A stretch of 64,000 nt of DNA from the sequence record PZ445436.1; one strand, 5' to 3'. The translations under genes were made by a program, and so were the position numbers. How positions within the stretch are numbered: position 1 is the first letter of the stretch; every line of letters starts with the position of its first letter. The DNA is from a phage. This document shows positions 1-64,000 of the stretch, in pieces. Under the pieces are notes generated by a model. It was not told where the DNA came from. It was given only the letters and a program-made list of their open reading frames with translations, and ran no database searches.

Positions 1-365
1 TCTGAGAAGGCACCAGGAAAAAGAGCATTCAAATTAAATTGACGATTCAACAGAGCGTCAATAGAATCACCCAATGCTGTAACAGCTACAAAATTATAAT
101 CTTCTTTTAATTTGTTAATTACACACAGGGCATCTTTATATGGAGACAAGTAACGAATAAAATCTGAACGATTGTATTTTTCAATTAGCTTAACGCCAAG
201 CTCTTCATCGCAATTAAATAGTTTACCTGGAGAGATAAATTTCTCATCTTGGATCATTTTTAAAATATGTTCCAACGGAAGATTATATTTCTGAGCAAAA
301 TAAGGAAGACCTGATTGCCAGCTTAAACATACTCCATCAATATCAGTTAAAATAGTAGGCTTCAT
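1..365 (-). CDS. HAD-like hydrolase-like protein, N-terminal ~121 aa only (gene runs past window start)
   Basis: ATG at 363-365 overlaps stop of the next ORF (ATGA); open frame to position 1; N-terminus MKPTILTDIDGV resembles the HAD DxDx(T/V) motif; absent from ORF track because truncated. Confidence 0.4.
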   Translation of the reverse strand, partial: MKPTILTDIDGVCLSWQSGLPYFAQKYNLPLEHILKMIQDEKFISPGKLFNCDEELGVKLIEKYNRSDFIRYLSPYKDALCVINKLKEDYNFVAVTALGDSIDALLNRQFNLNALFPGAFS

Positions 366-826
366 AGAGAGTCTCTTAATAGGTTTAACACATCAATAAA
401 TTCAGCTTCGGTTAGTATTGTATCATCTTTTGTTAGACCACTAGCCATGCTGTGCTTCAAAACTTTTCCTTTCGAGGCTTGTAATGCATCACGAAAGCCC
501 TTGTTTTGGATCGCTGCTTCAAAATATGCATTTGTGTATAATTCTTTCCACGCCGGGGAGTATCTTGAAAACGGAACTCCAATCCAGAAGAGGGTCCCAC
601 GGTCCTGAGCTCTGGCATAAGACCTTCCAGCTTGTTGGGCGGCAAGCCCGGATAACCCAAATATACGACGTTGTTGTTCAACATTTTTCACCTTACACCC
701 TTGGAGGAATCCTTCAAGACCTCCAAATTGAATACCATCCATAACGAAAGGCCATTGGGCGAAATTACTTAATGCACATGATGGCCACCTAAAATTGCTT
801 CTAATCTCTAACTCAGACATTTTCAA
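362..826 (-). CDS. NADAR/YbiA-like (DUF1768) protein
   Basis: 154 aa; segments LSNFAQWPFVMDGIQFGGLEGFLQGCK and YFEAAIQNKGFRDALQASKGKVLKH align by eye with E. coli YbiA (FSNFAAWPIKVDGKTWPTSEHYFQAQK; KFEQHAELRALLLATAPAKLVEH). Confidence 0.6.
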   Translation of the reverse strand: MKMSELEIRSNFRWPSCALSNFAQWPFVMDGIQFGGLEGFLQGCKVKNVEQQRRIFGLSGLAAQQAGRSYARAQDRGTLFWIGVPFSRYSPAWKELYTNAYFEAAIQNKGFRDALQASKGKVLKHSMASGLTKDDTILTEAEFIDVLNLLRDSL

Positions 827-1019
827 TGCTTATAATTTCAACATCAGCCCAATGACCATAGCAAGGAAGACGAAATTCAACTGGCCAGTTAGGGTCCTTT
901 TCTAATATAATAGACTCAACTCGTGGTTCTTCATGTTCATCAGTATATGGATTTTTATCTGTTACTTTATATGTGACCTTAATGTACTGAATTCCAAAAA
1001 TCTTATTAATTATATTCAT
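813..1019 (-). CDS. hypothetical small protein (T4 30.x-region type)
   Basis: 68-aa ORF, same strand as neighbours, overlapping start/stop arrangement. Confidence 0.5.
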   Translation of the reverse strand: MNIINKIFGIQYIKVTYKVTDKNPYTDEHEEPRVESIILEKDPNWPVEFRLPCYGHWADVEIISIENV

Positions 1020-1213
1020 ACTAATTCCTTTAATCCGTAGATAGGAGATAATTCATCACCCATACGAAGGTCTTCATTTCCATCCACCCAGGAAACAATA
1101 TAAGCCTCTTTTATTTGAACACCACTCCATTTAAATGGAGGTAGAACCTTAGAAATTAATCCAGGTATACCAATTCCCTTTAATTCAACAGTTTGACCTA
1201 AAAAGAATTTCAT
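1016..1213 (-). CDS. hypothetical small protein
   Basis: 65-aa ORF, 4-nt overlap with neighbour. Confidence 0.5.
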   Translation of the reverse strand: MKFFLGQTVELKGIGIPGLISKVLPPFKWSGVQIKEAYIVSWVDGNEDLRMGDELSPIYGLKELV

Positions 1214-1500
1214 TAGAACCTCATCTGAAAACCGTGCGATTTAACATTACCGCCGCCAATATCAGAAATATTAATTTCACGCGCAATTGAAGGGTCAATG
1301 TCAATTTCACGATTGAGTTTAGTGATAGCTAAAGTATCGCGCCCATTTACAGTACGGAACTCTAAAGGACAAACCACATCAACGTAGTTTTTAATCGATT
1401 CACTAGTAGGCTGCAAATGAGCAGGAAGGTCTTTGGGCGCCTTTGAGAAAACCACTTCACAGAAATTTTTACGGGTATCAAAATAAGTAGTCATAAACAT
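1213..1500 (-). CDS. hypothetical protein
   Basis: 95-aa ORF; ATG 1498-1500 preceded by GAGGA SD and an upstream hairpin. Confidence 0.55.
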   Translation of the reverse strand: MFMTTYFDTRKNFCEVVFSKAPKDLPAHLQPTSESIKNYVDVVCPLEFRTVNGRDTLAITKLNREIDIDPSIAREINISDIGGGNVKSHGFQMRF

Positions 1501-1516
1501 GGTATTTTCCTCAGTA

Positions 1517-1532
1517 AGGGGCCGAAGCCCCT
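1517..1532 (-). other. intercistronic CUUCGG-tetraloop hairpin
   Basis: AGGGGC-UUCG-GCCCCU upstream of the SD of ORF 1213..1500. Confidence 0.6.
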
Positions 1533-1541
1533 CATTTTATT

Positions 1542-1907
1542 TTAAATATCAAATTCATTAAGAACTACATCAAAGATTGCTTCGAGATGTTCAGGTTTAG
1601 CTCTGTTACTCAGAATATGACGAATCCAAGTTTTAACCAAAAGCTTGCGATTAGCACCATTCCAGCAAGGATGAGTCCCTAAATCGCGTTGACGAAAATC
1701 ATCATCCAGAGCGATTTTAAAGTTGGAACCTTCCATTGTGATTGAAACCGTGATGCCATTTTCAAATCGCATATAAACGTAATTAGGAGTCATATACTGT
1801 TCAATTTCGCATACTGATCCATTTTGATGTTTCCAAAGGCAAATAGTATCAATAGAACCTGCAATACCATTAGAAACATATTTACGTTCAAAGTTGATGT
1901 AGTTCAT
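1542..1907 (-). CDS. hypothetical protein
   Basis: 121-aa ORF; early-type promoter immediately upstream. Confidence 0.55.
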   Translation of the reverse strand: MNYINFERKYVSNGIAGSIDTICLWKHQNGSVCEIEQYMTPNYVYMRFENGITVSITMEGSNFKIALDDDFRQRDLGTHPCWNGANRKLLVKTWIRHILSNRAKPEHLEAIFDVVLNEFDI

Positions 1908-1944
1908 TTTTGTTCTCCGAGATGTTTAATTGCGGTACAGGTAT

Positions 1945-1973
1945 ATAATATCATATCCTGTACCAAAGTAAAC
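1945..1973 (-). promoter_or_regulatory. T4 early-type promoter (GTTTAC, 17 nt, TATTAT)
   Basis: -35 at 1968-1973, -10 at 1945-1950 on minus strand; flanked by inverted repeat GGTACAGG/CCTGTACC. Confidence 0.6.
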
Positions 1974-1975
1974 AA

Positions 1976-2308
1976 TTATTTTACTACTTTCCAATGCTGC
2001 ATGTCAAGTTTACCAACTTTTTTCATCTTCTCAATTAAGCGTTCGGCACGTTGGCGAGCTGTAACATAATGCCATTCGCCTAATTCATTTTGTTCAATTT
2101 TTCCAACGATTACTGTATTCAATTCATAAATCCAACCAGTAAAGAAATTATGAACTTGAATTGTAAAGGTGAAATCTGTTCCCATACCTTCTGTTGTTTC
2201 TACTTCAATAATATCACCTTCAACTGCCATTAAGAACCACATAGTTTCATCATATTTACCATTGAAGCATTTAGTTTTAACTGCAGCGTTCAGATTAATC
2301 GTTTTCAT
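1976..2308 (-). CDS. hypothetical protein
   Basis: 110-aa ORF; early-type promoter upstream. Confidence 0.55.
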   Translation of the reverse strand: MKTINLNAAVKTKCFNGKYDETMWFLMAVEGDIIEVETTEGMGTDFTFTIQVHNFFTGWIYELNTVIVGKIEQNELGEWHYVTARQRAERLIEKMKKVGKLDMQHWKVVK

Positions 2309-2335
2309 TTTATTCTCCTTTGTTTGTGTAAGATA

Positions 2336-2365
2336 ATACTATCACAAAGGAACCATACTGTAAAC
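2336..2365 (-). promoter_or_regulatory. T4 early-type promoter
   Basis: GTTTAC, 18 nt, TAGTAT with TGA upstream. Confidence 0.5.
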
Positions 2366-2380
2366 AACTTTGTGCAATCT

Positions 2381-2413
2381 TTGGAAAATAAAAAAGGACT
2401 CCCGAAGGAGTCC
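2381..2413 (-). terminator. rho-independent terminator
   Basis: GGACUCC-UUCG-GGAGUCC then UUUUUUAUUUU right after stop of the 30.9-like ORF. Confidence 0.7.
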
Positions 2414-2418
2414 TCAAC

Positions 2419-2595
2419 TTATGCTTTCTGCTTACCAAAACGAGAAGCATCATCTCGAAGAACCGCACGTGCTCGGCGCATGATCTTCTCAACAGTTTGA
2501 TTGATACGAGAGTTCGACCCACGCTTGTAGCCAGCGCGTTTAGAATCACCAACTTTCTTTTCAACTGCTTTCTTTGCTTTAACTTGTTTTGCCAT
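2419..2595 (-). CDS. small basic protein (T4 30.9-like by position)
   Basis: 58 aa from internal ATG 2593-2595 (MAKQVKAKKAVEKK...); terminator hairpin directly after stop; track ORF 2419..2637 has an unsupported 14-aa extension. Confidence 0.45.
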   Translation of the reverse strand: MAKQVKAKKAVEKKVGDSKRAGYKRGSNSRINQTVEKIMRRARAVLRDDASRFGKQKA

Positions 2596-2882
2596 TATAA
2601 ATTCTCTTTTAAATGAAAATGCAGGACTTATTGGCATTGCCTGCGCAAGCCCTCAAGGGGAACATAGGTTTTGAATATTTACCGACAGGATAACCATAAA
2701 CCCGTCATCATACCACCAAGACTTACACAGATAACACTTTTCTGACGCATGATAGTAACATTCAAGAGGTACACCATAAAACTGCCGGGGTCTTAAAACT
2801 ATAATGATTCGCAAATCATTAATCAGACAGTTCGATGGCTCCTCGTTTTAACTTCACACTAAGGCAGTGAATCTCCAATAAA

Positions 2883-3131
2883 TTACTTCAATGTTACCAC
2901 AAAGTGACGAACTGCTTTTCGTGCAGCAGAAGCCAAAGGCTTAGCATATTTAAGTTCATCTTTTTCCTGAAGCTCAGCAGCTAATGCAGTTTGAGCAGGA
3001 TTCAGATGTTTGAAATAACGCAGGATTTCAAGAGCTTCGGCTTCAACATCAATAGATGCGCCATAGTTTTCGTGACCATTATTCCATGCGTTTCGTTGCA
3101 GTTCAAGAGCGTGTTGTAATTGTTTAATCAT
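2883..3131 (-). CDS. rIII: rIII lysis-inhibition accessory protein
   Basis: 82 aa, T4 rIII length and position just downstream of gene 31; late promoter motif upstream. Confidence 0.8.
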   Translation of the reverse strand: MIKQLQHALELQRNAWNNGHENYGASIDVEAEALEILRYFKHLNPAQTALAAELQEKDELKYAKPLASAARKAVRHFVVTLK

Positions 3132-3270
3132 TTAAAAATTCTCGTTAGAGATTAAAACTCGGTAGTCACGTTCTTCTGAATTTCATCTTCTTTCGACAGA
3201 TCTCTCAGTTGTAGACTACCACATAGAATTGTTCGGTTAACTTATTATTCCGACACCCAATTCATATTAT

Positions 3271-3278
3271 TATTTATA
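3271..3278 (-). promoter_or_regulatory. late promoter motif TATAAATA upstream of rIII
   Basis: exact TATAAATA on minus strand in the 31-rIII gap. Confidence 0.55.
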
Positions 3279-3614
3279 TCACTTATAAAGACACGGAATA
3301 GCTTTATAGTGACAAGTAACGAATTTTTGTTTAATTTCTTTTGGCTGCTTAAGACCCAGAGCTACAAAAGGATGCGGAACATTTCGAATTTGACCAACTG
3401 GAAGAGAAGTCAAATCACCAACTTCGCAGAAACCTTCAGGAACATCAGGACCGACAGAGTGAACTACACACAGTTCAGGAACTTCACCTTGAACACGTTT
3501 ACCAATAATAAGTCCTGATTCTGTAACTTCTTCATCACCGGCTTGTGCAGGTTCAGAAACTAAAATAACATATTCACCGACAGCACGAATTGGTAGCTGT
3601 TGTACTTCAGACAT
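3279..3614 (-). CDS. 31: gp31 co-chaperonin (GroES analogue) for capsid protein folding
   Basis: 111 aa, sequence matches T4 gp31 as recalled; MotA-box middle promoter upstream. Confidence 0.9.
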
Positions 3615-3644
3615 CGTTTTTCCTTTTTGTTAACAGATGAATTA

Positions 3645-3669
3645 ATAATAACAAATAATTCTTAAAGCA
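3645..3669 (-). promoter_or_regulatory. MotA-dependent middle promoter for gene 31
   Basis: AAATGCTTTAA MotA box, 12-nt spacer, TATTAT. Confidence 0.65.
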
Positions 3670-3670
3670 T

Positions 3671-3979
3671 TTATTTACCAATAAATTGAAGCAAATGCTC
3701 AACTTTCATACCATTAACGGAAATCAATTTGTCAATAGAAAAACCTCGCCACGCACCAAGCTCAACATCAAATACTGGAATCATATCAGTAGATTCTTTC
3801 CGGGTAGATTCAGTCAATTTACCAGTTTGCATGGTTGGCATAAAGTCTGCGTCGCGAGTACCTTTCATAGTACGAATAGTACCATCAGACTTTTCAAAAA
3901 CTACGTTTGAAACACCCATGGACAGTTTAGTTTTCAAAATTTCACGAATTGCTACTTTCTGCTCAGTTGTCAGTTTCAT
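3671..3979 (-). CDS. hypothetical protein (31.1-like by position)
   Basis: 102-aa ORF. Confidence 0.5.
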   Translation of the reverse strand: MKLTTEQKVAIREILKTKLSMGVSNVVFEKSDGTIRTMKGTRDADFMPTMQTGKLTESTRKESTDMIPVFDVELGAWRGFSIDKLISVNGMKVEHLLQFIGK

Positions 3980-4216
3980 TTATTTACCTATTACAGTTTT
4001 AATATGAGTTGTTCCACGTTCTTTAAGGGTGGAAAGTAATTTTTGGCATTTTTCTAAATCAGATTTCCAACTATATGGTTTATCAATACAAACCCAATTT
4101 GTCTTATAATACTGTTTCCATTTAGAGAAAAAATATTTCTTATACTCTACAGCAAACGAGATGTTCTCATTAGAATAAGAACTAATTGCTGTAAGCTTTA
4201 CCAAACGAAATTTCAT
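3980..4216 (-). CDS. hypothetical protein (31.2-like by position)
   Basis: 78-aa ORF abutting neighbours. Confidence 0.5.
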   Translation of the reverse strand: MKFRLVKLTAISSYSNENISFAVEYKKYFFSKWKQYYKTNWVCIDKPYSWKSDLEKCQKLLSTLKERGTTHIKTVIGK

Positions 4217-4797
4217 TATTCACCACAGAATTCGTTGATATTTTCCCAGTTTAACTTATTCAAGTTTTTCTTAGGAACATTAAACACTTCAATACCCGCA
4301 TTTCGCAGAATATCATCCCAGCCAGGTTTATTTTTATCGTATGTTTCGCAATAAACCAGCTTTTTAATGCCAGATTGAGCTATCGCTTTTGCACAATCTG
4401 GGCAAGGAGAAAGTGTTACATACATAGTAGCACCTTCAATAGAAGAACCATTTCGTGCAGCAAACAAAATTGCATTTAGTTCAGCATGAATTTCATTTTT
4501 AGACGACCATTCAGAGTGAGCGCTACGGTGTTCTTTCGCCAAAACAAAACGATCAGTTGAACCAAATGATACGCATTCAGACTTATGGCCTTGAATGATA
4601 GTGTGTTTAGGCTTATTCAGCAACCAACCTTGCTCAGCAGCATAATCACAACAGTTCACACCCCCTGCGGGTGAACCATTATACCCAGTAGAAATAATAC
4701 GTCCATTCTTTTCAATTACTGCTCCTACCTTCCAAGAGCAACATTTTGATTCCTGCGATACTAAATATGCAATTTGAAGTACTGTACTCGCTTTCAT
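4216..4797 (-). CDS. cd: dCMP deaminase
   Basis: 193 aa; cytidine/dCMP deaminase zinc motifs (HAELNA ... PCPDCA). Confidence 0.9.
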   Translation of the reverse strand: MKASTVLQIAYLVSQESKCCSWKVGAVIEKNGRIISTGYNGSPAGGVNCCDYAAEQGWLLNKPKHTIIQGHKSECVSFGSTDRFVLAKEHRSAHSEWSSKNEIHAELNAILFAARNGSSIEGATMYVTLSPCPDCAKAIAQSGIKKLVYCETYDKNKPGWDDILRNAGIEVFNVPKKNLNKLNWENINEFCGE

Positions 4798-5132
4798 TTC
4801 ATAATCACCAGATAAGCAGATTTAGCAGTTTCAACACGATAAATTTCGTGACGAAGTTTAGTTATACTTTTAATAACAGAACTAATTATATTCTGCCCAT
4901 CTTTAAAGCGGTTTTTCTTATCAATAAAAATTGCGCCAACCATCTTTTTGTGAAGCTCAACTGGATACTTCGTCACAATAATAGCATCATATACAGAAGG
5001 ATGAATACTATTCACCAGAGTGTCATTCATTAAAGTTATTCTAATGAACTGTGCTGTTTCAGAATCAAGCGCTCTATGATCGCCAGTATCATTTTCAAGA
5101 CAATTATCAATTATATCAGTTAAATTCATCAT
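4794..5132 (-). CDS. hypothetical protein
   Basis: 112-aa ORF, ATGA overlap with cd. Confidence 0.5.
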   Translation of the reverse strand: MMNLTDIIDNCLENDTGDHRALDSETAQFIRITLMNDTLVNSIHPSVYDAIIVTKYPVELHKKMVGAIFIDKKNRFKDGQNIISSVIKSITKLRHEIYRVETAKSAYLVIMK

Positions 5133-5365
5133 AGTACGCCATACACCCTTTGTGCTTCAACTAATCCATCAAAATCCAATTTAAGATGCGATATTTGATC
5201 GCCATCGCCTGGATTCACAATTACTAATACTGAACGAGGAGTTTCGGTAATAACACGAACCGATGTTTCAGGAAATCGTTCAGAAACCTTATTTACTAAT
5301 TCCTGCGCAAATAGTTTAACTTTTTCTTGGAATTCTTTAACAGTAATTGGTTTTTCACTTAGCAT
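5129..5365 (-). CDS. hypothetical protein
   Basis: 78-aa ORF. Confidence 0.5.
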   Translation of the reverse strand: MLSEKPITVKEFQEKVKLFAQELVNKVSERFPETSVRVITETPRSVLVIVNPGDGDQISHLKLDFDGLVEAQRVYGVL

Positions 5366-5886
5366 GTTGATCCCAGCTCCTTACTTTCAACATTTTTAAC
5401 TAATTTGACAGAAACTAATTCAGCATCTTGAGTAATCATTACCGGACCTTCTTCATACTCTTCAAGATATTCTAGAGCTTTCTTTTTAGCTTCTTCCTTC
5501 GTATCAGTTTGAGCATAGATATAAAACATACAACCAGTAATACCTACTACTTTCCACTTAATTTCTTTATCAGCTTTAATTTCAAATTTACTGACAGAAT
5601 CATCTTTTTGAACTTCTTCGAAAAAAGAATATTCTAACATATAAGCAATTGAAAATAACGGGCTATCTTTATAGGATTCGCCCATTACATCAATAGCTTT
5701 ATACCAACAGTCATCAATTTCGCGTTTAATGCTAATAACATTCTTTGCAGGGTCAATTTTTACTTTAAATAAATTTTCCCCAATAAACTGGGCAATTCGT
5801 TTATTAGCCCCGCAAGTTTCATTAAAAATATCTTTATACCCAGTTTTAAAGCGATAAACCTTATCTTCTTCAAACCATTCGCTCAT
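5359..5886 (-). CDS. hypothetical protein
   Basis: 175-aa ORF; early-type promoter upstream. Confidence 0.55.
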   Translation of the reverse strand: MSEWFEEDKVYRFKTGYKDIFNETCGANKRIAQFIGENLFKVKIDPAKNVISIKREIDDCWYKAIDVMGESYKDSPLFSIAYMLEYSFFEEVQKDDSVSKFEIKADKEIKWKVVGITGCMFYIYAQTDTKEEAKKKALEYLEEYEEGPVMITQDAELVSVKLVKNVESKELGSTC

Positions 5887-5916
5887 TTCAATTTCCTCAT
5901 TTGTTTTGGTAGAGCT

Positions 5917-5946
5917 ATAATATCACAACTCTACCGTAAAGTAAAC
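5917..5946 (-). promoter_or_regulatory. T4 early-type promoter
   Basis: GTTTAC, 18 nt, TGATATTAT. Confidence 0.55.
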
Positions 5947-5948
5947 CA

Positions 5949-6224
5949 TTAAATCGCTTTGAATTCCGCAGTTTGAGATTCAAAGCGAATGTCGCCTTTG
6001 ATAACTAGCTCAGCATCAAGACCGAATACGACAATGATATGTGCTGAACCTGGATACAACGTAATTGCAATAGAATCCACCTGGCCTGGAAGCAAAGTAT
6101 TCAATACATGAGTCACTTGAGCATGAATTCGAAGCTCAGCTGCGTTATCAAGCTTTTCAAACATATTATTAGCAATAATTTGACTAAACACTACTTCTAC
6201 GATTTTAGAATAAGTCGGAAACAT
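5949..6224 (-). CDS. hypothetical protein
   Basis: 91-aa ORF. Confidence 0.5.
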   Translation of the reverse strand: MFPTYSKIVEVVFSQIIANNMFEKLDNAAELRIHAQVTHVLNTLLPGQVDSIAITLYPGSAHIIVVFGLDAELVIKGDIRFESQTAEFKAI

Positions 6225-6226
6225 AT

Positions 6227-6427
6227 TTACCTCACATAATTTTCTTCAAGCCAATCAATAACATCCAACGCATTATCAAAAGTTGAACCATCTACTTTGT
6301 CTTCTGTTTCATAATCAAGAACATCTAAGCCTAATCTTCCGTTAACAATAGGCCATAGACAAAATAGATATTTCTTTTCTTTTTCAATTTTATCACAAAG
6401 ACGATAAATCTTTTCTAGGTTATTCAT
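6227..6427 (-). CDS. hypothetical protein
   Basis: 66-aa ORF. Confidence 0.45.
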   Translation of the reverse strand: MNNLEKIYRLCDKIEKEKKYLFCLWPIVNGRLGLDVLDYETEDKVDGSTFDNALDVIDWLEENYVR

Positions 6428-6616
6428 AAGTTTTCCACGGTAAAGGCAGTTTAGTTTTCTTTACTACTAGTTCAACATCGGGATTCTTTTCTCTCAATTT
6501 AAGACATTCCTCCCAAGCTCTGATTTCACTAGTGAAAACACAAAATTGACCATTACTAGTACCAACTAAACCGCTATTTACAATAACAATAGCCCAAGTT
6601 TCATGATGCAAAGCCA

Positions 6617-6617
<1 letters not shown>
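6420..6617 (-). CDS. hypothetical protein
   Basis: 65 aa from ATG 6615-6617 (AGGAG SD upstream; 1-nt overlap with pseT stop); longer track ORF would overlap pseT by 31 nt. Confidence 0.45.
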
Positions 6618-7820
<1,203 letters not shown>

Positions 7821-7824
<4 letters not shown>

Positions 7825-8051
7825 TTATTTTTCTCAACCAATGATTGAATATAATCGTGTAGGTCTTTAGATGCTTTGCCCCACTTATTTTGATATTCAT
7901 TTTTAAGATTAGCACGTGATTGAGCTAATAAAACATCATTAGTTGGAGGTAAAGATTCCAACCGCTGAATCTGGCGTCCATAAATCATTGCAGCCATCTC
8001 GGATTCATAAATCAATCCTTTGAGATGTTCAAATTGATGCCATGAAATCAT
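7821..8051 (-). CDS. hypothetical protein
   Basis: 76-aa ORF. Confidence 0.5.
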
Positions 8052-8347
8052 TTACATTTATCCTCTTTTAACTCTTGACGATAATAACATATCATAGTTT
8101 TCTGGTCATGTACATATCGTTTTACATCATTAAGCCAAATACGAAATTCCTGGGAATCTTCAAATGGCATACCGACCCAAGCTTTACCATCAATAACTTT
8201 AACTTGCCAAGATAGTTTAGCTTCATCATATGACTTTATTTGTACAGGCCAATTAGGATGAACTGTTTCTTTCTTTACTTCTAGAGGCTTTGTCGAACAA
8301 CCAACTAGAAGACCAATAGATAATATTACTGCTGATAGTTTAATCAT
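8048..8347 (-). CDS. putative lipoprotein
   Basis: 99 aa; N-terminal signal with lipobox LLVGC. Confidence 0.5.
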   Translation of the reverse strand: MIKLSAVILSIGLLVGCSTKPLEVKKETVHPNWPVQIKSYDEAKLSWQVKVIDGKAWVGMPFEDSQEFRIWLNDVKRYVHDQKTMICYYRQELKEDKCK

Positions 8348-8697
8348 TTAGAAAGGTCCTGGATGTCTTCTGCGAACTTGTTGAAGGAGTTGTTGATTTG
8401 TTTTTCAACCAATCCTGGCTTATGAGCCACCACATCCGCCTTCTTTGCGTCTTTGCGCAGTTTTTCATTTTCACGCTCAATAGCAGCAATTGCCTCACGA
8501 TTTTTATTATTCATCGCATCAATATAATTATACTGAATTCGCAAATTATTTAATGCTAAGGCGTTTTCATTGGCTGTTTTTGTAATTTCAGTAACTGATG
8601 TTTCTAATCTTTCTACCTTATTTTTTAAAATAATAGATGTTCCGCCAAATGCTATTACAAGTAATAGCAATCCAGCTGTAAAATTACTTACATGCAT
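8344..8697 (-). CDS. hypothetical membrane-anchored protein
   Basis: 117 aa; N-terminal hydrophobic helix then charged coiled-coil-like region. Confidence 0.5.
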   Translation of the reverse strand: MHVSNFTAGLLLLVIAFGGTSIILKNKVERLETSVTEITKTANENALALNNLRIQYNYIDAMNNKNREAIAAIERENEKLRKDAKKADVVAHKPGLVEKQINNSFNKFAEDIQDLSK

Positions 8698-9191
8698 AAA
8701 GTTTTAATAACCTCTATAATATCGTCTTGAGAAAGACCGTTAATTAAAATATGATGTTCAGCTGGAGATTTAGAAATTTTAAAGCATGCCTCAACATCTT
8801 CTGCCATATCCGATGCACTACGATTTGGATTACTAATACCAAGGCGGTGTTTTCCCGTCAAAGGATTAACGATGATATAGCATTTGCAGCTATTGATATG
8901 AACATTTGGTTGAGTCTGATTAATGAACACTTCACAATCATACTTAGCGAGTTGATTTTCTAAAAAGACTTTCATCTCTTCAACCGCATCAGGAAGCATA
9001 TCACGGGCTTGCTCAAGACGACGATTTCGATATTCTTTAATGGTCGTTTTCCGCTTGACTTGCTTAGCTAAATCTTTCTTAAGATCAGTGATATATCCAA
9101 CTCGACGATTTCCTTTGAATACAGAAATCCCATCTGTAGTATCACCGTATGCTTCAACGACCATTTCAGTAGTAATAAGCTGCAAATCCAT
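8688..9191 (-). CDS. alc: Alc, inhibitor of host transcription on cytosine-containing DNA
   Basis: 167 aa from second ATG; T4 Alc length and position between 63 and pseT region; early promoter upstream. Confidence 0.75.
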   Translation of the reverse strand: MDLQLITTEMVVEAYGDTTDGISVFKGNRRVGYITDLKKDLAKQVKRKTTIKEYRNRRLEQARDMLPDAVEEMKVFLENQLAKYDCEVFINQTQPNVHINSCKCYIIVNPLTGKHRLGISNPNRSASDMAEDVEACFKISKSPAEHHILINGLSQDDIIEVIKTLCM

Positions 9192-9222
9192 CATAAAGTC
9201 CTCATGTTATGTCAGTAAGACT

Positions 9223-9252
9223 ACTATAACACAACACGAGGGACTTGTAAAC
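9223..9252 (-). promoter_or_regulatory. T4 early-type promoter upstream of alc
   Basis: GTTTAC, 18 nt, TGTTATAGT. Confidence 0.6.
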
Positions 9253-9255
9253 AGC

Positions 9256-10843
<1,588 letters not shown>

Positions 10844-10870
10844 AATAAAATGGGCCTTGCGGCCCACTCC

Positions 10871-12049
10871 TTAAAAATATTTTTTAAAACTCATCATAAC
10901 TTTATCATCAACATCATTATCAATCTGTGCAACAAGGTAAGATGACAGTTCTACTTCTTGTGGCGCGGATTGAACATTATCAGAATTAAGATATTCACGA
11001 ATCCAAGGATACGGATGTTTAACCGGAGCATCAGTAATTGGGCACGGAAGACCACACTGTTTCATACGAGATACAGTTAAGTAATCAATAAAGCTCCACA
11101 TGCTATTTGTATTTAATCCAGGAACATCGCCATCTTTAAATAAATGAACTGCCCAATCTTTTTCTTGGCGGTTAACTTCCATGAAAATATCAACTGCTTC
11201 TTGTTCACACTCTTTGGCAATTTTAACCCATTCATCACCATCCGTGCCAAGTTGAAGTTGACGAATAATATATTGTGTACCTTTAAGATGAAGCTGCTCA
11301 TCACGTGCAATGAACTTCATAATCTTGGCATTACCTTCCATGATTTCCATGTTCTTATGGAAGTTAAAGGTACATGCGAAAGATACATAAAAACGAATAG
11401 CTTCCAATGCGTTGATTACATGCAGACAAAGGTAAAGAGAACGCATTAGTTCGTATTTGCATTCTTCTACATGCATAAGGCTATTTGAATATGCGTCCAA
11501 ATCATATTCATTCTCTGAAAAACACCTAAAAATTTCTTTTGCGTTTTCCCATTCACGAGTTTTCTCAATAACATCATCATAATAACGACCAATAGATTCA
11601 GCACGTTTCATGATAGCTTTATCTAATACAATCTCATCAAATACCTTTGACGGGTCAGTATAAAGATTTCGCATAATATGAGTGTATGAACGGCTGTGAA
11701 TAGTTTCACTAAAAGTCCATGTAGCAACCCATGTATCAAGGCTTGGGTCTGAAATTAATGACATAAGTACAGCAGACGGTGCACGACCCTGAATGCTATC
11801 TAGAAGTGATTGATACTTCAGGTTATTAGTAAAAATATCTTGCTGATACTGAGGAAGCTTGTTAAATTGTGCAGCATCCATCATCAAGTTTACTTCTTCA
11901 GGACGCCAGAAAAATGACAATTGCTTTTCGGTTAAATCTTCAAAAACTTTATGGCGTTGAATATCATAACGCGCAATACCAAGACCTGAACCGAAGAACA
12001 TAGGTTCTTTTAAAACATCAACTGGATTTGTATTAAAAACTGTGCTCAT
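10871..12049 (-). CDS. nrdB: ribonucleotide reductase small subunit
   Basis: 392 aa continuous ORF with class Ia R2 features; no intron interruption. Confidence 0.95.
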   Translation of the reverse strand: MSTVFNTNPVDVLKEPMFFGSGLGIARYDIQRHKVFEDLTEKQLSFFWRPEEVNLMMDAAQFNKLPQYQQDIFTNNLKYQSLLDSIQGRAPSAVLMSLISDPSLDTWVATWTFSETIHSRSYTHIMRNLYTDPSKVFDEIVLDKAIMKRAESIGRYYDDVIEKTREWENAKEIFRCFSENEYDLDAYSNSLMHVEECKYELMRSLYLCLHVINALEAIRFYVSFACTFNFHKNMEIMEGNAKIMKFIARDEQLHLKGTQYIIRQLQLGTDGDEWVKIAKECEQEAVDIFMEVNRQEKDWAVHLFKDGDVPGLNTNSMWSFIDYLTVSRMKQCGLPCPITDAPVKHPYPWIREYLNSDNVQSAPQEVELSSYLVAQIDNDVDDKVMMSFKKYF

Positions 12050-12100
12050 AAATTTTCCGCTTAGTTAATAGATAGTGACTCGTCCATGAGTCAAATTATA

Positions 12101-14365
12101 TCATAATTTACAGGATGAACAATCTTCAGCTTTTGGAGTTTCTATTTCATAATCATCAGTACCAGAACCGTCACGTGTATTATGATAATAGAAATTTTTT
12201 CCGCCAAAATACCAAAAATACAAAAGGTCATCAATCATTATTGACATTGGAACCTTGCCTTTAGGGAAGATTTGGGGGTCATAGTATGTATTCGCCGAAG
12301 CTGATTGACAAACCCATTTCAGCATAATAGCTACCTGCGTAAGATAAGGTTTATTACCTTTCTTAGCTAATTTCCATGTATAGTCGTAAAGGTCTATGTT
12401 ATGCTCAATATTGGGCACGACCTGATTAAAGGAGCCCTCTTTTGATTCTTTAACAGAGACTGGTCCACGTGGAGGCTCGATACCGTTTGTACTGTTAGAA
12501 ACTTGGGAAGATGACTCACATGGCATAAGTGCTGATAATGTACTATTACGGATGCCAAAGAGCTTAAGGTCTTCCCGCAGCGCCGACCAGTCACAAACGT
12601 ATTTTGGAGCTGCGATTTGGTCAATCTTTTTATTGTACCAGTCGATAGGTAATTCGCCTCGAGACCAACGAGTGTCTGAATAATATTCGCAAGGTCCTTT
12701 TTCTTTGGCGAGCTTAATGGATGCTTTAATGAGTCCATACTGTAATCTCTCAAATAGTTCATGTGTTAAATCGTTAGCATCTTCATAAGAAGCAAAGTTA
12801 CTTGCCAGCCAAGCTGCATAGTTAGTAACACCTACACCGAGGTTACGACGCTTTTTAGCTTTTTCTGCTTCAGGAACTGGATATCCTTGGTAATCCAAAA
12901 GATTATCAAGAGCACGAACTTGAACTTCTGCTAATTCATTAATTTTATCTTGGTCTTGCCAATCGAAGTTATCCAGCACAAATGCAGATAACGTGCACAA
13001 TCCAATTTCAGCATCGGGGCTATTCACATCATTTGTTGGAATAGCAATTTCACAGCACAAGTTACTCTGACGAATAGGTGCCTTTTCACGAATAAATGGA
13101 GTATAGTTATTCGTATTATCAATGAACTGTACATAAATCCTTGCTGTTCCTGAACGTTCAGTCATGAGCAATTCAAATAGTTCACGGGCTTTAATACGCT
13201 TTTTACGAATATTAGGGTCTTTTTCTGCTGCTTCGTATAATTCACGGAAACGGTCTTGGTCTTTAAAATAAGAATAATAAAGCTCTCCACCCATTTCATG
13301 TGGACTGAACAAAGTAATGTAATCGTTCTTTCCAAAACGTTCCATCATCAAATCATTCAGCTGAACACCATAATCCATATGACGAATGCGGTTTTCTTCT
13401 ACGCCTTTGTTATTTTTCAAAACGAGAAGATTTTCAACTTCCAAATGCCAAATAGGATAATAAGCAGTAGCAGCGCCGCCACGAATTCCACCCTGTGAAC
13501 ATGATTTAACTGCAGTCTGAAAATGTTTCCAAAAAGGAATAACACCGGTATGGCGTACTTCACCCATGCCAATCTTAGAACCTTCGGCACGAATCATACC
13601 AACGTTAATACCAATTCCAGCGCGTTTAGAGATATATTCAACAATTGAAGCGGAAGCCTTATTGATAGACTTTAATGAATCACCTGCCTCAATAACAACA
13701 CATGAACTAAACTGTCGAGTCGGAGTACGGCAACCAGCCATAATAGGAGTTGGCAGTGAAATCTGTCGAGTAGATACCGCTTCATAAAAACGGATAACAT
13801 GTTTTAATCTATCAACAGGTTCATCTTGATGCAATGCCATTCCAATAGTCATAAATGCAAACTGTGGAGTTTCATAAATTTGACCAGTGGTTTTATCTTT
13901 AACTAAATATTTTTCTTTTAATTGCATCGCCCCGGAATAAGTAAATTCCATATCCCGTTCGTGCTTAATTTTTGATTCTAAAAATGTAATTTCTTCTGCT
14001 GAATATTTTGACAATAATTCAGGGTCATATTTACCTTCATTTACACAGTAAGAAATATGGTCAATAAATGAACGTGGTTCATACTGCCCATAAACATGCT
14101 TACGAAGAGCAAACATTAAACAGCGTGCAGCTACGTATTGATAATCAGGCTCTTCAACTGAAATAGAATTCGCAGCAGCCTTAATTACAATGGTTTGAAT
14201 GTCATCAGTGGTCATTCCATCACGGAGATATGATTTAATATTTTCATATAATTCATAAGGATCTACTGATGTTCCCTCAGCTGCCCAAGATAAAACTTTA
14301 ATAATTTTTTGTGGGTCAAAGCTCTGAGAAACACCACTACTTTTGATAACATTAATTAATTGCAT
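12101..14365 (-). CDS. nrdA: ribonucleotide reductase large subunit
   Basis: 754 aa; ATP-cone N-terminus, active-site region NLCCEI, C-terminal CSSCKL redox tail. Confidence 0.95.
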   Translation of the reverse strand: MQLINVIKSSGVSQSFDPQKIIKVLSWAAEGTSVDPYELYENIKSYLRDGMTTDDIQTIVIKAAANSISVEEPDYQYVAARCLMFALRKHVYGQYEPRSFIDHISYCVNEGKYDPELLSKYSAEEITFLESKIKHERDMEFTYSGAMQLKEKYLVKDKTTGQIYETPQFAFMTIGMALHQDEPVDRLKHVIRFYEAVSTRQISLPTPIMAGCRTPTRQFSSCVVIEAGDSLKSINKASASIVEYISKRAGIGINVGMIRAEGSKIGMGEVRHTGVIPFWKHFQTAVKSCSQGGIRGGAATAYYPIWHLEVENLLVLKNNKGVEENRIRHMDYGVQLNDLMMERFGKNDYITLFSPHEMGGELYYSYFKDQDRFRELYEAAEKDPNIRKKRIKARELFELLMTERSGTARIYVQFIDNTNNYTPFIREKAPIRQSNLCCEIAIPTNDVNSPDAEIGLCTLSAFVLDNFDWQDQDKINELAEVQVRALDNLLDYQGYPVPEAEKAKKRRNLGVGVTNYAAWLASNFASYEDANDLTHELFERLQYGLIKASIKLAKEKGPCEYYSDTRWSRGELPIDWYNKKIDQIAAPKYVCDWSALREDLKLFGIRNSTLSALMPCESSSQVSNSTNGIEPPRGPVSVKESKEGSFNQVVPNIEHNIDLYDYTWKLAKKGNKPYLTQVAIMLKWVCQSASANTYYDPQIFPKGKVPMSIMIDDLLYFWYFGGKNFYYHNTRDGSGTDDYEIETPKAEDCSSCKL

Positions 14366-14682
14366 AAGTCCTCAACTTGAAAATCGTCTTTAAACAATCG
14401 GTTAACTATATGAGCTATTATATCACCATGACACGGCTTTGGTTTACATGTGCATCCTAGCCTCATTCCACGTAAAGGCTCTAAATGTGCTTTAGTTATT
14501 TCTCCGGATTTAATTCGACGTATAAAATCTTTTTTGAATAATTCAATGGCAGCCTCCCGGCTGCCAGCATCTTTACCGACGTAATTTCCCCAAAATGTAC
14601 CACGGTGAATATTAACATCAAAGTCGGATTTATATTTATTCACTACCCGGCATAGACGGCCCGGTTGGTAATAATTCTTCAT
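14356..14682 (-). CDS. hypothetical protein (nrdA.1-like by position)
   Basis: 108-aa ORF; Cys/His cluster [11 protein letters not shown]; start uncertain (47-nt overlap with upstream ORF). Confidence 0.45.
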
Positions 14683-14899
14683 ATTGTTTTTCCGTTAATA
14701 CAGTAATATCATAGTAACAATCGGAAGAAGTTTTAACTGTGGAAATTTTATTGTCAAAATACTCACGAGTCATTTTATGAGTATAATATTTTTTACCATA
14801 AATGGTAATAGGCTGTTCTGGTCCTGGAACTTCTAACTCGCTTGGATTAGGAAGTGTAAAAAGAACGACACCAGAAGTATCTTTAAATCGTAAAATCAT
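14636..14899 (-). CDS. hypothetical protein (nrdA.2-like by position)
   Basis: 87-aa ORF, ATGA overlap with td stop. Confidence 0.45.
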
Positions 14900-15756
14900 A
14901 TTGCCATTTTCCCTTTAATTGCTGGATGCGATTCATAATTTTCAAGGATAAAATCTTTCGGTTTCATGTATTCAGTTAACCAGTAAAGCTGTGTTTCGGT
15001 GTCACAATTTTCAAACTCTATAGGCCAATCAATTTTAAGTTCACACAGTTCTTTAGGCTCACGACGTAAAATTTCTTTACATTGCTCAGTATGATTCATA
15101 TAGATGTGAGTATTACCACCAGAAAATATCAAATCTCCTGGGATAAGATTACACATCTTAGCCACAATATGCGTCAAGGCAGCGTACGAGGCAATGTTGA
15201 ACGGCAAACCCAAGAAAACATCTACACTTCTTTGGTACCATTGTAAATCAAGATAACCATTACGCACATTAAACTGATAGAACATATGACAGGGCGGTAA
15301 TGCCATTTGATTGATTTCAGCTGGATTCCATGCTGAAACGATTTGACGTCGATCAGTTGGTAATTTTTTAATACGATCAATAGTTTCAACTAATTGATCC
15401 ACACCACCGAAATCACGCCATTGTTTACCGTATATAGGACCAAGTTCACCACTATGATATCCTAGGTCTTTAGCTTGGTTTTCATAATTGTCATCCCAGA
15501 TAGTTTTACCTTGAATAAGACTACCGTGAGTAAGAAGACGTAAATCATTAACATTGGTAGAACCGGAAATAAACCATAAAAGCTCAGCAATGCATGCATT
15601 CCAGGCGAGCTTCTTAGTTGTTACTGCAGGAAAACCTTTAGTTAAATCCCAGCGTAATTTAGTACCGAACAAAGCAATTGTTCCTGTGCCCGTTCGGTCA
15701 TCGGTTTCATAGCCATTTTCAAAAATGTCTTTAATTAAATCTTGGTATTGTTTCAT
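14896..15756 (-). CDS. td: thymidylate synthase
   Basis: 286 aa continuous ORF; ThyA motifs (active-site PCH); no intron. Confidence 0.95.
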
Positions 15757-15801
15757 TTAGTACCTTATATAAATTATAATACATTTTATGAAGCTGAATA
15801 A

Positions 15802-16149
15802 TCAATACGGTTTAGCATCAAATTTTCTCTCAATTTCAGGTGTGAAATATAATTCTTTACCGCGTTTGGAAAAGCGACCAATAATATGATAATTATTCTC
15901 ATCAAACGTAATATTACCAATATCCATAGCTTTCAACCAAATATCGATATTTCTATCCAGCTTTATGTCAAAATTCCAATACGGAGAACTATTACCGAAA
16001 ATACTGCAAGCGGATTCAGTGAAACAACTGCTATAAATCTTGTCTTTAGGAACTACTAATTGATAGACACCTTTAATAAACTGAGGACCTTGCCATTTTG
16101 GCTGTTTCGTGTCTTTTTCTAATAGAATAGGGTAATAATTAAAATTCAT
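15802..16149 (-). CDS. hypothetical protein
   Basis: 115-aa ORF. Confidence 0.5.
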   Translation of the reverse strand: MNFNYYPILLEKDTKQPKWQGPQFIKGVYQLVVPKDKIYSSCFTESACSIFGNSSPYWNFDIKLDRNIDIWLKAMDIGNITFDENNYHIIGRFSKRGKELYFTPEIERKFDAKPY

Positions 16150-16168
16150 ATTTCCGCCACGCGTTATT

Positions 16169-16989
<821 letters not shown>

Positions 16990-16998
16990 TATATTTCC

Positions 16999-17241
16999 TC
17001 AAACAGACTTTTTCACAATTTTCCAATCAGCTTTAAACTGATCGACGTCAGAATGATAAATCCAAAATCCTGCGCTTTCACCGTCTTCATAAAGCGGACA
17101 CCCATCACATTCATCTTCCCATCCCATGCCACGTAAAAGGTGTTCAGCTTTTTCAACAAGTTCAGAATCTTTACCGATGATATTAAAATACCATTTACCT
17201 CTAACTTCCGAATCTTTGATGCTCTGACGTTGTAATCTCAT
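16999..17241 (-). CDS. hypothetical protein
   Basis: 80-aa ORF; early promoter upstream. Confidence 0.5.
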   Translation of the reverse strand: MRLQRQSIKDSEVRGKWYFNIIGKDSELVEKAEHLLRGMGWEDECDGCPLYEDGESAGFWIYHSDVDQFKADWKIVKKSV

Positions 17242-17267
17242 TTTATTCTCCTCAAGTTGATAAGGCT

Positions 17268-17297
17268 ATAGTATCATTACCATAGCCCGTTGTAAAC
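17268..17297 (-). promoter_or_regulatory. T4 early-type promoter
   Basis: GTTTAC, 18 nt, TGATACTAT; -10 flanked by GGCTAT/ATAGCC inverted repeat. Confidence 0.6.
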
Positions 17298-17299
17298 AA

Positions 17300-17560
17300 T
17301 TATTTTTGAATTTTATCGAGCCACTTACCAAGCTTAATCATTTCTTTAGTAGCCTTTTCCATACTTCTGAACTTGACCAATAGAGGATAGGTATCGACAC
17401 CCATAACTAAACTGGTTACAAGACTGTGTTCACCCACAAGCCATAACGAATACGTTTGAATATCGAGCCCGTAATTTCTGTCTTTATGGACCCGTACACC
17501 CATCACTTCAAATTTCTCACTAGCTTTTTCTACCGCATCCAGGAAATCATCTTTAGTCAT
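17300..17560 (-). CDS. hypothetical protein
   Basis: 86 aa from ATG 17558-17560 (avoids 41-nt overlap of longer track ORF). Confidence 0.45.
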   Translation of the reverse strand: MTKDDFLDAVEKASEKFEVMGVRVHKDRNYGLDIQTYSLWLVGEHSLVTSLVMGVDTYPLLVKFRSMEKATKEMIKLGKWLDKIQK

Positions 17561-17561
17561 A

Positions 17562-17942
17562 TTAGGCCTTAAAAGTTTTTCGCAAAAGTTCAATGATTTC
17601 ATCTACATTGTTTTCGTCAACAATGCAGTGAATTTTTGTTACGCCAGAAACCTTGTCTTTGACTTCATCTTCTTCAGAAGTCGGTTCTTTATACTCACGA
17701 AAACAATGAAATTCATCTTCGCAAATTTCTAAAAGTCTATCTTTGAGGTAAAAATGCTTTCCATTTGCGCATTCAATGTGTTTTACTGCTTTATATCCAT
17801 TAGCGACGGAAACTTCTTTAACTTCAAACCATCCGCCATTATCTCGAATAGCTTTAACGATTGATGAATTAGAACGTGGGCTATAATTAATAAATGTATC
17901 AATAAGTCTTGGAACAAGTTCATACTTTTTGCCAATATACAT
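17562..17942 (-). CDS. hypothetical protein
   Basis: 126-aa ORF; GAGGAAA SD; hairpin upstream. Confidence 0.5.
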   Translation of the reverse strand: MYIGKKYELVPRLIDTFINYSPRSNSSIVKAIRDNGGWFEVKEVSVANGYKAVKHIECANGKHFYLKDRLLEICEDEFHCFREYKEPTSEEDEVKDKVSGVTKIHCIVDENNVDEIIELLRKTFKA

Positions 17943-17956
17943 TACGTTTCCTCATT

Positions 17957-17977
17957 TTGATAGGGGCTTGATAGCCC
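17957..17977 (-). other. intercistronic hairpin
   Basis: AAGGGGC / GCCCCU stem with 6-nt loop, upstream of SD. Confidence 0.5.
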
Positions 17978-17985
17978 CTTGATAA

Positions 17986-18213
17986 TTATTGTTCAATCAG
18001 TCCCATGTAAAATTCTGCGTCTTCGGCATCCATGCCATCACAATATTCATTAGCCATAAAGCGGGTGAGGTCTTCAAGAGGACCTTCAACAACAATTTGA
18101 ATACTCCAAAATTTAGAATCTTGCACGCTTGTGATACTAAGTTCAGGATAACGATTACGAATAATTTCTTCAATATATTCAAAATCAACAACATCAATAT
18201 CAACTTTAGCCAT
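17986..18213 (-). CDS. hypothetical acidic protein
   Basis: 75 aa from ATG 18211-18213 with AAAGAGGAAA SD; early promoter -10 lies inside the longer track ORF. Confidence 0.5.
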
Positions 18214-18256
18214 ATTATTTTCCTCTTTAATCATCAGCAGTATTGCCGATAGTTGT

Positions 18257-18286
18257 ATAGTACCATGGAAGGACAAGGATGTAAAC
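18257..18286 (-). promoter_or_regulatory. T4 early-type promoter
   Basis: GTTTAC, 18 nt, TGGTACTAT; A/T-rich UP region. Confidence 0.65.
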
Positions 18287-18317
18287 CGTTTTGTGAAAAA
18301 ATTTTTGAAATAAAAAA

Positions 18318-18341
18318 AGGGGACCTCTAGGGTCCCCAATT
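18318..18341 (-). terminator. rho-independent terminator after gene 32
   Basis: GGGGACCC-UAGA-GGUCCCC followed by UUUUUUUAUUU. Confidence 0.75.
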
Positions 18342-18359
18342 AATTAGTAATATAATCTA

Positions 18360-19268
18360 TTAAAGGTCATTCAAAAGGTCATCCAGGTCCGTGTCATCAG
18401 CACTAGATGAACTGCCAGAGCTTGAGCTCATAAAATCATCTTCAGTTTTTGTATTGAAGTCATCAACATTGAATGCATCCAAATCATCAGCAACTTTATC
18501 AGCTTTCTTAGCAGCAGTTGCAGCGGCACCGCCCATCACAGCAGTTCCCATGACTTGACCGAATTTAGTGCTCAGTTCTTCAAACGATTTGAATTTATCT
18601 TTAGAAGTCATTTCAGAAAGGTCAACCATTTGTTCGAACAGTTCTTTCTGGAAAGATTCATCGTCAATGTTTGGAATCGCAGATTGATTCAGGAATTTAG
18701 ATTCGTCGTAGTTACTAAAACCAGAAACTTGTTTAACTTTCAGTACAAAGTTAGCACCTTCCCACGGACAAGTTACATCAACCGGAGTTTCACCCATTTC
18801 AACATCAACTGCAATCATTGCGTTGATTTTATCCCAGATTTTCTTACCGAAACGGTATTTAAATACTTTACCTTCATTTTCTGGAGCAGCTGGGTCTTTT
18901 ACAACAAGAATGTTAGCCCAGTAAGAAGTTTTACGTTTAACAAGACTGTACTCTTTATTGTCAGTGTTGTACAGATCATTTTTACTGATGTACTGACATA
19001 CTGGGCAAGAATCGTAATCACCGTGGGTAGATGAACAGTTTTCAATATACCATTTACCATTTTTCTTGAAACCATGATTTACAAGAATTGCGAATGGTGC
19101 TTGTTCATCATTTTTAGACGGAAGAAAACGAATTACTGCTTGACCGTTACCCGCATTGTCGAGTTTCAGTTTCCACTCGCCTTTATCTTCAGAAGAAAAA
19201 CCACCTTTATTTCCAGCCAGTTTAGCCATTTGTGCAGCGAGTTCAGCAGTAGATTTACGTTTAAACAT
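18360..19268 (-). CDS. 32: single-stranded DNA-binding protein gp32
   Basis: 302 aa; matches T4 gp32 as recalled incl. acidic C-terminus; leader pseudoknot and terminator present. Confidence 0.95.
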
Positions 19269-19335
19269 TTTTATTTCCTTTTTAATTTAATTAACAGTTG
19301 GTGCTATGACGATGTATGACCTCATAGCTGGTCAG
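19269..19335 (-). promoter_or_regulatory. gene 32 mRNA leader: H-type pseudoknot plus A/U-rich operator for translational autorepression
   Basis: minus-strand CUGACCAGCUAUGAGGUCAUACAUCGUCAUAGCAC (stems UGACC/GGUCA and GCUAUGA/UCAUAGC) then UUAAUUAAAUUAAAAAGGAAAUAAAAAUG. Confidence 0.7.
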
Positions 19336-19351
19336 TGAGATAATTATAATC

Positions 19352-19359
19352 TATTTATA
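19352..19359 (-). promoter_or_regulatory. late promoter motif TATAAATA upstream of gene 32
   Basis: exact match on minus strand; MotA-box-like TGCTTAT and a TATAAT also nearby. Confidence 0.5.
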
Positions 19360-19367
19360 ATAAGCAA

Positions 19368-20021
19368 TTAATACTTGCAAGATTTCACAGTTTCAATAAA
19401 AACTTTTTTAGCTTCCTGTGAATCAATATTTAAAATTTTTCTATAAGCCTTTAACTTTATAGAATAATTATTCCAGACTAAATTATCAGTCTGTTCATCA
19501 TGTTTATCAATTATATTTAAAAATGAATCAAGCAAGATAAACGTCTCAAACGAAATTATGTTCGATTGCAGAAGTTTAAAAATATAACTTGATTGAACCT
19601 TTGGATTATATTCAAAGATTTCTTTAAAAGCAGAAACTTCAACTTTTTTACTAAAATAATAAATGTTGCGAATATCTTCTTCAAACTTAAATTTAATTTG
19701 CTTTAAGCGTCCGATATATTCACGATAAAACACAAGTGCATCAGCGTCAGAGATGTCGCCAATCCAAGCATCTTGGTTAGCAACCAAATTACTTATAAAG
19801 ATTAAAGCAAGTTCCTTTAATTTATATTTTTCTGATAACTTCTGGAAAAAATACTTATCCCTTCGCTTTTGATAAGCGGCATCAGACACCCGCATGCACC
19901 AATTATACTTAATTACATCATACTTTCCATTCATATGCTGTTTTATCATTAAGTATAATTTATAAACTGATTTACCATCAATGTATCTTTCACCACCAGC
20001 AGGCATGCGGAGTTTAATCAT
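19368..20021 (-). CDS. 59: gp59 helicase loader
   Basis: 217 aa, T4 gp59 length and position. Confidence 0.9.
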   Translation of the reverse strand: MIKLRMPAGGERYIDGKSVYKLYLMIKQHMNGKYDVIKYNWCMRVSDAAYQKRRDKYFFQKLSEKYKLKELALIFISNLVANQDAWIGDISDADALVFYREYIGRLKQIKFKFEEDIRNIYYFSKKVEVSAFKEIFEYNPKVQSSYIFKLLQSNIISFETFILLDSFLNIIDKHDEQTDNLVWNNYSIKLKAYRKILNIDSQEAKKVFIETVKSCKY

Positions 20022-20356
20022 AGTAGAAAATCTAATGTATTAGTTTTTTCACAACGAACAACAGAAGGACGTAAAAGATTTTCGTCAATAGCTTCTGACT
20101 GAATTTTTTCAATTATACCCGAAGGAATAAATTTAGCAAATTGAGTTTCAGGAATAGAGTTTTCTTCCAAGAATGCTGTCGTAGCTTCAAGATAACTCAT
20201 TCCAAACTCTTCTACCATTTTTTCAATAATAAATCCATTTTCTTGACGATCAAGAAGCTTTGCTATTTCATCCTTTTCTTTCTTGATTGAAAGTTCTTTT
20301 TCTGAAAGACCGGTCTCATCGACCGGACGAATATCATTTAGAGAAAACTGTGTCAT
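20018..20356 (-). CDS. 33: gp33 late transcription co-activator
   Basis: 112 aa from ATG 20354-20356 (MTQFSLNDIRP...). Confidence 0.85.
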   Translation of the reverse strand: MTQFSLNDIRPVDETGLSEKELSIKKEKDEIAKLLDRQENGFIIEKMVEEFGMSYLEATTAFLEENSIPETQFAKFIPSGIIEKIQSEAIDENLLRPSVVRCEKTNTLDFLL

Positions 20357-20603
20357 AAAGTTCAACTACCTCTTCAGTTTCAGCTTCAAACACATCACGG
20401 TTATCTTTATGATACAAAGCTAACAGACGATTAAACATCTTACCATCAACGCCAAGTTCATCTTTAGCACGAATTCGAATATCTTTAATCAGTTCATTAT
20501 AACCGGAAATTTTCAGTTTATGATCAGATGCCTCTTTAATAAATTTAGCCAAGTCTTCGCCATGGATAGCTTCATCAAATTCAACCATTTCTTTTTTAGC
20601 CAT
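20334..20603 (-). CDS. dsbA: DsbA double-stranded DNA-binding protein
   Basis: 89 aa, T4 DsbA length and position between rnh and 33. Confidence 0.75.
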   Translation of the reverse strand: MAKKEMVEFDEAIHGEDLAKFIKEASDHKLKISGYNELIKDIRIRAKDELGVDGKMFNRLLALYHKDNRDVFEAETEEVVELYDTVFSK

Positions 20604-20611
20604 TATTCACC

Positions 20612-21529
20612 TCAAAATTCATTAATGCTATTAATTAATTTAGAAAGACCCGCTTTTACAAAATATGAATAAATTTTGCCACGCGGTGGTAATTTATATG
20701 AATTATAGTAATTCACAATGTTTGAAGCAATATTATCAGGAATATAATCAAAATCAATTAGAACTAAATTTTCTTTATAACGATTATATTCAGATTCTGT
20801 GAGAAGCACCTTAGCTTGCTCACGGTCATTAGCAATAGCTTCAACGATTGAAGTTTTCATCGAAGGAGTTCGTTCACCTTCAACTTTGGTAAACCAAAAG
20901 TCAGATCGTACTTTAACTGAAGCAACGTTATCCTTTTTGTCGCCTTTAAGGATTTTAGTCATACAGTCAATTTCAGCAGAACCGCTTTTAATTTTAACCC
21001 ATTTCTTATGCATCGGCGACCATTGCTTAACATTTGGGTATTTGTGAAGCTGTGTAAAGTCACCATCCGATGAAATGATTAAAATCTTGTGTCCTTCTAA
21101 AGAGAACTTTTTAACAAGAACAGCAATGTGGTCATCTGCTTCATACTTATCAATATCCATAACAATGTATGGCATATAAGCTTTCAATTCATCTATAACT
21201 TTATGGCTGGATTCAAAATAACCTTCCCAGTCCCAAGTCGATTCTTCTCGTGCTTTTCCACGGTTTTTCTTATAATAATAAGCGAAATCACGACGCCAAT
21301 ATCCAGATTTCGCATTATCAATACACAGTACAATTTTAGTGTATCCAAGCGTTTTTGCTTTTTTGACATTAAACTTAATTGAGTTCAATATCAAATGACG
21401 AACCATTGATAAATTAATTTTTTCTTTATCTGGGAAGTTTACTAAAGCAGTTGAAAGCGCAATTTGACTAAAGTCAATAAAGCAAATTCCTTCTTTGTAA
21501 TCTTCATCCAACATCATTTCTAAATCCAT
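20612..21529 (-). CDS. rnh: RNase H (5'-3' exonuclease, FEN-like)
   Basis: 305 aa from ATG 21527-21529 (MDLEMMLDEDYKEG...); own early promoter upstream. Confidence 0.9.
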   Translation of the reverse strand: MDLEMMLDEDYKEGICFIDFSQIALSTALVNFPDKEKINLSMVRHLILNSIKFNVKKAKTLGYTKIVLCIDNAKSGYWRRDFAYYYKKNRGKAREESTWDWEGYFESSHKVIDELKAYMPYIVMDIDKYEADDHIAVLVKKFSLEGHKILIISSDGDFTQLHKYPNVKQWSPMHKKWVKIKSGSAEIDCMTKILKGDKKDNVASVKVRSDFWFTKVEGERTPSMKTSIVEAIANDREQAKVLLTESEYNRYKENLVLIDFDYIPDNIASNIVNYYNSYKLPPRGKIYSYFVKAGLSKLINSINEF

Positions 21530-21558
21530 ATGAACCTCGTTCAATTAGTGAGATTTTT

Positions 21559-21588
21559 ATTATATACCATCCAAATCTTAAAGTAAAC
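21559..21588 (-). promoter_or_regulatory. T4 early-type promoter for rnh
   Basis: GTTTAC, 18 nt, TATAAT. Confidence 0.65.
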
Positions 21589-21591
21589 AAG

Positions 21592-21599
21592 TATAAATA
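21592..21599 (+). promoter_or_regulatory. late promoter TATAAATA for gene 34
   Basis: exact TATAAATA about 35 nt before ATG; AGGAG SD. Confidence 0.75.
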
Positions 21600-21633
21600 C
21601 TTATTATTGAAAACACAATAGGAGCCCGGGAGA

Positions 21634-24600
21634 ATGGCCGAGATTAAAAGAAAGTTCAGAGCAGAAGATGGTCTGGACGCAGGTGGTGATAAAATAATCA
21701 ACGTAGCTTTAGCTGATCGTGCCGTAGGAACTGACGGTGTTAACGTTGATTACTTAATTCAAGAAAACACAGTTCAACAATATGATCCAACTCGTGGATA
21801 TTTAAAAGATTTTGTAATCATTTATGATAACCGCTTTTGGGCTGCTATAAATGATATTCCAAAACCGGCAGGAGCTTTTAATAGCGGACGCTGGAGAGCA
21901 TTACGTACCGATGCTAACTGGATTACGGTTTCATCTGGTTCATATCAATTAAAATCTGGTGAAGCTATTTCGGTTAACACCGCAGCTGGTAATGATATTA
22001 CATTTACTTTACCATCTACCCCAATTGACGGTGATACTATCGTTCTCCAAGATATTGGAGGAAAACCTGGAGTTAACCAAGTTTTAATTGTAGCTCCGGT
22101 GCAAAGTATTGTAAACTTCAGAGGTCAACAGGTACGTTCAGTACTAATGACTCATCCAAAGTCACAGCTAGTTTTAATTTTTAGTAATCGTCTGTGGCAA
22201 ATGTATGTTGCTGATTATAGTAGAGAAGCTATAGTTGTAACACCAGCAAGTCTCTATCAGGCGCAATCTAATGATTTTATCGTACGTAGATTTACTTCTG
22301 CTGCACCAATTAATGTTAAACTTCCAAGATTTGCTAATCATGGCGATATTATTAATTTCGTTGATTTAGATAAACTGAATCCACTTTATCATACAATTGT
22401 TACTACATACGATGAAACGACTTCAGTACAAGAAGTTGGAACTCATTCCATTGAAGGCCGTACATCAATTGACGGTTTCTTGATGTTTGATGATAATGAG
22501 AAATTGTGGAGATTGTTTGACGGGGATAGTAAAGCACGTTTACGCATTATAACGACTAATTCTAATATTCGTCCAAACGAAGAAGTCATGGTATTTGGTG
22601 CGAATAACGGAACAACTCAAACAATTGAACTTCAGCTTCCAACTAATATTTCTGTTGGTGATACTGTTAAAATTTCCATGAATTACATGAGAAAAGGACA
22701 AACAGTTAAAATCAAAGCTGCCGGTGAAGATAAAATTGCTTCTTCAGTTCAATTGCTGCAATTCCCAAAACGTTCAGAATATCCACCTGAAACTAAATGG
22801 GTGACTGTTCAAGAATTAGTTTTTAACGGTGAAACTAATTATGTTCCAGTTTTGCAACTTGCTTACATAGAAGATTCTGATGGAAAATATTGGGTTGTGC
22901 AACAAAATGTTCCAACTGTAGAAAGAGTCGATTCTTTAAATGATTCTACTAGAGCAAGATTAGGCGTAATTGCTTTAGCTACACAAGCTCAAGCTAATGT
23001 CGATTTAGAAAATTCTCCACAAAAAGAATTAGCAATTACTCCAGAAACATTAGCTAACCGTACTGCTACTGAAACTCGCAGAGGTATTGCAAGAATAGCA
23101 ACTACTGCTCAAGTGAATCAGAACACCACATTCTCTTTTGCTGATGATATTATCATCACTCCTAAAAAGCTGAATGAAAGAACTGCTACAGAAACTCGCA
23201 GAGGTGTCGCAGAAATTGCTACGCAGCAAGAAACTAATGCAGGAACCGATGACACTACAATCATCACTCCTAAAAAGCTTCAAGCTCGTCAAGGTTCTGA
23301 ATCATTATCTGGTATTGTAACTTTTGTATCTACTGCAGGTGCTACTCCAGCTTCTAGCCGTGAATTAAATGGTACGAATGTTTATAATAAAAACACTAAT
23401 AATTTAGTTGTTTCGCCAAAAGCTTTGGATCAGTATAAAGCTACGCCTACTCAACAGGGTGCAGTAATTTTAGCCGTTGAAAGTGAAGTAATTGCTGGAC
23501 AAAGCCAAGAAGGATGGGCAAATGCTGTTGTAACGCCAGAAACGTTACACAAAAAGACATCAACTGATGCAAGAATTGGTTTAATTGAAATTGCTACGCA
23601 AAGTGAAGTTAATACAGGAACTGATTATACTCGTGCAGTCACTCCTAAAACTTTAAATGACCGTAGAGCAACTGAAAGTTTAAGTGGTATAGCTGAAATT
23701 GCTACGCAAGTTGAATTCGACGCAGGCGTCGACGATACTCGTATCTCTACACCATTAAAAATTAAAACCAGATTTAATAGTACTGATCGTACTTCTGTTG
23801 TTGCTCTATCTGGATTAGTTGAATCAGGAACTCTCTGGGACCATTATACCCTTAATATTCTTGAAGCAAATGAGACACAGCGTGGTACACTTCGTGTAGC
23901 TACACAGGTTGAAGCTGCTGCAGGAACATTAGATAATGTTTTAATAACTCCTAAAAAGCTTTTAGGTACTAAATCTACTGAAGCACAGGAAGGTGTTATT
24001 AAAGTTGCAACTCAAGCTGAAACCGTAGCTGGAACATCAGCAAATACTGCTGTATCTCCAAAAAATTTAAAATGGATTGTCCAGTCTGAACCAACATGGG
24101 CTGCTACTACGGCGATTCGTGGATTCGTTAAAACTTCATCCGGTTCTATTACATTTGTTGGTAATGATACAGTTGGTTCAACACAACCTTTAGAATCATA
24201 TGAGAAAAATAGCTATGCAGTATCACCATATGAATTAAACCGTGTACTTGCTAACTATTTGCCATTGAAAGCTAAAGCCGTAGATAGTAATTTATTAGAT
24301 GGCCTAGATTCATCTCAGTTCATTCGTAGGGACATTGCACAGACGGTTAATGGTTCACTAACCTTAACACAACAAACGAATCTGAGTGCCCCTCTCGTAT
24401 CATCTAGTACTGCTACGTTTGGTGGTTCAGTTTCGGCAAATAGTACATTAACTATTTCTAATACTGGAACGGCAACTCGTCTGATTTTTGAGAAAGGACC
24501 TCAAACTGGAACTAACCCAGCGCAGACGATGACTATTAGAGTTTGGGGAAATCAGTTTGGTGGTGGATCAGATACAACACGTTCTACTGTATTTGAAGTT

Positions 24601-25503
24601 GGTGATGAAACATCTAATCACTTTTATTCTCAACGTAATAAAGATGGGAATATAACGTTTAGCATTAATGGTACTGTGATGCCAATAAATGTTAACGCTT
24701 CAGGCACGTTAAATGCGAATGGCGTTGCAACATTCGGTCGTTCAGTTACTGCTAATGGCGAATTCATCAGCAAGTCTGCAAATGCTTTTAGAGCAATTAG
24801 TGGTGATTACGGATTCTTTATTCGCAATGATGCTGCTACCACCTATTTTATGCTCACTGCATCCGGTGATCAGACTGGCGGATTTAATGGATTACGTCCT
24901 TTAGCTATTAATAATGCATCTGGCCAAGTAACGATTGGTGAAAGCTTAATCATTGCCAAAGGTGCTACTATAAATTCAGGTGGTTTGACTGTTAACTCGA
25001 GAATTCGTTCTCAGGGTACTAAAACATCTGATTTATATACCCGTGCGCCAACATCTGATACTGTAGGATTCTGGTCAATCGATATTAACGATTCAGCCAC
25101 TTATAACCAGTTCCCAGGTTATTTTAAAATGGTTGAAAAAACTAATGAAGTGACTGGACTTCCATACTTAGAACGTGGCGAAGAAGTTAAATCTCCTGGT
25201 ACACTGACACAGTTTGGTAACACACTTGATTCGCTTTACCAAGATTGGATTACTTATCCAACGACACCAGAAGCGCGTACCACTCGCTGGACCCGTACAT
25301 GGCAGAAAACTAAAAACTCTTGGTCAAGTTTTGTTCAGGTATTTGACGGAGGTAACCCTCCTCAACCATCTGATATTGGCGCTTTACCATCTGATAATGC
25401 TACAATGGGGAATCTTACTATTCGTGATTTCTTACGAATTGGTAATGTTCGCATTATTCCTGACCCAGTGAATAAAACTGTTAAATTTGAATGGGTTGAA
25501 TAA
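21634..25503 (+). CDS. 34: long tail fibre proximal subunit gp34
   Basis: 1289 aa; late promoter TATAAATA 35 nt upstream; internal repeated motifs typical of gp34. Confidence 0.95.
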   Translation: MAEIKRKFRAEDGLDAGGDKIINVALADRAVGTDGVNVDYLIQENTVQQYDPTRGYLKDFVIIYDNRFWAAINDIPKPAGAFNSGRWRALRTDANWITVSSGSYQLKSGEAISVNTAAGNDITFTLPSTPIDGDTIVLQDIGGKPGVNQVLIVAPVQSIVNFRGQQVRSVLMTHPKSQLVLIFSNRLWQMYVADYSREAIVVTPASLYQAQSNDFIVRRFTSAAPINVKLPRFANHGDIINFVDLDKLNPLYHTIVTTYDETTSVQEVGTHSIEGRTSIDGFLMFDDNEKLWRLFDGDSKARLRIITTNSNIRPNEEVMVFGANNGTTQTIELQLPTNISVGDTVKISMNYMRKGQTVKIKAAGEDKIASSVQLLQFPKRSEYPPETKWVTVQELVFNGETNYVPVLQLAYIEDSDGKYWVVQQNVPTVERVDSLNDSTRARLGVIALATQAQANVDLENSPQKELAITPETLANRTATETRRGIARIATTAQVNQNTTFSFADDIIITPKKLNERTATETRRGVAEIATQQETNAGTDDTTIITPKKLQARQGSESLSGIVTFVSTAGATPASSRELNGTNVYNKNTNNLVVSPKALDQYKATPTQQGAVILAVESEVIAGQSQEGWANAVVTPETLHKKTSTDARIGLIEIATQSEVNTGTDYTRAVTPKTLNDRRATESLSGIAEIATQVEFDAGVDDTRISTPLKIKTRFNSTDRTSVVALSGLVESGTLWDHYTLNILEANETQRGTLRVATQVEAAAGTLDNVLITPKKLLGTKSTEAQEGVIKVATQAETVAGTSANTAVSPKNLKWIVQSEPTWAATTAIRGFVKTSSGSITFVGNDTVGSTQPLESYEKNSYAVSPYELNRVLANYLPLKAKAVDSNLLDGLDSSQFIRRDIAQTVNGSLTLTQQTNLSAPLVSSSTATFGGSVSANSTLTISNTGTATRLIFEKGPQTGTNPAQTMTIRVWGNQFGGGSDTTRSTVFEVGDETSNHFYSQRNKDGNITFSINGTVMPINVNASGTLNANGVATFGRSVTANGEFISKSANAFRAISGDYGFFIRNDAATTYFMLTASGDQTGGFNGLRPLAINNASGQVTIGESLIIAKGATINSGGLTVNSRIRSQGTKTSDLYTRAPTSDTVGFWSIDINDSATYNQFPGYFKMVEKTNEVTGLPYLERGEEVKSPGTLTQFGNTLDSLYQDWITYPTTPEARTTRWTRTWQKTKNSWSSFVQVFDGGNPPQPSDIGALPSDNATMGNLTIRDFLRIGNVRIIPDPVNKTVKFEWVE
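23041..24070 (+). repeat. intragenic repeats in gene 34
   Basis: about 8 copies of motif (I/V)TPKxL...R.ATE..RG(I/V)AEIATQ.E...G at protein level. Confidence 0.6.
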
Positions 25504-25511
25504 GAGGTATT

Positions 25512-26627
25512 ATGGAAAAATTTATGGCAGAGTTTGGACAAGGATATGTCCAAACGCCGTTTTTATCGGAAAGCAATTCAGTAAGATATAAAATAAGCAT
25601 AGCGGGTTCTTGCCCGCTTTCTACAGCAGGACCATACGTTAAATTTCAGGATAATCCTGTCGGAAGTCAAACATTTAGCGCAGGCCTTCATTTAAGAGTT
25701 TTTGACCCTTCTACAGGAGCATTAGTTGATAGTAAGTCATATGCTTTTTCGACTTCAAATGATACTACATCAGCTGCTTTTGCTAGCTTCATGAATTCTT
25801 TGACAAATAACAGAATTGTTGCTATATTAACTAACGGAAAGGTTAATTTTCCTCCTGAAGTAGTATCTTGGTTAAGAACCGCCGGAACGTCTGCTTTTCC
25901 ATCTGACTCTATATTGTCAAGATTTGACGTATCATATGCTGCTTTTTATACTTCTTCTAAAAGAGCTATCGCATTAGAGCATGTTAAATTAAGTAATAGA
26001 AAAAGCACAGATGATTATCAAACTATTTTAGATGTTGTATTTGACAGTTTAGAAGATGTCGGAGCTACCGGGTTTCCAAGAAGAACGTATGAAAGTGTTG
26101 AGCAATTCATGTCAGCGGTTGGTGGAACTAATAACGAAATTGTGCGTCTACCAACTTCAGCTACTATAAGTAAACTCTCTGATTATAATTTAATTCCTGG
26201 TGACGTTCTTTATCTTAAAGCCCAGTTATATGCTGATGCCGATTTACTTGCTCTTGGAACAACAAATATATCTATCCGTTTTTATAATGCATCTAACGGA
26301 TATATTTCCTCGACACAAGCTGAGTTTACTGGACAAGCTGGGTCTTGGGAATTAAAGGAAGATTATGTAGTTGTTCCAGAAAATGCAGTTGGATTTACGA
26401 TATATGCACAAAGAACTGCTCAAGCTGGACAAGGCGGTATGCGAAATTTAAGCTTTTCTGAAGTATCAAGAAACGGCGGCATTTCAAAACCTGCTGAATT
26501 TGGCGTCAATGGTATTCGTGTTAATTATATCTGTGAATCTGCTTCACCTCCGGATATAATGGTACTTCCTACGCAAGCATCGTCTAAAACTGGTAAAGTG
26601 TTTGGGCAAGAATTTAGAGAAGTATAA
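25512..26627 (+). CDS. 35: long tail fibre hinge connector gp35
   Basis: 371 aa directly after 34. Confidence 0.9.
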   Translation: MEKFMAEFGQGYVQTPFLSESNSVRYKISIAGSCPLSTAGPYVKFQDNPVGSQTFSAGLHLRVFDPSTGALVDSKSYAFSTSNDTTSAAFASFMNSLTNNRIVAILTNGKVNFPPEVVSWLRTAGTSAFPSDSILSRFDVSYAAFYTSSKRAIALEHVKLSNRKSTDDYQTILDVVFDSLEDVGATGFPRRTYESVEQFMSAVGGTNNEIVRLPTSATISKLSDYNLIPGDVLYLKAQLYADADLLALGTTNISIRFYNASNGYISSTQAEFTGQAGSWELKEDYVVVPENAVGFTIYAQRTAQAGQGGMRNLSFSEVSRNGGISKPAEFGVNGIRVNYICESASPPDIMVLPTQASSKTGKVFGQEFREV

Positions 26628-26632
26628 ATTGA

Positions 26633-26660
26633 GGGAGCCTTCGGGTTCCCTTTTTCTTTA
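26633..26660 (+). terminator. terminator-like hairpin after gene 35
   Basis: GGGAGCC-UUCG-GGUUCCC then UUUUUCUUU; overlaps the gene 36 late promoter. Confidence 0.55.
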
Positions 26661-26666
26661 TAAATA
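26659..26666 (+). promoter_or_regulatory. late promoter TATAAATA for genes 36-38
   Basis: exact TATAAATA 24 nt before gene 36 ATG. Confidence 0.75.
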
Positions 26667-26689
26667 CTATTAAAATAAAGGGGCATACA

Positions 26690-27355
26690 ATGGCTGATTT
26701 AAAAGTAGGTTCAACAACTGGAGGCTCTGTCATTTGGCATCAAGGAAATTTTCCATTGAATCCAGCCGGTGACGATGTACTCTATAAATCATTTAAAATA
26801 TATTCAGAATATAATAAACCGCAGGCAGCTGATAACGATTTCGTTTCTAAAGCTAATGGTGGTACTTATGCATCAAAGGTAACATTTAACGGCGGCGTCC
26901 AAGTCCCGTATGCTGTAAACAACACAAACCCATGCGGTATTTATCCAGGTAACGGTGATAATGCTACTTTTGCTGTAGCAAATATTGATATTGTTTCGTG
27001 GAATGGTATTGGTTTTAAATCATCGCAGGGTTCAGCAGCCCGAACTGTTGTAATTAATGCACGTAATGGTGATATTAGCACAAAAGGTGTTGTGTCTGCG
27101 GCAGGTCAAGTAAGAAGTGATGCAGCTGCTCCTATAGCAGCGAATGACCTTACTAGAAAGGACTATGTTGATGGAGCAATAAATACTGTTACAGCAAATG
27201 CGAACTCTAGAGTGTTGCGTTCTGGCGACACTATGATAGGTAATTTAACCGCGCCAAACTTTTTTTCACAGAATCCTGCGTCTCAACCTTCTCACGTTCC
27301 GCGATTTGATCAAATCGTAATTAAGGATTCTGTTCAAGATTTCGGCTATTATTAA
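26690..27355 (+). CDS. 36: long tail fibre distal connector gp36
   Basis: 221 aa; own late promoter. Confidence 0.9.
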
Positions 27356-27363
27356 GAGGACTT

Positions 27364-30300
27364 ATGGCTACTTTAAAACAAATACAATTTAAAAGAAGCA
27401 AAACTGCAGGTCAACGTCCTGCTGCTTCAGTATTAGCCGAAGGTGAATTGGCTATAAACTTAAAAGATAGAACAATTTTTACTAAAGATGATTCAGGAAA
27501 TATCATCGATTTAAGCATTTCTGCTGGTGGTAATATCAGTGGTAATATTACTCAAACTGGAGATTATTTACAGAACGGTACATACAATCTCAATGGAAAT
27601 CAGTTTGTTTATGCAGGAAAATATATTGAATTTTTACCTAAAACAGCTGGTAATGGTGCGTGGGCAAATCAACACCTAAATAAAGCTCCTATCTTTACAG
27701 ATTTAAGTTCAACTACTTCTATTTCAGAATATCATCCACTCATTAAGCAACGCTATAAAGATGGAACTTTTTCAGCGGGTACATTGGTTGCTGAAGGCAG
27801 TTTTAAAATTCATTTTATGAATGAATCTGGTGATTCGAAATATTGGACGTTTCGCCGTGACGGTGGATTTACTGTTGACAATGGAGGTTTAGCAGTATCA
27901 GGTGGTAGTATAACCACAACCGGAAACATCGCCGCGATCGGAAATATTACTTCGCCCCAGATTAATACTAAAAATATTATTTTAGATACAAAGGCATTCG
28001 GACAGTATGATTCACAGTCATTAGTTCAATATGTTTATCCTGGAACAGGTGAAGAAAATGGTATAAACTATCTTCGTAAAGTTCGAGCTAAATCAGGCGG
28101 AACTATTTACCATGAAATCGCTTCAGCTCAAACTGGTAAGAATGATGAAATTTCTTGGTGGACCGGAAATACACTTACTACTAAATTAATGGGTCTTCGT
28201 AATGATGGCGCAATGGTATTACGTCGTTCACTTGCTATTGGCACAATTACCACTGATGAAAATACTAACAACTACGGTTCTCCTACTCCAATGGGAGAAA
28301 GATATATTGCTTTGGGCGATGCTGCAACCGGTTTAAAATACATTAAGCAGGGTGTTTATGATTTAGTAGGTAATTGGAATTCTGTTGCTTCTATTACTCC
28401 TGACAGTTTCCGTAGTACTCGTAAAGCGTTATTTGGTCGTTCAGAAGACCAAGGTGGAACATGGATTATGCCTGGAACGAACGCTGCCTTTTTATCAGTC
28501 CAAACACAGGCTGATGAAAACACTGCTGGAGACGGTCAAACCCATATTGGATATAACTCTGGCGGTAAAATGAACCACTATTTCCGTGGTAAAGGAAAAA
28601 CTAATATTAATACTCAAGAAGGCATGGAAGTTAACCCGGGTATTTTGAAATTGGTAACTGGCTCTAATAATGTAATGTTTTATGCTGATGGCGGTATTAC
28701 ATCTGTTAAGCAGCTTTCAATATATAACGGCATATATTTAGCAGCTAATAATTCTACTGCTGGGCTAACATTCGCTCCAACTACTACAATTGATGGCACT
28801 AAGCAAATTTTGTGGGAAGGCGGTACTCGTGCTGGTCAGAATAAAAGCTATGTAACTGTTAAAGCATGGGGTAATTCATTTAACGCATCTGGCGATCGTA
28901 ATCGTGAAACGGTTTTTGAAGTAGCTGATGGACAAGGATATTATTTTTATTCACAGCGTGTGGCTCCAAGTGGCTCTGAAACTACTGGGCCTGTTGTAAC
29001 CCAGTTCAATGGACAAGTTAATGCTAGAGGAAGTATTATTACTGACGGAAGTTTTAAAGTTAATGGATTAAGCACTTTAGTCGGTAATGTTACTATGTCT
29101 AATGGTTTGTTTGTCCAAGGTGGTTCTTCTATTACTGGACAGGTAAAAATTGGTGGAACGGCTGATGCATTAAGAATTTGGAATGCTGAATACGGTGCTA
29201 TTTTCCGCCGTTCAGAAGCGTCATTACATATTATCCCTACTCCTAAAGATGCCGGTGAAAGCGGTGGAATAAGTAATCTCCGCCCACTTAGTATTAGCCT
29301 TAATAATGGTATGGTGCAAATGCGTCATTCCGTTACATTAGGTGATGATGGTGCAGGCGGTAATATGGTGACGGTTGATAATGATTCTAAAGTTATGGTA
29401 ATGACGACTAATAGCCGTATTAGTCCTAACTTCCGTATGCAAATTGGACAGTCGTCTTATATTGATGTGGAATGTACTGATGCTGTGAGACCTACTGGAG
29501 CCGGTTCTTTTGCTTCACAGAATAACGAAAACGTTCGCGCTCCGTTCTATATGAATATTGATAGAACAGATACAAGCACTTATGTTCCTATTGTGAAACA
29601 AAGATACGTTCAAAATAATAGTTGCTATTCTATTGGTACTTTAATTAATGGTGGTAACTTTAGAGTTCATTATCATGAAGGCGGTGACGGCGTTTCTACT
29701 GGTGCTATTATAAAGGATCTTGGATGGGAATTTAATAAAAACGGTGATTTTTATTCTCCTGGTAAATTAGGCGCTGGAAATATTAGAATAGGTACTGATG
29801 GTAATATTACTGGCGGAACTGGTAACTTTGCTAACTTGAACACAACTATCGAATCATTAAAAACCGATATTGTTTCAAGTTATCCTATTGGAGCTCCTAT
29901 TCCATGGCCTACAGATACTCCTCCTAATGGTTACGCTATTATGGAAGGACAGACTTTTGATAAGTCTGCATACCCAAAATTGGCTATAGCTTACCCATCT
30001 GGAGTAATTCCTGATATGCGCGGGCAAACTATCAAAGGTAAACCAAGCGGTCGTGCTGTGTTAAGTGCAGAAGCTGATGGTGTTAAGGCTCATAACCATA
30101 GTGCTTCAGCATCTAATACTGATTTAGGTACTAAAACTACATCAAGCTTTGATTATGGCACTAAGACGACAAGTAGCTTTGACTATGGCACTAAGACTAG
30201 CAATACCACAGGTAACCACTCTCATACTGTAAGCGGTACTACGAGTTCTGCTGGTGCACACCAACATGCGCGCTCAGGTCCTCAGATACAAGCCGGCATA

Positions 30301-30636
30301 CCCAATAACATATTCTATGACGGATATAATAGTGTAGGTGCAAACGCCAACGCTAAATTCACTGGAACCGTGAACGGTGCTACTGCATGGTCGAATATAG
30401 CCAAAACTTCTTCAGACGGTGCTCATACTCATACTTGGTCTGGTACTACAAGCACTACAGGTAACCATGCTCACACAGTAGGTATTGGTGCTCATACCCA
30501 TACTGTAGGTATCGGTGCTCATACCCACACGGTAGCAATTGGCTCGCATGGTCATACTATCACTGTAAATAGTACAGGTAATACAGAAAACACGGTTAAA
30601 AACATTGCTTTTAACTATATCGTTCGTTTAGCATAA
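27364..30636 (+). CDS. 37: long tail fibre distal subunit gp37 (receptor-recognising tip)
   Basis: 1090 aa; C-terminal His-box repeats (GNHSHTV, GAHTHTV) as in T4-type gp37 tip. Confidence 0.95.
30127..30204 (+). repeat. tandem 30-nt repeat in gene 37 ([10 protein letters not shown] x2 plus partial)
   Basis: units 30127-30156 and 30157-30186 encode identical peptide with 7 synonymous differences. Confidence 0.7.
30481..30561 (+). repeat. His-box repeats in gene 37 tip region
   Basis: GIGAHTHTV x2 then AIGSHGHTI. Confidence 0.7.
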
Positions 30637-30663
30637 GGAGAGGGGCTTCGGCCCCTTCTAAAT
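30637..30663 (+). promoter_or_regulatory. gene 38 split ribosome-binding site
   Basis: GGAG 23 nt from ATG with AGGGGC-UUCG-GCCCCU hairpin in between. Confidence 0.7.
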
Positions 30664-31215
30664 ATGAAAATATATCATTATTATTTTGACACTAAAGAAT
30701 TTTACAAAGAAGAAAATTACAAACCGGTTAAAGGCCTCGGTCTTCCTGCTCATTCAACAATTAAAAAACCTTTAGAACCTAAAGAAGGATATGCAGTTGT
30801 ATTTGATGAACGTACTCAGGATTGGATTTATGAAGAAGACCATCGCGGAAAACGAGCATGGACTTTTAATAAAGAAGAAATTTTCATAAGTGACATTGGA
30901 AGCCCGGTTGGTATAACTTTTGATGAGCCCGGCGAATTTGATATATGGACTGATGACGGTTGGAAAGAAGACGAAACATATAAGCGAGTTTTAATTCGTA
31001 ATAGAAAAATTGAAGAATTATATAAAGAGTTCCAAGTTTTAAATAATATGATTGAAGCTTCTGTCGCCAATAAAAAGGAAAAATTTTATTATAAAAACCT
31101 TAAGCGGTTCTTTGCTCTTTTAGAAAAGCATGAGCATTTAGGCGGTGAATTCCCTTCATGGCCTGAAAAAGAACGGAAACCTTGGTATAAGCGTTTATTC
31201 AAGCATTACGTATAA
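30664..31215 (+). CDS. 38: gp38 tail fibre assembly chaperone (T4 type)
   Basis: 183 aa, matches T4 gp38 as recalled; split RBS hairpin between SD and ATG. Confidence 0.85.
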   Translation: MKIYHYYFDTKEFYKEENYKPVKGLGLPAHSTIKKPLEPKEGYAVVFDERTQDWIYEEDHRGKRAWTFNKEEIFISDIGSPVGITFDEPGEFDIWTDDGWKEDETYKRVLIRNRKIEELYKEFQVLNNMIEASVANKKEKFYYKNLKRFFALLEKHEHLGGEFPSWPEKERKPWYKRLFKHYV

Positions 31216-31235
31216 ATATCTTAAAAGGAGGGTCT

Positions 31236-31892
31236 ATGGCAGCACCTAGAATATCATTTTCGCCCTCTGATATTCTATTTGGTGTTCTAGATCGCTTGTT
31301 CAAAGATAACGCTACTGGGAAAGTTCTTGCTTCCCGGGTAGCTGTCGTAATTCTTTTATTTATGATGGCGATTGTTTGGTATAGGGGAGATAGTTTCTTT
31401 GAGTACTATAAGCAATCAAAGTATGAAACATACAGTGAAATTATTGAAAAGGAAAGAAATGCACGCTTTGAATCTGTCGCCCTGGAACAACTCCAGATAG
31501 TTCACATATCATCTGAGGCAGACTTTAGTGCGGTGTATTCTTTCCGCCCTAAAAACTTAAACTATTTTGTTGATATTATAGCATACGAAGGAAGATTACC
31601 TTCAACAATAACTGAAAAATCACTTGGAGGATATCCTGTTGATAAAACTATGGATGAATATACAGTTCATTTAAATGGACGTCATTATTATTCCAACTCA
31701 AAATTTGCTTTTTTACCAACTAAAAAGCCTACTCCCGAAATAAACTACATGTACAGTTGTCCATATTTTAATTTGGATAATATCTATGCTGGAACGATAA
31801 CCATGTACTGGTATAGAAATGATCATATAAGTAATGACCGCCTTGAATCAATATGTGCTCAGGCGGCCAGAATATTAGGAAGGGCTAAATAA
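31236..31892 (+). CDS. t: holin
   Basis: 218 aa; N-terminal TM segment VAVVILLFMMAIVWY then large periplasmic domain; T4 T holin length. Confidence 0.95.
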   Translation: MAAPRISFSPSDILFGVLDRLFKDNATGKVLASRVAVVILLFMMAIVWYRGDSFFEYYKQSKYETYSEIIEKERNARFESVALEQLQIVHISSEADFSAVYSFRPKNLNYFVDIIAYEGRLPSTITEKSLGGYPVDKTMDEYTVHLNGRHYYSNSKFAFLPTKKPTPEINYMYSCPYFNLDNIYAGTITMYWYRNDHISNDRLESICAQAARILGRAK

Positions 31893-32165
31893 TTATTTGT
31901 TCGTATACATCTCTAGATATCGATATACACCCTCAAAACCCTCGTTGAATTCGTCGATGAGGGTTTTCTTATCTTCTTGAGTTAATTCAGAAACAATTTT
32001 ACGGAATGAATTCTGATTTAATTTTCTACCTTCATGCGTTACTCCAATCTCATTCAGAAATGCAATAAAATTAGCACGATTTTCAACAATATCTTCTCTG
32101 GAAAATTTAATCAAAATAGACGCAACAGTAATAATTTCACGCACAACTTCAACAGCATTATTCAT
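31893..32165 (-). CDS. asiA: anti-sigma70 factor AsiA
   Basis: 90 aa from ATG 32163-32165 (…VREIITVASILIKFSREDIVENRANFIAF…); early promoter at 32209-32237 shows longer track ORF is an artefact. Confidence 0.9.
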   Translation of the reverse strand: MNNAVEVVREIITVASILIKFSREDIVENRANFIAFLNEIGVTHEGRKLNQNSFRKIVSELTQEDKKTLIDEFNEGFEGVYRYLEMYTNK

Positions 32166-32208
32166 AATATTCCAACTCAATAAGATTAGCCATTTATTCA
32201 ATAAGTTT

Positions 32209-32237
32209 ATTATAACAAACCTATTCTTCTTGTAAAC
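32209..32237 (-). promoter_or_regulatory. T4 early-type promoter for asiA
   Basis: GTTTAC, 17 nt, TATAAT; about 45 nt upstream of asiA ATG. Confidence 0.7.
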
Positions 32238-32345
32238 TACTTTGTACAACTTTTTCTGGATTTGTATAACCTTGTCCCAAGAATTCTGCAGCTGTCTGGG
32301 CTTCTCTAAGACGTTCTGACTCAACTACTTGCTCAAGATTATGAC

Positions 32346-32660
32346 TCATAGGAGTTCCTCTATGCAACTATCATTATCCTTATAGCTATCAATATAGTCC
32401 TGTAGGTCAAAGAAAGCCATTTCATATTCTAGAGCTTTAAGAGCTCGTTCTTCGGTGTAGTCAGAACCGAAGACAATAATGATTTCACCAGGCCAGTTGC
32501 GGTCGAAGTCGACACTAAAAGGAATACGAGAACATACTTCGTCTGCCATATCTGCAATAACATTGCGATACACATTCTTGTTAACACGATAGAGCTCTGC
32601 GAGTTCTTCACAGCGAATAACCAGTTCAGTGGCAGGAGTTTCTTTTATTTTAGTAAGCAT
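32346..32660 (-). CDS. acidic protein, Arn-like (anti-restriction DNA mimic) by position and composition
   Basis: 104 aa, strongly acidic C-terminal half; sits where T4 arn lies next to asiA; sequence identity not verified. Confidence 0.4.
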   Translation of the reverse strand: MLTKIKETPATELVIRCEELAELYRVNKNVYRNVIADMADEVCSRIPFSVDFDRNWPGEIIIVFGSDYTEERALKALEYEMAFFDLQDYIDSYKDNDSCIEELL

Positions 32661-32769
32661 AATCTTTACCCTTATGTTTCTGTTTGCGTTTAGATTGAAG
32701 TTCTACTTTCTTCTTGTCTTTATGGACAGAAGCCTTATTAAAATCATGCTTTGCTACGAGATTATTCAT
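32650..32769 (-). CDS. possible 39-aa lysine-rich small protein
   Basis: ATG 32767-32769 to TAA 32650-32652, overlapping both neighbours; MNNLVAKHDFNKASVHKDKKKVELQSKRKQKHKGKDYAY; below track size cutoff. Confidence 0.3.
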   Translation of the reverse strand: MNNLVAKHDFNKASVHKDKKKVELQSKRKQKHKGKDYAY

Positions 32770-33037
32770 CTTCCAATTTCCTTAATTGATATTGCAAAGA
32801 GCTAATAATTTCTTCGTTCATTTTAGTATACATATCACGTAAGAAAGGTTTTAGTCCATCACGAATAATAGCTAATGTATCGCCTTTAGCTAAATTAATC
32901 AGATAAGGATGGTCCAAAGCATCCCAACCAGGTTGATTAGCATACATCCCGTAATCCTTTTCCATCATATGGTTAAGACGTTTAATTTCTTGAATACGAT
33001 TTTCAATAGCGTCTTTCTGGAGTTGTTTATTATTCAT
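32762..33037 (-). CDS. hypothetical protein
   Basis: 91-aa ORF. Confidence 0.5.
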   Translation of the reverse strand: MNNKQLQKDAIENRIQEIKRLNHMMEKDYGMYANQPGWDALDHPYLINLAKGDTLAIIRDGLKPFLRDMYTKMNEEIISSLQYQLRKLEDE

Positions 33038-33498
33038 TAGTAAAGGTCCTCAGAGTAAAGTTCTTTTTCACTACCACCACGTTCAATACGTACTTGTCCA
33101 GCGTAAGTTGCAATAATCATTGCTTCTTCACGTGTCCAATAATTACTATATTGGTCAATAAACCCTTGGTCATCATCACAAACTTGTTGAGTAACTAATT
33201 GAGGTTTAACTACATCTAAAACTTCGGCCATATCTTTAGAATAATGACGAGCACCTGGAATAATAAGAGTTCGTCCATCTTTTAATTTAAACCGATTAGC
33301 AGCACATACAATTCGTCGTTGATACTTTTGGTTTTCATCCCAGTACGCAGTCTGCCAACAGATTTCAGGAACTTCTTTCAGAATATCTTCTTCTGTGCAT
33401 TTATAACCATGCGCTTTAAATTTTTCAACAAGACTTTCTGGAGTTTCACGAGATAAAGGAACATTTAACATTTTTAAACGATTAATAAATGGGTTCAT
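33037..33498 (-). CDS. hypothetical protein
   Basis: 153-aa ORF. Confidence 0.5.
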
Positions 33499-33824
33499 TT
33501 AAACCATCCTTTAATACGTTGCCACAAAGTTTTCTGCTGAGCTTTGTTAACACCAATTGAACGAATAACTGGTTGAGATTCCTGGAATTCTTTATAATCA
33601 GCAAGGTAAATTTCGTAAGCTGCATCCGTAAATGAACTTATCGCTGCCATAAAATTATTGCGAATACCTACTGGAGCATCTTTACTTTCACGAATAATCA
33701 TGTATTTACCAGTCTTAATCTTTACGATAGTTCCAAGATAAGCTCCATGATACCAGATGTCCCAACCCTCTTGAGTGGGTTCTGCGCAACGACGAAGTTC
33801 ATTAATAATTTCTAACTTGTTCAT
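33495..33824 (-). CDS. hypothetical protein
   Basis: 109-aa ORF. Confidence 0.5.
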
Positions 33825-33834
33825 TATTTATTCC

Positions 33835-34470
33835 TCACAGTTCAGATGCTACAGTGATTACTGCTTCAATGTTTTCTGCCGAACGTTTAATGTCAAGATA
33901 CACATTACCGTTTTTAGCGATTTTACATGACATTCCGATGTCAGTAAATTTCTGAATATGATGTTCCATCATTTTGTATCCAAAAATTCGCATGTTTCCA
34001 TTGTTGTTAATTTCAAAATTACGAATTCCGTGAGTGCGTTTTTCTAAAATAGCGAGATAGTTACTGCGATAAGTTTCAACCTTTTTAAGAACAAATCCAT
34101 TTTCATCTAAAAGTTTTAACATGAGGTCTTTATCTTCTTCCATATCGGAAGTAATCTCACGAGCTTTACGAGTTGCTCGTTTTTTCAGCAGTTCCGGAGC
34201 ATTTTCTTGTGCGTATAAAGTTGCTGCATTTGAAATAATATCCTGAGCTTCACCTGTAATGATTAATCCATCACCAGATTTCTCCACCAAGCCTTTTTTA
34301 ATCAATACCCCAATATTACTATTAACTACTGCGTTACCTAAATCTGGATGCACCTCACGAACTTCTGCAGCTGTAATGAAATCTTTCTTAGCAATAGTAA
34401 TTAAAATCGCAGCAGTTTTTTCATTCAGAACATCGTTAGAAGCTTTGATGATGTAAGTTACTTTAGACAT
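33835..34470 (-). CDS. motA: MotA middle-transcription activator
   Basis: 211 aa, matches T4 MotA as recalled; early promoter and upstream terminator. Confidence 0.9.
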   Translation of the reverse strand: MSKVTYIIKASNDVLNEKTAAILITIAKKDFITAAEVREVHPDLGNAVVNSNIGVLIKKGLVEKSGDGLIITGEAQDIISNAATLYAQENAPELLKKRATRKAREITSDMEEDKDLMLKLLDENGFVLKKVETYRSNYLAILEKRTHGIRNFEINNNGNMRIFGYKMMEHHIQKFTDIGMSCKIAKNGNVYLDIKRSAENIEAVITVASEL

Positions 34471-34511
34471 TTTCTAATCTCCGTAATTCTGTATCAGTAG
34501 TTGATAGTTGT

Positions 34512-34541
34512 ATAGTACCACAGTATGCTTTGGTTGTAAAC
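34512..34541 (-). promoter_or_regulatory. T4 early-type promoter for motA
   Basis: GTTTAC, 18 nt, TGGTACTAT. Confidence 0.65.
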
Positions 34542-34571
34542 CGTTTTGTGAAATTTTTTTTTTTTTGAAAT

Positions 34572-34597
34572 AAAAAAGGGAGAGCCGAGGCTCTCCC
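34572..34597 (-). terminator. rho-independent terminator after gene 52 / small ORF
   Basis: GGGAGAGC-CUCG-GCUCUCCC followed by long U tract. Confidence 0.75.
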
Positions 34598-34602
34598 TAA
34601 AA

Positions 34603-34752
34603 TTACTGCATGACTGTGATAACTGTCATGATAACACGTTGAATTCCGAACGCAAGAAGACCTCCTGCTACGGCTGGAACAACACCTAAACCCGCCAGTA
34701 AAATGCTACCAGATACTAATGCAGCGCTTGTAATACCAATGAATGGACTCAT
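34603..34752 (-). CDS. possible 49-aa hydrophobic peptide (52.1-like by position)
   Basis: ATGA overlap with gene 52 stop; MSPFIGITSAALVSGSILLAGLGVVPAVAGGLLAFGIQRVIMTVITVMQ; terminator right after stop. Confidence 0.4.
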   Translation of the reverse strand: MSPFIGITSAALVSGSILLAGLGVVPAVAGGLLAFGIQRVIMTVITVMQ

Positions 34753-36077
34753 TTGATTTCCTCTAAATCTTTGGTGTATTCGGTAACTACATCAGTAGTT
34801 TTCCAATATTCATTTTCTTCTTTTTTAGCTTTAGCTTCTTCAGCAAGTTTCTTTGCTTCGTCGGAAGTCATATGAAAAATATTCATTCCAACTAATTTAT
34901 CAACATAAGAAGAATACATCTCAATTTTAGAAAGTTCTTCGGTCAGTTCTTTACGAGTTTTACCCTGTACAACAATTTCACCTGAAATTACTTTCTTAAT
35001 GAAATGCGCCTTGGCAAAGGCTAAACGAAAAGCTGACTCAGTTTCTTTAATTTTGTTATCAATTCGTTTTTGGACATAAGTTTTACGAACTTCGACGAAG
35101 TCTTTGATTAAATCAACTACGTTATCGTAAACTTGCAGTTTTCCTTTCTCATTAATAACCGTAATATTCTGAGAACGACGCTCAATCAACCCAAAGTCTT
35201 TCATAATTTTTGCATGGCGTTCTTCTTCGTTATCGCTCAAAGAATATTCTTTACGGAATTTAACTTTGAAGCCAAAGCCATGCTCACCACAAGCATCATC
35301 CCATGTAATGAAGCCTTTATCTTCAAGTGGGTCTAAGATTTTACTCACATAAGTTTCACGATCATACTTATACGGAATCTCAGTGATATTCATTTGAGTT
35401 CGTGAAGTAAACTTGTACGTTCCACGAATTTCATATTGACCGTCAATCTCAACGACTTCACCACGAAATTCTGGGAATTCTACCTTCGGTTTAGTTACTT
35501 TCTTTCCTTGAATAGCTTGCAGTACAGCTTTCTTGACAGAAGAAACACTATGAGGAAGAATGTAAGTTGCATAACCAGTTGCAATACCGGAAACGCCATT
35601 AAGAAGAACAGTAGGAATAATAGGCAAATAGAAAGCAGGCGGAATGTGTTCTTTATCTTGATGTACCGGAGCATATTCAGTATCTTTATACACGTTATAG
35701 AAATTTTTACTTATACGAGCAAAAATATAACGACTCGCCGCTGCCTTTTGAACGGTACGAGAACCAAAGTTTCCTTGACCATCTAACAGAGGAAAGTTAT
35801 TATTCCAAGTGTTAGCCATCAAAGCTCCCGCATCTTGCGCAGAGTTTTCGCCATGGTGATATCCAAGGTCCGCTACACCACCTGCGATAGAAGCGAGCTT
35901 ATGAAACTTATCTTTATTTCCTCGTGCCAAATCAAGAGCTCGAGCAATAACAAATCGTTGAACTGGCTTAAATCCATCAATCATATTTGGGATAGCACGA
36001 TTTTCAACCGTGTACATAGCATAAGCCAATGCTTCATTATCAATGATACTTTTTAAATCGCGATTATTCAGTTGCAT
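34749..36077 (-). CDS. 52: DNA topoisomerase II medium subunit gp52
   Basis: 442 aa; GyrA/ParC-like N-terminal breakage-reunion domain. Confidence 0.95.
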   Translation of the reverse strand: MQLNNRDLKSIIDNEALAYAMYTVENRAIPNMIDGFKPVQRFVIARALDLARGNKDKFHKLASIAGGVADLGYHHGENSAQDAGALMANTWNNNFPLLDGQGNFGSRTVQKAAASRYIFARISKNFYNVYKDTEYAPVHQDKEHIPPAFYLPIIPTVLLNGVSGIATGYATYILPHSVSSVKKAVLQAIQGKKVTKPKVEFPEFRGEVVEIDGQYEIRGTYKFTSRTQMNITEIPYKYDRETYVSKILDPLEDKGFITWDDACGEHGFGFKVKFRKEYSLSDNEEERHAKIMKDFGLIERRSQNITVINEKGKLQVYDNVVDLIKDFVEVRKTYVQKRIDNKIKETESAFRLAFAKAHFIKKVISGEIVVQGKTRKELTEELSKIEMYSSYVDKLVGMNIFHMTSDEAKKLAEEAKAKKEENEYWKTTDVVTEYTKDLEEIK

Positions 36078-36081
36078 AAAT

Positions 36082-36222
36082 TTACCATACTAGTGAATGT
36101 AGTGCCATAATAACATCAGAAATGAAAAGCACGACTTGAATTAATCCGAACATTATTCCGTAATATAACGCTATCAATAAAATAGCAAGGGCTAATGAAT
36201 AGCCCAAGATTTTCTTAATCAT
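36082..36222 (-). CDS. possible 46-aa membrane peptide
   Basis: MIKKILGYSLALAILLIALYYGIMFGLIQVVLFISDVIMALHSLVW; overlaps neighbour by 8 nt. Confidence 0.35.
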   Translation of the reverse strand: MIKKILGYSLALAILLIALYYGIMFGLIQVVLFISDVIMALHSLVW

Positions 36223-36370
36223 TAGATAACAACACAAATGTTAAATATGCACACATACCCTGAGCTAAAGCTTGCGAAAACACACTGCTGGCATCGATAC
36301 AGATAGTTAAAACACATGCTACTATCCAACAAATAAATGAAATAACTCCTAATAATTTTGCGATATTCAT
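36215..36370 (-). CDS. possible 51-aa membrane peptide (ac-like by size and position)
   Basis: GAGGAAAAT SD then ATG 36368-36370; MNIAKLLGVISFICWIVACVLTICIDASSVFSQALAQGMCAYLTFVLLSND. Confidence 0.4.
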   Translation of the reverse strand: MNIAKLLGVISFICWIVACVLTICIDASSVFSQALAQGMCAYLTFVLLSND

Positions 36371-36377
36371 ATTTTCC

Positions 36378-36458
36378 TCACTGGCGTCCGAAGACGCCTT
36401 TAGTTTTAAGATTATTACGATAGAACTGCATCACGTGTTCGTTGTGGAAATTACTCAT
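36378..36458 (-). CDS. stp: Stp peptide (26 aa)
   Basis: Encodes [26 protein letters not shown], matching T4 Stp as recalled; 1-nt overlap with ndd stop. Confidence 0.8.
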
Positions 36459-36916
36459 TAATATGCCTGCAAAACGAATTTAAAATTATCAGCCAACATA
36501 CGGTTCATTTCTTCAAGTGTTTGATACTCAGAATGATGATTACGAGTAAACGCCAAAGCTAACTGACCTTTTCCAAATCCCGTCGTCAGAGGTTTCATCT
36601 TAGAAGCAGGCAGATAAAATACTGTGTATGGAACATTGTTATTTGCAATAGTACGTGCAAGCTGAGACCGACGTTGACGAATATGACTTAGAACTGCACT
36701 GAATCCTTGCTTAGAACGCTGATTACCTACATAAAATCGTGCAGACACACATGGATTACTAAATGGACGACCATCTAATTTACTTACTAAAAAGTAAAAT
36801 CCAGGTTTAGACAAAATGTCTTTGTGCGGAGTTCCCAAAAACCATTCACCGCCCTTGATTGTACCAATAACAGTTGCGCCTGCATTGTTCAGATCAGTAA
36901 CAGTCATGTATTTCAT
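36458..36916 (-). CDS. ndd: Ndd nucleoid disruption protein
   Basis: 152 aa from ATG 36914-36916 ([18 protein letters not shown]...) with GAGGAAA SD. Confidence 0.85.
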
Positions 36917-36976
36917 ATTAATTTCCTCTAAATTATTTTCTACTCCAAGGCCGCATGAATACACGCGGCCATTAAA

Positions 36977-37192
36977 TTAATCGTCGCAGTCGACGCTCAA
37001 TTCCCAAAACTCTTCTACGGTATAAGTTTCAGTATCATTTTCAATACAGAAACGTTCATTACTATTGTTTGCTAAAGTAGCATTAACTGTCATTTTTTCG
37101 CTAGTGCTCTTAAGAGGTGAAATGCGAATTAACTGATCACCATTATCTAAACAAAAAATTTCACCAACTTTTACATCTTTAAAAATTTTCAT
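36977..37192 (-). CDS. hypothetical protein
   Basis: 71-aa ORF, GAGGTGA SD. Confidence 0.5.
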   Translation of the reverse strand: MKIFKDVKVGEIFCLDNGDQLIRISPLKSTSEKMTVNATLANNSNERFCIENDTETYTVEEFWELSVDCDD

Positions 37193-37200
37193 AATTCACC

Positions 37201-37308
37201 TCAAGGAGTATAAAATCCGAATGCAGTTGTTGACCATCCCATCCAATATGGAAAATTTGCACCAATGTAAAACATAAGAATATAAAACCAAATGTTTAGT
37301 AAATTCAT
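37201..37308 (-). CDS. possible 35-aa hydrophobic peptide
   Basis: MNLLNIWFYILMFYIGANFPYWMGWSTTAFGFYTP; start shares 1 nt with upstream stop. Confidence 0.35.
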   Translation of the reverse strand: MNLLNIWFYILMFYIGANFPYWMGWSTTAFGFYTP

Positions 37309-37526
37309 TATTTTACACCATTCCAAATTGTTTCAACCACAGATTTTAAACCATTTTGATGAATATCAATTCCGACTACTGTCATCAAATAGATTCCAAC
37401 TACAACTGAACCCAAGGCAAAAATCAGCATGAAAATGAATAAAGCCGGAAAAATATTATCGAAAAACCATTCAATAAATGTAAAAGCACTGCGTTTACGC
37501 TTCATATTTTCCTCACATAAATCCAA
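37308..37526 (-). CDS. small membrane protein
   Basis: 72-aa ORF with central TM helix. Confidence 0.5.
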   Translation of the reverse strand: MDLCEENMKRKRSAFTFIEWFFDNIFPALFIFMLIFALGSVVVGIYLMTVVGIDIHQNGLKSVVETIWNGVK

Positions 37527-37626
37527 AGTAAACGTTTAATACATCAATCATTAAAACGATTGGGAATATACTCAAAACTATTAGTATTATAACTACATTC
37601 CATATAGCTTTAACAATCTTTTTCAT
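37513..37626 (-). CDS. 37-aa membrane peptide
   Basis: GGAGGA SD then ATG 37624-37626; promoter at 37655-37684 lies inside the longer track ORF 37513..37761. Confidence 0.45.
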   Translation of the reverse strand: MKKIVKAIWNVVIILIVLSIFPIVLMIDVLNVYFGFM

Positions 37627-37654
37627 TTTCTGTTCCTCCGTAGTTGATAGGGTA

Positions 37655-37684
37655 ATAGTACCACGGAAGAACAGTCTTGTAAAC
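37655..37684 (-). promoter_or_regulatory. T4 early-type promoter
   Basis: GTTTAC, 18 nt, TACTAT; conserved downstream block CAACTATCAACTACGGAGGA. Confidence 0.6.
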
Positions 37685-37691
37685 AACTTTT

Positions 37692-37790
37692 TTAAAAATA
37701 TTCGTAATAAATGTGAATACCAACTACTACCGCTGAAACCTGTGCAACCCACCACGCACAAGCAATAAGTACAGAATTCAAAATTTTCAT
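37692..37790 (-). CDS. possible 32-aa membrane peptide
   Basis: GAGG SD; MKILNSVLIACAWWVAQVSAVVVGIHIYYEYF. Confidence 0.35.
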   Translation of the reverse strand: MKILNSVLIACAWWVAQVSAVVVGIHIYYEYF

Positions 37791-37873
37791 AATAACCTCA
37801 TCACAAAAGTAAATGTTAAACAAATTAATGGAATACTAATTAACCAAACAAAACACCACCATAATGAACTCAT
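37787..37873 (-). CDS. possible 28-aa hydrophobic peptide
   Basis: ATGA overlaps at both ends; MSSLWWCFVWLISIPLICLTFTFVMRLL. Confidence 0.3.
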   Translation of the reverse strand: MSSLWWCFVWLISIPLICLTFTFVMRLL

Positions 37874-38133
37874 AGTTCAATCTCAATGATTTCCAGGTGT
37901 TTTTGTTTTATTGCCTTTTTAACACAATCATGGACTAAATATGACCATGAATCATTATATTCTCCATTAACTAATCGTTGGAGATCTTCACGTGATGATA
38001 AGTAAGGTTGATCTGATTCCCATTTTGATAAAAATACTGCAGTAAAAATATCTCCTTCACCTGTAGTTGAAGTCGTAAATGCAATAAATTCACCGGTAAT
38101 TTTATGTTTAGCGTAATAAAATTTAAATTTCAT
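37870..38133 (-). CDS. hypothetical protein
   Basis: 87 aa from ATG 38131-38133 with GGAGGAG SD; early promoter lies inside the longer track ORF. Confidence 0.5.
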   Translation of the reverse strand: MKFKFYYAKHKITGEFIAFTTSTTGEGDIFTAVFLSKWESDQPYLSSREDLQRLVNGEYNDSWSYLVHDCVKKAIKQKHLEIIEIEL

Positions 38134-38160
38134 TTTTACTCCTCCGTAGCTGATAGTTGT

Positions 38161-38190
38161 ATAGTACCACGGTCCTTGTGGTATGTAAAC
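38161..38190 (-). promoter_or_regulatory. T4 early-type promoter
   Basis: GTTTAC, 18 nt, TGGTACTAT; same conserved downstream block. Confidence 0.6.
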
Positions 38191-38207
38191 CATTTTGTGA
38201 AATTTTT

Positions 38208-38765
38208 TTAAATGGAAAGATACCATCCGTTGTAGTTGCTTTTTCTTACAACCTTACGAAGGTCTTCTCTGTCACCGATGAACTTCGGAGTGTACTGGAT
38301 GACACCTGGATGAATTTCTTTAGTGTTGAATATAATTATACAGTCAGCGACTTGATGATTTAGAATGGGCCCTAGATTTATTCCAGAACCGTATGGATAC
38401 TCTCCGCTGCATCCTGTTGTTACAGAAATCCAACGTGAGTCAGTTTGGTGTGTCTTAACTTCTACACGAAGCCCGCAGTATCTTGGATGCGCCAATACAT
38501 CCCATGCGTATGTATACGGGTCATTAACATCCTCTTGGCCTTTATTAACATACCCGCTTAACCAATCTGCTACAAAAAATTCTGCGTACACAGCGATACG
38601 ACATCTTTCAATAACTTCTGCTTTATCCTGGTTCGGGTTTTGTTTTAAAGAGTATCTTGCTGTATCAGCAATTTTGACCTTCATTTCACTAGTCAAGTCA
38701 CTGTTCGATAGGGTAAATGTCGGAATCTGAAATAGTCTCTGTAAACCCGGATTCGTTTTCTGCAT
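38208..38765 (-). CDS. denB: endonuclease IV
   Basis: 185 aa, T4 DenB length and position upstream of ndd cluster; AAGGAAAG SD. Confidence 0.75.
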   Translation of the reverse strand: MQKTNPGLQRLFQIPTFTLSNSDLTSEMKVKIADTARYSLKQNPNQDKAEVIERCRIAVYAEFFVADWLSGYVNKGQEDVNDPYTYAWDVLAHPRYCGLRVEVKTHQTDSRWISVTTGCSGEYPYGSGINLGPILNHQVADCIIIFNTKEIHPGVIQYTPKFIGDREDLRKVVRKSNYNGWYLSI

Positions 38766-39027
38766 TTAGACTTTCCTTTTTACCACTGAGATAGGCGTTA
38801 TATACTTTAAGAGTGCCATAATAAATTCGGTCATTTTCATCTAAAGACTCGCGGTCAAGTTCATCGAGCTCCTTTTTATCCATGACTATAACATCATTAC
38901 AGTAAAGAAACCCAAGTTTTTCGTGACCAAACTCAAATTTATTACAGTACACAATATTAGCGTGATGATTTCCGTGCAGTTTAATCTCTTTTATGTCGGA
39001 ATCACCGATATTCATACAATAAATCAT
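38698..39027 (-). CDS. hypothetical protein
   Basis: 109-aa ORF, overlaps denB start by 68 nt. Confidence 0.45.
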   Translation of the reverse strand: MIYCMNIGDSDIKEIKLHGNHHANIVYCNKFEFGHEKLGFLYCNDVIVMDKKELDELDRESLDENDRIYYGTLKVYNAYLSGKKESLNAENESGFTETISDSDIYPIEQ

Positions 39028-39038
39028 AATTTTTCCTT

Positions 39039-39068
39039 AAAACAAAAGGGCCGAAGCCCTTTTGTTTT
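39039..39068 (-). other. long intercistronic hairpin (13-bp stem, UUCG loop)
   Basis: AAAACAAAAGGGC-UUCG-GCCCUUUUGUUUU overlapping upstream stop codon, followed by AAGGA SD. Confidence 0.6.
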
Positions 39069-39261
39069 ACTTGAATTGTGCAATTCTTTTCTCTAGACAT
39101 TCAGCATAAGATTTCATTGAGATGAACTGTGAAAGTAGCAGTTCTTGCTCAACTGCACTAACTGTTAGAAACTTTGCGCTTTCTAAAAATTTACTCAGTG
39201 CATTAATTTTGAGCATTAATTGATCGTATTCTTCTTTTACTCGTGCTTGATAACCTAACAT
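39067..39261 (-). CDS. hypothetical protein
   Basis: 64-aa ORF flanked by CUUCGG hairpins. Confidence 0.45.
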   Translation of the reverse strand: MLGYQARVKEEYDQLMLKINALSKFLESAKFLTVSAVEQELLLSQFISMKSYAECLEKRIAQFK

Positions 39262-39275
39262 AATTTTCCTTAGTT

Positions 39276-39291
39276 AAGGGCCGAAGCCCTT
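39276..39291 (-). other. CUUCGG hairpin immediately after rIIB stop
   Basis: AAGGGC-UUCG-GCCCUU then SD of next ORF. Confidence 0.6.
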
Positions 39292-40228
39292 ATTTAAATT
39301 GTTCAGTAACGTCTTCAACTACTTCGTATTGGCAGGTACGCATTTTAGCATCGTTGTAATCAATCGGAATTGATACTACATCACGCGGATGTACTTTAAC
39401 TTTTACGACTCGGCTGGTTGAACTGCCAAAGTGACGAATATAAGATTTAGAACACACATGCAGACCACGAGAACAAGTTTGTGTATCATCGTCATTCACA
39501 CGAGTACGCGGCATTTTAACTACTTTACCAGGACTGTTATCAAAGGTGTTTGAGTGACAGTCAAAGTAGTTGTCACGAACTACTTTCCAAGCATAGAAGT
39601 AACCATCTTCTGTAATTTCAATATCGTTTGCTACCAAGAAATCAAAGAGTCGAGATACCGCTTTTTGGCTTGGGTTTTCCAACAGATTTTCCAAGAACGG
39701 AAAATAAAATTCAAAGTTTTCGCCTTTTTCCATCGAGTCAAGAATACGATCAACCAAACCAGACCGCAATTCAATATTTTGATAGAACAAGCTTCCACCT
39801 TCAATTCGAACATCGCCGGAAATATATTTTTCAACAGCACGACGAACATTAATTTTTTGTGCCGCTTCTTCCAGCTTATCTGCTACAAGCAGATTAAGAA
39901 TTTCCTGGAAGTTTGAATGAGTATTAGGAGTTGCGTTATAAGTTACACCGTCAACAGTAATTGAAATGAATTTTTTAGATGCATTCCAAATAATGTCAGA
40001 TTTAGCAACTGGAGCAATAACTGCATCGCTATTAACTTTAATTGTAATATCACCGCTAATAGTAACTTTAGAGCGTTTAGCTTCTTCAGCATTTTTCAAA
40101 ACACGACGAATTGTGTCAACCGATACACCTTGCCAATCAGCCAATTCCTGTTGGGTGTAATTACCACTTGAATACAGCTTAACAATTTCAGCTTGTTCGT
40201 TTTTGGTCAGGCATTTAATATTGTACAT
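39290..40228 (-). CDS. rIIB: rIIB rapid-lysis protein
   Basis: 312 aa, matches T4 rIIB as recalled. Confidence 0.9.
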   Translation of the reverse strand: MYNIKCLTKNEQAEIVKLYSSGNYTQQELADWQGVSVDTIRRVLKNAEEAKRSKVTISGDITIKVNSDAVIAPVAKSDIIWNASKKFISITVDGVTYNATPNTHSNFQEILNLLVADKLEEAAQKINVRRAVEKYISGDVRIEGGSLFYQNIELRSGLVDRILDSMEKGENFEFYFPFLENLLENPSQKAVSRLFDFLVANDIEITEDGYFYAWKVVRDNYFDCHSNTFDNSPGKVVKMPRTRVNDDDTQTCSRGLHVCSKSYIRHFGSSTSRVVKVKVHPRDVVSIPIDYNDAKMRTCQYEVVEDVTEQFK

Positions 40229-40239
40229 AATTTTCCTTA

Positions 40240-42417
40240 TTAGGCCGCAAGGGCCTTCATAGTTTTAGCGATTTGGGAAACTTCATCATCACTTAAAGAG
40301 TTGCGATAACCGATGAAGTCGGAAACAATACGGAATTTCTTGGTAAACTCAGCAACCATTTTATCACTGTTTTTTGAAGCATTATTTGATAGTACATCAA
40401 AAAGATTAGTTACTGTCCAGATGTCATGACCGATGGTATCTTTTCCACCATTAAAATATACGCCGCGCAATGAACTAACTATATTAGCGAGTCGTGTATA
40501 TTCTTCAGAAACTTCATCTGTACTGAAGTACTTCATCATAAAATCTAGTTCAGGATACTTAATAATTTTATCAATATATCGTTGAGCTGAACTTGAATAA
40601 CCTACATACTTATCATAATCTACATCATCAAAAGCATCTACATATAAATCACGCAAAGCTTCAAAAATACATTGGCACTGACCGAGTTCTTTTACCTTTT
40701 TCTGTAAAAGCGGACGAATAACATAAAATTCATTAATGCCAATAAGATTAGCCATACGAATCAAAATATTCATAGATGGATGACAAAGCGATGTAGTACC
40801 ATCCATAGAGAAAATATCAGAACGATGCATATACGCTACATAACCAGTAATTTCATCTGCTTCTGACGTGAGTGTAAATAGTTCCTCTTTTTCCCATCGC
40901 CCATCTTTAATTTCAAATTTAAATGCTGTAGCAGCTTTAGGACGAGGAGCTTTACTTTTAACTACCTTTGGAATATAGCTTTTAACTAAAGCTTCAATTT
41001 CTGACAAATAATGAATGTTAACTTCATCACTTTCAAACATTGCCATAATATCAGGTAGTAAATCAATCTGCGATTCTACTTCCGGATTAATAAACAGAAG
41101 ACGCTCATTGTGATGAATATTTAAGGTGTTATTAAATTCACTATCATCTAATGCACGTGCTAATCCACGGACAATATTAACACGATTTTTAATATTATCA
41201 ATAACAATATTAATTTTTGTCGTATTAATACCAAACAGACGATAACTTGATGCAACGGCTGAAGTTTCATGACTTTGCTTAATACGCTTCAGTCGAGGGT
41301 CAAGATTTACTTCATACACCACGCCTGCATTACATAACTTACTGTCAGGTTCAAACATGCTCTGCATTTTCTTATATGACAGATTTTTAGTCGTGAATTT
41401 GACTGAATTACTAATCATATAATCTCGAGCAGAATACCCCATCTTCATCAATTCACGATATGTATGACGAGGAGATGTAGATTCTTTAAATCGTTTTACA
41501 TCTTCATTAAATGCTTTCTCACTGAGTTCTTTAACTCGTTCAATAATATTTTTACGAGTACGATCATCTAGTGAAAGAGCCTCACGAGATGGAGCAATAT
41601 CAAGTGAACCCATTGGAAACTTAATGTAATTCACTTCATTGCGGATGCTTAGCCAGTTACGGTCTCTAATAACACCATCGATAGGATAAACAATACCGCC
41701 ATAGATAGCATATAATCCACCACGATCTGGCCAGTATCTTTCTGGATTTACGCCATAATAATCATCAAAATCCGGAAAATAATCAATTTCGCGGTCAAGA
41801 CCATTAATGATAGCCAAATCTTTGAACGGTCGCATGATATAAGAAACTTCATAAGCAAAGTTTCTAAAGTCTTTTTCTTCAACTGGAACTACGATTTCAA
41901 TACCAGTTTTATCATCTGGACCCATTTCTTTTACGAATGTAGGTTTAATCTGTGGGCCATCACCATCCATGTAAGCTACATAACCACGAATTTCACCTTT
42001 ATGATACGAAGTAATACTAAACGTATCAGTATAACTAAACGGAGATTTAGAACCTAAACCAAATCCGCCAATGAAATCGTTAGATTCAGCCTTAGATGAA
42101 CTGAAGTATGAATTATACAGTCCAGGAGAATTATCATCACCCTGAATATCAAAATCACTCATACCCGGACCAAAATCTCGGCAAACAAATCGCGGGTCTA
42201 ATCGTCCTGGAACTTGAATGATAAATTTTTCAGGATTTCCATTGAGAGCATGGGCATCAATCATGTTAGTAATCAATTCACGAACTACTGCGCGAATCTT
42301 GTTTGTATACAAATCAGATGACAGAATTTTAAATACTTTAGGAGACGCTGTGATGCTAAATGCTTTTGATTTAGAACCATTACCAAGAATTGTTTCTTTT
42401 TCAGTGGTGATAATCAT
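40240..42417 (-). CDS. rIIA: rIIA rapid-lysis protein
   Basis: 725 aa, T4 rIIA length; N-terminal GHKL-type ATPase-like region. Confidence 0.95.
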
Positions 42418-42427
42418 AATTTCCTCA

Positions 42428-42631
42428 TTAATTCATATTACGCTTAATAACTTCAGCAACTTCTAGTAGTTCATCTTTAGTTGCGGTGTCGGATTGAATT
42501 TTATCTCTAATATCTTTAAAGCGGTTTTTAAATTCTTCGGCTTCTCCCATATCGAAAAAGCGTTGAATGATTCTATATTCTCGATGAACTGCTTTATCAA
42601 AAAGCTCTAAATTTACTTTATATGATTTCAT
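42428..42631 (-). CDS. hypothetical protein (rIIA.1-like by position)
   Basis: 67-aa ORF; early promoter upstream. Confidence 0.5.
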
Positions 42632-42656
42632 TTCAATATCCTCATTTGCCCAATTA

Positions 42657-42686
42657 ATTATACCACATCCTTGTGGTAAAGTAAAC
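42657..42686 (-). promoter_or_regulatory. T4 early-type promoter (rIIA.1/rIIA transcription unit)
   Basis: GTTTAC, 18 nt, TGGTATAAT. Confidence 0.65.
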
Positions 42687-44506
42687 TACTGGCTCATCCA
42701 TTCTTTACGAAGGTCAGCATTATCTCCCATGAGCATTTCAAAAAGCTCTTTCCAGTTCTCAGGAAGTTTAACAACATCATATACTGGGTTTTGAATCATC
42801 TCACGATATTCAGATTTTTCCAAAGAGCCAAGTCCCTTAATATAACGGATGCTATGTTTAGGTAGAGCATCTTTGGCACTCTCATATTCAGCGACTGTAT
42901 AAAACCATTCTTGTTTTTTACCGACCTGAGCGATGATTACAGGAGTTTTGACAAAGCGAATTCGTCCTTGCTCAAACAATTCTGGCCAATTACTAAAAAA
43001 CCCGAGCAGAGAAGGATAAATGCTTCCTAGACCATCATGGTCAGCATCAGTCATAATAGCAATATTATGATAATTCAAGTTTTCAGCTTTTTCACCAAGA
43101 ACTAATCCAGTGATTGCGCAAATATCAAATAGTTCTTTATTTTTAAGCATATCAGCATATGACATACCCCAACTGTTGAGAACTTTACCACGCAATGGAT
43201 AACCACCATGAAGTTCTTTATCACGAACATCAATAAGATATCCGATAGCAGAATCACCCTCAGTCAAGAAAAGAGTAGTATCAGCATCTTTACCGCAAAG
43301 ATTCGCTTTGATATGTTTATGAACCTTAGCTTTAGAAGCCTTTTTAGCTGCTTTAGTTTCTGCTGCTTTTTCTGCCGCCAATTTACGAGCCAAAGCAGCT
43401 TCAATAATCGGCATTAGAATTGCTTCATTATTTAGAATAGCACGTGAAATCTTTTTAGCATCAAGTTGAATATGACTACGGATTTCACCAAATGGAGAAG
43501 TCAAACGCTCTTTAGTTTGAGAATCAAATCGCATGTTTTTCATATCACGGACAAACATAACGATAGTCAAACATTCTTTGACACGTGCTTTAGTTACATC
43601 AATTTTGAACTTACGTTTGATTTGTGGAATAAGGTCTTCACAAATATCATCCATAACACAGTCAATGTGATGGCCACCATTCTTAGTATGAATGTTATTG
43701 ACGTATGTTAATTGACGAAAACCATCTGGTGAACGACCAACCGCAATAGAACAATTTTCTTGTTCTTGAACGATAGCATGTTCATCATACTGTCGTGCGT
43801 ATTTCTTAAAATTACCCTGAACCTTTTTACCATTAAAGGTAAATTGAATATCAGGATAAACAACAGCAAGTGTCTGGAGACGATCCAGTGTAATGTCAAG
43901 ATAAACTTGGGACAGCTCATTAGTTTCAAATGACATAAAATCTGGAATGAAAGTAACACGAGTTCCTTTCCATTTTCCAGGAATAGTTTCCCAGGATTTA
44001 TTTTCCATGCCATTTGAACAACGAACTACAATATTATTTTGACCATCGCCAGTTTCACCGACAAACATCACAGAAAAAATGTTAGTTAAACTAGAACCAA
44101 CACCATTCATACCACCGGTGACACGTTCTTTATCATCACCAAAGTTACCACCCGCTTTTGGAATAGTCCAAGCAGCAACTGGACCAGGAATTTCTTCACC
44201 GGTAGGTGTTTTAACCATCGCTTGTGGAATACCACGACCGTTATCTTCAACTGTTACTTGATTGTTTTTGATAGTAACATTAATTTTATTTGCGAATTTA
44301 AACTTAGTACGAATACCTTCATCTACTGAGTTATCGATAATTTCATCAATAAGCTTAACAAGACCAGGTACATACTGAACACTTTCCCATTTACCAAACA
44401 GAAAGCGCTCATGCATTTCATTAGCAGAAGAGCCAATATACATGCCGCTACGCTTTTTGATATGTTCAATATCGCTCAGAATTTTAATTTCATTCTTAAT
44501 CATCAC
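42686..44506 (-). CDS. 39: DNA topoisomerase II large (ATPase, GyrB-like) subunit gp39, unsplit
   Basis: 606 aa continuous ORF with GHKL ATPase and Toprim regions; corresponds to T4 gp39 plus gp60 as one protein. Confidence 0.9.
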   Translation of the reverse strand: MMIKNEIKILSDIEHIKKRSGMYIGSSANEMHERFLFGKWESVQYVPGLVKLIDEIIDNSVDEGIRTKFKFANKINVTIKNNQVTVEDNGRGIPQAMVKTPTGEEIPGPVAAWTIPKAGGNFGDDKERVTGGMNGVGSSLTNIFSVMFVGETGDGQNNIVVRCSNGMENKSWETIPGKWKGTRVTFIPDFMSFETNELSQVYLDITLDRLQTLAVVYPDIQFTFNGKKVQGNFKKYARQYDEHAIVQEQENCSIAVGRSPDGFRQLTYVNNIHTKNGGHHIDCVMDDICEDLIPQIKRKFKIDVTKARVKECLTIVMFVRDMKNMRFDSQTKERLTSPFGEIRSHIQLDAKKISRAILNNEAILMPIIEAALARKLAAEKAAETKAAKKASKAKVHKHIKANLCGKDADTTLFLTEGDSAIGYLIDVRDKELHGGYPLRGKVLNSWGMSYADMLKNKELFDICAITGLVLGEKAENLNYHNIAIMTDADHDGLGSIYPSLLGFFSNWPELFEQGRIRFVKTPVIIAQVGKKQEWFYTVAEYESAKDALPKHSIRYIKGLGSLEKSEYREMIQNPVYDVVKLPENWKELFEMLMGDNADLRKEWMSQ

Positions 44507-44556
44507 TTATCCTCGTTTGGTTTCGGGAATATTATACTCCGGTAATCATAAAGCTA

Positions 44557-44574
44557 AAGGCCCGAAGGCCTTTT
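44557..44574 (-). other. hairpin upstream of gene 39
   Basis: AAAGGCC-UUCG-GGCCUUU; U-rich on both strands. Confidence 0.5.
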
Positions 44575-44842
44575 ATTTAAAACGAATAGTTGAATCCTTA
44601 AAGAACAGCCCAGAACATACTGTTCCTTCTACTTTCTGCCCAGTAGGTCCAACAGCACGAAATCCAGTATGTTGGAAATCATTTTCAGAGCAACCGAACC
44701 AGTTATATCCAGTGATTTCAATATTCGTAAAACCACTTGATGATAAAATTTTAGTTGCATTATCAGCATCAGTGCATCCTACTAAAGATACTGCTAATAC
44801 TAATGCTGCGATAGAACGATTAACATATTTCATAATTTTCAC
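44573..44842 (-). CDS. putative lipoprotein
   Basis: 89 aa; signal peptide with lipobox LVGC. Confidence 0.5.
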   Translation of the reverse strand: MKIMKYVNRSIAALVLAVSLVGCTDADNATKILSSSGFTNIEITGYNWFGCSENDFQHTGFRAVGPTGQKVEGTVCSGLFFKDSTIRFK

Positions 44843-45210
44843 TTAAATTTAATGGCTTGAAGGAGACTAATAATTCTTAAACGGCTTCTTTCATCTTTAA
44901 CTGTAAAAGAAAGAGGGTCGCCAGATTTCATAGTAATAGTGCATTCAAAATCAAAATCTTCTGTGACTTCTTCGAAGAAGTCAAATTCTTCATCATAAAT
45001 TAGAACACTACTTTGCAGACTGTGGAGAGTTTTTCCAGCATTTCCAGATGCTGTACCAATCATTGTAACATTATGACCTTTCATATCTTCAACGATAAAT
45101 TCGTTTGTCAATATTACAGCATTAATAGAACTATTCCTATTACTAACAGAAAGTAGAAATTTCTGTTCTTCACCTTCACGAATACGATATTTCTTACCAA
45201 TTTTAAACAT
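44839..45210 (-). CDS. hypothetical protein
   Basis: 123-aa ORF. Confidence 0.5.
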   Translation of the reverse strand: MFKIGKKYRIREGEEQKFLLSVSNRNSSINAVILTNEFIVEDMKGHNVTMIGTASGNAGKTLHSLQSSVLIYDEEFDFFEEVTEDFDFECTITMKSGDPLSFTVKDERSRLRIISLLQAIKFK

Positions 45211-45212
45211 AA

Positions 45213-45389
45213 TTACCCTTTAAGTAAGTCGTAAAAACCACCATTCACATGCTTAGGAGCAGAAGGCCGACGAGTAGACAGACGATGACATTTAGGGCAA
45301 ACATCATTTTCTCGTTCAGAAATCTTTTTAATTTTTTCATATTCATGCCCGCAATCTTCGGATTGGCATTTATAATCATACATTGGCAT
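45213..45389 (-). CDS. possible 58-aa zinc-ribbon protein (FmdB-like CxxC...CxxC)
   Basis: MPMYDYKCQSEDCGHEYEKIKKISERENDVCPKCHRLS...; below track cutoff. Confidence 0.4.
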   Translation of the reverse strand: MPMYDYKCQSEDCGHEYEKIKKISERENDVCPKCHRLSTRRPSAPKHVNGGFYDLLKG

Positions 45390-45391
45390 AA

Positions 45392-45817
45392 TTATTCCTT
45401 AAAATGTGCTTTCAACATCTGATACAAGGACCATGCATGTTCATTATTTTCAATAGTAACTTTCATGACCGGGAATTCTGTGAAATCTTCTATTTGTTCT
45501 TGCTCTTTCTCTTCCTGCTCTTGCTCTTCGGCTGCCTGGTATGGATTTTCCACTTCATCAAAGAACACAGCTTCGCTCGTTGAAAGCCAGATAAAATCTT
45601 CATCCAAAATATCTTTACCAGAAGATAACGCCAATTTTCCACTAGATGTCACAAGTTTAGTAGGACGACCAAGATAGTCAATATCTGTAACTCTAAAAGG
45701 TTCCATACCAAGACGACGTGCATAAATTCCGTTTTCAGTATGGTCCTTGATAAAATCTTCTTGAGCTTGTTTATTTTTAAATTGATACCATTTATTAACT
45801 TCAAATTTAATAGCCAT
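45392..45817 (-). CDS. hypothetical acidic protein (goF-like by size and position)
   Basis: 141-aa ORF. Confidence 0.4.
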
Positions 45818-46032
45818 TAATAAGTTTCCTTCCAGTAAGTTGTGCCATCTTCAGTAATTTCACGAAATACACCGTAAATTGGTTGTTTATCACCAACCTT
45901 TTCATACACATAAACCGAAGTCAAGTGAGTAAACTTAACGGTATGTTCTTTTTGAACTACTACCAAATCTGGATCGAATAGTACATCTTCAAATTCGTCA
46001 TTAGTGCAATTCTGAACAATTTTACGTTTCAT
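45817..46032 (-). CDS. hypothetical protein (cef-like by size and position)
   Basis: 71-aa ORF. Confidence 0.4.
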
Positions 46033-46045
46033 TACAATTTCCTCA

Positions 46046-46327
46046 TTAATTGAACAGTGGAGCGATGCGTTTCAGAAGAGTAGCAGCACCTTTAGCGAAT
46101 TTTACATCATGAAAAACAGTTTCTTCTTCCGTTACAACACGAGCTTTAATGTTTTCACAATCCCAATTTTTGCGAACAATCTTCAAAAGCTGCAGTAAAT
46201 CTTTACATTCAGCAATATCGATAACACATCCACGAGAATCTTCCATTATCGCACGATAACCGTAAGCCATACCATAATCATTGAAAGATTGCTCGATGAT
46301 AATTAAATTTTCCATTTTATTCTCCAA
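46046..46327 (-). CDS. hypothetical protein
   Basis: 93-aa ORF. Confidence 0.5.
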   Translation of the reverse strand: MENKMENLIIIEQSFNDYGMAYGYRAIMEDSRGCVIDIAECKDLLQLLKIVRKNWDCENIKARVVTEEETVFHDVKFAKGAATLLKRIAPLFN

Positions 46328-46412
46328 GTTGTTTTCTGTATCAGTAGTTGATATTGATATAGTACCATAATCAACTACTGATGTATATAGTTTTATGAAA
46401 AAATTTTAAACT

Positions 46413-46904
46413 TTATGCATAGCGAGCTTTGCTATAGTGTTTAATCCAACTTTCAGGAATGACTTTGTATGTTCCTAAAAATACCGCGTTGTATAACTTA
46501 ACGCCATCTTCTACCCATTGATCAGTAATGTATGCACACATAGCGCGAGTACGGTTAACAACACCTTCCTCACCTTCAGTAAATTCAAACTCATAAGGAG
46601 CAACGAACTTAATAGCCTGACCGAGTTTCCACTTAAAGTCTACACCTACATGCGAAGTATCAATCGTTTCAATTCCTTTAGCAGGAACAGCTTTCAAAAA
46701 CGCAGATTCAAGAAATTTCGCACGAACATAGCCAAACTGAGGTTTAGACTTTCCATCTTTAGGAATGATACGCACTTTTACTTCAGAATCTTCATCTTTA
46801 ACACCGTGTTTAAGCTGAATGCTTACAACTTCGACCAATTTTCCTGCCGCTTTAGAGCGGGATTTATCAGATACACGAGCTAATTCACCAATATTAATAA
46901 TCAT
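46413..46904 (-). CDS. hypothetical protein (motB-like by size and position)
   Basis: 163-aa ORF; C-terminal motif DQWVEDGVKLYNAV shared with next ORF. Confidence 0.45.
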   Translation of the reverse strand: MIINIGELARVSDKSRSKAAGKLVEVVSIQLKHGVKDEDSEVKVRIIPKDGKSKPQFGYVRAKFLESAFLKAVPAKGIETIDTSHVGVDFKWKLGQAIKFVAPYEFEFTEGEEGVVNRTRAMCAYITDQWVEDGVKLYNAVFLGTYKVIPESWIKHYSKARYA

Positions 46905-46948
46905 AGTTATCTCTCACTTGTTAAAAAGATTTTATACTCCACGGGACC

Positions 46949-46978
46949 ATTATACTCTGGTCCCAAGAGTTTGTAAAC
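46949..46978 (-). promoter_or_regulatory. T4 early-type promoter
   Basis: GTTTAC, 18 nt, TATAAT; -10 inside GGGACCA/TGGTCCC inverted repeat. Confidence 0.6.
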
Positions 46979-47415
46979 TAGCTTACACGAACATTAATCA
47001 CTGCGCTGCGAGGAACTACAGAGTACTCTCCAGCATGAACTACGTTCAGAAGTTCAACACCATCTTCAATCCACTGATCAGTCACCCATCCACCCACAGG
47101 ATTCGCGAATGGACGACGAATATAAACTGCCTTACACAGTAGATCAGTTGGATCTTCAGGTTTTTCAATTTCTGTCAATAGACTAAAATCTTTTTCATAA
47201 ATAATAAGCGGTGATACCATTCCATAATAGTTTCTAATTTCAATATACATCATACCGATAAGAATTCCGCTATTAACACTAATAACAGTAAAAGGATATC
47301 CGCCAGTTAAAGCAAGAAGTTCACAAAACTTATTATGAGCTGTATTAGACAGTACCGGAAAATTCTTAATTTCATCAAATTTTTTCAATTGATAAACAGC
47401 ATTATTTTTAATCAT
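46978..47415 (-). CDS. hypothetical protein, paralogous C-terminus to 46413..46904
   Basis: 145 aa; DQWIEDGVELLNVV. Confidence 0.45.
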   Translation of the reverse strand: MIKNNAVYQLKKFDEIKNFPVLSNTAHNKFCELLALTGGYPFTVISVNSGILIGMMYIEIRNYYGMVSPLIIYEKDFSLLTEIEKPEDPTDLLCKAVYIRRPFANPVGGWVTDQWIEDGVELLNVVHAGEYSVVPRSAVINVRVS

Positions 47416-47425
47416 AATTTTCTCT

Positions 47426-47938
47426 TTAATCTAAGGTAATAAAGCCTTTTAATTCGGCATGCGATTTGCGGAACATTACTTGATGTCCGCCAATGATAAC
47501 TTGGTCATCTGGCACTTCATAAATCGCAATGTACATTCCACGTTCTTTTAAGTCTTCACGCTCTTCTCGAGTGAACCATCTCATCATATCATATTCACTA
47601 GCGAAAGCAAAATGATATAATGCAATAAACCATAATGGAATATAATTTTCAATTCGTGAATAATCTTTATTCCATTTAGTTTTAATAACATCATTAGCAT
47701 TTTCAACTAATAACTTATCATCGTGTGGAATAGGAATACTTTCATGGCTTTCATAATTATCGCTATGATGATGAAATGATGATGAATTAATACCACAAAA
47801 TTTTAACCAAGTTCGAGTTTTCATAGAATCAAATCCACGATAAGGAGTTGATTGAACGCATAACTCTTGCCTAATTTTCATTATACCACTATCATCATTT
47901 AATGCACTAAACGATGATTCAACACGATAAATTTTCAT
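47426..47938 (-). CDS. hypothetical protein
   Basis: 170 aa from ATG 47936-47938 with GAGGA SD; promoter -10 lies inside longer track ORF. Confidence 0.5.
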   Translation of the reverse strand: MKIYRVESSFSALNDDSGIMKIRQELCVQSTPYRGFDSMKTRTWLKFCGINSSSFHHHSDNYESHESIPIPHDDKLLVENANDVIKTKWNKDYSRIENYIPLWFIALYHFAFASEYDMMRWFTREEREDLKERGMYIAIYEVPDDQVIIGGHQVMFRKSHAELKGFITLD

Positions 47939-47965
47939 TTTATTATCCTCAGTAGCTATGGTGTT

Positions 47966-47995
47966 ATAATACCACAACTAACCGAGGAAGTAAAC
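47966..47995 (-). promoter_or_regulatory. T4 early-type promoter
   Basis: GTTTAC, 18 nt, TGGTATTAT. Confidence 0.6.
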
Positions 47996-48001
47996 AACTT
48001 T

Positions 48002-48685
48002 TTATCGTTTTGTTGGAAGAGATAGAGGATCGCATTCTTCCTCTGATGGAGCATCTTCAAGACCCATAGCATATCGCAAAGCATACTTCATCATCAGGAT
48101 GTCTTTCGCACAGTCATGAATAGAATCATGCGCAACGAATCCATCTAAAGTTCCTTTTGGAAGAGGACACGTGGTCATATCACGAACAAGCAGAAGTGCT
48201 TCAATTCTGGTACGAATATCACGCTGATTCCAGAATTTACAAGGTTCTAACTTAAATGTGTCAAGCTCATTCTCGGAAACGCCGTTAAGACGTTGAATAT
48301 CGCGAATGAGATCGACTAAAATTGGAAAATCAAACGACATTCCACGGCACCAACCTTGAGATTTCCAAGGATCGATATTATGTGCATTGATGTAATCATT
48401 AAATTTTGCAATACCATCGATAGTGCTTACATCTTCATCGGATGGTGCAATATTTTTTCGAGCTTCAGGAGACTGATTTTTCCACCATTCGATAGTGCTT
48501 TTAGTAAAAAGACGATGTCCTTTTTGGCTTTTTAAATCAAATTTGATTTTAATGCCACGTGAAACTAATTCATCAAATGTTTCAACTACTTCTGGGTTAG
48601 GGTCAAAAGCAATTACAGCCAAATCAATAACAGCTGCTTTTTCACCGCTTCCCATTGTTTCAAAATCTATAATAAAATCAAACAT
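48002..48685 (-). CDS. dexA: exonuclease A (DnaQ-like 3'-5' exonuclease)
   Basis: 227 aa; N-terminal DFET exo motif; T4 DexA length. Confidence 0.85.
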   Translation of the reverse strand: MFDFIIDFETMGSGEKAAVIDLAVIAFDPNPEVVETFDELVSRGIKIKFDLKSQKGHRLFTKSTIEWWKNQSPEARKNIAPSDEDVSTIDGIAKFNDYINAHNIDPWKSQGWCRGMSFDFPILVDLIRDIQRLNGVSENELDTFKLEPCKFWNQRDIRTRIEALLLVRDMTTCPLPKGTLDGFVAHDSIHDCAKDILMMKYALRYAMGLEDAPSEEECDPLSLPTKR

Positions 48686-48942
48686 TAAATTTTCCTCGCT
48701 AAATCACGAATTTGACCTACAGTATAGTCTTGAATATAAACTTTATTGATAGGCTCATCAATAAATTTTGCCATAGATTCAATGTCTTTTTGTATTTCTT
48801 CAAGACTGTATACTATCTTTAAAGCTTTTTCGCGAATAGTAATATTTTCAGGACCCTGATTTTCTTCAATGACAGCTTTAACATTTGTCATAAGAGATTT
48901 AAACTGGTACCAACTCAACTCAATCATTAATAATCGCCTCAT
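48685..48942 (-). CDS. hypothetical small protein (paralog family member 1)
   Basis: 85 aa; shares LEEIqkDi...V.I.DY..G.I pattern with next ORF. Confidence 0.5.
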   Translation of the reverse strand: MRRLLMIELSWYQFKSLMTNVKAVIEENQGPENITIREKALKIVYSLEEIQKDIESMAKFIDEPINKVYIQDYTVGQIRDLARKI

Positions 48943-49180
48943 AAAGATAGCTAATTTCGCCTAAAACGTAATCACTGATTGTAACAGTTTTCACTTCACC
49001 GCAAAAGAATTCTAACGCAATTAAATCTCGTTCAATTTCTTCTAATTGAAGCATCAACTTATTAGATTCAATTTTTACAGTTTCACGATTTTTACCATGA
49101 GCAATTTCATAAATTTCGCTCACTTTATCTTGAAGCAGATAAAACTGATCTTTAGTTATTTCCACGAATAGCTTCCTCAA
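48920..49180 (-). CDS. hypothetical small protein (paralog family member 2)
   Basis: 86 aa. Confidence 0.5.
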   Translation of the reverse strand: MRKLFVEITKDQFYLLQDKVSEIYEIAHGKNRETVKIESNKLMLQLEEIERDLIALEFFCGEVKTVTISDYVLGEISYLYEAIIND

Positions 49181-49412
49181 ATTTAATTAGTAATTTACAG
49201 ACACTTTCATCTAGTGTAATTACCGTATCTGTATTACTGTGATATGATTGTTTTTCAATTCGTTTAATTGCTAATATAGTATCACTTATAAGATAAAGCT
49301 TATGAAGGAGCTCAGCTCCTGTTACCATAACATCGAGATTATCTTGCTTATTAGTATGCTTCCTTATACCATCTATTAGACGATTTAAATATTTTGAATT
49401 GATGTTAATCAT
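49152..49412 (-). CDS. hypothetical small protein (possible member 3)
   Basis: 86 aa, weaker similarity. Confidence 0.45.
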   Translation of the reverse strand: MININSKYLNRLIDGIRKHTNKQDNLDVMVTGAELLHKLYLISDTILAIKRIEKQSYHSNTDTVITLDESVCKLLIKFEEAIRGNN

Positions 49413-49418
49413 ATAGCC

Positions 49419-50738
49419 TCACACATAAAATACATCATAACGACCACGAGTTACACCAACATAAAGAAGTTGTTGGGCCAATTCAGCATCTGCATAATGA
49501 ATACAAGGCGTATAAATGAAAGCACGGTCTACAGACATACCCTGAGCTTTATGGAATGTTGATGCAGGAAGTGCTTTCACTTTACTAAACTGTGATTTAG
49601 CATCCCAAAAATCACTCCATGGAGCTTTTCCGCCTTTGTTCCAATTTTTATAAGTTTCTGCCGTTTTACCTAAAAATAGGTTAAACTTATACAATTCTTC
49701 ATCAGATGAAATTATTTTAATCTTTTCACGATAATATTCATCATCGCCGTAAGTTTCTACTGTTAAATCCCAATGACGAATTAAGTATTCTCCAGGAACA
49801 CCACGGGCTTTAACAAACGTTGATGTATACTCTGCTTCTATAATACGAACTAATTGTCCGTTATTAAAAATAATTTCTGACACAGGCTTTCCATCAATTT
49901 TATATGTTTTAATTAATGGTTCCTGCATTACAATAATTTCACCTACAATAAAATCTTTATCAGTTTCAAAAATCTTTTTACGAATAATGCTATTTAACTT
50001 GTCAACAGATTTATTCGTAAATGCCATTACGCGATTTTCAAACAAATCATCTAGAGATTTGACGATTGAAAAATAATTTACCATAAAATCGCGTAAAGCG
50101 GTATCACCTGTAAATCCACGTACTCCATGCCCGTCAACAACTTTATCATAAATCCACTTACCGTTGCGAACATCAGTAGCTACATCAATAATAGGAGCAT
50201 TACTGCGTTTAACTTCAGTAAGTTCACACTGATAAAAATCTTTGTGTGTAAAGAATGGACTGATATAAGCAGTATTTTCTCCTGGATCAACAGGTCTAAT
50301 TTGCTTATTATCCCCTATTCCAATTATAGTACACCAAGGTGGAATAGTTGAAAGCAGAATTTTAAATAGCTTTCTATCATACATTGACACTTCGTCGCAG
50401 ATTAATACCCTGCATTTAGCTAAATCTGGTACTTCCTTCTGTTCAAAAAGAACGTTTTCTTCATACGTAACTGGGTTAATTTTAAGAATACTGTGAATAG
50501 TACTCGCTTCTTTCCCCGACAGTTTTGAAAGAATCTTTTTAGCTGCATGTGTAGGAGCTGCCAAAATGATACCAGTTTCGCCTGTTGATATTAAAGCTTC
50601 AATGATGAACTTAGTAAGAGTAGTCTTACCGGTACCAGCAGGTCCATTAATAGTTACATGATGTTTCTTTTCTTTAATAGCCTTCATAACAATGTTAAAG
50701 GCATTTTTCTGGCCTTCGGTCAAATCATCAAATGTCAT
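49419..50738 (-). CDS. dda: Dda DNA helicase (SF1B)
   Basis: 439 aa; Walker A GPAGTGKT; T4 Dda length. Confidence 0.9.
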   Translation of the reverse strand: MTFDDLTEGQKNAFNIVMKAIKEKKHHVTINGPAGTGKTTLTKFIIEALISTGETGIILAAPTHAAKKILSKLSGKEASTIHSILKINPVTYEENVLFEQKEVPDLAKCRVLICDEVSMYDRKLFKILLSTIPPWCTIIGIGDNKQIRPVDPGENTAYISPFFTHKDFYQCELTEVKRSNAPIIDVATDVRNGKWIYDKVVDGHGVRGFTGDTALRDFMVNYFSIVKSLDDLFENRVMAFTNKSVDKLNSIIRKKIFETDKDFIVGEIIVMQEPLIKTYKIDGKPVSEIIFNNGQLVRIIEAEYTSTFVKARGVPGEYLIRHWDLTVETYGDDEYYREKIKIISSDEELYKFNLFLGKTAETYKNWNKGGKAPWSDFWDAKSQFSKVKALPASTFHKAQGMSVDRAFIYTPCIHYADAELAQQLLYVGVTRGRYDVFYV

Positions 50739-51046
50739 CGGAAAGTCCCTGCAATTGGAATACTAACAATACGCCCAGTATCTAGAATTCGTTGATATAA
50801 TCTTTGTGTATCTACATCAGGCTTAACATGTTTAACTTCTATTTTATTAAACCAAAATTTACGTGGAGTCTCAACTAATCTTGGAATTCCCTTACCTAAA
50901 GCTAGTTGATACTGCTCTTTAAGAGTGGTAAATACTTTGTCAGCAATATTCCATTCAAAAAATACAGCAGGACGATGTTCATCAAGCGGAACTGGCGCCG
51001 TAAATCCGTCTTTGTCTCGGTAAACTATCGCATATACATAAACCAT
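50735..51046 (-). CDS. hypothetical protein (dda.1-like)
   Basis: 103-aa ORF, ATGA overlap. Confidence 0.5.
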   Translation of the reverse strand: MVYVYAIVYRDKDGFTAPVPLDEHRPAVFFEWNIADKVFTTLKEQYQLALGKGIPRLVETPRKFWFNKIEVKHVKPDVDTQRLYQRILDTGRIVSIPIAGTFR

Positions 51047-51047
51047 A

Positions 51048-51794
51048 TTATCCTCGGATAAGTTTAAAAATTGAACAATTTAGCGGGTATCCTCTTTTTA
51101 ATTTGAGTTTATCAATAAATGATAAGTTTTGAAACCGCTCTACACCTTGAATAATTTTATCACACATATCATATTGCATTTCTGCTTCTGACAACTTTTT
51201 CACAGTTTTCCAATCCGAGCCTTTAAGAAGAACGTTCAATTTAACAACTTCAGCGCCTTCTGCTATACGAGAACCATCAATACGAGCTTTAAGTGCTATA
51301 ATTCTTAGCTTAATGTCAGAGGTCTGTTTTGATTTAGAAAGCTGAGAAATGTGTTCAATTCGGTTTTCACGTTTTTTCTGTATAGCTTTAATTTGATTAT
51401 AAGTCTTTTTGATTTTAGCCCATTTCTTTTCATCTAAATTTAGTTTATGAACTTTTTTCGCAGATGAACGACCAATTCGCAAAGCAAATAAATCACGCTT
51501 TTCAATCAACTCTTCTAAAGTATAATCAGAACGAAATGTATTATACTTTTTCTTTACTGCAATAACATTCCCTTTAATGTATCCAACGTTATTATCAAAA
51601 CGTTCTAATGATAATTTCTCTCCTTCAATACGATTATCAAAAGGTTCTCCCGAGTAAGCGCAAACTTTTTGATCTAAAATGTTCTTAATGTAATTGAAGT
51701 CTAAGTTAAAATCTTTAGAACGTCTTTTTGCAGATGCCTGGGTATGCTCTAGACGACGTTTAATTTTACGAATTTGGTTATTAGACAGCTTCAT
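51048..51794 (-). CDS. basic protein, Srd-like by position and size
   Basis: 248 aa between dda.1 and modA; early promoter upstream; a short HNH-like patch is present but lacks the zinc ligands. Confidence 0.4.
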   Translation of the reverse strand: MKLSNNQIRKIKRRLEHTQASAKRRSKDFNLDFNYIKNILDQKVCAYSGEPFDNRIEGEKLSLERFDNNVGYIKGNVIAVKKKYNTFRSDYTLEELIEKRDLFALRIGRSSAKKVHKLNLDEKKWAKIKKTYNQIKAIQKKRENRIEHISQLSKSKQTSDIKLRIIALKARIDGSRIAEGAEVVKLNVLLKGSDWKTVKKLSEAEMQYDMCDKIIQGVERFQNLSFIDKLKLKRGYPLNCSIFKLIRG

Positions 51795-51830
51795 ATTTTT
51801 CTCACATCTTACGGACGGTTAACTACTTAT

Positions 51831-51860
51831 ACTATAACATTTTTACTTTAACTTGTAAAC
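51831..51860 (-). promoter_or_regulatory. T4 early-type promoter for the srd-like gene
   Basis: GTTTAC, 18 nt, TGTTATAGT. Confidence 0.6.
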
Positions 51861-51874
51861 AACTTTATGAAAAA

Positions 51875-51899
51875 TGCTTTAAAACTTTCATGGTATAAT
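51875..51899 (+). promoter_or_regulatory. MotA-box middle-promoter-like motif on plus strand, antisense to modA
   Basis: AAAATGCTTTA, 12-nt spacer, TGGTATAAT; nearest plus-strand target is the antisense of modA. Confidence 0.4.
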
Positions 51900-51916
51900 G
51901 AATCTAAGTCCTTCCA

Positions 51917-52519
51917 TTATAGATTAAATCCTTCAAAATCAAGAGTATAGATAGTGTATGTTGAATACTTTTTATACTCATATCTATCCGCAATTCTAAA
52001 TACACTTCCAGCTGGTATCATTACTTCCTGTTCATCTGAAACTAATTCCATATTACGATAACGATGACTATCCGGAAACTTAAAGTTTGGATTGTATTCT
52101 TTACAGCGTAGAGCTTTTATAGCATACTCCTGGAAATTGAATACCATAGGAGCTTTGAATTCAAAAATAACTTGTGTGTTATATTCTAAACCAGAAGCAA
52201 AATGTAGAGCTATATTTTTATCATATGAAGCTGATACTACTTTATCAAATGTAATAATATCAATTCCTTGATTTAATACTTGTTTAGTCTCAGCTGGAAC
52301 ACCTCTCCAAAGAGGTTTATCGTTTGGTTCCAAACGAGATTTGATTATTTCATTTAACCAAGTATGGTCATCTGGTTTATTAGTAATACAATGAATTAAA
52401 AGTTCAATTTCAGATAAATTAAACCCTTCAGAAAGTAATTCTTCACGAATAGAAGCACGCACCGATGCATCCATTGATTTTATTTTAAAATCTTTTAGTT
52501 GCATTACTGAGTATTTCAT
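51917..52519 (-). CDS. modA: ADP-ribosyltransferase ModA
   Basis: 200 aa; ART triad-like R (LWRG), S-x-S (SAS), E-x-E (EQEVMIP). Confidence 0.8.
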   Translation of the reverse strand: MKYSVMQLKDFKIKSMDASVRASIREELLSEGFNLSEIELLIHCITNKPDDHTWLNEIIKSRLEPNDKPLWRGVPAETKQVLNQGIDIITFDKVVSASYDKNIALHFASGLEYNTQVIFEFKAPMVFNFQEYAIKALRCKEYNPNFKFPDSHRYRNMELVSDEQEVMIPAGSVFRIADRYEYKKYSTYTIYTLDFEGFNL

Positions 52520-53139
52520 TCAACTACCTCAATATCATAAACTTTAAATGTTCCAAATGAATCGTGTAATTTTTCTTTTGAAATAGAAGTTATTCTATAC
52601 TTTCCAATTGGAATCATCCATTCCTGTTCACGCACAATCATCATTAAGTTATCAGTACGCTCTGAATCTAATCCATCAGTATCTTCATACGTGTACTTAA
52701 ACTCAGTATTAGGAGAAGAAAGTATAATATCGCTGATATGGTCAGAATAATTAAAAGCTTTATTAGTTTTTAAGCGAAGTATTATTTTAGTAAAATATTC
52801 AGCGTAAGAAAAAGAACATGCTGTGAGCAAACTAGTAGTAAATGAATCTACTCTATTCGTTGAAAACACTTCTCCAACTTGTAAATCTTTAATAAGTTCT
52901 TCTGTTGATTTTGATATACCACGATATAACTGATAAGGCGATTTAGTTAAATGCTTTTTAATGATTTTATTCAATTGCCGATGAAGAGCTTCATTCTTTT
53001 TAGCTTCCATACATTGCCAAAGAACAGACTGCTCAAAATCAGTAAATTTTTCACAGACCTTTTTATACATATCATATTGAAAATCGACGCTTTCAGCTTT
53101 TATAGATAACTGTTCAACATCTGCAAGATTAATAATCAT
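52516..53139 (-). CDS. modB: ADP-ribosyltransferase ModB
   Basis: 207 aa; R (LYRG), STS-like (FTTS), ExE (EQEWMIP); early promoter and GGAGG SD. Confidence 0.8.
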   Translation of the reverse strand: MIINLADVEQLSIKAESVDFQYDMYKKVCEKFTDFEQSVLWQCMEAKKNEALHRQLNKIIKKHLTKSPYQLYRGISKSTEELIKDLQVGEVFSTNRVDSFTTSLLTACSFSYAEYFTKIILRLKTNKAFNYSDHISDIILSSPNTEFKYTYEDTDGLDSERTDNLMMIVREQEWMIPIGKYRITSISKEKLHDSFGTFKVYDIEVVE

Positions 53140-53165
53140 GATAGCCTCCGTATACTTCAGAAGCT

Positions 53166-53195
53166 ATCATATCATCGTTAGAAAGGAAAGTAAAC
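53166..53195 (-). promoter_or_regulatory. T4 early-type promoter for modB
   Basis: GTTTAC, 18 nt, TGATATGAT. Confidence 0.55.
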
Positions 53196-53206
53196 AACTT
53201 TTTGAA

Positions 53207-53389
53207 TTATTTTGCCCAGGGAGCCCAAGGCGGAGGGTCAAGATGGTATGAAGCTAGTTCTTCTAGAAGAGCATCTGGGGCTTCAATTCCATAATTCTGT
53301 AATACTATACGGTATTCTTTCTTATAATCACTAGAATCATTCTGGATATTCGTAGAATGATTATCTTCTAACATCTCAAATAAATCCAT
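53207..53389 (-). CDS. hypothetical small protein
   Basis: 60-aa ORF. Confidence 0.4.
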   Translation of the reverse strand: MDLFEMLEDNHSTNIQNDSSDYKKEYRIVLQNYGIEAPDALLEELASYHLDPPPWAPWAK

Positions 53390-53397
53390 ACTAATTC

Positions 53398-53868
53398 CTA
53401 GCGATAAAAACCAAATTGACGATTAGCTTCAATAATCTTTCTTTCTTCTTCGGACATTCTCCAACGTAGTCCAACATCAAAATGAGCCCAGACCATCTTA
53501 ACAAATGCATTTATATCTTTAATATCTTCAATAATGAATGTTTTACTTTTAGAAGGTTGACTCGCTAATTTAACTTTATCGTCTTCAAACATGTCAAAAA
53601 GACCATATTCATGAGCTCTTTTATAGCCTTTAATAGTTAAAGCTTCGGAAGAAGAAAACGGTGAATCAGTATTCTGTAAAATATCTTCAGTATGCTTTAT
53701 AATTAGAATAACATTTTCTGGATATTTTCTTTCTTTTATATCTTTAATTAAAAAATCCGGATTTTCTGCTAAAGGAATAATTAATGAGCATTTTTTATCA
53801 AGTGTATTTACTGATTTACCTTCTTTGGACATAAATTCTATTGAATATAATTTTGCTACTTCAATCAT
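53398..53868 (-). CDS. hypothetical protein
   Basis: 156-aa ORF. Confidence 0.5.
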
Positions 53869-54025
53869 GTGATTTCCTTTTGCCTACTAATGGACCGTCA
53901 GGAATTTTATTTTCCTGGATATACTTCTCATTTTCTTCCATCATTTTACTGCCAATTTTAAGAAGCAAATCCAAGGCTTCATTTGCTTTAGCCTTTGCCT
54001 CTTCTAACGTCATATCTTTGCTCAT
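53861..54025 (-). CDS. possible 54-aa protein
   Basis: ATGA overlaps at both ends; [31 protein letters not shown]... Confidence 0.35.
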
Positions 54026-54225
54026 GATTTATCACCATAGATGTCTCTCATCAATTTAAGCGCTGAGAGTTCTAATTTCTTTTCTTTCTCAGCACTAATC
54101 ATTGATTTCATCCATTCTTCCGATTCGTTCTGCATTTCTTTATTTGCTTGTTCAACCCAACCATCATCAATATACATTGAGTTTGGTCTATTGAACCATT
54201 CAAGAATCTTCTTGAGAGCTTTCAT
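54022..54225 (-). CDS. hypothetical protein
   Basis: 67-aa ORF. Confidence 0.45.
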
Positions 54226-54685
54226 TTATTTTACCTAAAACGATAGTATGGACACCGTCAAATTCATGAATTTTTAGCAAATTTGGATTTAAATTATTCC
54301 ATAAAGAGGTAATAAAATATGATAGCGCACTTTCGTCCGTAATTATAAATTTATTTCCCTTATCAATTTTCCAGTCATATATTGAATCATATGAATAGAA
54401 GGATAACGGTTTATTATTATAGTATGCTTCAGCAACATCAATATAGTTAGATTTAGTAAATGCTTGAATTGCCATAAATGGAGAATTTTGTACAGTTTCA
54501 ATAATTCCGATCTTTTTAAGTTTTATTTCAACATCTTCTGGAACTGGCATTGAAATAAAATCTTCTACTAGATACATGTCATTGTCATATCTTTTATCAA
54601 TCATTACTGCTACTGTAATTGGAACATCCTTGACAAACGCCATATTAATACTATTGATAGACATTTCAAACAAAATCGCTTCCAT
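54200..54685 (-). CDS. hypothetical protein
   Basis: about 161 aa from internal ATG ([11 protein letters not shown]...); track start is a TTG. Confidence 0.45.
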
Positions 54686-54693
54686 AATTTTCC

Positions 54694-55035
54694 TCAATCG
54701 CAAGATGTAGATGAACAACTAGAATCACAAGAACTTCCACATGAATCGCCCGTCCATACATGAACAGGAACATTGGTGTCATATGAATCAGAACTAGACT
54801 GTGTATTCTGTGCATTAGATGATGTAGTAGGTACTGACCAGCGCCAAGGATTTTTATAATATTCTTGGGCTTCTTCATAAGTCATAGTAACTGCTTCTAC
54901 TGTTCCATCTCCCATATAAACATATTCAACTACAGTTAAAGGAAGATAGTCATTTGAAATAGGAACTACACCTTCTCCCGGAGTTGTAGAGAAAAAATCT
55001 GTAAAGAAATTTTTAAACAAATTAAAGATAAACAT
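54694..55035 (-). CDS. hypothetical protein with Cys/Ser-rich C-terminal tail
   Basis: 113 aa ending [18 protein letters not shown]. Confidence 0.5.
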
Positions 55036-55241
55036 TACAAAAAGCCTCTTTTGAATTCGACTTGCTTCTCACCATAATCATATCGAATCTCTGCGTTAAA
55101 TTCAACAGAACCATCTGCGTACATCATAAATGAATGCACAACAACTTCTGTAGACCATGGTTGCAATTCATATTTCTTCATTACATGCCGTGAAATGATA
55201 ATATCTAAATCTTCATTTGGTTTAATCCAACGATTTAACAT
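55035..55241 (-). CDS. hypothetical protein
   Basis: 68 aa; GAGGAG SD; early promoter upstream. Confidence 0.5.
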   Translation of the reverse strand: MLNRWIKPNEDLDIIISRHVMKKYELQPWSTEVVVHSFMMYADGSVEFNAEIRYDYGEKQVEFKRGFL

Positions 55242-55267
55242 AGTGCTCTCCTCTATAAGATAATTCT

Positions 55268-55297
55268 ATTATACCATACTCATTTTGATATGTAAAC
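55268..55297 (-). promoter_or_regulatory. T4 early-type promoter
   Basis: GTTTAC, 18 nt, TGGTATAAT. Confidence 0.65.
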
Positions 55298-55300
55298 TGC

Positions 55301-55335
55301 AAAAACGAAAAAAGGAACCCCGAAGGATTCCTTAA
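55301..55335 (-). terminator. rho-independent terminator after soc
   Basis: GGAAUCC-UUCG-GGGUUCC then UUUUUUCGUUUUUG. Confidence 0.7.
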
Positions 55336-55338
55336 ATT

Positions 55339-55596
55339 TTAACCACCAATACCTGGAGTTGGCGTAACAGTCCAAAGACCTTCATTAGCAGTGATCCATT
55401 CAGTACGCTGATTTTCTTCATATACTGTAGAATATGCTGCTTTTTCAGAAGGGAATGTCTGATAATGAGCACCAGAAATTTTGTGAACATCAGAATAAAG
55501 AGGGAAAGCTACAGAAATTTCTTTACCCTGAATTGTACCACCATCAACTGCTTGGTCAAATGTTTTGATATTAACATAACCGCGAGTACTAGCCAT
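55339..55596 (-). CDS. soc: small outer capsid protein Soc
   Basis: 85 aa, matches T4 Soc as recalled; late promoter and terminator. Confidence 0.9.
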   Translation of the reverse strand: MASTRGYVNIKTFDQAVDGGTIQGKEISVAFPLYSDVHKISGAHYQTFPSEKAAYSTVYEENQRTEWITANEGLWTVTPTPGIGG

Positions 55597-55612
55597 GTAA
55601 TTCTCCTTTTAT

Positions 55613-55822
55613 TTAAATTACATGATTATTTATAATAAATTCTCGCGGAACGTTAAAATACCCGATTTTAGTTAATATAACAACATCACCGTTAATAATT
55701 ACCGGAGAATAATCTTCTGGAGCATTAAATTTCCAATGGGCTCTAATATTATATCCATCAGAACCAAATGCTCGAGTAGCCGGTCTCCCGGCTTTTTGCC
55801 ACGCGTAGAAATCAAATTTCAT
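55613..55822 (-). CDS. hypothetical protein
   Basis: 69-aa ORF. Confidence 0.45.
   Translation of the reverse strand: MKFDFYAWQKAGRPATRAFGSDGYNIRAHWKFNAPEDYSPVIINGDVVILTKIGYFNVPREFIINNHVI
55627..55634 (-). promoter_or_regulatory. late promoter TATAAATA for soc
   Basis: exact match about 30 nt before soc ATG; AAGGAG SD. Confidence 0.7.
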
Positions 55823-56013
55823 TTTGAATGATCTATAATTAATTTTAAATCTTCTTCACTGACAAAAATTTCGTCAGGACCTTCTATAACTTCAACCATA
55901 CGAAGTTGATTAGTTAAGAGCTCACATACGAGCTCCTTGTTATAATCTTTAAATAGCTGGTCAATACGTTTCTTATGGGCTTTCTTAAGCTGACGCTTAT
56001 TTAAACGAGCCAT
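55819..56013 (-). CDS. hypothetical basic protein
   Basis: 64-aa ORF. Confidence 0.45.
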   Translation of the reverse strand: MARLNKRQLKKAHKKRIDQLFKDYNKELVCELLTNQLRMVEVIEGPDEIFVSEEDLKLIIDHSK

Positions 56014-56531
56014 TAATAACCTCGGTCTTGACGAGCGAAGTTTTCAGCATTTTTCAGGTAATAAAGTTTAAAGATTTCTTCAGCTGACATTCCAAGAGCA
56101 ATAAATTTATTCATGAAAAAGTGAAATTGATCAATCAGTTCAAATTTAATTTCAAGTTGATCTTCAGGAGATAAGTCTTGAATTTTCTTGGATTGCATTT
56201 CAGAATAACGTTTCTTCCAAGGTTTCCATACAGCAGAAGCTTCTTTTTCACCATTACTCATACCACCAAGAGAAGTATATAGCTCGCGAGTTTCGTCTGC
56301 AATATAATCGTCTTGGTTTCGCAACCAAGCAAGAACTTCTCCTGCAGTTTCAAGTGAATCAGGATGACGATTTGTTTCTGGTTTATCATTAGCCAAACGA
56401 ATCTGTAAATGCCGCTGCATATCAAGCATAACCTGCAGTGGGTCAATATTGTGCATAATATTCTCAGCATATGCACGATTTGCTTTATCAACACCTTCGA
56501 TCAAATGAGCACATTCATTAAAGTGAGCCAT
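56013..56531 (-). CDS. 56: dCTPase/dUTPase (gene 56)
   Basis: 172 aa from ATG 56529-56531 (MAHFNECAHLIEG...); MotA-box middle promoter upstream. Confidence 0.85.
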   Translation of the reverse strand: MAHFNECAHLIEGVDKANRAYAENIMHNIDPLQVMLDMQRHLQIRLANDKPETNRHPDSLETAGEVLAWLRNQDDYIADETRELYTSLGGMSNGEKEASAVWKPWKKRYSEMQSKKIQDLSPEDQLEIKFELIDQFHFFMNKFIALGMSAEEIFKLYYLKNAENFARQDRGY

Positions 56532-56565
56532 TATTTTTCCTTTCAATTCATGGGTTAGTAGATTA

Positions 56566-56589
56566 ATTATACAATAAATATATAAAGCA
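56566..56589 (-). promoter_or_regulatory. MotA-dependent middle promoter for gene 56
   Basis: TTGCTTTA MotA box, 11-nt spacer, TATAAT. Confidence 0.6.
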
Positions 56590-56602
56590 ATAAGGAGGAC
56601 AT

Positions 56603-56803
56603 ATGGTACAAAAATTAATGGCACTTGTTAATGCCATCAAAGGTAATAAAAAGCGTATAGCTTTTACTATTTCTGCTATGGTAGGAATTTTACTCTGGAA
56701 CTTTATTTTATCACCTGTTGCAATTGCACATGGTATTAATATTCCAGTAGTTACTCTTGATACATTCGTAGATTTAGCATTTGCTTTAGTTGGGTTAATT
56801 TAA
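56603..56803 (+). CDS. possible 66-aa two-helix membrane protein on opposite strand
   Basis: TAAGGAGG 4 nt before ATG 56603; hydrophobic segments; only plus-strand ORF in the minus-strand block that does not overlap a minus gene body. Confidence 0.35.
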   Translation: MVQKLMALVNAIKGNKKRIAFTISAMVGILLWNFILSPVAIAHGINIPVVTLDTFVDLAFALVGLI

Positions 56804-57828
56804 ATCTTGGCATATTTAGATAGCCGCATTTTAGCCATCAACCCCTGCGCAATATTATTTTTCATATATTCCATAATTTGTTCAGGGGTTGCACCTTCCT
56901 TTCTAATCATATCATTAACATCTTTTGATTTCCAGGGAGATTTATCCCAAAACATAACCCTTTCTCCTGCATCAACTAATTTAGTCATTCGCTTAATAGT
57001 GTCAGGATGACGAGGTTCATTATCTAAAACCCACACTCGTCTATCTTTAAATGGAACAACTTCTAGGTCTAATTGACCACCTGTAATAGCTATACCATTT
57101 TCAATAAAAAGTGAATCTATAGGTCCTTCTAGAACATATACATCACCATCTTTAACTCGTTCAACACCGTAAATTTTTGTTGCCTCAGGATAAGCTTTAA
57201 TGGTGATATATTTTTGAGGAGCATCTTTCTTTAATGCACGTCCTTGAAAAGACTCAGCTTTTCCATTAGCATTATAAATTGGAATAACAAGACGAGGCTC
57301 AGAAATTTCCTTTTTGTATGTTCCCGGTGCTATGCTATTAACTAATTTAGGCCATTCGGTTGTAAACCAAAGATATTTCCATTTATCCTTTGGAATACAA
57401 CGAGCTTTTACATATTTTATAATTGGATGGTCTTCCGCCAGTTTATCTAATCTAACACATGACGGAAGAGATTTAATTATTTTCTTCTCAGGTTGCTTAG
57501 GAAGTTCTTTAGGTTTTTCTACTGGACGACTTTTACCTTTTTCTTTTCTTATTTCAAAGATATACTCACGATATAAATCAGGTTCAAACTCCTTTAAATA
57601 TATTCCTATCGGTGCATGATAGTTACAGTTATAACAATGAATATTTCCTTCATTATTATCACCATAATACCATCCACGAGCTTTATTCTGGTCGGTTTTT
57701 GAATCTCCACAAACAGGGCATCTAAACCGCAATTTAAAAGTTGAACTATTATTTACTTGTGTGAATTTAGGTAAATGAGCTAATGCACGGTATGCAAACT
57801 CATTATCAATCCAAGGTATTGATGACAT
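56800..57828 (-). CDS. 61: DNA primase gp61
   Basis: 342 aa; N-terminal zinc ribbon CPVCGDS...CYNC; Toprim region. Confidence 0.9.
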   Translation of the reverse strand: MSSIPWIDNEFAYRALAHLPKFTQVNNSSTFKLRFRCPVCGDSKTDQNKARGWYYGDNNEGNIHCYNCNYHAPIGIYLKEFEPDLYREYIFEIRKEKGKSRPVEKPKELPKQPEKKIIKSLPSCVRLDKLAEDHPIIKYVKARCIPKDKWKYLWFTTEWPKLVNSIAPGTYKKEISEPRLVIPIYNANGKAESFQGRALKKDAPQKYITIKAYPEATKIYGVERVKDGDVYVLEGPIDSLFIENGIAITGGQLDLEVVPFKDRRVWVLDNEPRHPDTIKRMTKLVDAGERVMFWDKSPWKSKDVNDMIRKEGATPEQIMEYMKNNIAQGLMAKMRLSKYAKI

Positions 57829-57830
57829 TT

Positions 57831-57995
57831 TTACTCTTCTTTTTCTTTAGATTCCTCTTTTTTCTTTTTAGGAATCTGTTCAGGACCTTTATTTACTACA
57901 GCACCTGATGTTGTTCCAGTAGAGATATTTTCAGGATTACCACCTGAATCTCCAGCAACCATATCTTCTTTGATAAATTCTTTATATGTTTTCAT
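57831..57995 (-). CDS. possible 54-aa hydrophilic protein (61.1-like)
   Basis: MKTYKEFIKEDMVAGDSGGNPENIS...KKKKEESKEKEE; below track cutoff. Confidence 0.4.
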   Translation of the reverse strand: MKTYKEFIKEDMVAGDSGGNPENISTGTTSGAVVNKGPEQIPKKKKEESKEKEE

Positions 57996-57996
57996 A

Positions 57997-58623
57997 TTAA
58001 CCTCTATTCATAAAAGCATTAAAAATTTGGTCATCAATAGAAACATTTACTTTAGACTGTTTTTCTGATGGTAATTCATATCCACATATTACAATTTTGT
58101 GATCAATATCAAAATACACAGAAGCAATATGATTAATGATGTTTTCAGTAAAGTCTAAATCAACATCAATATCTTTTTGACCACAGCCCAAAGGATAAAT
58201 AATGCGAGTAATTCGATTATCTTTAACAAATATTCCACCGACATACTCTGTGCTGCGTTTAAAGTCTACACGCCGACGAAATGAAAAATATTCAGGCTCT
58301 CTATGAGCTCGGCTCATAGGACACAACGAGTAACTAGAATAAGAGATGTCAAATCCTACGCCTTCAATATGAGCCAAAGTGTCATGATTAAACCAATTAT
58401 AATCGTACGCCAAATCCATTAGATTATAATATGTAAAAGGCACCGGATTAACATCATTAGTCACAAGCATGTAATTAGCAACTGCTATAATTTCATTGTT
58501 TTTAACGAATACAAACCGTGATTGATGCGAATGACCTGGACCCGCGTTTTCACGATTAATGATATAACACTGGGCACCTTTATATTTGTATGTATCTTTG
58601 CATTTGTGCATTTGATAGAGCAT
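57997..58623 (-). CDS. hypothetical protein at the 61.2 position (possible anti-DarT factor AdfA homologue, by position only)
   Basis: 208-aa ORF between sp and 61. Confidence 0.35.
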   Translation of the reverse strand: MLYQMHKCKDTYKYKGAQCYIINRENAGPGHSHQSRFVFVKNNEIIAVANYMLVTNDVNPVPFTYYNLMDLAYDYNWFNHDTLAHIEGVGFDISYSSYSLCPMSRAHREPEYFSFRRRVDFKRSTEYVGGIFVKDNRITRIIYPLGCGQKDIDVDLDFTENIINHIASVYFDIDHKIVICGYELPSEKQSKVNVSIDDQIFNAFMNRG

Positions 58624-58916
58624 TATTCACCTACCACTTCAGCGATGATATTTTTATTATTAAAGTTTTTATCGCAATACAGAACATAATTATACTGCAT
58701 TACACCACCAGACTTAAGCTGTTTTTGCACTTCGGCTTTCATTTCAGGACGATCGCGCTCAACGATATTCATAATATCTGCTTCAATTTGGGTTTCAACT
58801 TCAGTCTGATCCGCAATCATAGACCATTCGCACAAATCTTTATCATAGCCTGCCATAGCAGGCTGAGCAGCACAAGAAGCTAAAGCAAAAATTGTAGCAA
58901 AGATAAATTTTTTCAT
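58623..58916 (-). CDS. sp: Spackle periplasmic protein
   Basis: 97 aa with cleavable signal peptide; T4 Sp length and position. Confidence 0.75.
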   Translation of the reverse strand: MKKFIFATIFALASCAAQPAMAGYDKDLCEWSMIADQTEVETQIEADIMNIVERDRPEMKAEVQKQLKSGGVMQYNYVLYCDKNFNNKNIIAEVVGE

Positions 58917-58976
58917 GATAATCTCCTCAGTAGTTTATGTTTATATAGTATCTCAATTTCCAATAAAAGTAAACAG

Positions 58977-59276
58977 TTATTTTAAAATTTTTGCATAATC
59001 ACATGTTACAAACTGTTTCTCTAGCTTGACGATTTTACGAAAGTATCTTTTGCATTGGCGAATCTGTCGCTTCGTAGGACGTACAGCAAACTTAATAAAT
59101 TCCACTCGACCAAATGGAGGGCTTTCTTCTGCTGGAATATCTAACACCAATTCCCACGTATCTGCAATAAGTGCTTTGAATTGCGTATTTTTCCTGACGT
59201 TATACGGAGTAGGTTTAAATAAAACAATATGCATATTATCCTCGGCAATCCACTTCACATACTTTCTTGTCATCAA
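58977..59276 (-). CDS. hypothetical protein (61.4-like)
   Basis: ORF; true start probably internal ATG near 59234 to avoid 41-nt overlap with dmd. Confidence 0.45.
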   Translation of the reverse strand: MMTRKYVKWIAEDNMHIVLFKPTPYNVRKNTQFKALIADTWELVLDIPAEESPPFGRVEFIKFAVRPTKRQIRQCKRYFRKIVKLEKQFVTCDYAKILK

Positions 59277-59418
59277 TGAAAGCTTTAACTAATGCTTTAT
59301 TAACTTCAGCATACTGAGTAGTAGCCCATTGAACGTCATCTTTCATCATTGTGGTTTCTTTAGTAAACATGCTTTCATTCTTAAACCACCCCATAAAAAC
59401 TACCTTTACCAATTCCAT
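59236..59418 (-). CDS. dmd: Dmd antitoxin (inhibitor of host RnlA/LsoA RNase toxins)
   Basis: 60 aa matching T4 Dmd as recalled; GAGGAG SD; early promoter. Confidence 0.85.
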   Translation of the reverse strand: MELVKVVFMGWFKNESMFTKETTMMKDDVQWATTQYAEVNKALVKAFIDDKKVCEVDCRG

Positions 59419-59447
59419 AACAATCTCCTCATTTAACCAACAAGACT

Positions 59448-59477
59448 ACTATACCATAGTCTCGTTAGCTTGTAAAC
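59448..59477 (-). promoter_or_regulatory. T4 early-type promoter for dmd
   Basis: GTTTAC, 18 nt, TGGTATAGT; -10 flanked by AGACTA/TAGTCT inverted repeat. Confidence 0.65.
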
Positions 59478-60904
59478 TAAAATTTTAATTCATTCGCCAA
59501 AGCATCTAACTGAGCTCGGGTGGATTCATTTCTTTGATAGCGATTCTGTTCAGCCTGAATCTGCTGTGAACCTGCTACTTCACTCACTTCAGTTGGAGTA
59601 GAATCTTGTTCAATTTCTACCCATTTCTGATTTCCCTTTTGAACACCCATCAAAAACTTATTCCACTTATTCTTATCGCCATATCGTGATTTAATTTGCT
59701 TAATGAGTTGTTGTTCAGCAGCTGCTAGCTCCTCGGTTTCAATGACCGCAAGCATAAAATCAGCTGTTGCTGGAAGACCAGCAGATTCTGCAATATCGCT
59801 CATGTTAACATCAGAAGAATCCCAAGCCTGTTTACCAACCTGTGCTGCAGTCCAAAGAACAGTTTCGGTTTCAACAGCTAGAGCACGCAATTCCTCTGCA
59901 ATAGCTTTAACAGTTGTGTAACTATTTTCTGAATAAACTCGGATGCGACAAGATTTACAAATACCTAGATAGTCGACAATAATGATTGTTGGAACAAAAT
60001 TCTTTTTGAGCTTCAATTCATTCAATAGAGACCTGAATGTGTTAGCATCTGCCCCACCAGTAGGATACTGTTTAACGATTAAACGGCCGAGAGTAGATTT
60101 CTCACGCCATTTTTCCATTTTTCCTTTATACTCAGCGTAAGAAATATGCCCATCATCAATGTCATCAAGAGAAACATCAAGCATATTAGCATCAATACGT
60201 TTAGCACAGACTTCTTCTGCCATTTCCATGGAAATGTAAAGAACATTATGTCCGAGCTGTAAATAATCTGCTGCCAATGAACACAATCCTAATGACTTAC
60301 CAACGTTAACGCCAGCCATTAAAACGTTCAGTGTTCCAGTCTCAGCTCCGCCTTTCGTAATTTTGTTTAGAATTCTGAGTTTAAATGGAACCTTACGAGC
60401 TTTATTCATATAAGATAGCCAACGTGCTTCGTAGTCATCCATCCAATCATGACCAACGTAACTATCAAATGAAATTGATAATGCTTGGCGCATGATGTCA
60501 GGAATAGCACCAACATCCGGCATTTTCTTATTTCGTTTTTCCGGAGGAAGTTCAGCATTAGTTTGAATTTCGATTATTTTAGACGTAGCATTAAACATCG
60601 CCCTTTGCTGAACATATTTTTCTGTTTCTTTTATTAACCAACTGTGGTCTTCCGGAGAATCAGCCAGTTTTGAAATAAGTGTTTTTACACCAGAATATTC
60701 TGTTTCAGTAAATGAACTATTTTCTAATGCAACATTTAACGCATTAATAGATGGAACGCTATGATACTCATTGACATGAGATTTAATTAATTTGAATGTA
60801 TTTTTAGCTGGACCACTTTCAAAATATTCTGAATCCATATATGGCCAAACTTTTGAAAAATAAGCTTGATCAAATATGAGATGAGAAAGAATAATTTCTA
60901 CCAC
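59477..60904 (-). CDS. 41: replicative DNA helicase gp41 (DnaB family)
   Basis: 475 aa; Walker A GVNVGKS. Confidence 0.9.
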   Translation of the reverse strand: MVEIILSHLIFDQAYFSKVWPYMDSEYFESGPAKNTFKLIKSHVNEYHSVPSINALNVALENSSFTETEYSGVKTLISKLADSPEDHSWLIKETEKYVQQRAMFNATSKIIEIQTNAELPPEKRNKKMPDVGAIPDIMRQALSISFDSYVGHDWMDDYEARWLSYMNKARKVPFKLRILNKITKGGAETGTLNVLMAGVNVGKSLGLCSLAADYLQLGHNVLYISMEMAEEVCAKRIDANMLDVSLDDIDDGHISYAEYKGKMEKWREKSTLGRLIVKQYPTGGADANTFRSLLNELKLKKNFVPTIIIVDYLGICKSCRIRVYSENSYTTVKAIAEELRALAVETETVLWTAAQVGKQAWDSSDVNMSDIAESAGLPATADFMLAVIETEELAAAEQQLIKQIKSRYGDKNKWNKFLMGVQKGNQKWVEIEQDSTPTEVSEVAGSQQIQAEQNRYQRNESTRAQLDALANELKF

Positions 60905-60913
60905 ACTTACTCC

Positions 60914-61276
60914 TTAAAAGAATTTAAATTTTTTCTTTGACCTTTTATTAAATGCATCTTGCAGTTGCATTGTAATACATTTTTCTACATGAGGAGCTAA
61001 CTCAGCTTTTCTTTCTTGGTCAAGAACAGCAAAGTCCATTACAACCTTTCCATCAACCCAATCCAGTTTAGTTACATACACTATATGCGTAGAACCATCT
61101 TCTAGTTTAATGACAATCTCCTGGATAACATTTTCCATAGCAGATTTAATTATCTTAAGAGACTCATTAAAAAGACGTTCTTTTCTTTCTTCTTCCCCCT
61201 CCGAAGAGGGGGATTCATCGATAATTTCCAGATCTAAATCTAAATCATCTTTATTCATTAAATTCTTCCATATCAC
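60914..61276 (-). CDS. gp40-like head vertex assembly protein
   Basis: 120-aa acidic ORF between uvsX and 41. Confidence 0.55.
   Translation of the reverse strand: MIWKNLMNKDDLDLDLEIIDESPSSEGEEERKERLFNESLKIIKSAMENVIQEIVIKLEDGSTHIVYVTKLDWVDGKVVMDFAVLDQERKAELAPHVEKCITMQLQDAFNKRSKKKFKFF
61194..61213 (-). other. intragenic CUUCGG hairpin inside the gp40-like ORF
   Basis: CCCCCUC-UUCG-GAGGGGG, encoding SPSSEGEE. Confidence 0.5.
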
Positions 61277-62432
61277 TTAACTGTTCGAGGTCAGTTTCTA
61301 AATCAGCAGCTGATTTACTTTTACTTTCTGGAGATTTAAATTTTTCAACCTTTGAGTTAATCAATTCATCAACTTCAGCTTCAACAATTTCATTGCTATC
61401 AATAGCACCTAACTGATAAGCACGTTTAATAGCATCTCGGAATGGTTGATGCTTAAATAAAGGACCCCAGAATGTAGTGCAGTTGGTATCTTTTGCACGC
61501 CAAGATTTTTCTTCGCGAATCATCTCACCGGTTTCTTCATCAAGAAATTCACGGGCATACCAGCCATTTTTAGGTTTTACTACAAATCCTAATTCTAGAG
61601 CCATATCTAACAATCCAGAATAAGGATCGATACCACCGTCAAATTTAACATCAATAAAGAATTTACTTTTTTCTTTAACGGTACGAGATTTTTCTACATT
61701 TAGAACAAATTGATACCCCTGAAGATCAGAACCATCTTTAATCTGGCGTTTACCGATAATGAATACGGTATCAGCCGAATACATTACGCCTGTACCACCT
61801 GTCATCACGGTTTTACTAAACATTTCAATTGTTTCAATTGTATGGTTAACCGCAACGCACGGAATATTTTTAATGCTAAAATAAGGAGTAACAATACGGA
61901 ATAATGACTTCAGTGATTTAGCACGAGTCATATCTGCCACAGATTTTTCATTCAAGGCATCTTCCGTTTCTTTCTTAGAAGCCATATTACCGATTGAGTC
62001 GATGAATACAATAACCTTTTCACCACGCTCAATAGCTTCAAGCTGGTTCACCATATCAATTTTCAGCTGTTCAACTGACTGGATTGGCGTATGAATTACT
62101 CGTTCCGGGTCAACTCCCATGGATCGCAAATAAGCTGGAGTAATACCAAATTCGCTATCATAGAATAGACAAACCGCGTCAGGATATTTGTTCAAATATG
62201 CCGCAACCATAGTCAAAGACATATTTGATTTAAAGTGTTTAGAAGGCCCTGCGAAAATAGTTAAACCAGACTGCATACCGCCATCAATCGCACCAGAAAT
62301 AGCAATATTAAGCATTGGGATTTTTGTACGGATTACATCCTTTTCATTAAAGAATTTAGATGTAGTCAGTTCAGCAGTCATTTTAGAAGTGGAAGCTTTA
62401 ATCAAACGGGATTTTAAATCTGCAATAGACAT
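61251..62432 (-). CDS. uvsX: UvsX recombinase (RecA/Rad51 family)
   Basis: 393 aa; Walker A GPSKHFKS; acidic C-terminus. Confidence 0.9.
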   Translation of the reverse strand: MSIADLKSRLIKASTSKMTAELTTSKFFNEKDVIRTKIPMLNIAISGAIDGGMQSGLTIFAGPSKHFKSNMSLTMVAAYLNKYPDAVCLFYDSEFGITPAYLRSMGVDPERVIHTPIQSVEQLKIDMVNQLEAIERGEKVIVFIDSIGNMASKKETEDALNEKSVADMTRAKSLKSLFRIVTPYFSIKNIPCVAVNHTIETIEMFSKTVMTGGTGVMYSADTVFIIGKRQIKDGSDLQGYQFVLNVEKSRTVKEKSKFFIDVKFDGGIDPYSGLLDMALELGFVVKPKNGWYAREFLDEETGEMIREEKSWRAKDTNCTTFWGPLFKHQPFRDAIKRAYQLGAIDSNEIVEAEVDELINSKVEKFKSPESKSKSAADLETDLEQLSDMEEFNE

Positions 62433-62509
62433 TCATTTTTTCCATAGGCATCATTATATTTTCCTCACTGGTTAAAGATAGAGTAATTATAACACAATAA
62501 ATTTAGGCA

Positions 62510-63358
62510 TTAATCAACTGCTATTGGATGAATAGCATTAAACTTATGAAATGCTTCTGATTTTTCTTTACGCGAAACACACATGCGAAGAACCTTTAGT
62601 GGTTCGTCTTCTTCACCCAACGATTTTCGTTTTTCAATATTAGAAGTTTTCCAACGAGCTTGCTCTGGAAACTCTCTATTGATTTGCTCAAGCGCTCTAT
62701 TATGTTTAGAATTACTACGAATTGAGCTGCACCCGCCAGGAGCTTGTGCTTTTCCAGATACAACCAGATATTTGAACAAGGCCAAATGCGGATAACCTTG
62801 ATTAATTAAATTGAGAAATGCATACATATCTTCGCATAAATCAATTTTTCCATACCCAATTTGTTCTGTCGTAAGTTTTCCGAGGTCATACCATGTATTC
62901 GTGAATCCGTATGAATTTTCACGATAATTACCCCAAGATGAAGTAATTTTAAAAATAGGTAGACGAGCATGGCCATGATAATACCCGCAATCCATGGCAT
63001 CTTCAACGTATTGAATCAATTCATAGAACTGTTCACGAGTTAATTGATTAACTTTATCTACGCAGCGACGATCATCTCTCTTTCGCATTGAACTCATACG
63101 AATAGTAGTATCATCGTCAATCATCCAGATTCGTTGACCTGCATACATATCAGTAATTGCTTTACGAGTACCGGCAATTCCGTTTACATCATCAGGAATA
63201 GTTATAATTTTAGCTCTAGACCCATAAGCATCATAATAAGCTTTTTCTTCGTGTTCACGCACTACAATATGCGGTTCATAATCAGTCGGAAACATATCAA
63301 GGGCAGAAACTGCCCCGACACGTTGATAACTTGGAATTACGAATTGAATCATTTCCAC
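62510..63358 (-). CDS. putative GT-A glycosyltransferase (candidate HMC-DNA glucosyltransferase)
   Basis: 282 aa between uvsX and 42 where T4 has beta-gt; DxD-type motif RIWMIDDDTTI; does not resemble T4 beta-gt as recalled. Confidence 0.45.
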   Translation of the reverse strand: MEMIQFVIPSYQRVGAVSALDMFPTDYEPHIVVREHEEKAYYDAYGSRAKIITIPDDVNGIAGTRKAITDMYAGQRIWMIDDDTTIRMSSMRKRDDRRCVDKVNQLTREQFYELIQYVEDAMDCGYYHGHARLPIFKITSSWGNYRENSYGFTNTWYDLGKLTTEQIGYGKIDLCEDMYAFLNLINQGYPHLALFKYLVVSGKAQAPGGCSSIRSNSKHNRALEQINREFPEQARWKTSNIEKRKSLGEEDEPLKVLRMCVSRKEKSEAFHKFNAIHPIAVD

Positions 63359-64000
63359 TCACCTTTATAGTCTTTTTTCACAATATGAGTTTCGCCAGTA
63401 TTCCACCAATGATCAACCAAATAAAAATGACGAGAATATACATGAAGACTTCCAACATTCCATATAATAGAACCTGCTTTATACTGACGAGTTGAATCGC
63501 CTGCATTCAAATCAGATACTAATTTATCTAATACGTATTTTTGCCATGCATAATCATTACGGAATCCGAAGACCACGTCATTTGAGCGCATGTTAACAAC
63601 TGCATTAATTTTCTTGTCACGAATCAGATACTGTACGGTATTCGTACACATGAAATCTGACATGCCATCTTTATTGTAGTCAAACTGCATAGATGGACGA
63701 GTATAAATCATGATACCACGTCGAGAATCAGGATTTTGACCAAGTTCAGCTAAACACATATCATACTGGGCATAGTTATCTTCTGACCAAATAGCCCAGC
63801 CATAATTCGAGTTAATTTCGCCTTTAGAAGATGCTACCTGCTGCCAAATCTTTGGTGTTTCACCCGGAATATCTTTAACGAACAAACTCTTAGATTTATA
63901 CCATTCAAGTTCACGCTGAATGTATTCATCATTAAGAGCGCCAAAAATAAACGGTTCATCTGCTACAAATGATGCGCCAATAATTTCAATAGTTTTAACG
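63349..64000 (-). CDS. 42: dCMP hydroxymethylase gp42, C-terminal ~217 aa (start lies beyond window end)
   Basis: Frame stays open to window end (YKSKSLFVKDIPGE...); track ORF starts at a TTG, an artefact. Confidence 0.9.
   Translation of the reverse strand, partial: VKTIEIIGASFVADEPFIFGALNDEYIQRELEWYKSKSLFVKDIPGETPKIWQQVASSKGEINSNYGWAIWSEDNYAQYDMCLAELGQNPDSRRGIMIYTRPSMQFDYNKDGMSDFMCTNTVQYLIRDKKINAVVNMRSNDVVFGFRNDYAWQKYVLDKLVSDLNAGDSTRQYKAGSIIWNVGSLHVYSRHFYLVDHWWNTGETHIVKKDYKGEWK

Follow-up and report, generated by a model that had tools for sequence, protein, structure and literature searches.

The 64,000-nt stretch of phage DNA analysed here (record PZ445436.1; hereafter the window) opens with two overlapping genes on the minus strand. 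The initial annotation read the first as a NADAR/YbiA-like enzyme with a possible anti-defence or nucleotide-salvage function and suggested that the second encodes a HAD-type phosphatase partner. We asked what the first gene encodes, which of the proposed functions it serves and whether its neighbour takes part in the same process.

The window begins with a T4-like gene string

The first 4 kb of the window showed 98% DNA identity to many Tequatrovirus (T4-like) coliphage genomes, and its minus-strand genes follow one another as in T4: 31, rIII, 30.9, 30.8, 30.7, 30.6, 30.5, 30.4, 30.3, 30.2 (Table 1). The ORF that had been reported at 362-826 is present on this strand as gene 30.3, with the TTG at 826 serving as a mechanical ORF start only. 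The true start is likely the ATG at 820-818, which we favour because it overlaps the 30.4 stop (ATGTCTGA) and agrees with the T4 annotation of 459 nt and 152 aa. This overlap of the 30.4 stop and the 30.3 start suggests that the two genes are co-transcribed and translationally coupled. A Pfam search of 30.4 found no family.

Table 1. Features at the start of the window, and HAD-ligase gene pairs in the sampled gene contexts
Feature	Position	Strand	Basis
Gene 30.3 / adfN, 152 aa, NADAR ADP-ribosylglycohydrolase, phage clade (predicted)	362..820	-	T4 identity, PF08010, AlphaFold/Foldseek, catalytic residues
30.3 stop codon	362-364	-	
30.3 catalytic codon E36	713-715	-	
30.3 catalytic codon K43	692-694	-	
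30.3 catalytic codon H123	452-454	-	
30.3', 75-aa out-of-frame ORF internal to 30.3	457..684	-	72/75 identical to T4 30.3'
Gene 30.4, 68 aa, upstream of 30.3	813..1019	-	ORF list and sequence; position agrees with T4 30.4 annotation
Gene 30.2, 5' part, HAD-superfamily hydrolase (predicted), cut by window edge	1..365	-	Codons 1-121 at 3-365
30.2 motif I residue D8	342-344	-	
30.2 motif I residue D10	336-338	-	
30.2 motif II residue T96	78-80	-	
HAD-ligase pair, L009	1922-4591		
HAD-ligase pair, L010	4001-6084		
HAD-ligase pair, L011/L012	4001-6008		
HAD-ligase pair, L013	6005-8045		
HAD-ligase pair, L014	5575-7778		
HAD-ligase pair, L017	5926-7999		

The protein encoded by 30.3 is identical to T4 gp30.3 at 150 of 152 residues. 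The two substitutions are L80I and I125M, and M125 is the family consensus residue in the homologue alignment. A 100%-identical copy is found in Shigella phage ESh33, and about 1,450-1,500 phage records hold gp30.3, with a host distribution similar to that of gp30.2. Since the ORF is full length, at 152 aa with an intact C-terminal helix predicted at 138-151, a pseudogene or a truncated allele like that of phage RB69 was ruled out.

Three further observations concern the surrounding sequence. The T4 annotation lists 30.3' as an 'internal translation' product; the conservation of this ORF may be a mere consequence of the overlapping 30.3 frame. Scanning positions 1-3400 for promoters and terminators returned 14 promoter-like sites against 11.3 expected, a yield comparable to that of shuffled sequence. 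Just after 30.9 (2394-2415, minus strand) there is a strong terminator-like hairpin, GAGGACTCC-TTCG-GGAGTCCTT, with a T-run behind it, and the interval from 30.7 to 30.6 contains the GC-rich palindrome AGGGGCCGAAGCCCCT (1517-1532). Both are possible transcript boundaries or processing sites inside the 30.9-30.2 gene string.

gp30.3 has the predicted fold and catalytic residues of a phage-clade NADAR

The Pfam search of gp30.3 matched a single family, PF08010 (Phage_30_3), at E=4.3e-70. PF08719, the Pfam NADAR model, gave no match to the window sequence at E<0.1, and a single-sequence search of the PDB returned only a chance match (E=1). We then considered 64 full-length homologues from a large protein database. 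All 64 matched PF08010, and nine of them also matched PF08719 (best E=1.5e-7). A profile built from the 64 had E. coli YbiA (2b3w) as its best PDB match, at a marginal E=0.0056. Together, the PF08719 matches of these nine relatives and the top rank of YbiA in the profile search indicate that PF08010 and PF08719 describe related clades. The profile alignment paired the gp30.3 block ALSNFAQWPFVMDGIQFGGLEGFLQGCK with YbiA residues 29-83 (SNFAAWPIKVDGKTWPTSEHYFQAQKF), the same block that had been picked out by eye in the initial annotation, which was thus real.

Structure prediction agreed. The AlphaFold2 model of gp30.3 (pLDDT 94, pTM 0.89) has the alpha+beta fold of NADAR proteins, with a helical core and small flanking beta-hairpins. 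Foldseek against the PDB placed YbiA 2b3w at the top (E=3.4e-4, TM 0.67, 18% identity), along with two other NADAR structures, 8bau (Phytophthora nicotianae NADAR) and 8bat (Geobacter lovleyi DarG1 NADAR). Only these three reached a probability of at least 0.89, all remaining matches being at or below 0.05.

The catalytic residues are kept on proper alignment. The Glu/Lys helix E-x-[FY]-x-Q-x-x-K is present in gp30.3 as E36 and K43, corresponding to the NADAR catalytic pair described as E88/K95 in the E. coli C7 NADAR and as E36/K43 in AdfN (PMC11543638; PMC11825919). Neither E36 nor H123 varies among the 64 homologues, and K43 shows at least 90% conservation. H123 follows the last predicted strand (E120-122), which gives gp30.3 the phage-type His: according to Schuller et al. 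2023 and later papers, phage NADARs (gp30.3 proteins) are defined by the His that replaces the last-strand Glu of YbiA and Asp of DarG1/BC4488 (PMC11543638, PMC11125620, PMC12945103).

The predicted fold, the catalytic residues, the family members and the family-profile search thus support membership of gp30.3 in the NADAR superfamily. Taken by itself, the missing PF08719 match of the window sequence counts formally against the initial call, which had named the lack of a NADAR match by profile search as grounds for refutation. The sequence does match PF08010, nine of whose 64 members sampled here match PF08719 as well. These relatives, the profile built from the family and the structural model all point to NADAR and overturn that single negative result.

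On a 308-kb metagenomic contig (L006, 4001-8468), a gp30.3 homologue of 39% identity lies near NUDIX and Thg1-like genes and other nucleotide- and ADPr-related neighbours. The contigs of this cluster are up to 424 kb long, and the family therefore reaches elements of jumbo-phage size.

The window gene is very probably adfN

Work on T-even phages provides a function for this gene. By means of phage crosses, the ability of T-even phages to resist DarTG1 was traced to gene 30.3, which was renamed adfN (Johannesman et al., bioRxiv 2024, PMC11257639; Nat Commun 2025;16:1598, PMC11825919). The same reports describe that deleting adfN from T4 or T2 lowers plaquing on DarTG1 hosts by ~4 logs, that ectopic AdfN rescues RB69, whose own allele lacks the last 15 residues and is defective, and that purified AdfN removes ADP-ribose from DarT1-modified DNA. 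E36A and K43A impair the rescue, the published version giving the loss in vivo as only partial, and AdfN-DarT1 binding was not seen in a two-hybrid assay (PMC11257639, PMC11825919). In vitro, T4 gp30.3 hydrolyses guanine-ADP-ribose and not thymine-ADP-ribose (PMC11125620), and it is listed with the enzymes that reverse G-ADPr, not with those that reverse cytidine-ADPr (PMC12945103). In a transposon screen (HIDEN-SEQ), 30.3/adfN was dispensable on K-12 and essential with DarTG1 (bioRxiv 10.1101/2025.11.20.689424). AdfN fails to neutralise DarT1 in uninfected E. coli (PMC11825919, PMC11125620), which the authors ascribe to a preference for the hydroxymethylated DNA of T-even phages (PMC11825919).

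We are confident that the window ORF is adfN, encoding an anti-DarT1 DNA ADP-ribosylglycohydrolase made early in infection. It is the same gene as that of T4 (Johannesman et al. 2025, PMC11825919), at the same site between 30.4 and 30.2; it has E36, K43, H123 and the full C-terminal helix, and differs from T4 AdfN by two conservative substitutions. We infer its activity and phenotype from what has been published on T4 AdfN, to which it is 99% identical, and the anti-DarT idea of the initial annotation matches those experimental findings. During infection, the host DarTG1 toxin-antitoxin system would release DarT1, which would ADP-ribosylate guanine N2 of the phage DNA and so block replication. 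AdfN would hydrolyse the ribosyl-guanine bond, freeing ADP-ribose and restoring the base, so that the phage could replicate. It would act as a catalyst on DNA, not as a binder of the toxin, probably using Glu36 and Lys43 together with His123, which stands where cellular NADARs have Glu or Asp, and would require the C-terminal helix.

Two other readings place the enzyme on a different substrate. In the one, the main targets of a NADAR of this kind would be soluble immune signals or toxins derived from ADP-ribose, not DNA adducts. Iyer et al. 2022 proposed such a role for phage NADARs in general, arguing from context (PMC9503650), and the position of the distant homologue in L006, near NUDIX and Thg1 genes, fits it as well. 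No soluble substrate has been reported, however, and for the 99%-identical T4 protein both hydrolase activity on G-ADPr in DNA and a DarTG1-specific phenotype have been demonstrated, leaving this reading very improbable for the window gene. In the other, gp30.3 would be a metabolic N-glycosidase of the YbiA type, acting on damaged riboflavin intermediates or in nucleotide salvage. E. coli YbiA is indeed the best structural and profile match and has the SNF...DG...E..[FL]Q..K block in common with gp30.3. The defining residue of the YbiA family is nevertheless a last-strand Glu, and gp30.3 has the phage-clade His123 instead; YbiA has a role in riboflavin-intermediate N-glycosidase activity and in swarming, and it gives no protection against DarT1 in vivo (PMC11125620). 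Moreover, 30.3 is non-essential on K-12 and was needed only with DarTG1 in the transposon screen. We rejected the metabolic role on the His123 clade marker and this published phenotype and consider it extremely improbable; the nucleotide-salvage idea of the initial annotation found no support and runs against the same two lines of evidence.

AdfN as a DNA-directed enzyme also resembles bacterial antitoxins. The NADAR antitoxins associated with DarT1, or DarG1 (BC4488 family; G. lovleyi 8bat, E. coli C7; Schuller et al. 2023), have the fold and the Glu/Lys pair in common with the phage protein, and they and T4 AdfN carry out the same reaction, taking ADP-ribose off guanine N2 in DNA. In contrast to them, the phage protein is a bare core domain without the N-terminal extension (PMC12945103), has His in place of Asp at the last-strand catalytic position (PMC11543638) and is an orphan with no linked toxin, and T4 AdfN does not neutralise DarT1 in uninfected cells (PMC11825919, PMC11125620).

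Not every database copy of the gene looks intact. Many gp30.3 entries are truncated, at 83-154 aa, and others are chimeras that join PF08010 to PF06919, PF11097, PF06019 or PF26911 (both kinds among P0007, P0013-P0018, P0021, P0048 and P0095). These sequences suggest frameshifts or deletions in some T4-like phages, recalling the defective RB69 allele, and phages that carry them might be DarTG1-sensitive.

The neighbouring gene 30.2 encodes a predicted HAD-type phosphatase

Gene 30.2 starts at the ATG at 365-363, which overlaps the 30.3 stop as ATGA; from there it reads MKPTILTDIDGV... until the window edge cuts it off. All 121 residues in the window match the N-terminal part of T4 gp30.2 (278 aa; 100% identity), and about 1,400-1,500 phage records hold gp30.2. 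In an alignment of 22 homologues D8, D10 and G11 of motif I (TDIDGV) are invariant; T96 of motif II (T/S in all but truncated sequences), K132 of motif III and D152-D153 of motif IV are at least 90% conserved. Of the four motifs, the window includes I and II alone, III and IV being seen in full-length homologues. We modelled P0105, a homologue of 88% identity (pLDDT 95). The model shows a Rossmannoid HAD core with a cap: motif I (DxDx[TV]) closes strand 1, motifs II and IV are at the ends of strands 91-97 and 147-152, K132 precedes helix 133-146, and a helical insertion at about residues 16-90, directly after motif I, forms a C1 cap. The four motifs and their placement in the model therefore confirm the HAD call that had been made from the DIDG motif, at the level of both motif and fold.

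On this model gp30.2 is predicted to be a Mg-dependent phosphatase of the HAD type that carries a C1 cap. HADs with such a cap usually have small phosphoesters as substrates, and the modelled cap would imply a small-molecule phosphoester here too, possibly a nucleotide. The closest known systems are those of HAD subfamily I (C1 cap), i.e. YfnB, L-2-haloacid dehalogenases and 5'(3')-deoxyribonucleotidases, from which the T4-type protein differs by an extra C-terminal tail of ~80 residues and by matching no Pfam or NCBIfam model. The best match of the gp30.2 profile was the 5'(3')-deoxyribonucleotidase 2jao (E=0.045, N-terminal half only), and the DxDGV..W.SGL block resembles NT5C enzymes; hhalign against a phage NT5C protein aligned 23 columns, around motif I only. 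Among the fold matches deoxyribonucleotidases were some of many of equal rank, and the ranking favours no substrate class.

Family databases were of little help with this protein. Pfam returned nothing for the 121-aa fragment, for full-length T4 gp30.2 or for P0105, and the Acj61 orthologue matched PF00702 only below the cutoff (E=0.0057). NCBIfam gave nothing for gp30.2, P0105 or gp30.3, and PHROGs gave only families of unknown function for the two, gp30.2 being PHROG 420, 'unknown function'. The PHROG search also matched gp30.2 weakly (E=0.0033) to a family of polynucleotide kinases, on which we did not rely. No papers came up in a literature search for 'gp30.2'.

In the sampled contexts gp30.2 is linked more tightly to DNA ligase than to gp30.3

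About a dozen gene contexts were sampled. In T4-like phages 30.3 and 30.2 overlap, are co-oriented and are co-transcribed. T4 and three other phages (Klebsiella phage Roth22, Acinetobacter phage Acj61 and Pectobacterium phage POP12) share an arrangement in which 0-2 small ORFs separate 30.3 from 30.2, and in these three 30.2 is followed by ligase. Elsewhere, in three contexts (L009, L010, L011/L012), a gp30.2 homologue directly adjoins DNA ligase and gp30.3 is absent from the surrounding 4 kb, and a gp30.3 homologue occurs with no gp30.2 within 4-5 kb (L003-L008, L015, L018); Aeromonas phage AS-gz, Ralstonia phage RSP15 and two metagenomic lineages are among those with gp30.3 but not gp30.2. 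An obligate linkage was thus ruled out, each gene occurring without the other in more distant relatives. In all contexts examined, even those without a NADAR, the gene for the gp30.2-family HAD adjoins that for an ATP-dependent DNA ligase (gene 30) or lies at most ~700 bp away (Table 1), and the linkage of gp30.2 to ligase is tighter than that to 30.3.

These contexts bear on whether gp30.3 and gp30.2 form a two-enzyme module, in which the NADAR frees ADP-ribose and the HAD phosphatase processes the product or a derivative of it. The ATGA overlap, the order conserved in T4, Roth22, Acj61 and POP12, and the gp30.3 homologue of Vibrio phage QD01, which overlaps a different HAD (NT5C family) in another neighbourhood, would be consistent with such a module. 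The two sets of contexts in which one gene is found without the other argue against it, as does the rescue of RB69 by AdfN alone, though RB69 may carry its own 30.2; nor is 30.2 mentioned among the hits in the text of the DarTG1 transposon screen (bioRxiv 10.1101/2025.11.20.689424). We therefore regard the module as unlikely, and the initial annotation went too far in calling the neighbour a phosphatase partner. Similarly, it is doubtful that gp30.2 is part of ADP-ribose counter-defence, or of a DNA or nucleotide metabolism linked to DNA ligase; if it were, it could, for example, dispose of an ADP-ribose-derived product released by AdfN.

Two of the contexts held features of their own. In QD01 (L016, 5007-5961) the gp30.3-family NADAR overlaps a HAD of the NT5C family (PF06941, E=4.7e-12), which bears the annotation 5'(3')-deoxyribonucleotidase, and the pair lies beside genes 47/46, far from any ligase. 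This is apparently a second, independent NADAR-plus-HAD adjacency, and it hints at a functional link. In Roth22 (L013, 1859-1972) the stretch from gene 31 to the 30.3 homologue includes an ORF that the depositors annotated as 'anti-CBASS protein acb2', next to two tRNA genes. In T4-like phages, the interval from 31 to 30 may be a hotspot of counter-defence genes.

Implications for T4-like phages

The feature at the start of the window is AdfN, which is already known, and the current understanding of it is unchanged. AdfN is an example of an antitoxin-type enzyme taken over by phages to remove a DNA lesion that the host has made. The window carries an intact, near-identical copy of adfN, and this phage is therefore predicted to resist DarTG1, a prediction that would be useful for host range and for the choice of therapy phages.

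Follow-up and report, generated by a model that had tools for sequence, protein, structure and literature searches.

Hairpins around the -10 element of T4-like early promoters point to selection on sense-strand RNA structure

Introduction

In the early regions of T4, very small genes follow one another, each under a very strong promoter of its own, and how such an arrangement handles transcripts that read through from upstream is at issue. Positions 1,908 to 1,973 of the phage sequence record PZ445436.1 reduce this question to a single promoter, that of gene 30.7, in which the -10 element lies between the two arms of an inverted repeat. Does such pairing reflect selection, on which molecule would that selection act, and what might the structure do? 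We addressed these questions across the 64,000-nucleotide stretch of DNA that contains the promoter (hereafter, the window), in which a first-pass annotation had flagged this site and four others.

The architecture is already known, having been published as PeSL (promoter-early stem-loop) (PMC2839356, PMC4122927). According to Arbiol et al. 2010, RB49 and phi1 carry ~50 PeSLs per genome, with stems mostly between -35 and -10 or over the -10 and with G-T pairs marked, and the elements were proposed to act as terminators or attenuators, based on one reporter construct, and in modular recombination (PMC2839356). Comeau et al. 2014 extended the description to the PST/T4 pair, giving the consensus TTTACW-N17-TAYWAT with AGNA-loop-TCNT stems (PMC4122927). 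Our literature search found no functional follow-up of PeSLs and no maps of T4 transcript 5' or 3' ends. T4 reviews do not discuss promoter-embedded hairpins, apart from the masking hairpins of e, soc, 49 and I-TevI, in which RNA arriving from upstream folds so that the ribosome-binding site is hidden and transcripts from an internal promoter are translated; these promoters are late or middle and lie inside the DNA encoding the 5' strand of the helix (PMC3014915).

Here we add quantitative support and covariation, a sense-RNA signature without terminator features and a sizeable Shine–Dalgarno-masking subset, which together sharpen the 2010 observation to testable models, namely insulation of translation or RNA fate versus termination. 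The impact is mainly for specialists in phage gene expression and for designers of phage-derived promoter parts; in practice, these promoters bring hidden RNA structure with them when put downstream of another promoter.

Early promoters of the window and their inverted repeats

The window belongs to Tequatrovirus, with best matches to ECML-134, wV7 and PST at ~98% identity, and is close to T4; a 2-kb piece of it matched 960 phage records. Its genes follow the T4 order from gene 30.3 through rIIB/rIIA to uvsX and lie nearly all on the minus strand, the tail-fibre block excepted, and all promoters under discussion are read on the minus (sense) strand. An independent promoter scan identified 20 GTTTAC-type sites, and perfect GTTTAC...TATAAT sites numbered 5 compared to 0.11 expected. 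The start codon falls 25-44 nt past the -10 in 19/20 of these promoters, with downstream genes including 30.7, 30.8, frd.1, motB, motB.2 and dmd. The ORFs behind promoters 38190 and 5946 are without a T4 counterpart, and the same promoter-module flanks recur at different loci. An Rfam scan of the whole window returned no match at the gathering threshold.

These promoters closely follow the PeSL pattern. Both sets combine a sigma-70-type early promoter, A/T-rich upstream sequence, a stem between or over the hexamers, a Shine–Dalgarno sequence with the start of a small gene on the 3' side, and many copies with differing stems. In the window, A/T-rich upstream flanks accompany GTTTAC-N17/18-TAnnnT at 1973, 17297, 46978 and 59477, stem-loops lie between -35 and -10 or over the -10 (G-T pairs allowed), and the elements are intergenic, with a Shine–Dalgarno sequence and a small-gene start codon following 3'. 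The published AGNA-loop-TCNT stems match AGACTA/TAGTCT and AGGACTA/TAGTCCT in the window (PMC4122927).

The first-pass annotation had placed five inverted repeats around early -10 elements. All five are present, three at exactly the coordinates reported and two with an end off by one (1964 rather than 1963, and 59462 rather than 59463). Four of them, those of 30.7, frd.1, motB and dmd, lie on either side of the -10 in a GTTTAC-N17/18-TAnnnT promoter, with the start codon 26-44 nt downstream; the repeat at 46342-46380 has no canonical early promoter. The gene 30.7 promoter and hairpin (1934-1973, minus strand) comprise a -35 GTTTAC at 1973-1968 and a -10 TATTAT at 1950-1945, with a 5' arm GGTACAGG at 1964-1957 and a 3' arm CCTGTACC at 1941-1934, folding in sense RNA at -16.1 kcal/mol (z -5.4). 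At frd.1 (17264-17297, minus strand; -35 at 17297-17292, -10 TACTAT at 17273-17268), the arms GGCTAT (5', 17287-17282) and ATAGCC (3', 17269-17264) are so placed that the final 2 nt of the -10 also belong to the 3' arm, with folding energies of -14.7 kcal/mol for the sense strand (z -4.1) and -10.1 for the antisense strand.

The motB promoter (46943-46978, minus strand; -35 at 46978-46973, -10 TATAAT at 46954-46949) has arms GGGACCA (5', 46964-46958) and TGGTCCC (3', 46949-46943) and folds at -19.7 kcal/mol (z -5.3). The dmd promoter (59435-59477, minus strand; -35 at 59477-59472, -10 TATAGT at 59453-59448) has a perfect core of AGACTA (5', 59462-59457) and TAGTCT (3', 59448-59443), which extends to a 15-bp stem including G.U pairs (59470-59456 / 59449-59435), with energies of -19.5 kcal/mol in the sense direction (z -7.1) and -6.9 in the antisense direction.

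The remaining flagged repeat, at 46342-46380 (minus strand), is a hairpin of 11 bp that precedes a small ORF adjoining cef, with arms CAGTAGTTGAT (5', 46380-46370) and ATCAACTACTG (3', 46352-46342) and an energy of -20.2 kcal/mol (z -5.1). Its loop holds a -10-like TGG-TACTAT (46364-46359), without a GTTTAC -35; because the -35 reads ATATAC (4/6 matches), the site agrees with the PeSL promoter pattern in part and can at most count as a degenerate or extended -10 promoter. T4 is identical in sequence here, with the small downstream ORF deleted, and the 3' arm is a conserved early-leader module that is also present after other promoters.

Our own scan revealed further sites of the same architecture at 5946, 32237 and 21588. 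The first of these (5908-5946, minus strand; -35 at 5946-5941, -10 TATTAT at 5922-5917), whose homologue in T4 is promoter Pe133295, has arms GGTAGAG (5', 5935-5929) and CTCTACC (3', 5914-5908) and folds at -16.3 kcal/mol (z -6.1).

Stems compared with shuffled and chimeric promoters

Could such repeats arise by chance? The first-pass annotation had named a scan against shuffled controls as the check, and repeats around the -10 proved to be well above both dinucleotide-shuffled and cross-promoter backgrounds. Compared with dinucleotide shuffles, six sites had z-scores of -4.1 to -7.1, and 0/200 shuffles were as stable at each. Because promoters share position-specific composition, we also used a chimera null in which the spacer of one promoter is paired with the downstream sequence of another. 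Across the 20 window promoters, the mean longest perfect stem was 4.95 for native sequences versus 3.99 for chimeras (p = 1e-4), perfect stems of 7 bp or more occurred in 4/20 versus 1.6% expected, stems of 8 or more with G.U allowed in 9/20 versus 5%, and the minimum free energy was -9.6 versus -5.5 kcal/mol (p < 5e-5). The distribution was bimodal, with a clear hairpin (z of -1.8 or lower) in about half of the window promoters and none in the rest.

This enrichment extends beyond the window. It also holds in 34 promoters pooled from the window, T4 and RB69. Matches in IMG/VR to the anchor GTTTAC-N15-TGGTATAGT, which places no constraint on the arms, contained perfect stems of 8 or more in 16 of 109 distinct cases compared to 1.4 expected. 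Likewise, a non-redundant set of 160 promoters drawn from the window, T4, RB69 and IMG/VR contained 33 with perfect stems of 8 bp or more, versus 1.8-2.7 expected.

Arm conservation and covariation in relatives

Arms that were not conserved in relatives would have spoken against a selected structure; instead, they are either kept (30.7) or covarying (motB, dmd, 5946 and frd.1). For the motB family, we searched IMG/VR for the invariant flanks AAACTCTT-N7-GAGTATAAT with the arms left free, which recovered 20 distinct T4-like modules. Their arm pairs include GGGACCA/TGGTCCC, GGGAGCA/TGCTCCC, GGGGTCA/TGACCCC and GAGAGCA/TGCTCTC together with G.U variants, and the modules contain 128 Watson-Crick pairs, 11 G.U, 0 A.C and 1 other, compared to a chance level of 18/49 paired positions in seven non-promoter matches to the same anchor. 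In an alignment of 15 motB modules, 99% of cells pair, both sides have changed in 4/7 pairs, the covariation score was reached by 0/500 shuffles and shifting the partner arm abolishes pairing.

Other loci show the same behavior on a smaller scale. The dmd stems of T4 and the window are set apart by a double change (A-U to G-C) and by a change from G.U to A-U. Orthologues of 5946 carry GGTAGAG/CTCTACC, GGTGGAG/CTCTACC (with a G.U pair) or GGTAGGACT/AGTCCTACC, depending on the phage, and a relative of frd.1 carries GGTCTATAG/CTATAGACC, a compensatory insertion. In RB69, which belongs to a different genus, the motB.2 orthologue has different arms (TCTCCTCTGGTT/AACCAGAGGAGA) in the same arrangement, and the modB promoter keeps the arrangement in which the stem reaches the Shine–Dalgarno sequence (class B, below), again with different arm sequences. 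At 30.7, the arms are invariant in 13 IMG/VR alleles and RB69 except for one C-to-T change, which yields a G.U pair, and the loop and 5'UTR vary freely among the same relatives. Covariation was sought in all relatives found, with a negative result, so that the evidence at this site is conservation only.

Together, the permutation and shuffle controls and the compensatory substitutions support the first-pass proposal that one architecture built from unrelated arms reflects structural selection, not chance.

Strand asymmetry of the stems

We then compared the two strands. The sense-strand stem is more stable than its antisense counterpart in 6/6 sites, the window mean is -10.8 for sense versus -6.9 kcal/mol for antisense, and the excess in stability of native sequences over chimeras is larger on the sense strand. 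The sense bias was not reproduced in the 11 RB69 promoters (-9.4 sense versus -10.3 antisense). Near-perfect stems of the non-redundant set with a single internal mismatch carried G.U in 7 cases, A.C in 1 and another mismatch in 2, compared to chance proportions of 15%, 17% and 68%, respectively. Among the 160 promoters, 37 G.U-tolerant and 29 A.C-tolerant stems of 9 or more represent a weak difference; counting mismatch types separates G.U from A.C more clearly than this stem-extension comparison.

The data show that the stems are present and more frequent than expected by chance, that they covary, and that G.U is tolerated in them and A.C is not. The mismatch spectrum (11:0 in the motB family and 7:1 in the near-perfect stems) and the greater stability of the sense strand point to selection on sense-strand RNA. 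Both arms would be found only in RNA coming from upstream, because the 5' arm precedes the probable start site of the promoter's own transcript.

Hairpin anatomy and Shine–Dalgarno pairing

To describe the anatomy of the hairpins, we used the 43 non-redundant promoters whose perfect stem reached 7 bp or more. In 31/43 (class A, the type to which the 30.7, frd.1, motB, dmd and 5946 hairpins belong), the 3' arm stops short of the Shine–Dalgarno sequence: in 25 of the 31 it begins between -2 and +3 nt relative to the -10, and it ends at ~+0 to +8, with a loop of 8-16 nt and 2-20 nt between the hairpin end and the Shine–Dalgarno sequence. In the other 12/43 (class B), the 3' arm overlaps the Shine–Dalgarno sequence and the loop is 20-35 nt. 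Hairpins entirely within the spacer (class C; ACCACA-agga-TGTGGT) are also enriched, with stems of 5 bp or more in 20/160 promoters versus 3.5 expected.

Class B stems, which reach the Shine–Dalgarno sequence, occur in the window at promoters 2365, 37684, 47995, 53195 and 9252, and at all five the sequence places the Shine–Dalgarno sequence or start codon in the 3' strand, as in a masking hairpin. At motB.2 (47946-47995, minus strand), the spacer TCCTCGGTTAGTTGTGGT pairs with the leader through the Shine–Dalgarno GAGGA, giving a fold of -23.1 kcal/mol. The early promoter of a gene in the ndd.4 region (37630-37684, minus strand) has a 5' arm CTGTTCTTCCGT at 37674-37663 and a 3' arm ACGGAGGAACAG at 37641-37630 (minus strand) that contains the Shine–Dalgarno GGAGG. 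At gene 30.8 (2316-2365, minus strand), a 5' arm TCCTTTGT at 2351-2344 is matched by a 3' arm ACAAAGGA at 2323-2316 (minus strand) that overlaps the Shine–Dalgarno sequence.

The predicted consequence is a switch in accessibility. For class B, the predicted probability that the Shine–Dalgarno sequence is unpaired is 0.00-0.04 in read-through RNA versus 0.59-0.82 in the promoter's own transcript; for example, 0.00 versus 0.59 for motB.2, 0.00 versus 0.82 for the ndd.4-region gene and 0.04 versus 0.75 for 30.8. The masking prediction covers motB.2, the ndd.4-region gene, modB, alc and 30.8. Supporting this, the 160-promoter set contains 11 stems of 7 bp or more across the Shine–Dalgarno sequence, compared to 0.6 with shuffled spacers and 1.9 with chimeras. 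None of the five flagged sites has its Shine–Dalgarno sequence or start codon in the 3' strand; the Shine–Dalgarno sequence is 4-15 nt or more away from the 3' arm, and the Shine–Dalgarno sequences of class A are predicted not to be occluded, with unpaired probabilities in read-through and own transcripts of 0.80/0.53, 0.54/0.48 and 0.58/0.42; relative to chimeras, class A openness ranks 27-34 of 34.

Averaged over promoters, Shine–Dalgarno accessibility in read-through RNA did not differ between native sequences and chimeras (0.310 versus 0.309), a null that is confounded because Shine–Dalgarno sequences are all alike and many spacers are C/T-rich, which is why the stem-overlap test was used instead. 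The distribution of accessibility ranks is U-shaped, which is suggestive and may be a by-product of self-contained hairpins.

Intrinsic terminators and embedded hairpins

The window also contains textbook terminators, which allow a direct comparison. A canonical intrinsic terminator, GAGGACTCC-TTCG-GGAGTCCTT followed by TTTTATTTT, lies at 2394-2415 on the minus strand, where wV7 is annotated with a terminator, and (read as 2415-2394) it is directly upstream of the gene 30.8 promoter at 2365. Other canonical terminators precede promoters 18286 (at 18337-18319), 34541 and 55297, and the terminators identified sit 14-91 nt upstream of the -35. A terminator scan passed no promoter-embedded hairpin: behind class A and class B hairpins there is no U-tract, the 3' flanks being A/C-rich, and an intrinsic terminator was rejected on either strand for lack of an adjoining T-run. 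Embedded hairpins resemble intrinsic terminators in being intergenic RNA hairpins between tandem genes but differ from them in having no U-tract, loops of 8-16 nt and stems that are often A/U- or G.U-rich. They occur at 2/8 promoters with an upstream canonical terminator versus 12/26 without, a trend that would suit a part in dealing with read-through but is not significant.

Discussion

We somewhat favor reading these sites as PeSL-type elements in which the spacer is complementary to the sequence after the -10, so that a hairpin distinguishes read-through copies of a gene and insulates or down-tunes them without termination. We infer the start-site position, folding in vivo and all functional consequences. 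In this model, a strong sigma-70 early promoter would have evolved complementarity between its -35/-10 spacer and the sequence just past the -10; the -10 lies in the loop because the hexamers are fixed and intergenic space is ~70 nt, which leaves spacer and leader as the sole free positions. The promoter's own transcript would start ~7 nt past the -10 and lack the 5' arm, so that both arms, and the fold, would be present in read-through RNA only. The hairpin would thus tell read-through copies of a gene from locally initiated ones. In class B, the Shine–Dalgarno sequence as 3' arm would make read-through copies translationally silent and restrict expression to the gene's own promoter. In class A, the tight hairpin round the -10 would most likely insulate or down-tune the read-through copy without a canonical terminator, possibly by covering the 5' leader or standby region or as a barrier to decay or processing. 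For class A, such RNA-level insulation or down-tuning is moderately favored over termination; translational masking is not demonstrated for the flagged class A sites, because their Shine–Dalgarno sequences are not occluded.

Class B, as seen at motB.2, the ndd.4-region gene, 30.8, modB and alc, has the exact geometry of the e, soc, 49 and I-TevI hairpins, for which this mode of control has been demonstrated by experiment. The differences are that the late or middle promoters of those genes silence late genes in early read-through RNA, whereas here the internal promoter is itself early, and that in the five flagged sites, unlike in e, soc, 49 and I-TevI, the Shine–Dalgarno sequence lies outside the helix. 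The PeSL papers, in their accessible text, make no mention of a subset that pairs with the Shine–Dalgarno sequence (PMC2839356, PMC4122927). A bolder and more tentative possibility is that early-promoter spacers form a general 'anti-leader' code that makes small early genes translationally deaf to read-through transcription. If so, each small early protein would be made only while its own early promoter fires, the principle of e, soc and 49 would no longer be confined to a few late genes but would hold for at least a quarter of early genes, and PeSL stem-loops would be translational insulators, not terminators.

The PeSL authors' own proposal, that the stem-loop halts or lowers upstream transcription so that each small early gene is driven by its own promoter, is a rival reading, and we consider it unlikely for these hairpins. 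It agrees with their intergenic position directly between tandem early genes, with a transcriptional-fusion assay in which RB49 PeSL211/210 cut lacZ expression to the same extent as rrnB T1 (PMC2839356), and with the lack of an embedded hairpin at 6/8 promoters that have a canonical upstream terminator, although this last association is not significant. However, no class A or B hairpin is followed by a T-run, the loops (8-16 nt, or 20-35 nt in class B) are unlike those of terminators, and the genome uses textbook terminators, with a GC-rich stem, a UUCG-type loop and a T-run, elsewhere. Moreover, promoter 2365 carries a terminator and a hairpin together, and a Shine–Dalgarno sequence as class B 3' arm has no rationale under termination. 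The published reading as terminators, attenuators and recombination sites, as far as the accessible text goes, came without statistics or covariation and did not set upstream canonical terminators apart from -10 hairpins without a U-tract, in contrast to the sense-RNA selection without terminator features described here.

A role in RNA stability or processing, in which the hairpin would act after an RNase E or RegB cut as a 3' barrier for the upstream cistron or as a 5' protector of the downstream one, strikes us as quite doubtful. Selection at the RNA level on the sense strand is compatible with it, as are the A/U-rich UP-element just 5' of the hairpin, the GGAG motifs just 3' of it, the motB-family sequence TGGTCCC-gt-GGAG-tataaaa and class A Shine–Dalgarno sequences that are open, more so than in chimeras. 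A/U-rich 5' flanks and GGAG 3' flanks resemble the target contexts of RNase E and RegB (reviewed in PMC3014915). Such a role leaves class B unexplained, stems of 6-8 bp are modest exonuclease barriers, and a self-contained hairpin may leave the Shine–Dalgarno sequence open simply as a by-product. An RNase III site was likewise rejected, as most stems are well under the ~20 bp generally expected.

Among the three mechanisms raised in the first-pass annotation, a hairpin in read-through RNA fits the data, and the two acting in DNA, a cruciform and an operator, do not. A DNA-level role, in which a cruciform or hairpin in supercoiled or single-stranded DNA would alter promoter melting or a dimeric operator protein would bind, is already disfavored, and we regard it as highly improbable. 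In its favor, a perfect Watson-Crick core abuts the -10 with an A/T-rich center that is easy to melt, RB69 stems are equally stable on antisense and sense strands, and the hairpin promoters of phage N4 provide a precedent. N4 early promoters are DNA hairpins with 5-7 bp stems and 3-nt loops that are used by a dedicated virion RNA polymerase; they share with the present sites a promoter combined with an inverted repeat of variable sequence but, unlike N4, the window has ordinary sigma-70 -35/-10 promoters and its signature is on the RNA-sense strand. An operator is excluded: the arms of different promoters have no sequence in common that could serve as a shared binding site, and within the motB family they undergo compensatory changes. 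A cruciform is unlikely given that G.U is tolerated and A.C is not, that stems of 6-8 bp with loops of 8-16 nt make poor cruciforms and that the sister class has its Shine–Dalgarno 3' arm 20-35 nt away, an arrangement unworkable in DNA. Long stems containing G.U also collapse on the other strand (dmd, -19.5 versus -6.9 kcal/mol), and extrusion of the spacer would ruin the -35/-10 geometry.

We give equally little credence to a non-adaptive origin, by which the repeats would be by-products of quasi-palindrome templated mutation, or of inheritance in duplicated, recombining promoter cassettes, and would have no function of their own. Promoter-plus-leader modules are indeed paralogous and shuffled, with common flanks AAACTCTT...GAGTATAAT and a common leader ATCAACTAC, PeSL-mediated recombination is documented (PMC2839356), and the T4 reference notes an inversion discrepancy in the loop of one arm pair. 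Against this origin, pairing of the arms has survived many independent substitutions, in contrast to the drift of loops and UTRs, the restriction of mismatches to G.U implies selection on one strand and, in class B, it is specifically the Shine–Dalgarno sequence that is targeted.

Hairpins in and around early promoters

One recurring hairpin, ACCACA-agga-TGTGGT, was contained entirely within the promoter spacer, with covarying variants in which the arms read CACCA/TGGTG or AACACC/GGTGTT. Such within-spacer hairpins occurred at 42657-42686 and 38161-38190 in the window and, in RB69 (L019), upstream of rnlA and alc. Across a non-redundant set of 160 promoters from the window, T4, RB69 and IMG/VR they were enriched, with 20 carrying a hairpin of at least 5 bp compared to 3.5 expected.

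A second recurring element lay in the 5' leader, where the module ..cTATCAACTAC(T/G)GAGGA.. was conserved after many early promoters, in T4-type phages and RB69 alike. On the minus strand of the window it followed promoters 34541, 37684, 38190, 47995, 58974 and 17297 (named by the start of the -35 element), with further sites at positions 19747 and 20523 of sequence L018. The 5' arm of the 11-bp hairpin (46342-46380) complements this module exactly. In the leader of motB (46905-46945, minus strand), structure prediction left the Shine-Dalgarno sequence GAGAG base-paired in the promoter's own transcript as well (unpaired probability, 0.01), and a GGAG motif located 2 nt past the hairpin and ~30 nt before the start codon could be a RegB-type site.

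Canonical intrinsic terminators, each with a GC-rich stem, a UUCG-type tetraloop and a T-run, were found on the minus strand at 2394-2415, at 18319-18337 and upstream of promoters 34541 and 55297, with the -35 element of the next early promoter lying 14-35 nt downstream. These terminator-plus-promoter cassettes are distinct from the hairpins that embed the -10 element. A further promoter-like match, GTTTAC-N18-TACAAT at 22087-22116 on the minus strand, is antisense inside the tail-fibre gene 34. In T4, oriG (ori34) is annotated at 152947, ~2.1 kb inside gene 34, and its primer RNA runs in the direction opposite to that gene. The match in the window is only ~0.5 kb from the start of gene 34 and so does not coincide with the annotated oriG position.

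Differences from T4 at promoter-associated loci

Between motB and cef, the window encodes an intact 93-codon ORF (46046-46327, minus strand) that is missing from T4, which carries a ~200-bp deletion at this locus (junction ATGGAAAATT to CGCTAAAGG) and has kept the upstream hairpin and Shine-Dalgarno sequence. The minus-strand ORFs downstream of promoters 38190 (37870-38226) and 5946 (5359-5886) have no T4 counterpart and are putative replacement loci adjoining promoters of the published promoter/stem-loop (PeSL) type, like ndd.4/.5 versus ORF268/269 in the published PST/T4 pair.

Promoter 5946 is homologous to T4 Pe133295, for which the T4 reference carries a misc_feature (NC_000866 133300-133313; 1300-1313 in T4 segment L224; homologous to window 5915-5928) reading 'inverted complement of previously reported sequence; corrects the early promoter Pe133295'. 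In NC_000866 the 14 corrected nucleotides, TTGTGATATTATAG, coincide exactly with the loop that the arms GGTAGAG/CTCTACC enclose, and thus an older T4 sequence gave this part of Pe133295, between the two repeat arms, in the opposite orientation. The flipped loop in that older sequence reflects an artefact of sequencing or else a genuine inversion.

Follow-up and report, generated by a model that had tools for sequence, protein, structure and literature searches.

The DNA we analysed, called the window throughout, is the whole 64,000-nt stretch of phage DNA held in record PZ445436.1, and all positions count from its first letter. It is the genome of a T4-like (Tequatrovirus) myovirus. Our interest lies in the spacer that fills the interval between two minus-strand genes, rIII and 30.9 (Table 1). 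The region is a familiar one among phages: 956 phage records, mostly Tequatrovirus, match the 900 bp around the spacer, with identities of up to 99.3%. rIII is a lysis-timing (lysis-inhibition) gene, the product of which is also reported to affect RegB and S1. In the window, the encoded protein is 100% identical to T4 RIII by tblastn, and the records of relatives annotate the gene as rIII. The downstream gene product, gp30.9, belongs to PHROG 1427, a family of unknown function, and has no match in Pfam or the PDB; its MAKQ N terminus is kept among relatives. In some relative annotation, the gene is mislabelled as a glycogen branching enzyme.

Table 1 Features of the rIII–30.9 locus and its surroundings (positions in the window; motifs as RNA unless marked DNA, the promoter-like site being given as DNA)
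Feature	Position	Strand	Description
Gene 31	3279-3614	minus	
rIII, upstream cistron	2883..3131	minus	82 aa; ORF call
rIII–30.9 spacer	2596-2882		287 bp, exactly between rIII and 30.9
Hairpin H1	2854..2870	minus	UCAC-UGCCUUAGU-GUGA, short stem; loop conserved as URCCWWAGU
Domain A, 79-nt branched hairpin	2766..2844	minus	GAGG/CCUC, GCCAU/AUGGU, GAACUGUC/GGCAGUUU and apical hairpin
Apical A/T stem-loop, tip of domain A	2802..2821	minus	UAAUGAUU-UGCG-AAUCAUUA; DNA TAATGATT-TGCG-AATCATTA
Promoter-like site	2752..2780	minus	TTTATG (2780-2775), 17 nt, TGT-TACTAT (2760-2752), extended -10
~45-nt cassette absent from T4	2713..2757	minus	hairpin CAGA-AAAGUGUUA-UCUG at 2728-2744
Motif M3	2667..2712 (stem-loop 2684-2706)	minus	UAUGAUG, stem, GUUUAUGGUUAUC, stem, GUAAAUAUUCAAAACC
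Small hairpin M4	2650..2660	minus	CCCC-UUGA-GGG(G)
Hairpin M5	2621..2644	minus	GCAGG-CAAUGCCAAUAAGU-CCUGC, then AUUUUCAUUU
Tentative Shine-Dalgarno (SD) hairpin	2601..2620	minus	AUUUUC-AUUUAAAA-GAGAAU; pairs 30.9 Shine-Dalgarno AAGAG, 2604-2608
Gene 30.9, downstream cistron	2419..2595	minus	58 aa, MAKQVKAKK..., very basic
Strong intrinsic terminator closing the rIII–30.9 unit	2394..2415	minus	9 pairs, loop UUCG, U-run
Early promoter for 30.8	2364-2336		next after 30.9 terminator

The terminator that closes the unit sits at the same position in relatives L020 and L023, which share the operon layout with a strong terminator directly after 30.9, and it is annotated in relatives as well. A terminator scan found only this hairpin (2415-2394) and another at 2457-2441, none of them inside the spacer. 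The window holds no tRNA or tmRNA. Early, middle and late promoters upstream of rIII are reported to serve that gene (PMC9409239). The T4 counterpart of the spacer, 244 bp long (130,541-130,784 in NC_000866), is without any annotation, and none of the approximately 60 mapped T4 middle-promoter start sites falls within it, the nearest being P31 at 131,540 and P30.2 at 128,355 (PMC2988021). The 'ori type 2 repeat' annotated in phage ATK47 is a 10-bp motif on the 30.9 ribosome-binding site, and we do not find it credible as a replication origin.

Does the spacer encode a protein, or did it once? The first-pass annotation of this DNA had singled the interval out as a gap free of convincing open reading frames, and the gap is real: rIII ends at 2883 and 30.9 starts at 2595, leaving 287 bp between them. 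The reading frames within it are all weak (53 aa from a TTG start, 32 aa and 26 aa); not one of the three has a Shine-Dalgarno sequence, and they are not conserved. That it should be the only sizeable stretch of this kind is roughly true, but not strictly so, since the 364 bp at 37506-37869 also lack a convincing reading frame. Most other gaps picked out by a crude filter for reading frames contain small ones with good ribosome-binding sites. The annotation had also called the composition of the spacer atypical, which we cannot uphold. Its G+C content of 0.387 is not significantly above the window mean of 0.355 (sd 0.035); 20% of all 287-nt segments are at least as rich, the flanks stand at 0.36-0.37, and the spacer is G+C-richer only in comparison with other ORF-poor gaps (0.27-0.34).

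One suggestion for the spacer had been that it is what is left of a lost, decaying protein gene, and the same evidence bears on a neutral spacer without function. We assembled 72 spacers, 57 of them unique, drawing on IMG/VR and metagenome contigs as well as on annotated phage records. Annotators disagree on them: OE5505 carries a 68-aa coding sequence, KMB23 a 62-aa one along with an extended 30.9, and T4 nothing, while an old T4 database entry lengthens 30.9 to 97 aa so that it spans M3-M5. These calls could be taken as traces of a gene, and T4 does tolerate a 44-nt deletion here. The called frames, however, are not homologous. Among the 57 unique spacers, the longest reading frames differ in frame, start codon and length, even in phages that are 97-99% identical, and the window is separated from four close relatives, T4 among them, by single-base indels as well as the 44-nt deletion. 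The 53-aa frame matched nothing in Pfam and PHROGs scans. In distant relatives, down to 70% RIII identity, what persists is a spacer of 120-416 bp and not an intact gene; the sole exception is L073, in which the spacer has given way to an unrelated gene of 161 aa that brings a terminator and a promoter of its own. Moreover, the spacer is conserved beyond both flanking genes across genera, and its substitutions keep pairing, as set out below. Remnant and neutral spacer alike are thus largely refuted already, and we regard either as very improbable. The spacer is neither a dead gene nor junk but a strongly conserved non-coding sequence.

Alignment to relatives, which the first-pass annotation had proposed as a check, came out strongly positive for conservation. 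The spacer is found in 770 phage records, with one copy in each. Across genera, we compared the window with L012, L014, L017, L019 and L021. Nucleotide identity in this set is 88-92% for the spacer, 82-85% for rIII (62-67% at its third codon positions, 62-71% when taken over L012-L021) and about 70% for 30.9, so that between genera the spacer is better conserved than either neighbour gene. Recent recombination, and not purifying selection, could account for part of the high cross-genus identity. Within Tequatrovirus, the picture is reversed: the flanks are 99-100% identical and the spacer 92-98%, with indels. Both patterns fit a functional sequence, parts of which are exchanged between lineages.

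In the mRNA strand, the spacer folds as a chain of hairpin cassettes: H1, domain A, the ~45-nt cassette, M3, M4 and M5. Taken as a whole, its fold is no more stable than that of shuffled sequence (z = -0.59). Domain A has a minimum free energy of -23.1 kcal/mol (z = -3.28), a stability matched by none of 200 shuffles, and this fold is the RNAalifold consensus of 21 distinct sequences. Alignment A3 joins domain A to H1 and covers 21 sequences and 29 pairs, 25 of the pairs lying in domain A. Within it, 99.2% of cells are paired, and in six pairs, five belonging to domain A, both partners have changed. Not one of 500 shuffles reached the observed values, and partners slid out of register were only 30-61% paired; the counted sequences are related to one another, so the shuffle controls overstate the significance of the covariation. 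H1, which is helix 1 of A3, is thermodynamically weak (z = -0.97). Its four pairs are 100% paired, and one of them changes from AU to GC in 7 of 17 sequences.

At the tip of domain A is an A/T stem-loop that the first-pass annotation had picked out by eye. The structure is real, with 8 bp and a 4-nt loop, one base shorter than the loop originally drawn. As helix 4 of A3, its eight pairs are 100% paired, and two of them are compensated in L070 and L021 (AU to UA or UG; UA to CG). Domain A also contains G·U pairs, two of which are invariant (columns 46/117 and 52/111) and a third common. Read on the opposite strand, the invariant G·U pairs become C·A mismatches, and we therefore assign the fold to the minus-strand, gene-sense RNA.

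M3 occurs in nearly all relatives, at a location inside the spacer that varies, and the window has one copy. Across relatives it keeps the frame UAUGAUG, stem, GUUNNNGGUUAUC, stem, GUWAAAU...AAACC, with at least three different stem sequences around the conserved loop (GACGG/CUGUC, GUGGA/UCCAC and GUC-UA/UAGAC). In alignment A5, pair 11-33 is UA in 12 sequences, AU in 8 and GC in 1; pair 12-32 is CG in 13, GC in 6 and UA in 2. The covariation score of M3 in this alignment is 0.46 against 0.17 in shuffles (0 of 500 reaching it), covariation counts here too resting on related sequences, and its fold has z = -2.6. A scan of our collection for M3 used a pattern so degenerate that it returned mostly chance matches, and we disregarded it. 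Two candidate roles for this motif were rejected. It is not a hammerhead, having UAUGAUG in place of CUGAUGA, GUWAAA in place of GAAA on the 3' side and no Rfam hammerhead match. Nor does its AUGAUG open a convincing leader peptide, which would measure 10 aa in the window against 34 aa in T4 and use different frames in other relatives.

M5, the last cassette, always lies directly ahead of the 30.9 ribosome-binding site and runs into it. The stem changes as a unit (GCAGG/CCUGC, ACUGG/CCAGU, GCGGG/CCUGC) around a retained loop, CRAUGYCAAUAAGW; other lineages have unrelated hairpins at this position. Three of the hairpins covary: domain A, M3 and M5. M4 is present in all lineages in small variants (CCCUUCGAGGG, CCUCUUAGAGG and CCCUAUGGGG), and its short, mostly invariant stem gives it limited support. 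The last of the hairpins, over the 30.9 Shine-Dalgarno, belongs to the minimum-free-energy folds predicted for the window and for close relatives, and an analogous pairing, UCUCCA/UGG-A-AGA, is predicted over the same site in Klebsiella-type relatives. Alone, each of M4, M5, H1 and the SD hairpin is thermodynamically non-significant. We also looked by eye for complementarity between the loops of M3, M5 and H1, and saw no convincing match.

The ~45-nt cassette has its homologue in the loop region of the hairpin that stands before 30.9 in L023 and L011, where CAGC...GCUG stands for the CAGA...UCUG of the window, a compensated pair; on its own, the fold of this cassette is non-significant (z = -1.2). 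Indels fall at cassette borders: the 44-nt deletion of T4, a 6-nt insertion, insertions of 111-150 nt, and the loss of domain A, which is missing from L011, L020 and L023. M3 comes before or after other modules depending on the lineage. A hairpin of the M5 type, located before 30.9 in Klebsiella phages, shares 85% identity over 48 nt with a hairpin in the window's spacer between 31 and rIII (3167-3214). Short-word BLAST of the window's and relatives' spacers against the 64-kb window returned only the locus itself and this 48-nt match. A genome-wide repeat or mobile miniature element was rejected on the ground that the spacer and its motifs are single-copy within the window. From phage to phage, the spacer combines the same set of cassettes differently, every cassette having a helix of its own that closes it. 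The cassettes recombine as units between T4-like phages, which accounts for the clean indels seen here between close relatives. No single cassette is essential, since T4 lacks one, others lack domain A and L073 replaces them all.

Modular exchange in T4-type phages has been described before. PeSLs (T4/PST) are stem-loops just upstream of TTTACW-N17-TAYWAT, associated with indels between close relatives and described as mediators of modular shuffling (PMC4122927). The spacer resembles them in several respects (Arbiol et al. 2010; Comeau et al. 2014, PMC4122927): it is intergenic in T4-like genomes, its modules are apparently exchanged, and a stem-loop precedes a weak early-promoter-like site of the TTTAYN-N17-TAYWAT type at a place where close relatives show indels and replacements. 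One might therefore see the locus as a DNA cassette of the PeSL type, a recombination site that swaps neighbours and for which ordinary promoter and terminator roles are secondary. Its standing as an indel hotspot with clean cassette borders agrees with this, as does the divergence of the spacer beyond its flanks within Tequatrovirus, which a recombination mosaic predicts. A PeSL, however, is a short unit with many copies in each genome, and its end supplies the Shine-Dalgarno and start codon of the gene that follows. The spacer is 287 bp long with six to seven hairpins and conserved loops, is single-copy in the 64-kb window, and has approximately 150 nt of conserved structured sequence between the end of the -10 box (2752) and the start of 30.9 (2595); the promoter part, for its part, is weak and missing in T4. 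Unlike PeSLs, the spacer also bears covariation of an RNA type: the invariant G·U pairs and compensatory changes are RNA signatures that a DNA recombination site would not need. We think it improbable that recombination is what the locus is for.

One element of this locus in relatives is absent from the window. In 403 phage records, one to a genome and mostly at more than 90% identity, we find a 145-nt element exactly at the position of the window's ~45-nt cassette, flanked by the H1, domain A and M3 modules and closed by its own covarying helix. Its carriers include phages of Klebsiella, Escherichia, Enterobacter, Shigella, Yersinia, Serratia, Edwardsiella and Aeromonas. Across 21 distinct sequences, the RNA has 47 pairs in eight helices; 98.4% of cells are paired, and for 26 pairs both partners have changed. 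It contains a four-helix junction, a GNRA tetraloop on one hairpin, and a 6-bp kissing interaction between two hairpin loops, the pairs of which form in all the sequences and covary (CGAUGG/CCAUCG, CUAUGG/CCAUAG, UGAUGG/CCAUCA, CAAUGA/UCAUUG). This is a far more elaborate and compact fold than that of any element in the window. Relatives' copies had no match in Rfam 15 at gathering thresholds, nor did that of L029 at a permissive E-value. We built a covariance model, R1, from 21 members; true members score 120-176 bits, and the best hit in the 64-kb window reached 9.6 bits (E = 1.3) at 15382-15517, outside the spacer. The window phage and T4 are therefore natural versions of the locus without the 145-nt RNA. 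The element also turns up in a 76-kb Grimontviridae phage (L085), upstream of a sigma-factor-like gene. There, a promoter-like site is followed by the 145-nt RNA and then by an H1-type hairpin and a strong terminator, which is the layout of a free-standing RNA gene.

Might the window's spacer hold such a gene too? Much depends on the weak early-promoter-like site that the first-pass annotation had recognised. The site exists; what does not stand is any claim that, on its own, its quality is above chance. Both of its mismatches to the T4/PST early consensus, TTTACW-N17-TAYWAT (PMC4122927), fall in the -35 box, which matches at 4 of 6 positions, and sites with two mismatches or fewer are barely commoner in the window than chance would have it (154 vs 123 +/- 10 in shuffles). 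A generic sigma-70 scan of the window did not report it. The -35 box is located in the 3' arm of domain A, and the sequence immediately upstream of it is G+C-rich; the -10 hexamer is made up of the first 6 nt of the ~45-nt cassette. From this putative promoter, a transcript would start near 2743-2746.

A small RNA of approximately 130 nt, with a gene of its own, would run from that start to M5 and the U-rich tail (~2611-2620), carry M3, M4 and M5, and act in trans, its conserved loops being, for instance, binding sites for a protein. There is something to be said for it. The extended -10 (TGn + TACTAT) resembles the window's strong early promoters (e.g. ...GTGGTACTAT) and is identical to them in form, relatives carry a better -35 (TTTACG), the loops of M3 and M5 are conserved, AUUUUCAUUU comes directly after M5, and the Grimontviridae phage offers a precedent. 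Against this must be set not only the two mismatches in the -35 box but also the relatives: T4 keeps M3-M5 without the -10 box, and in other alleles the 6-nt insertion breaks the spacing between -35 and -10. At the far end, M5 fails the criteria for an intrinsic terminator, since its stem has 5 bp, its loop 14 nt, and the U-tract is interrupted. The best-supported structures, domain A and H1, lie upstream of the putative start and would not be part of the product. The Rfam search, another of the checks proposed at first pass, was negative, with no matching family even at a permissive E-value on the window; against Rfam 15, the spacer drew only snR76, at 16.1 bits (gathering threshold 55) and E = 3.4. 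Elsewhere in the window, the 30.9 terminator, which is not part of the spacer, was matched by Atu_C8 at 31.4 bits (threshold 50). We are therefore doubtful of a separate small RNA gene here. The small-RNA suggestion made at first pass survives in part, in that conservation, compensatory changes and strand-specific G·U pairs argue for a function at the level of RNA; its other half, a discrete small RNA, is opposed by the weak promoter-like site and the T4 spacer. At least as good a fit to the evidence is a structured intercistronic segment within the rIII–30.9 mRNA.

This brings us to the explanation we favour, namely that the spacer is a cis-acting structured intercistronic RNA of the rIII–30.9 transcript. 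We infer both the co-transcription and the function, and hold the proposal to be about evenly balanced between right and wrong. Transcription would enter from the promoters upstream of rIII, cross the spacer and stop at the terminator after 30.9, and the cassettes would act in cis on rIII and 30.9. Domain A, right after the rIII stop, may serve as a barrier or processing structure at the 3' side, making the stability of the rIII segment independent of that of the remaining transcript. Further down, M5 and its U-rich tail, together with pairing between the tail and the Shine-Dalgarno, would damp read-through and translation of 30.9.

Known systems offer parallels to both parts of such a mechanism. 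Intercistronic mRNA hairpins are known to give segmental stability or to attenuate read-through, as with REP elements in malEFG, puf and pap. The spacer is like these in having stable hairpins after the upstream stop, between a co-oriented pair of genes with one strong terminator. In those systems a stable stem suffices, whereas the loops of the spacer are conserved in sequence and its cassettes are shuffled. In the T4 genes e, soc and I-TevI, hairpins sequester the ribosome-binding site on read-through transcripts, and a late or middle promoter inside the hairpin yields a short transcript that can be translated. The predicted pairing of the 30.9 Shine-Dalgarno with an upstream U/C-rich tract, which takes two forms in two lineages, is reminiscent of this arrangement. 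Unlike e, soc and I-TevI, however, the spacer contains no such promoter, and its pairing in the window is weak (6 bp including G·U). Conserved loop sequences are not explained by the role of a simple stabiliser; they suggest that some of the hairpins are recognised by a protein, or by another segment of RNA, through their loops and not by shape alone. RegB sites were considered and rejected, because of the two GGAG motifs neither fits the strong RegB-site consensus GGAGRAYARAA (PMC3014915) and one is inside a helix.

If loops are what is recognised, a bolder reading suggests itself, one that we consider rather unlikely. The rIII–30.9 spacer might be no passive mRNA spacer but a dedicated non-coding RNA locus of T4-like phages, with the hairpins M3, M5 and H1 and their conserved loops binding a phage or host protein. 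One candidate binder would be the very basic, 58-aa gp30.9, and the outcome an autoregulatory or decoy ribonucleoprotein. On the same scaffold, approximately 400 relatives bear a 145-nt globular RNA of riboswitch- or ribozyme-like complexity, and on this reading the window phage and T4 would be natural 'minimal' versions of the locus.

T4 is among the most closely studied of all phages. Despite this, the interval between rIII and 30.9 is unannotated in its reference genome and has been annotated inconsistently in its relatives. A non-coding stretch with covarying hairpins, conserved beyond the genes on either side, points to post-transcriptional control around rIII. The 145-nt RNA is a previously uncatalogued complex RNA present in hundreds of therapeutic-type Klebsiella, Escherichia and Enterobacter phages. 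For experiments, nature has supplied a ready-made series: T4 as the minimal form, the window phage with one cassette more, and the Ge15-type phages with the 145-nt RNA.

The spacer between rIII and 30.9 is occupied in 403 phage records by a structured RNA of 145 nt, which the window itself lacks throughout its 64,000 nt. The RNA folds into eight helices comprising 47 pairs; pairing holds in 98.4% of cells, and 26 of the pairs are compensated. Four of the helices are joined at one junction, one hairpin carries a GNRA tetraloop, and a covarying kissing loop of 6 bp completes the fold. A search of Rfam 15 with the 145-nt RNA returned no match; the RNA seems to represent a family not yet described.

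One carrier, L085 (phage PKM.Lu.22.1 of the Grimontviridae), has a genome of 76 kb and is not a T4-like phage. Here a promoter-like site, the RNA, a hairpin of the H1 type (H1 being the small hairpin of the window's own spacer) and a strong terminator follow one another within 664-899, with a sigma-factor-like gene directly downstream. That the RNA turns up outside the T4-like phages, in this promoter-to-terminator order, suggests that it has spread horizontally and that in L085 it is a free-standing RNA gene.

Features of the window and of relatives' DNA
Feature	Location	Remarks
145-nt RNA	L005 1322-1478	Escherichia phage Ge15
145-nt RNA	L029 ~1863-2009	Klebsiella phage KPV15 type
145-nt RNA	L085 695-842	phage PKM.Lu.22.1, Grimontviridae
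145-nt RNA	L086 616-764	
Promoter-like site	L085 664-693	ahead of 145-nt RNA
H1-type hairpin GGTGATTCGCTACCTTAAGTGCGGCT	L085	between 145-nt RNA and terminator
Strong terminator	L085 880-899	after H1-type hairpin
Hairpin GUAGUCUACAACUGAGAGAUCUGUCGAAAGAAGAUGAAAUUCAGAAGAACGUGACUAC	window, core 3167-3214, minus strand	gene 31-rIII spacer
ORF-poor stretch	window 37506-37869	364 bp; G+C 0.30
Perfect early-promoter match	window 37655-37683, minus strand	within ORF-poor stretch
Weaker early-promoter match	window 37504-37532, minus strand	two mismatches; by ORF-poor stretch

The hairpin core between gene 31 and rIII shares 85% identity across 48 nt with the hairpin preceding 30.9 in the Klebsiella-type relatives (L029), so a single module serves two adjacent spacers, 31-rIII in the window and rIII-30.9 in the L029 type. 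In the relative L073, a metagenome contig (ERZ794946 NODE-9) with 687 bp from rIII to 30.9, none of the structured spacer is left. Its place is taken by a strong terminator, an ORF of 161 aa whose function is unknown, and an early promoter of canonical form that serves 30.9 (TTTACA-N17-TATAAT).

Comparing the GenBank records that match the locus region or the spacer, together with protein P0018, we noticed that annotation of the locus differs from record to record: ORFs of 62-68 aa are placed within the spacer, 30.9 is lengthened to 68, 72, 97 or 102 aa, and several records label 30.9 or the spacer a '1,4-alpha-glucan branching enzyme'.

At window 2380-2463 (minus strand) Rfam gave a sub-threshold match, the Rhizobiales sRNA Atu_C8, which scores 31.4 bits where the threshold is 50 (E = 4e-4). 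We rejected family membership; the match comes from the 30.9 terminator hairpin and its U-run, and the segment is therefore a terminator look-alike.

In the window's second ORF-poor stretch no ORF is preceded by a convincing ribosome-binding site; the two early-promoter matches there are listed in the table.

Follow-up and report, generated by a model that had tools for sequence, protein, structure and literature searches.

Among the closest described relatives of the locus considered here is the receptor-binding tip of gp37 in phage T4, the structure of which (PDB 2XGF) is reportedly the work of Bartual et al. in 2010. That tip presents a collar or knob, a stem of six strands that bears HxH boxes on each of its two arms, then a head domain and a C-terminal motif, all of which recur in the phage studied here, as does the gene order with a gp38 chaperone encoded downstream. 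A second relative, the gene 37/38 record of phage TuIb, is said to go back to the work of Montag, Hashemolhosseini and Henning in 1990, and a third kind of tip is found in lambda Stf and related enterobacterial prophage fibres. At the level of domain models, PF03335 of Pfam captures a 14-residue HxH unit that adjoins the repeat discussed below; the units with which we are concerned, the 10-residue GTK unit and the 9-residue His-box unit, both fall outside it. On the structural side, passages in the literature give the T4 needle seven HxH-coordinated iron atoms along its length (PMC6957217), and describe the gp37 chain as running from the knob to the tip and then turning back (PMC9603124). Further, according to passages in PMC6957217, PMC5221442 and PMC3157838, the host range of T4 widens in the laboratory when a small gp37 segment between His boxes is duplicated in tandem.

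The DNA analysed here, hereafter the window, is a stretch of 64,000 nucleotides from a phage (sequence record PZ445436.1). Between positions 21634 and 31892 it carries six plus-strand ORFs, with products of 1289, 371, 221, 1090, 183 and 218 aa, and the order of genes in this fibre region is that of T4, namely 34-35-36-37-38-t. To judge from its sequence matches, the 1090-aa product is gp37 of a Tequatrovirus with a TuIb-type tip. The features of the gene, its distal repeats and its downstream neighbour are the following:

27364..30636, plus strand: gene 37, the distal long-tail-fibre subunit of 1090 aa (ORF list, translation and nucleotide matches)
29890..30033, plus strand: the collar (knob) domain, base of the needle (Pfam PF07484 Collar, E 6.9e-12; the region aligns to 2XGF)
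30091..30099, plus strand: HNH, the first HxH box of the ascending arm, with SASASNTDL after it (aligned to the T4 HSH box in 2XGF)
30127-30156, plus strand: U1, GGTACTAAAACTACATCAAGCTTTGATTAT, a 10-residue unit and the counterpart of the single FDY unit of T4
30157-30186, plus strand: U2, GGCACTAAGACGACAAGTAGCTTTGACTAT, an extra 10-residue unit absent from T4, in its 'type A' nucleotide version
30187-30216, plus strand: U3, a degenerate terminal 10-residue unit that runs into the second HxH box
30217..30267, plus strand: the ascending 14-residue-spaced boxes HSH and HQH (of the Pfam 'Phage tail fibre repeat' type, PF03335; tip parsing)
30268..30423, plus strand: the head (tip) domain, the variable receptor-binding part, of TuIb type (delimited by the last ascending and the first descending HxH box)
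30424..30465, plus strand: the descending 14-residue step HTH...GN, ending at the HAH box (tip parsing)
30466..30573, plus strand: four 9-residue-spaced His-box units of the descending arm (repeat family D1; Tandem Repeats Finder period 27; 9-residue gap against 2XGF)
30664..31215, plus strand: gene 38, encoding a T4-type tail-fibre assembly chaperone for gp37 (identity to TuIb gp38; PHROG 105)

The earlier note on this DNA had named the gene gp37 and placed the repeat in its distal receptor-binding tip, and both assignments stand on the match of the last 290 aa to T4 gp37 785-1026 (PDB 2XGF; E 1e-94 by phmmer against PDB sequences, query 13-290 to 2xgf_A 2-242) together with identities of the TuIb type. 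To elaborate, over its last 873 nt the gene shows an identity of 99.8% with Shigella phage vb_GEC_SH_GT, of 94-97% with many Tequatrovirus genomes and of 94% with X55191, the gene 37/38/t record of TuIb. The knob is recovered by PF07484 at residues 43-90 of a 290-aa query starting at 29764, with 45.6 bits against a cut-off of 24. The 14-residue profile PF03335 has its best listed stretch at query residues 147-160, in the region of the HSH box, with no single stretch above threshold; this stretch falls downstream of U1 and U2, and the 10-residue unit itself gives no match to the profile. Neither Pfam nor NCBIfam was found to hold a model for the 10-residue GTK unit or the 9-residue His-box unit; likewise, no model for gp37 or gp38 was found in NCBIfam, and none for gp38 in Pfam. 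The 183-aa product downstream is identical to TuIb gp38 at 183/183 residues and has a match, with an E of 1e-44, in PHROG 105, 'tail fiber assembly', and the gene after it matches holin. The chaperone gene adjoining gene 37 is hence of the T4-type gp38 kind, as opposed to the gp38 adhesin of the T2/T6 type, and gene 38 of T4 occupies the same position.

Within the tip, U1 and U2 are translated in the gp37 frame into the same 10-residue peptide and differ at 7 of 30 bases, all seven differences being synonymous, so that the central observation of the earlier note is confirmed by both translation and base comparison. The codon pairs that differ are GGT/GGC, AAA/AAG, ACT/ACG, TCA/AGT (three bases) and GAT/GAC. 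The third, partial unit of that note is likewise present in the form of the degenerate U3, which retains only the first four residues of the U1/U2 peptide (GTKT) and shares with U2 its first 11 bases, GGCACTAAGAC. Around the starts of U2 and U3, at 30154 and 30184, lies a perfect 14-nt direct repeat, TATGGCACTAAGAC. Tandem Repeats Finder reports the array at 30130-30199 with a period of 30, 2.3 copies and a score of 98, and a second array at 30472-30535 with a period of 27, 2.4 copies and a score of 100. The latter comprises the His-box repeats, for which the same pattern had been claimed and is indeed seen: the units at 30481-30507 and 30508-30534 both read GIGAHTHTV and differ at 3 of 27 bases, all of them synonymously, and the next (30535-30561) reads AIGSHGHTI. 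Altogether, the gp37 of the window has eight HxH boxes, three before the head domain and five after it, and when the tip is aligned to T4 and relatives conservation is lowest in the head domain. Over the repeat, no competing ORF of at least 60 aa is present on either strand, and an overlapping or antisense gene was accordingly rejected as its cause; an RNA element was also rejected as an explanation.

When this tip is set against that of T4, the only gaps relative to 2XGF in the repeat regions are 10 residues at U2 and 9 residues at one VGIGAHTHT unit. The window thus exceeds T4 by a 10-residue GTK unit and a 9-residue His box, with four rather than three 9-spaced His boxes and eight rather than seven HxH boxes overall. 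The head domains are different, the spacing between the starts of the flanking boxes being 55 residues in the window and 37 in T4. At the nucleotide level, the T4 unit differs from U1 at 2 of 30 bases and from U2 at 6 of 30. Given that the T4 chain runs from knob to tip and back, the two repeats of the window would lie on opposite arms of one stem. The likeness to TuIb is closer still, extending from the nucleotide identity of the tip to the same nucleotide type of U2, identical His-box units and the fully identical gp38; the differences are three silent bases in U1 and a few head-domain substitutions, such as a Trp at 30388-30390 where TuIb and others have Gly. Lambda Stf and the related prophage fibres also have three GTK units, four 9-spaced boxes, one 14-residue step per arm and the conserved 16-residue C-terminus, but differ in the N-terminal fibre and in the chaperone (Tfa), in reading TTGSFDY in U2 where the window reads TTSSFDY, and in a codon usage that is that of the host. 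In summary, the repeat is real but ordinary: it belongs to the TuIb-type version of the gene, which was sequenced decades ago, and it is already known both as sequence, from TuIb and many deposited genomes, and as architecture, from 2XGF.

The main point, which the earlier note missed, is that the copy numbers of the GTK repeat and the His-box repeat co-vary, the two being, in our reading, halves of one structural module. We parsed the tips by the distance from the first to the second HxH box (12 + 10n residues) and by the run of exactly 9-spaced boxes that ends at the last box; the units were thus defined by spacing rather than by the letters FDY, and the apparent exceptions given by counts of FDY and HxH motifs vanished once spacing was used. 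The sample combined protein tips from two database searches, IMG/VR loci and an independent scan of GTDB species genomes, with T4-like alleles taken singly from the phage collection; an IMG/VR scan with a longer gp37 query added few.

In this sample, which is rich in E. coli prophages and in which phylogeny was handled via the count of head clusters only, 225 of 227 unique gp37/Stf-type tips have one 9-spaced His box more than they have 10-residue units. By class, five tips have one unit and two boxes, 92 have two and three, 113 have three and four, 14 have four and five and one has five and six, leaving two exceptions; the window, with three GTK-type units (two full, one degenerate) and four boxes, obeys the rule. 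In all 227 tips the two arms also match in their count of 14-residue steps (none per arm in 85, one in 141 and two in a single tip). The constituent sets agree with one another: of the 143 unique protein tips, 66 have an offset of 32 with three boxes, 71 an offset of 41/42 with four and four an offset of 52 with five, and two apparent misfits were resolved on inspection; the IMG/VR set has one exception among 79 loci; and the GTDB scan added the class of one unit with two boxes and further tips of four units with five boxes. Thus, copy number varies across relatives by alignment and count of the tips, where an invariant number would have told against the earlier note; for FDY units, T4 has one, the window two and other relatives none to four.

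The coupling is not a matter of phylogenetic inertia, for among 66 clusters of head domains at 60% identity there are six that contain both the form with two units and three boxes and the form with three units and four boxes. Hence, the sample may contain at least six instances of the coupled change, each independent of the receptor-binding head. A direct view of such a change is offered by PhiZZ23 and JLBYU31, which are about 99% identical over some 800 nt, a span that takes in gene 38 and all of the head domain, and which are set apart by a single 30-nt indel within the GTK repeat and a single 27-nt indel within the His-box repeat. Taken across the relatives, the aligned sequences suggest that nearly every gain or loss of a 10-residue unit goes with that of one histidine (iron-binding) box on the returning strand. 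As for the two exceptions, L002 (IMGVR_UViG_3300030021_000020), a 10.5-kb metagenome contig, has three units and three boxes: its absent 27-nt unit is flanked by identical sequence, and within about 50 nt after that place it passes from TuIb-like to O157-typing-phage-3-like sequence. Either the assembly is chimeric or the contig is a natural unequal recombinant; if it is a real uncoupled recombinant, the coupling may not be absolute. In the other (L208), from the symbiont Candidatus Erwinia dacicola, the first box has decayed to AGAHTVAIGS, and two paralogues in the same genome are regular. No statement of the coupled-module rule was found in the searchable literature, which is weak evidence of novelty in that most subscription papers lie outside its coverage.

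We consider it probable that the repeat supplies one arm's share of a length module spanning both arms of the needle stem, and advance the following account of how it would work. The repeat lies in the stem (the 'needle', domain D11) of the receptor-binding tip, along which the chain would run from the knob to the head domain and back again. A 10-residue unit on the outgoing arm would be paired with a 9-residue His box of the HxHTVGIGA type on the returning arm, and a 14-residue HxH unit with a 14-residue HxH unit of the opposite arm. The axial span would have to be equal for both arms, such that a unit could be gained or lost only along with its partner; this pairing of gains and losses would in turn cause the GTK repeat and the His-box repeat to occur together. 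By analogy with T4, the protein of the window would form an intertwined trimer with octahedral iron sites, in which each pair of units probably makes up one axial layer with one extra metal site and thereby lengthens the needle. The tip should then have eight HxH sites as against the seven of T4, and we estimate the length of a layer at ~2.5-3 nm if the arms are extended strands. The constancy of the peptide might reflect its packing against the His-box arm around the metal sites of the six-stranded stem, and U2 would be an old paralogue common to TuIb-type alleles, the silent sites of which have drifted to saturation.

This brings us to what the silent differences themselves say. Of the 90 possible single-base changes of U1, 20 (22%) are synonymous, and seven unconstrained changes would all be silent with a chance of only ~3e-5 (0.222^7); the seven of seven observed are thus beyond chance, and purifying selection on the peptide is supported, in keeping with the strong selection that the earlier note had proposed. 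If the unit peptide is encoded twice, independently and synonymously, under the codon usage of the six fibre-region genes, the two versions are expected to differ at 6.75 ± 2.1 bases, with P(>=7) = 0.54 for the 7 observed. The longest run common to U1 and U2 is 8 bases against 8.8 expected, and the number of shared codons is also at the centre of its distribution. The silent sites of U1 and U2 are hence saturated and not over-diverged. Across T4, Mosigvirus and Gaprivervirus alleles U1 is nearly invariant in its nucleotides, and U2 comes in four types:

Type A, that of the window: at least nine phages, including SH_GT, Some, KAW1E185, R5505, teqhad, TuIb, phage 212 and F2, with two different head domains
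Type B, TSSS, with 3-7 differences from U1: PhiZZ30, O157 typing phage 3, DCP80, JLBYU31, P896, JM10 and the L002 contig
Type C, GSK: HX01 and Aplg8
Type D, identical to U1: VR25

The occurrence of type A in at least nine phages points to U2 being an inherited, old paralogue. Within other phages the two units differ at 0 of 30 bases in VR25 and at 3 of 30 in each of JLBYU31, P896 and O157 typing phage 3, and over 14 distinct T4-like alleles the differences range from 0 to 8 with a mean near 5.

Recombination in T4 is very active, and the earlier note had read the silent differences between U1 and U2 as selected in their own right, a diverged repeat being less prone to deletion by recombination. 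Indels do occur at these very places, as in the clean 30-nt and 27-nt indels that separate PhiZZ23 and JLBYU31 and in the L002 contig, which lacks one 27-nt unit between identical flanks, and the codons of U2 are non-modal at 7 of 10 positions against ~4 expected, a weak hint only. However, the divergence is just that of neutral saturation by both base differences and run length, and none of the 14 T4-like alleles goes beyond it; the starts of U2 and U3 still share the perfect 14-nt direct repeat; and elsewhere a perfect 30-nt duplication is kept in VR25, as are two His-box units only 2 of 27 bases apart in JLBYU31. We therefore do not uphold the divergence as a guard against recombinational deletion: as an explanation it is improbable, it would be a weak second-order effect at most, and nothing in the data requires it. 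Somewhat more credible, if still unlikely, is that U2 was imported by recombination from a diverged gp37/Stf allele, with the silent differences marking two parental lineages. The near-invariance of U1 beside four discrete types of U2 would fit such an import, as would the mosaic patches that adjoin the indels. Likewise, the step from TCA to AGT is impossible by silent single changes, and a single step separates the AGT serine codon of U2 from the glycine codon, GGC, at the same position in the U2 of lambda Stf, which provides a route between the two serine codons that avoids silent single steps. Recombination at conserved motifs of this locus has also been described (Tetart et al. 1996 and 1998, as cited in a passage of PMC3157838). 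Against it, no donor emerges: among 27 distinct prophage and IMG/VR alleles none comes closer than 9 of 30 bases to the U2 of the window, which leaves a prophage origin of U2 unsupported, and 30 bases carry little phylogenetic signal.

The duplications of Tetart et al. 1996 were reportedly fresh ones selected on a new host, and the repeat of the window could in principle be a recent host-range duplication of this laboratory kind. Duplication in the gp37 tip is documented as a way in which host range changes (Tetart et al. 1996, as cited in passages of PMC6957217, PMC5221442 and PMC3157838), and the laboratory duplications resemble the window's in being tandem, in the gp37 tip and at or near conserved His-box motifs. 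Yet the copies in the window are neither identical nor nearly so, and their saturated silent sites, together with the sharing of U2 by TuIb and eight other phages, imply that the duplication is not recent. Further, its units are in the stem as opposed to the head domain, and each comes with a matching unit on the other arm, as in 225 of 227 tips. We accordingly reject this explanation as very nearly without credit, and retain the two-armed length module, with an old and inherited U2, as the preferred reading.

By itself the repeat changes nothing, as it is part of a known TuIb-type version of a well-studied adhesin. More generally, where the copies of a short repeat encode an identical peptide with silent differences, ordinary purifying selection acting on an old duplicate accounts for the pattern, with no need to invoke protection from recombination. 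The coupling rule has some practical bearing: where gp37/Stf tips are swapped or shortened to alter host range, the numbers of GTK units and 9-spaced His boxes should be kept matched; a mismatch between them would flag a chimera or a decayed gene, offering a quick check of assemblies and annotations; and for a TuIb-type phage the rule predicts eight rather than seven iron sites per fibre. At a broader level, the gp37/Stf needle could be viewed as a modular ruler in which the length of the stem is set in discrete layers, of which one to five were seen, and each layer may be encoded by two short repeats ~350 nt apart, of 30 nt for the outgoing arm and 27 nt for the returning one, which would have to change in concert. 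That this rule is both right and previously undescribed we hold as a tentative proposal, with the chances somewhat against it. If it is so, the modular ruler would provide a simple design rule for engineering fibre length and, in evolutionary terms, an example of compensatory indel evolution within one gene.

Among the T4-like tips, only that of the metagenome contig IMGVR_UViG_3300030021_000020 (L002 and L081) combines 3 ten-residue GTK units with no more than 3 nine-spaced His boxes. In it, the parental type changes directly 3' of the missing 27-nt unit, and the head domain resembles none of the others fetched; the contig is a genuine recombinant in which the two repeats are uncoupled, or else its assembly is chimeric. 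In one tip from Candidatus Erwinia dacicola (L208, contig_246), the first descending His box has degenerated and retains one His (AGAHTVAIGS); the same genome has two further, paralogous tips that are intact. Such a degenerate box would fit a prophage decaying in the genome of a symbiont. In the tips with 4 units and 5 boxes (P0182, P0197, P0204, L201, L212 and others), the units alternate as TDL…FDY…TDL…FDY; going by this pattern, what they have in excess seems to be one double unit of 20 residues and not two units added singly. In Escherichia phage vB_EcoM_VR25 (L001), the two [10 protein letters not shown] units show 0/30 nucleotide differences, so that they probably stem from a duplication of recent date or from gene conversion; between the two HxHTVGIGA units of this phage there are 4 differences in 27 nucleotides.

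Identical lambda stf tips were also recovered by the genome contig scan (L180-L192 and L233) in assemblies of Chromatium, Leeuwenhoekiella, Pseudomonas, Paenibacillus, Shewanella, Kitasatospora, Bradyrhizobium and others. Most of those contigs whose title states a coverage give about 1-2.5x, and three contigs of the set are 48.4-48.5 kb each; these tips look like contamination with phage lambda DNA.

Within the window, the gp37 head domain carries a Trp codon (TGG, 30388-30390), in the context …[11 protein letters not shown]…. All close relatives fetched, including SH_GT, TuIb, R5505, teqhad, Some and O157 typing phage 3, have Gly (GGG) or VG at this position. The codon amounts to one G-to-T change in the receptor-binding part of the protein and might be a host-range mutation.

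Between the stop of gene 37 and the start of gene 38, which encodes the assembly chaperone, there are two elements:

Within 30637-30663: Shine-Dalgarno sequence AAGGAG.
30642-30655: GGGGC-UUCG-GCCCC tetraloop hairpin, 3' of the Shine-Dalgarno sequence.

The 45-nt stretch with the hairpin folds at -15.6 kcal/mol (z = -2.6). The intergenic element is identical to that of the window in PhiZZ23, JLBYU31 and PhiZZ30, and a stem variant of the hairpin is found in both O157 typing phage 3 and the metagenome contig L002.

The head domains of PhiZZ23 (L173) and JLBYU31 (L174) are almost the same, with 2 amino acid differences, but the needles of these two phages are of unequal length. Their isolation hosts belong to different genera, Citrobacter rodentium for PhiZZ23 and E. 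coli K-12 for JLBYU31. The two phages constitute a natural pair that bears on the relationship of stem length to host range.
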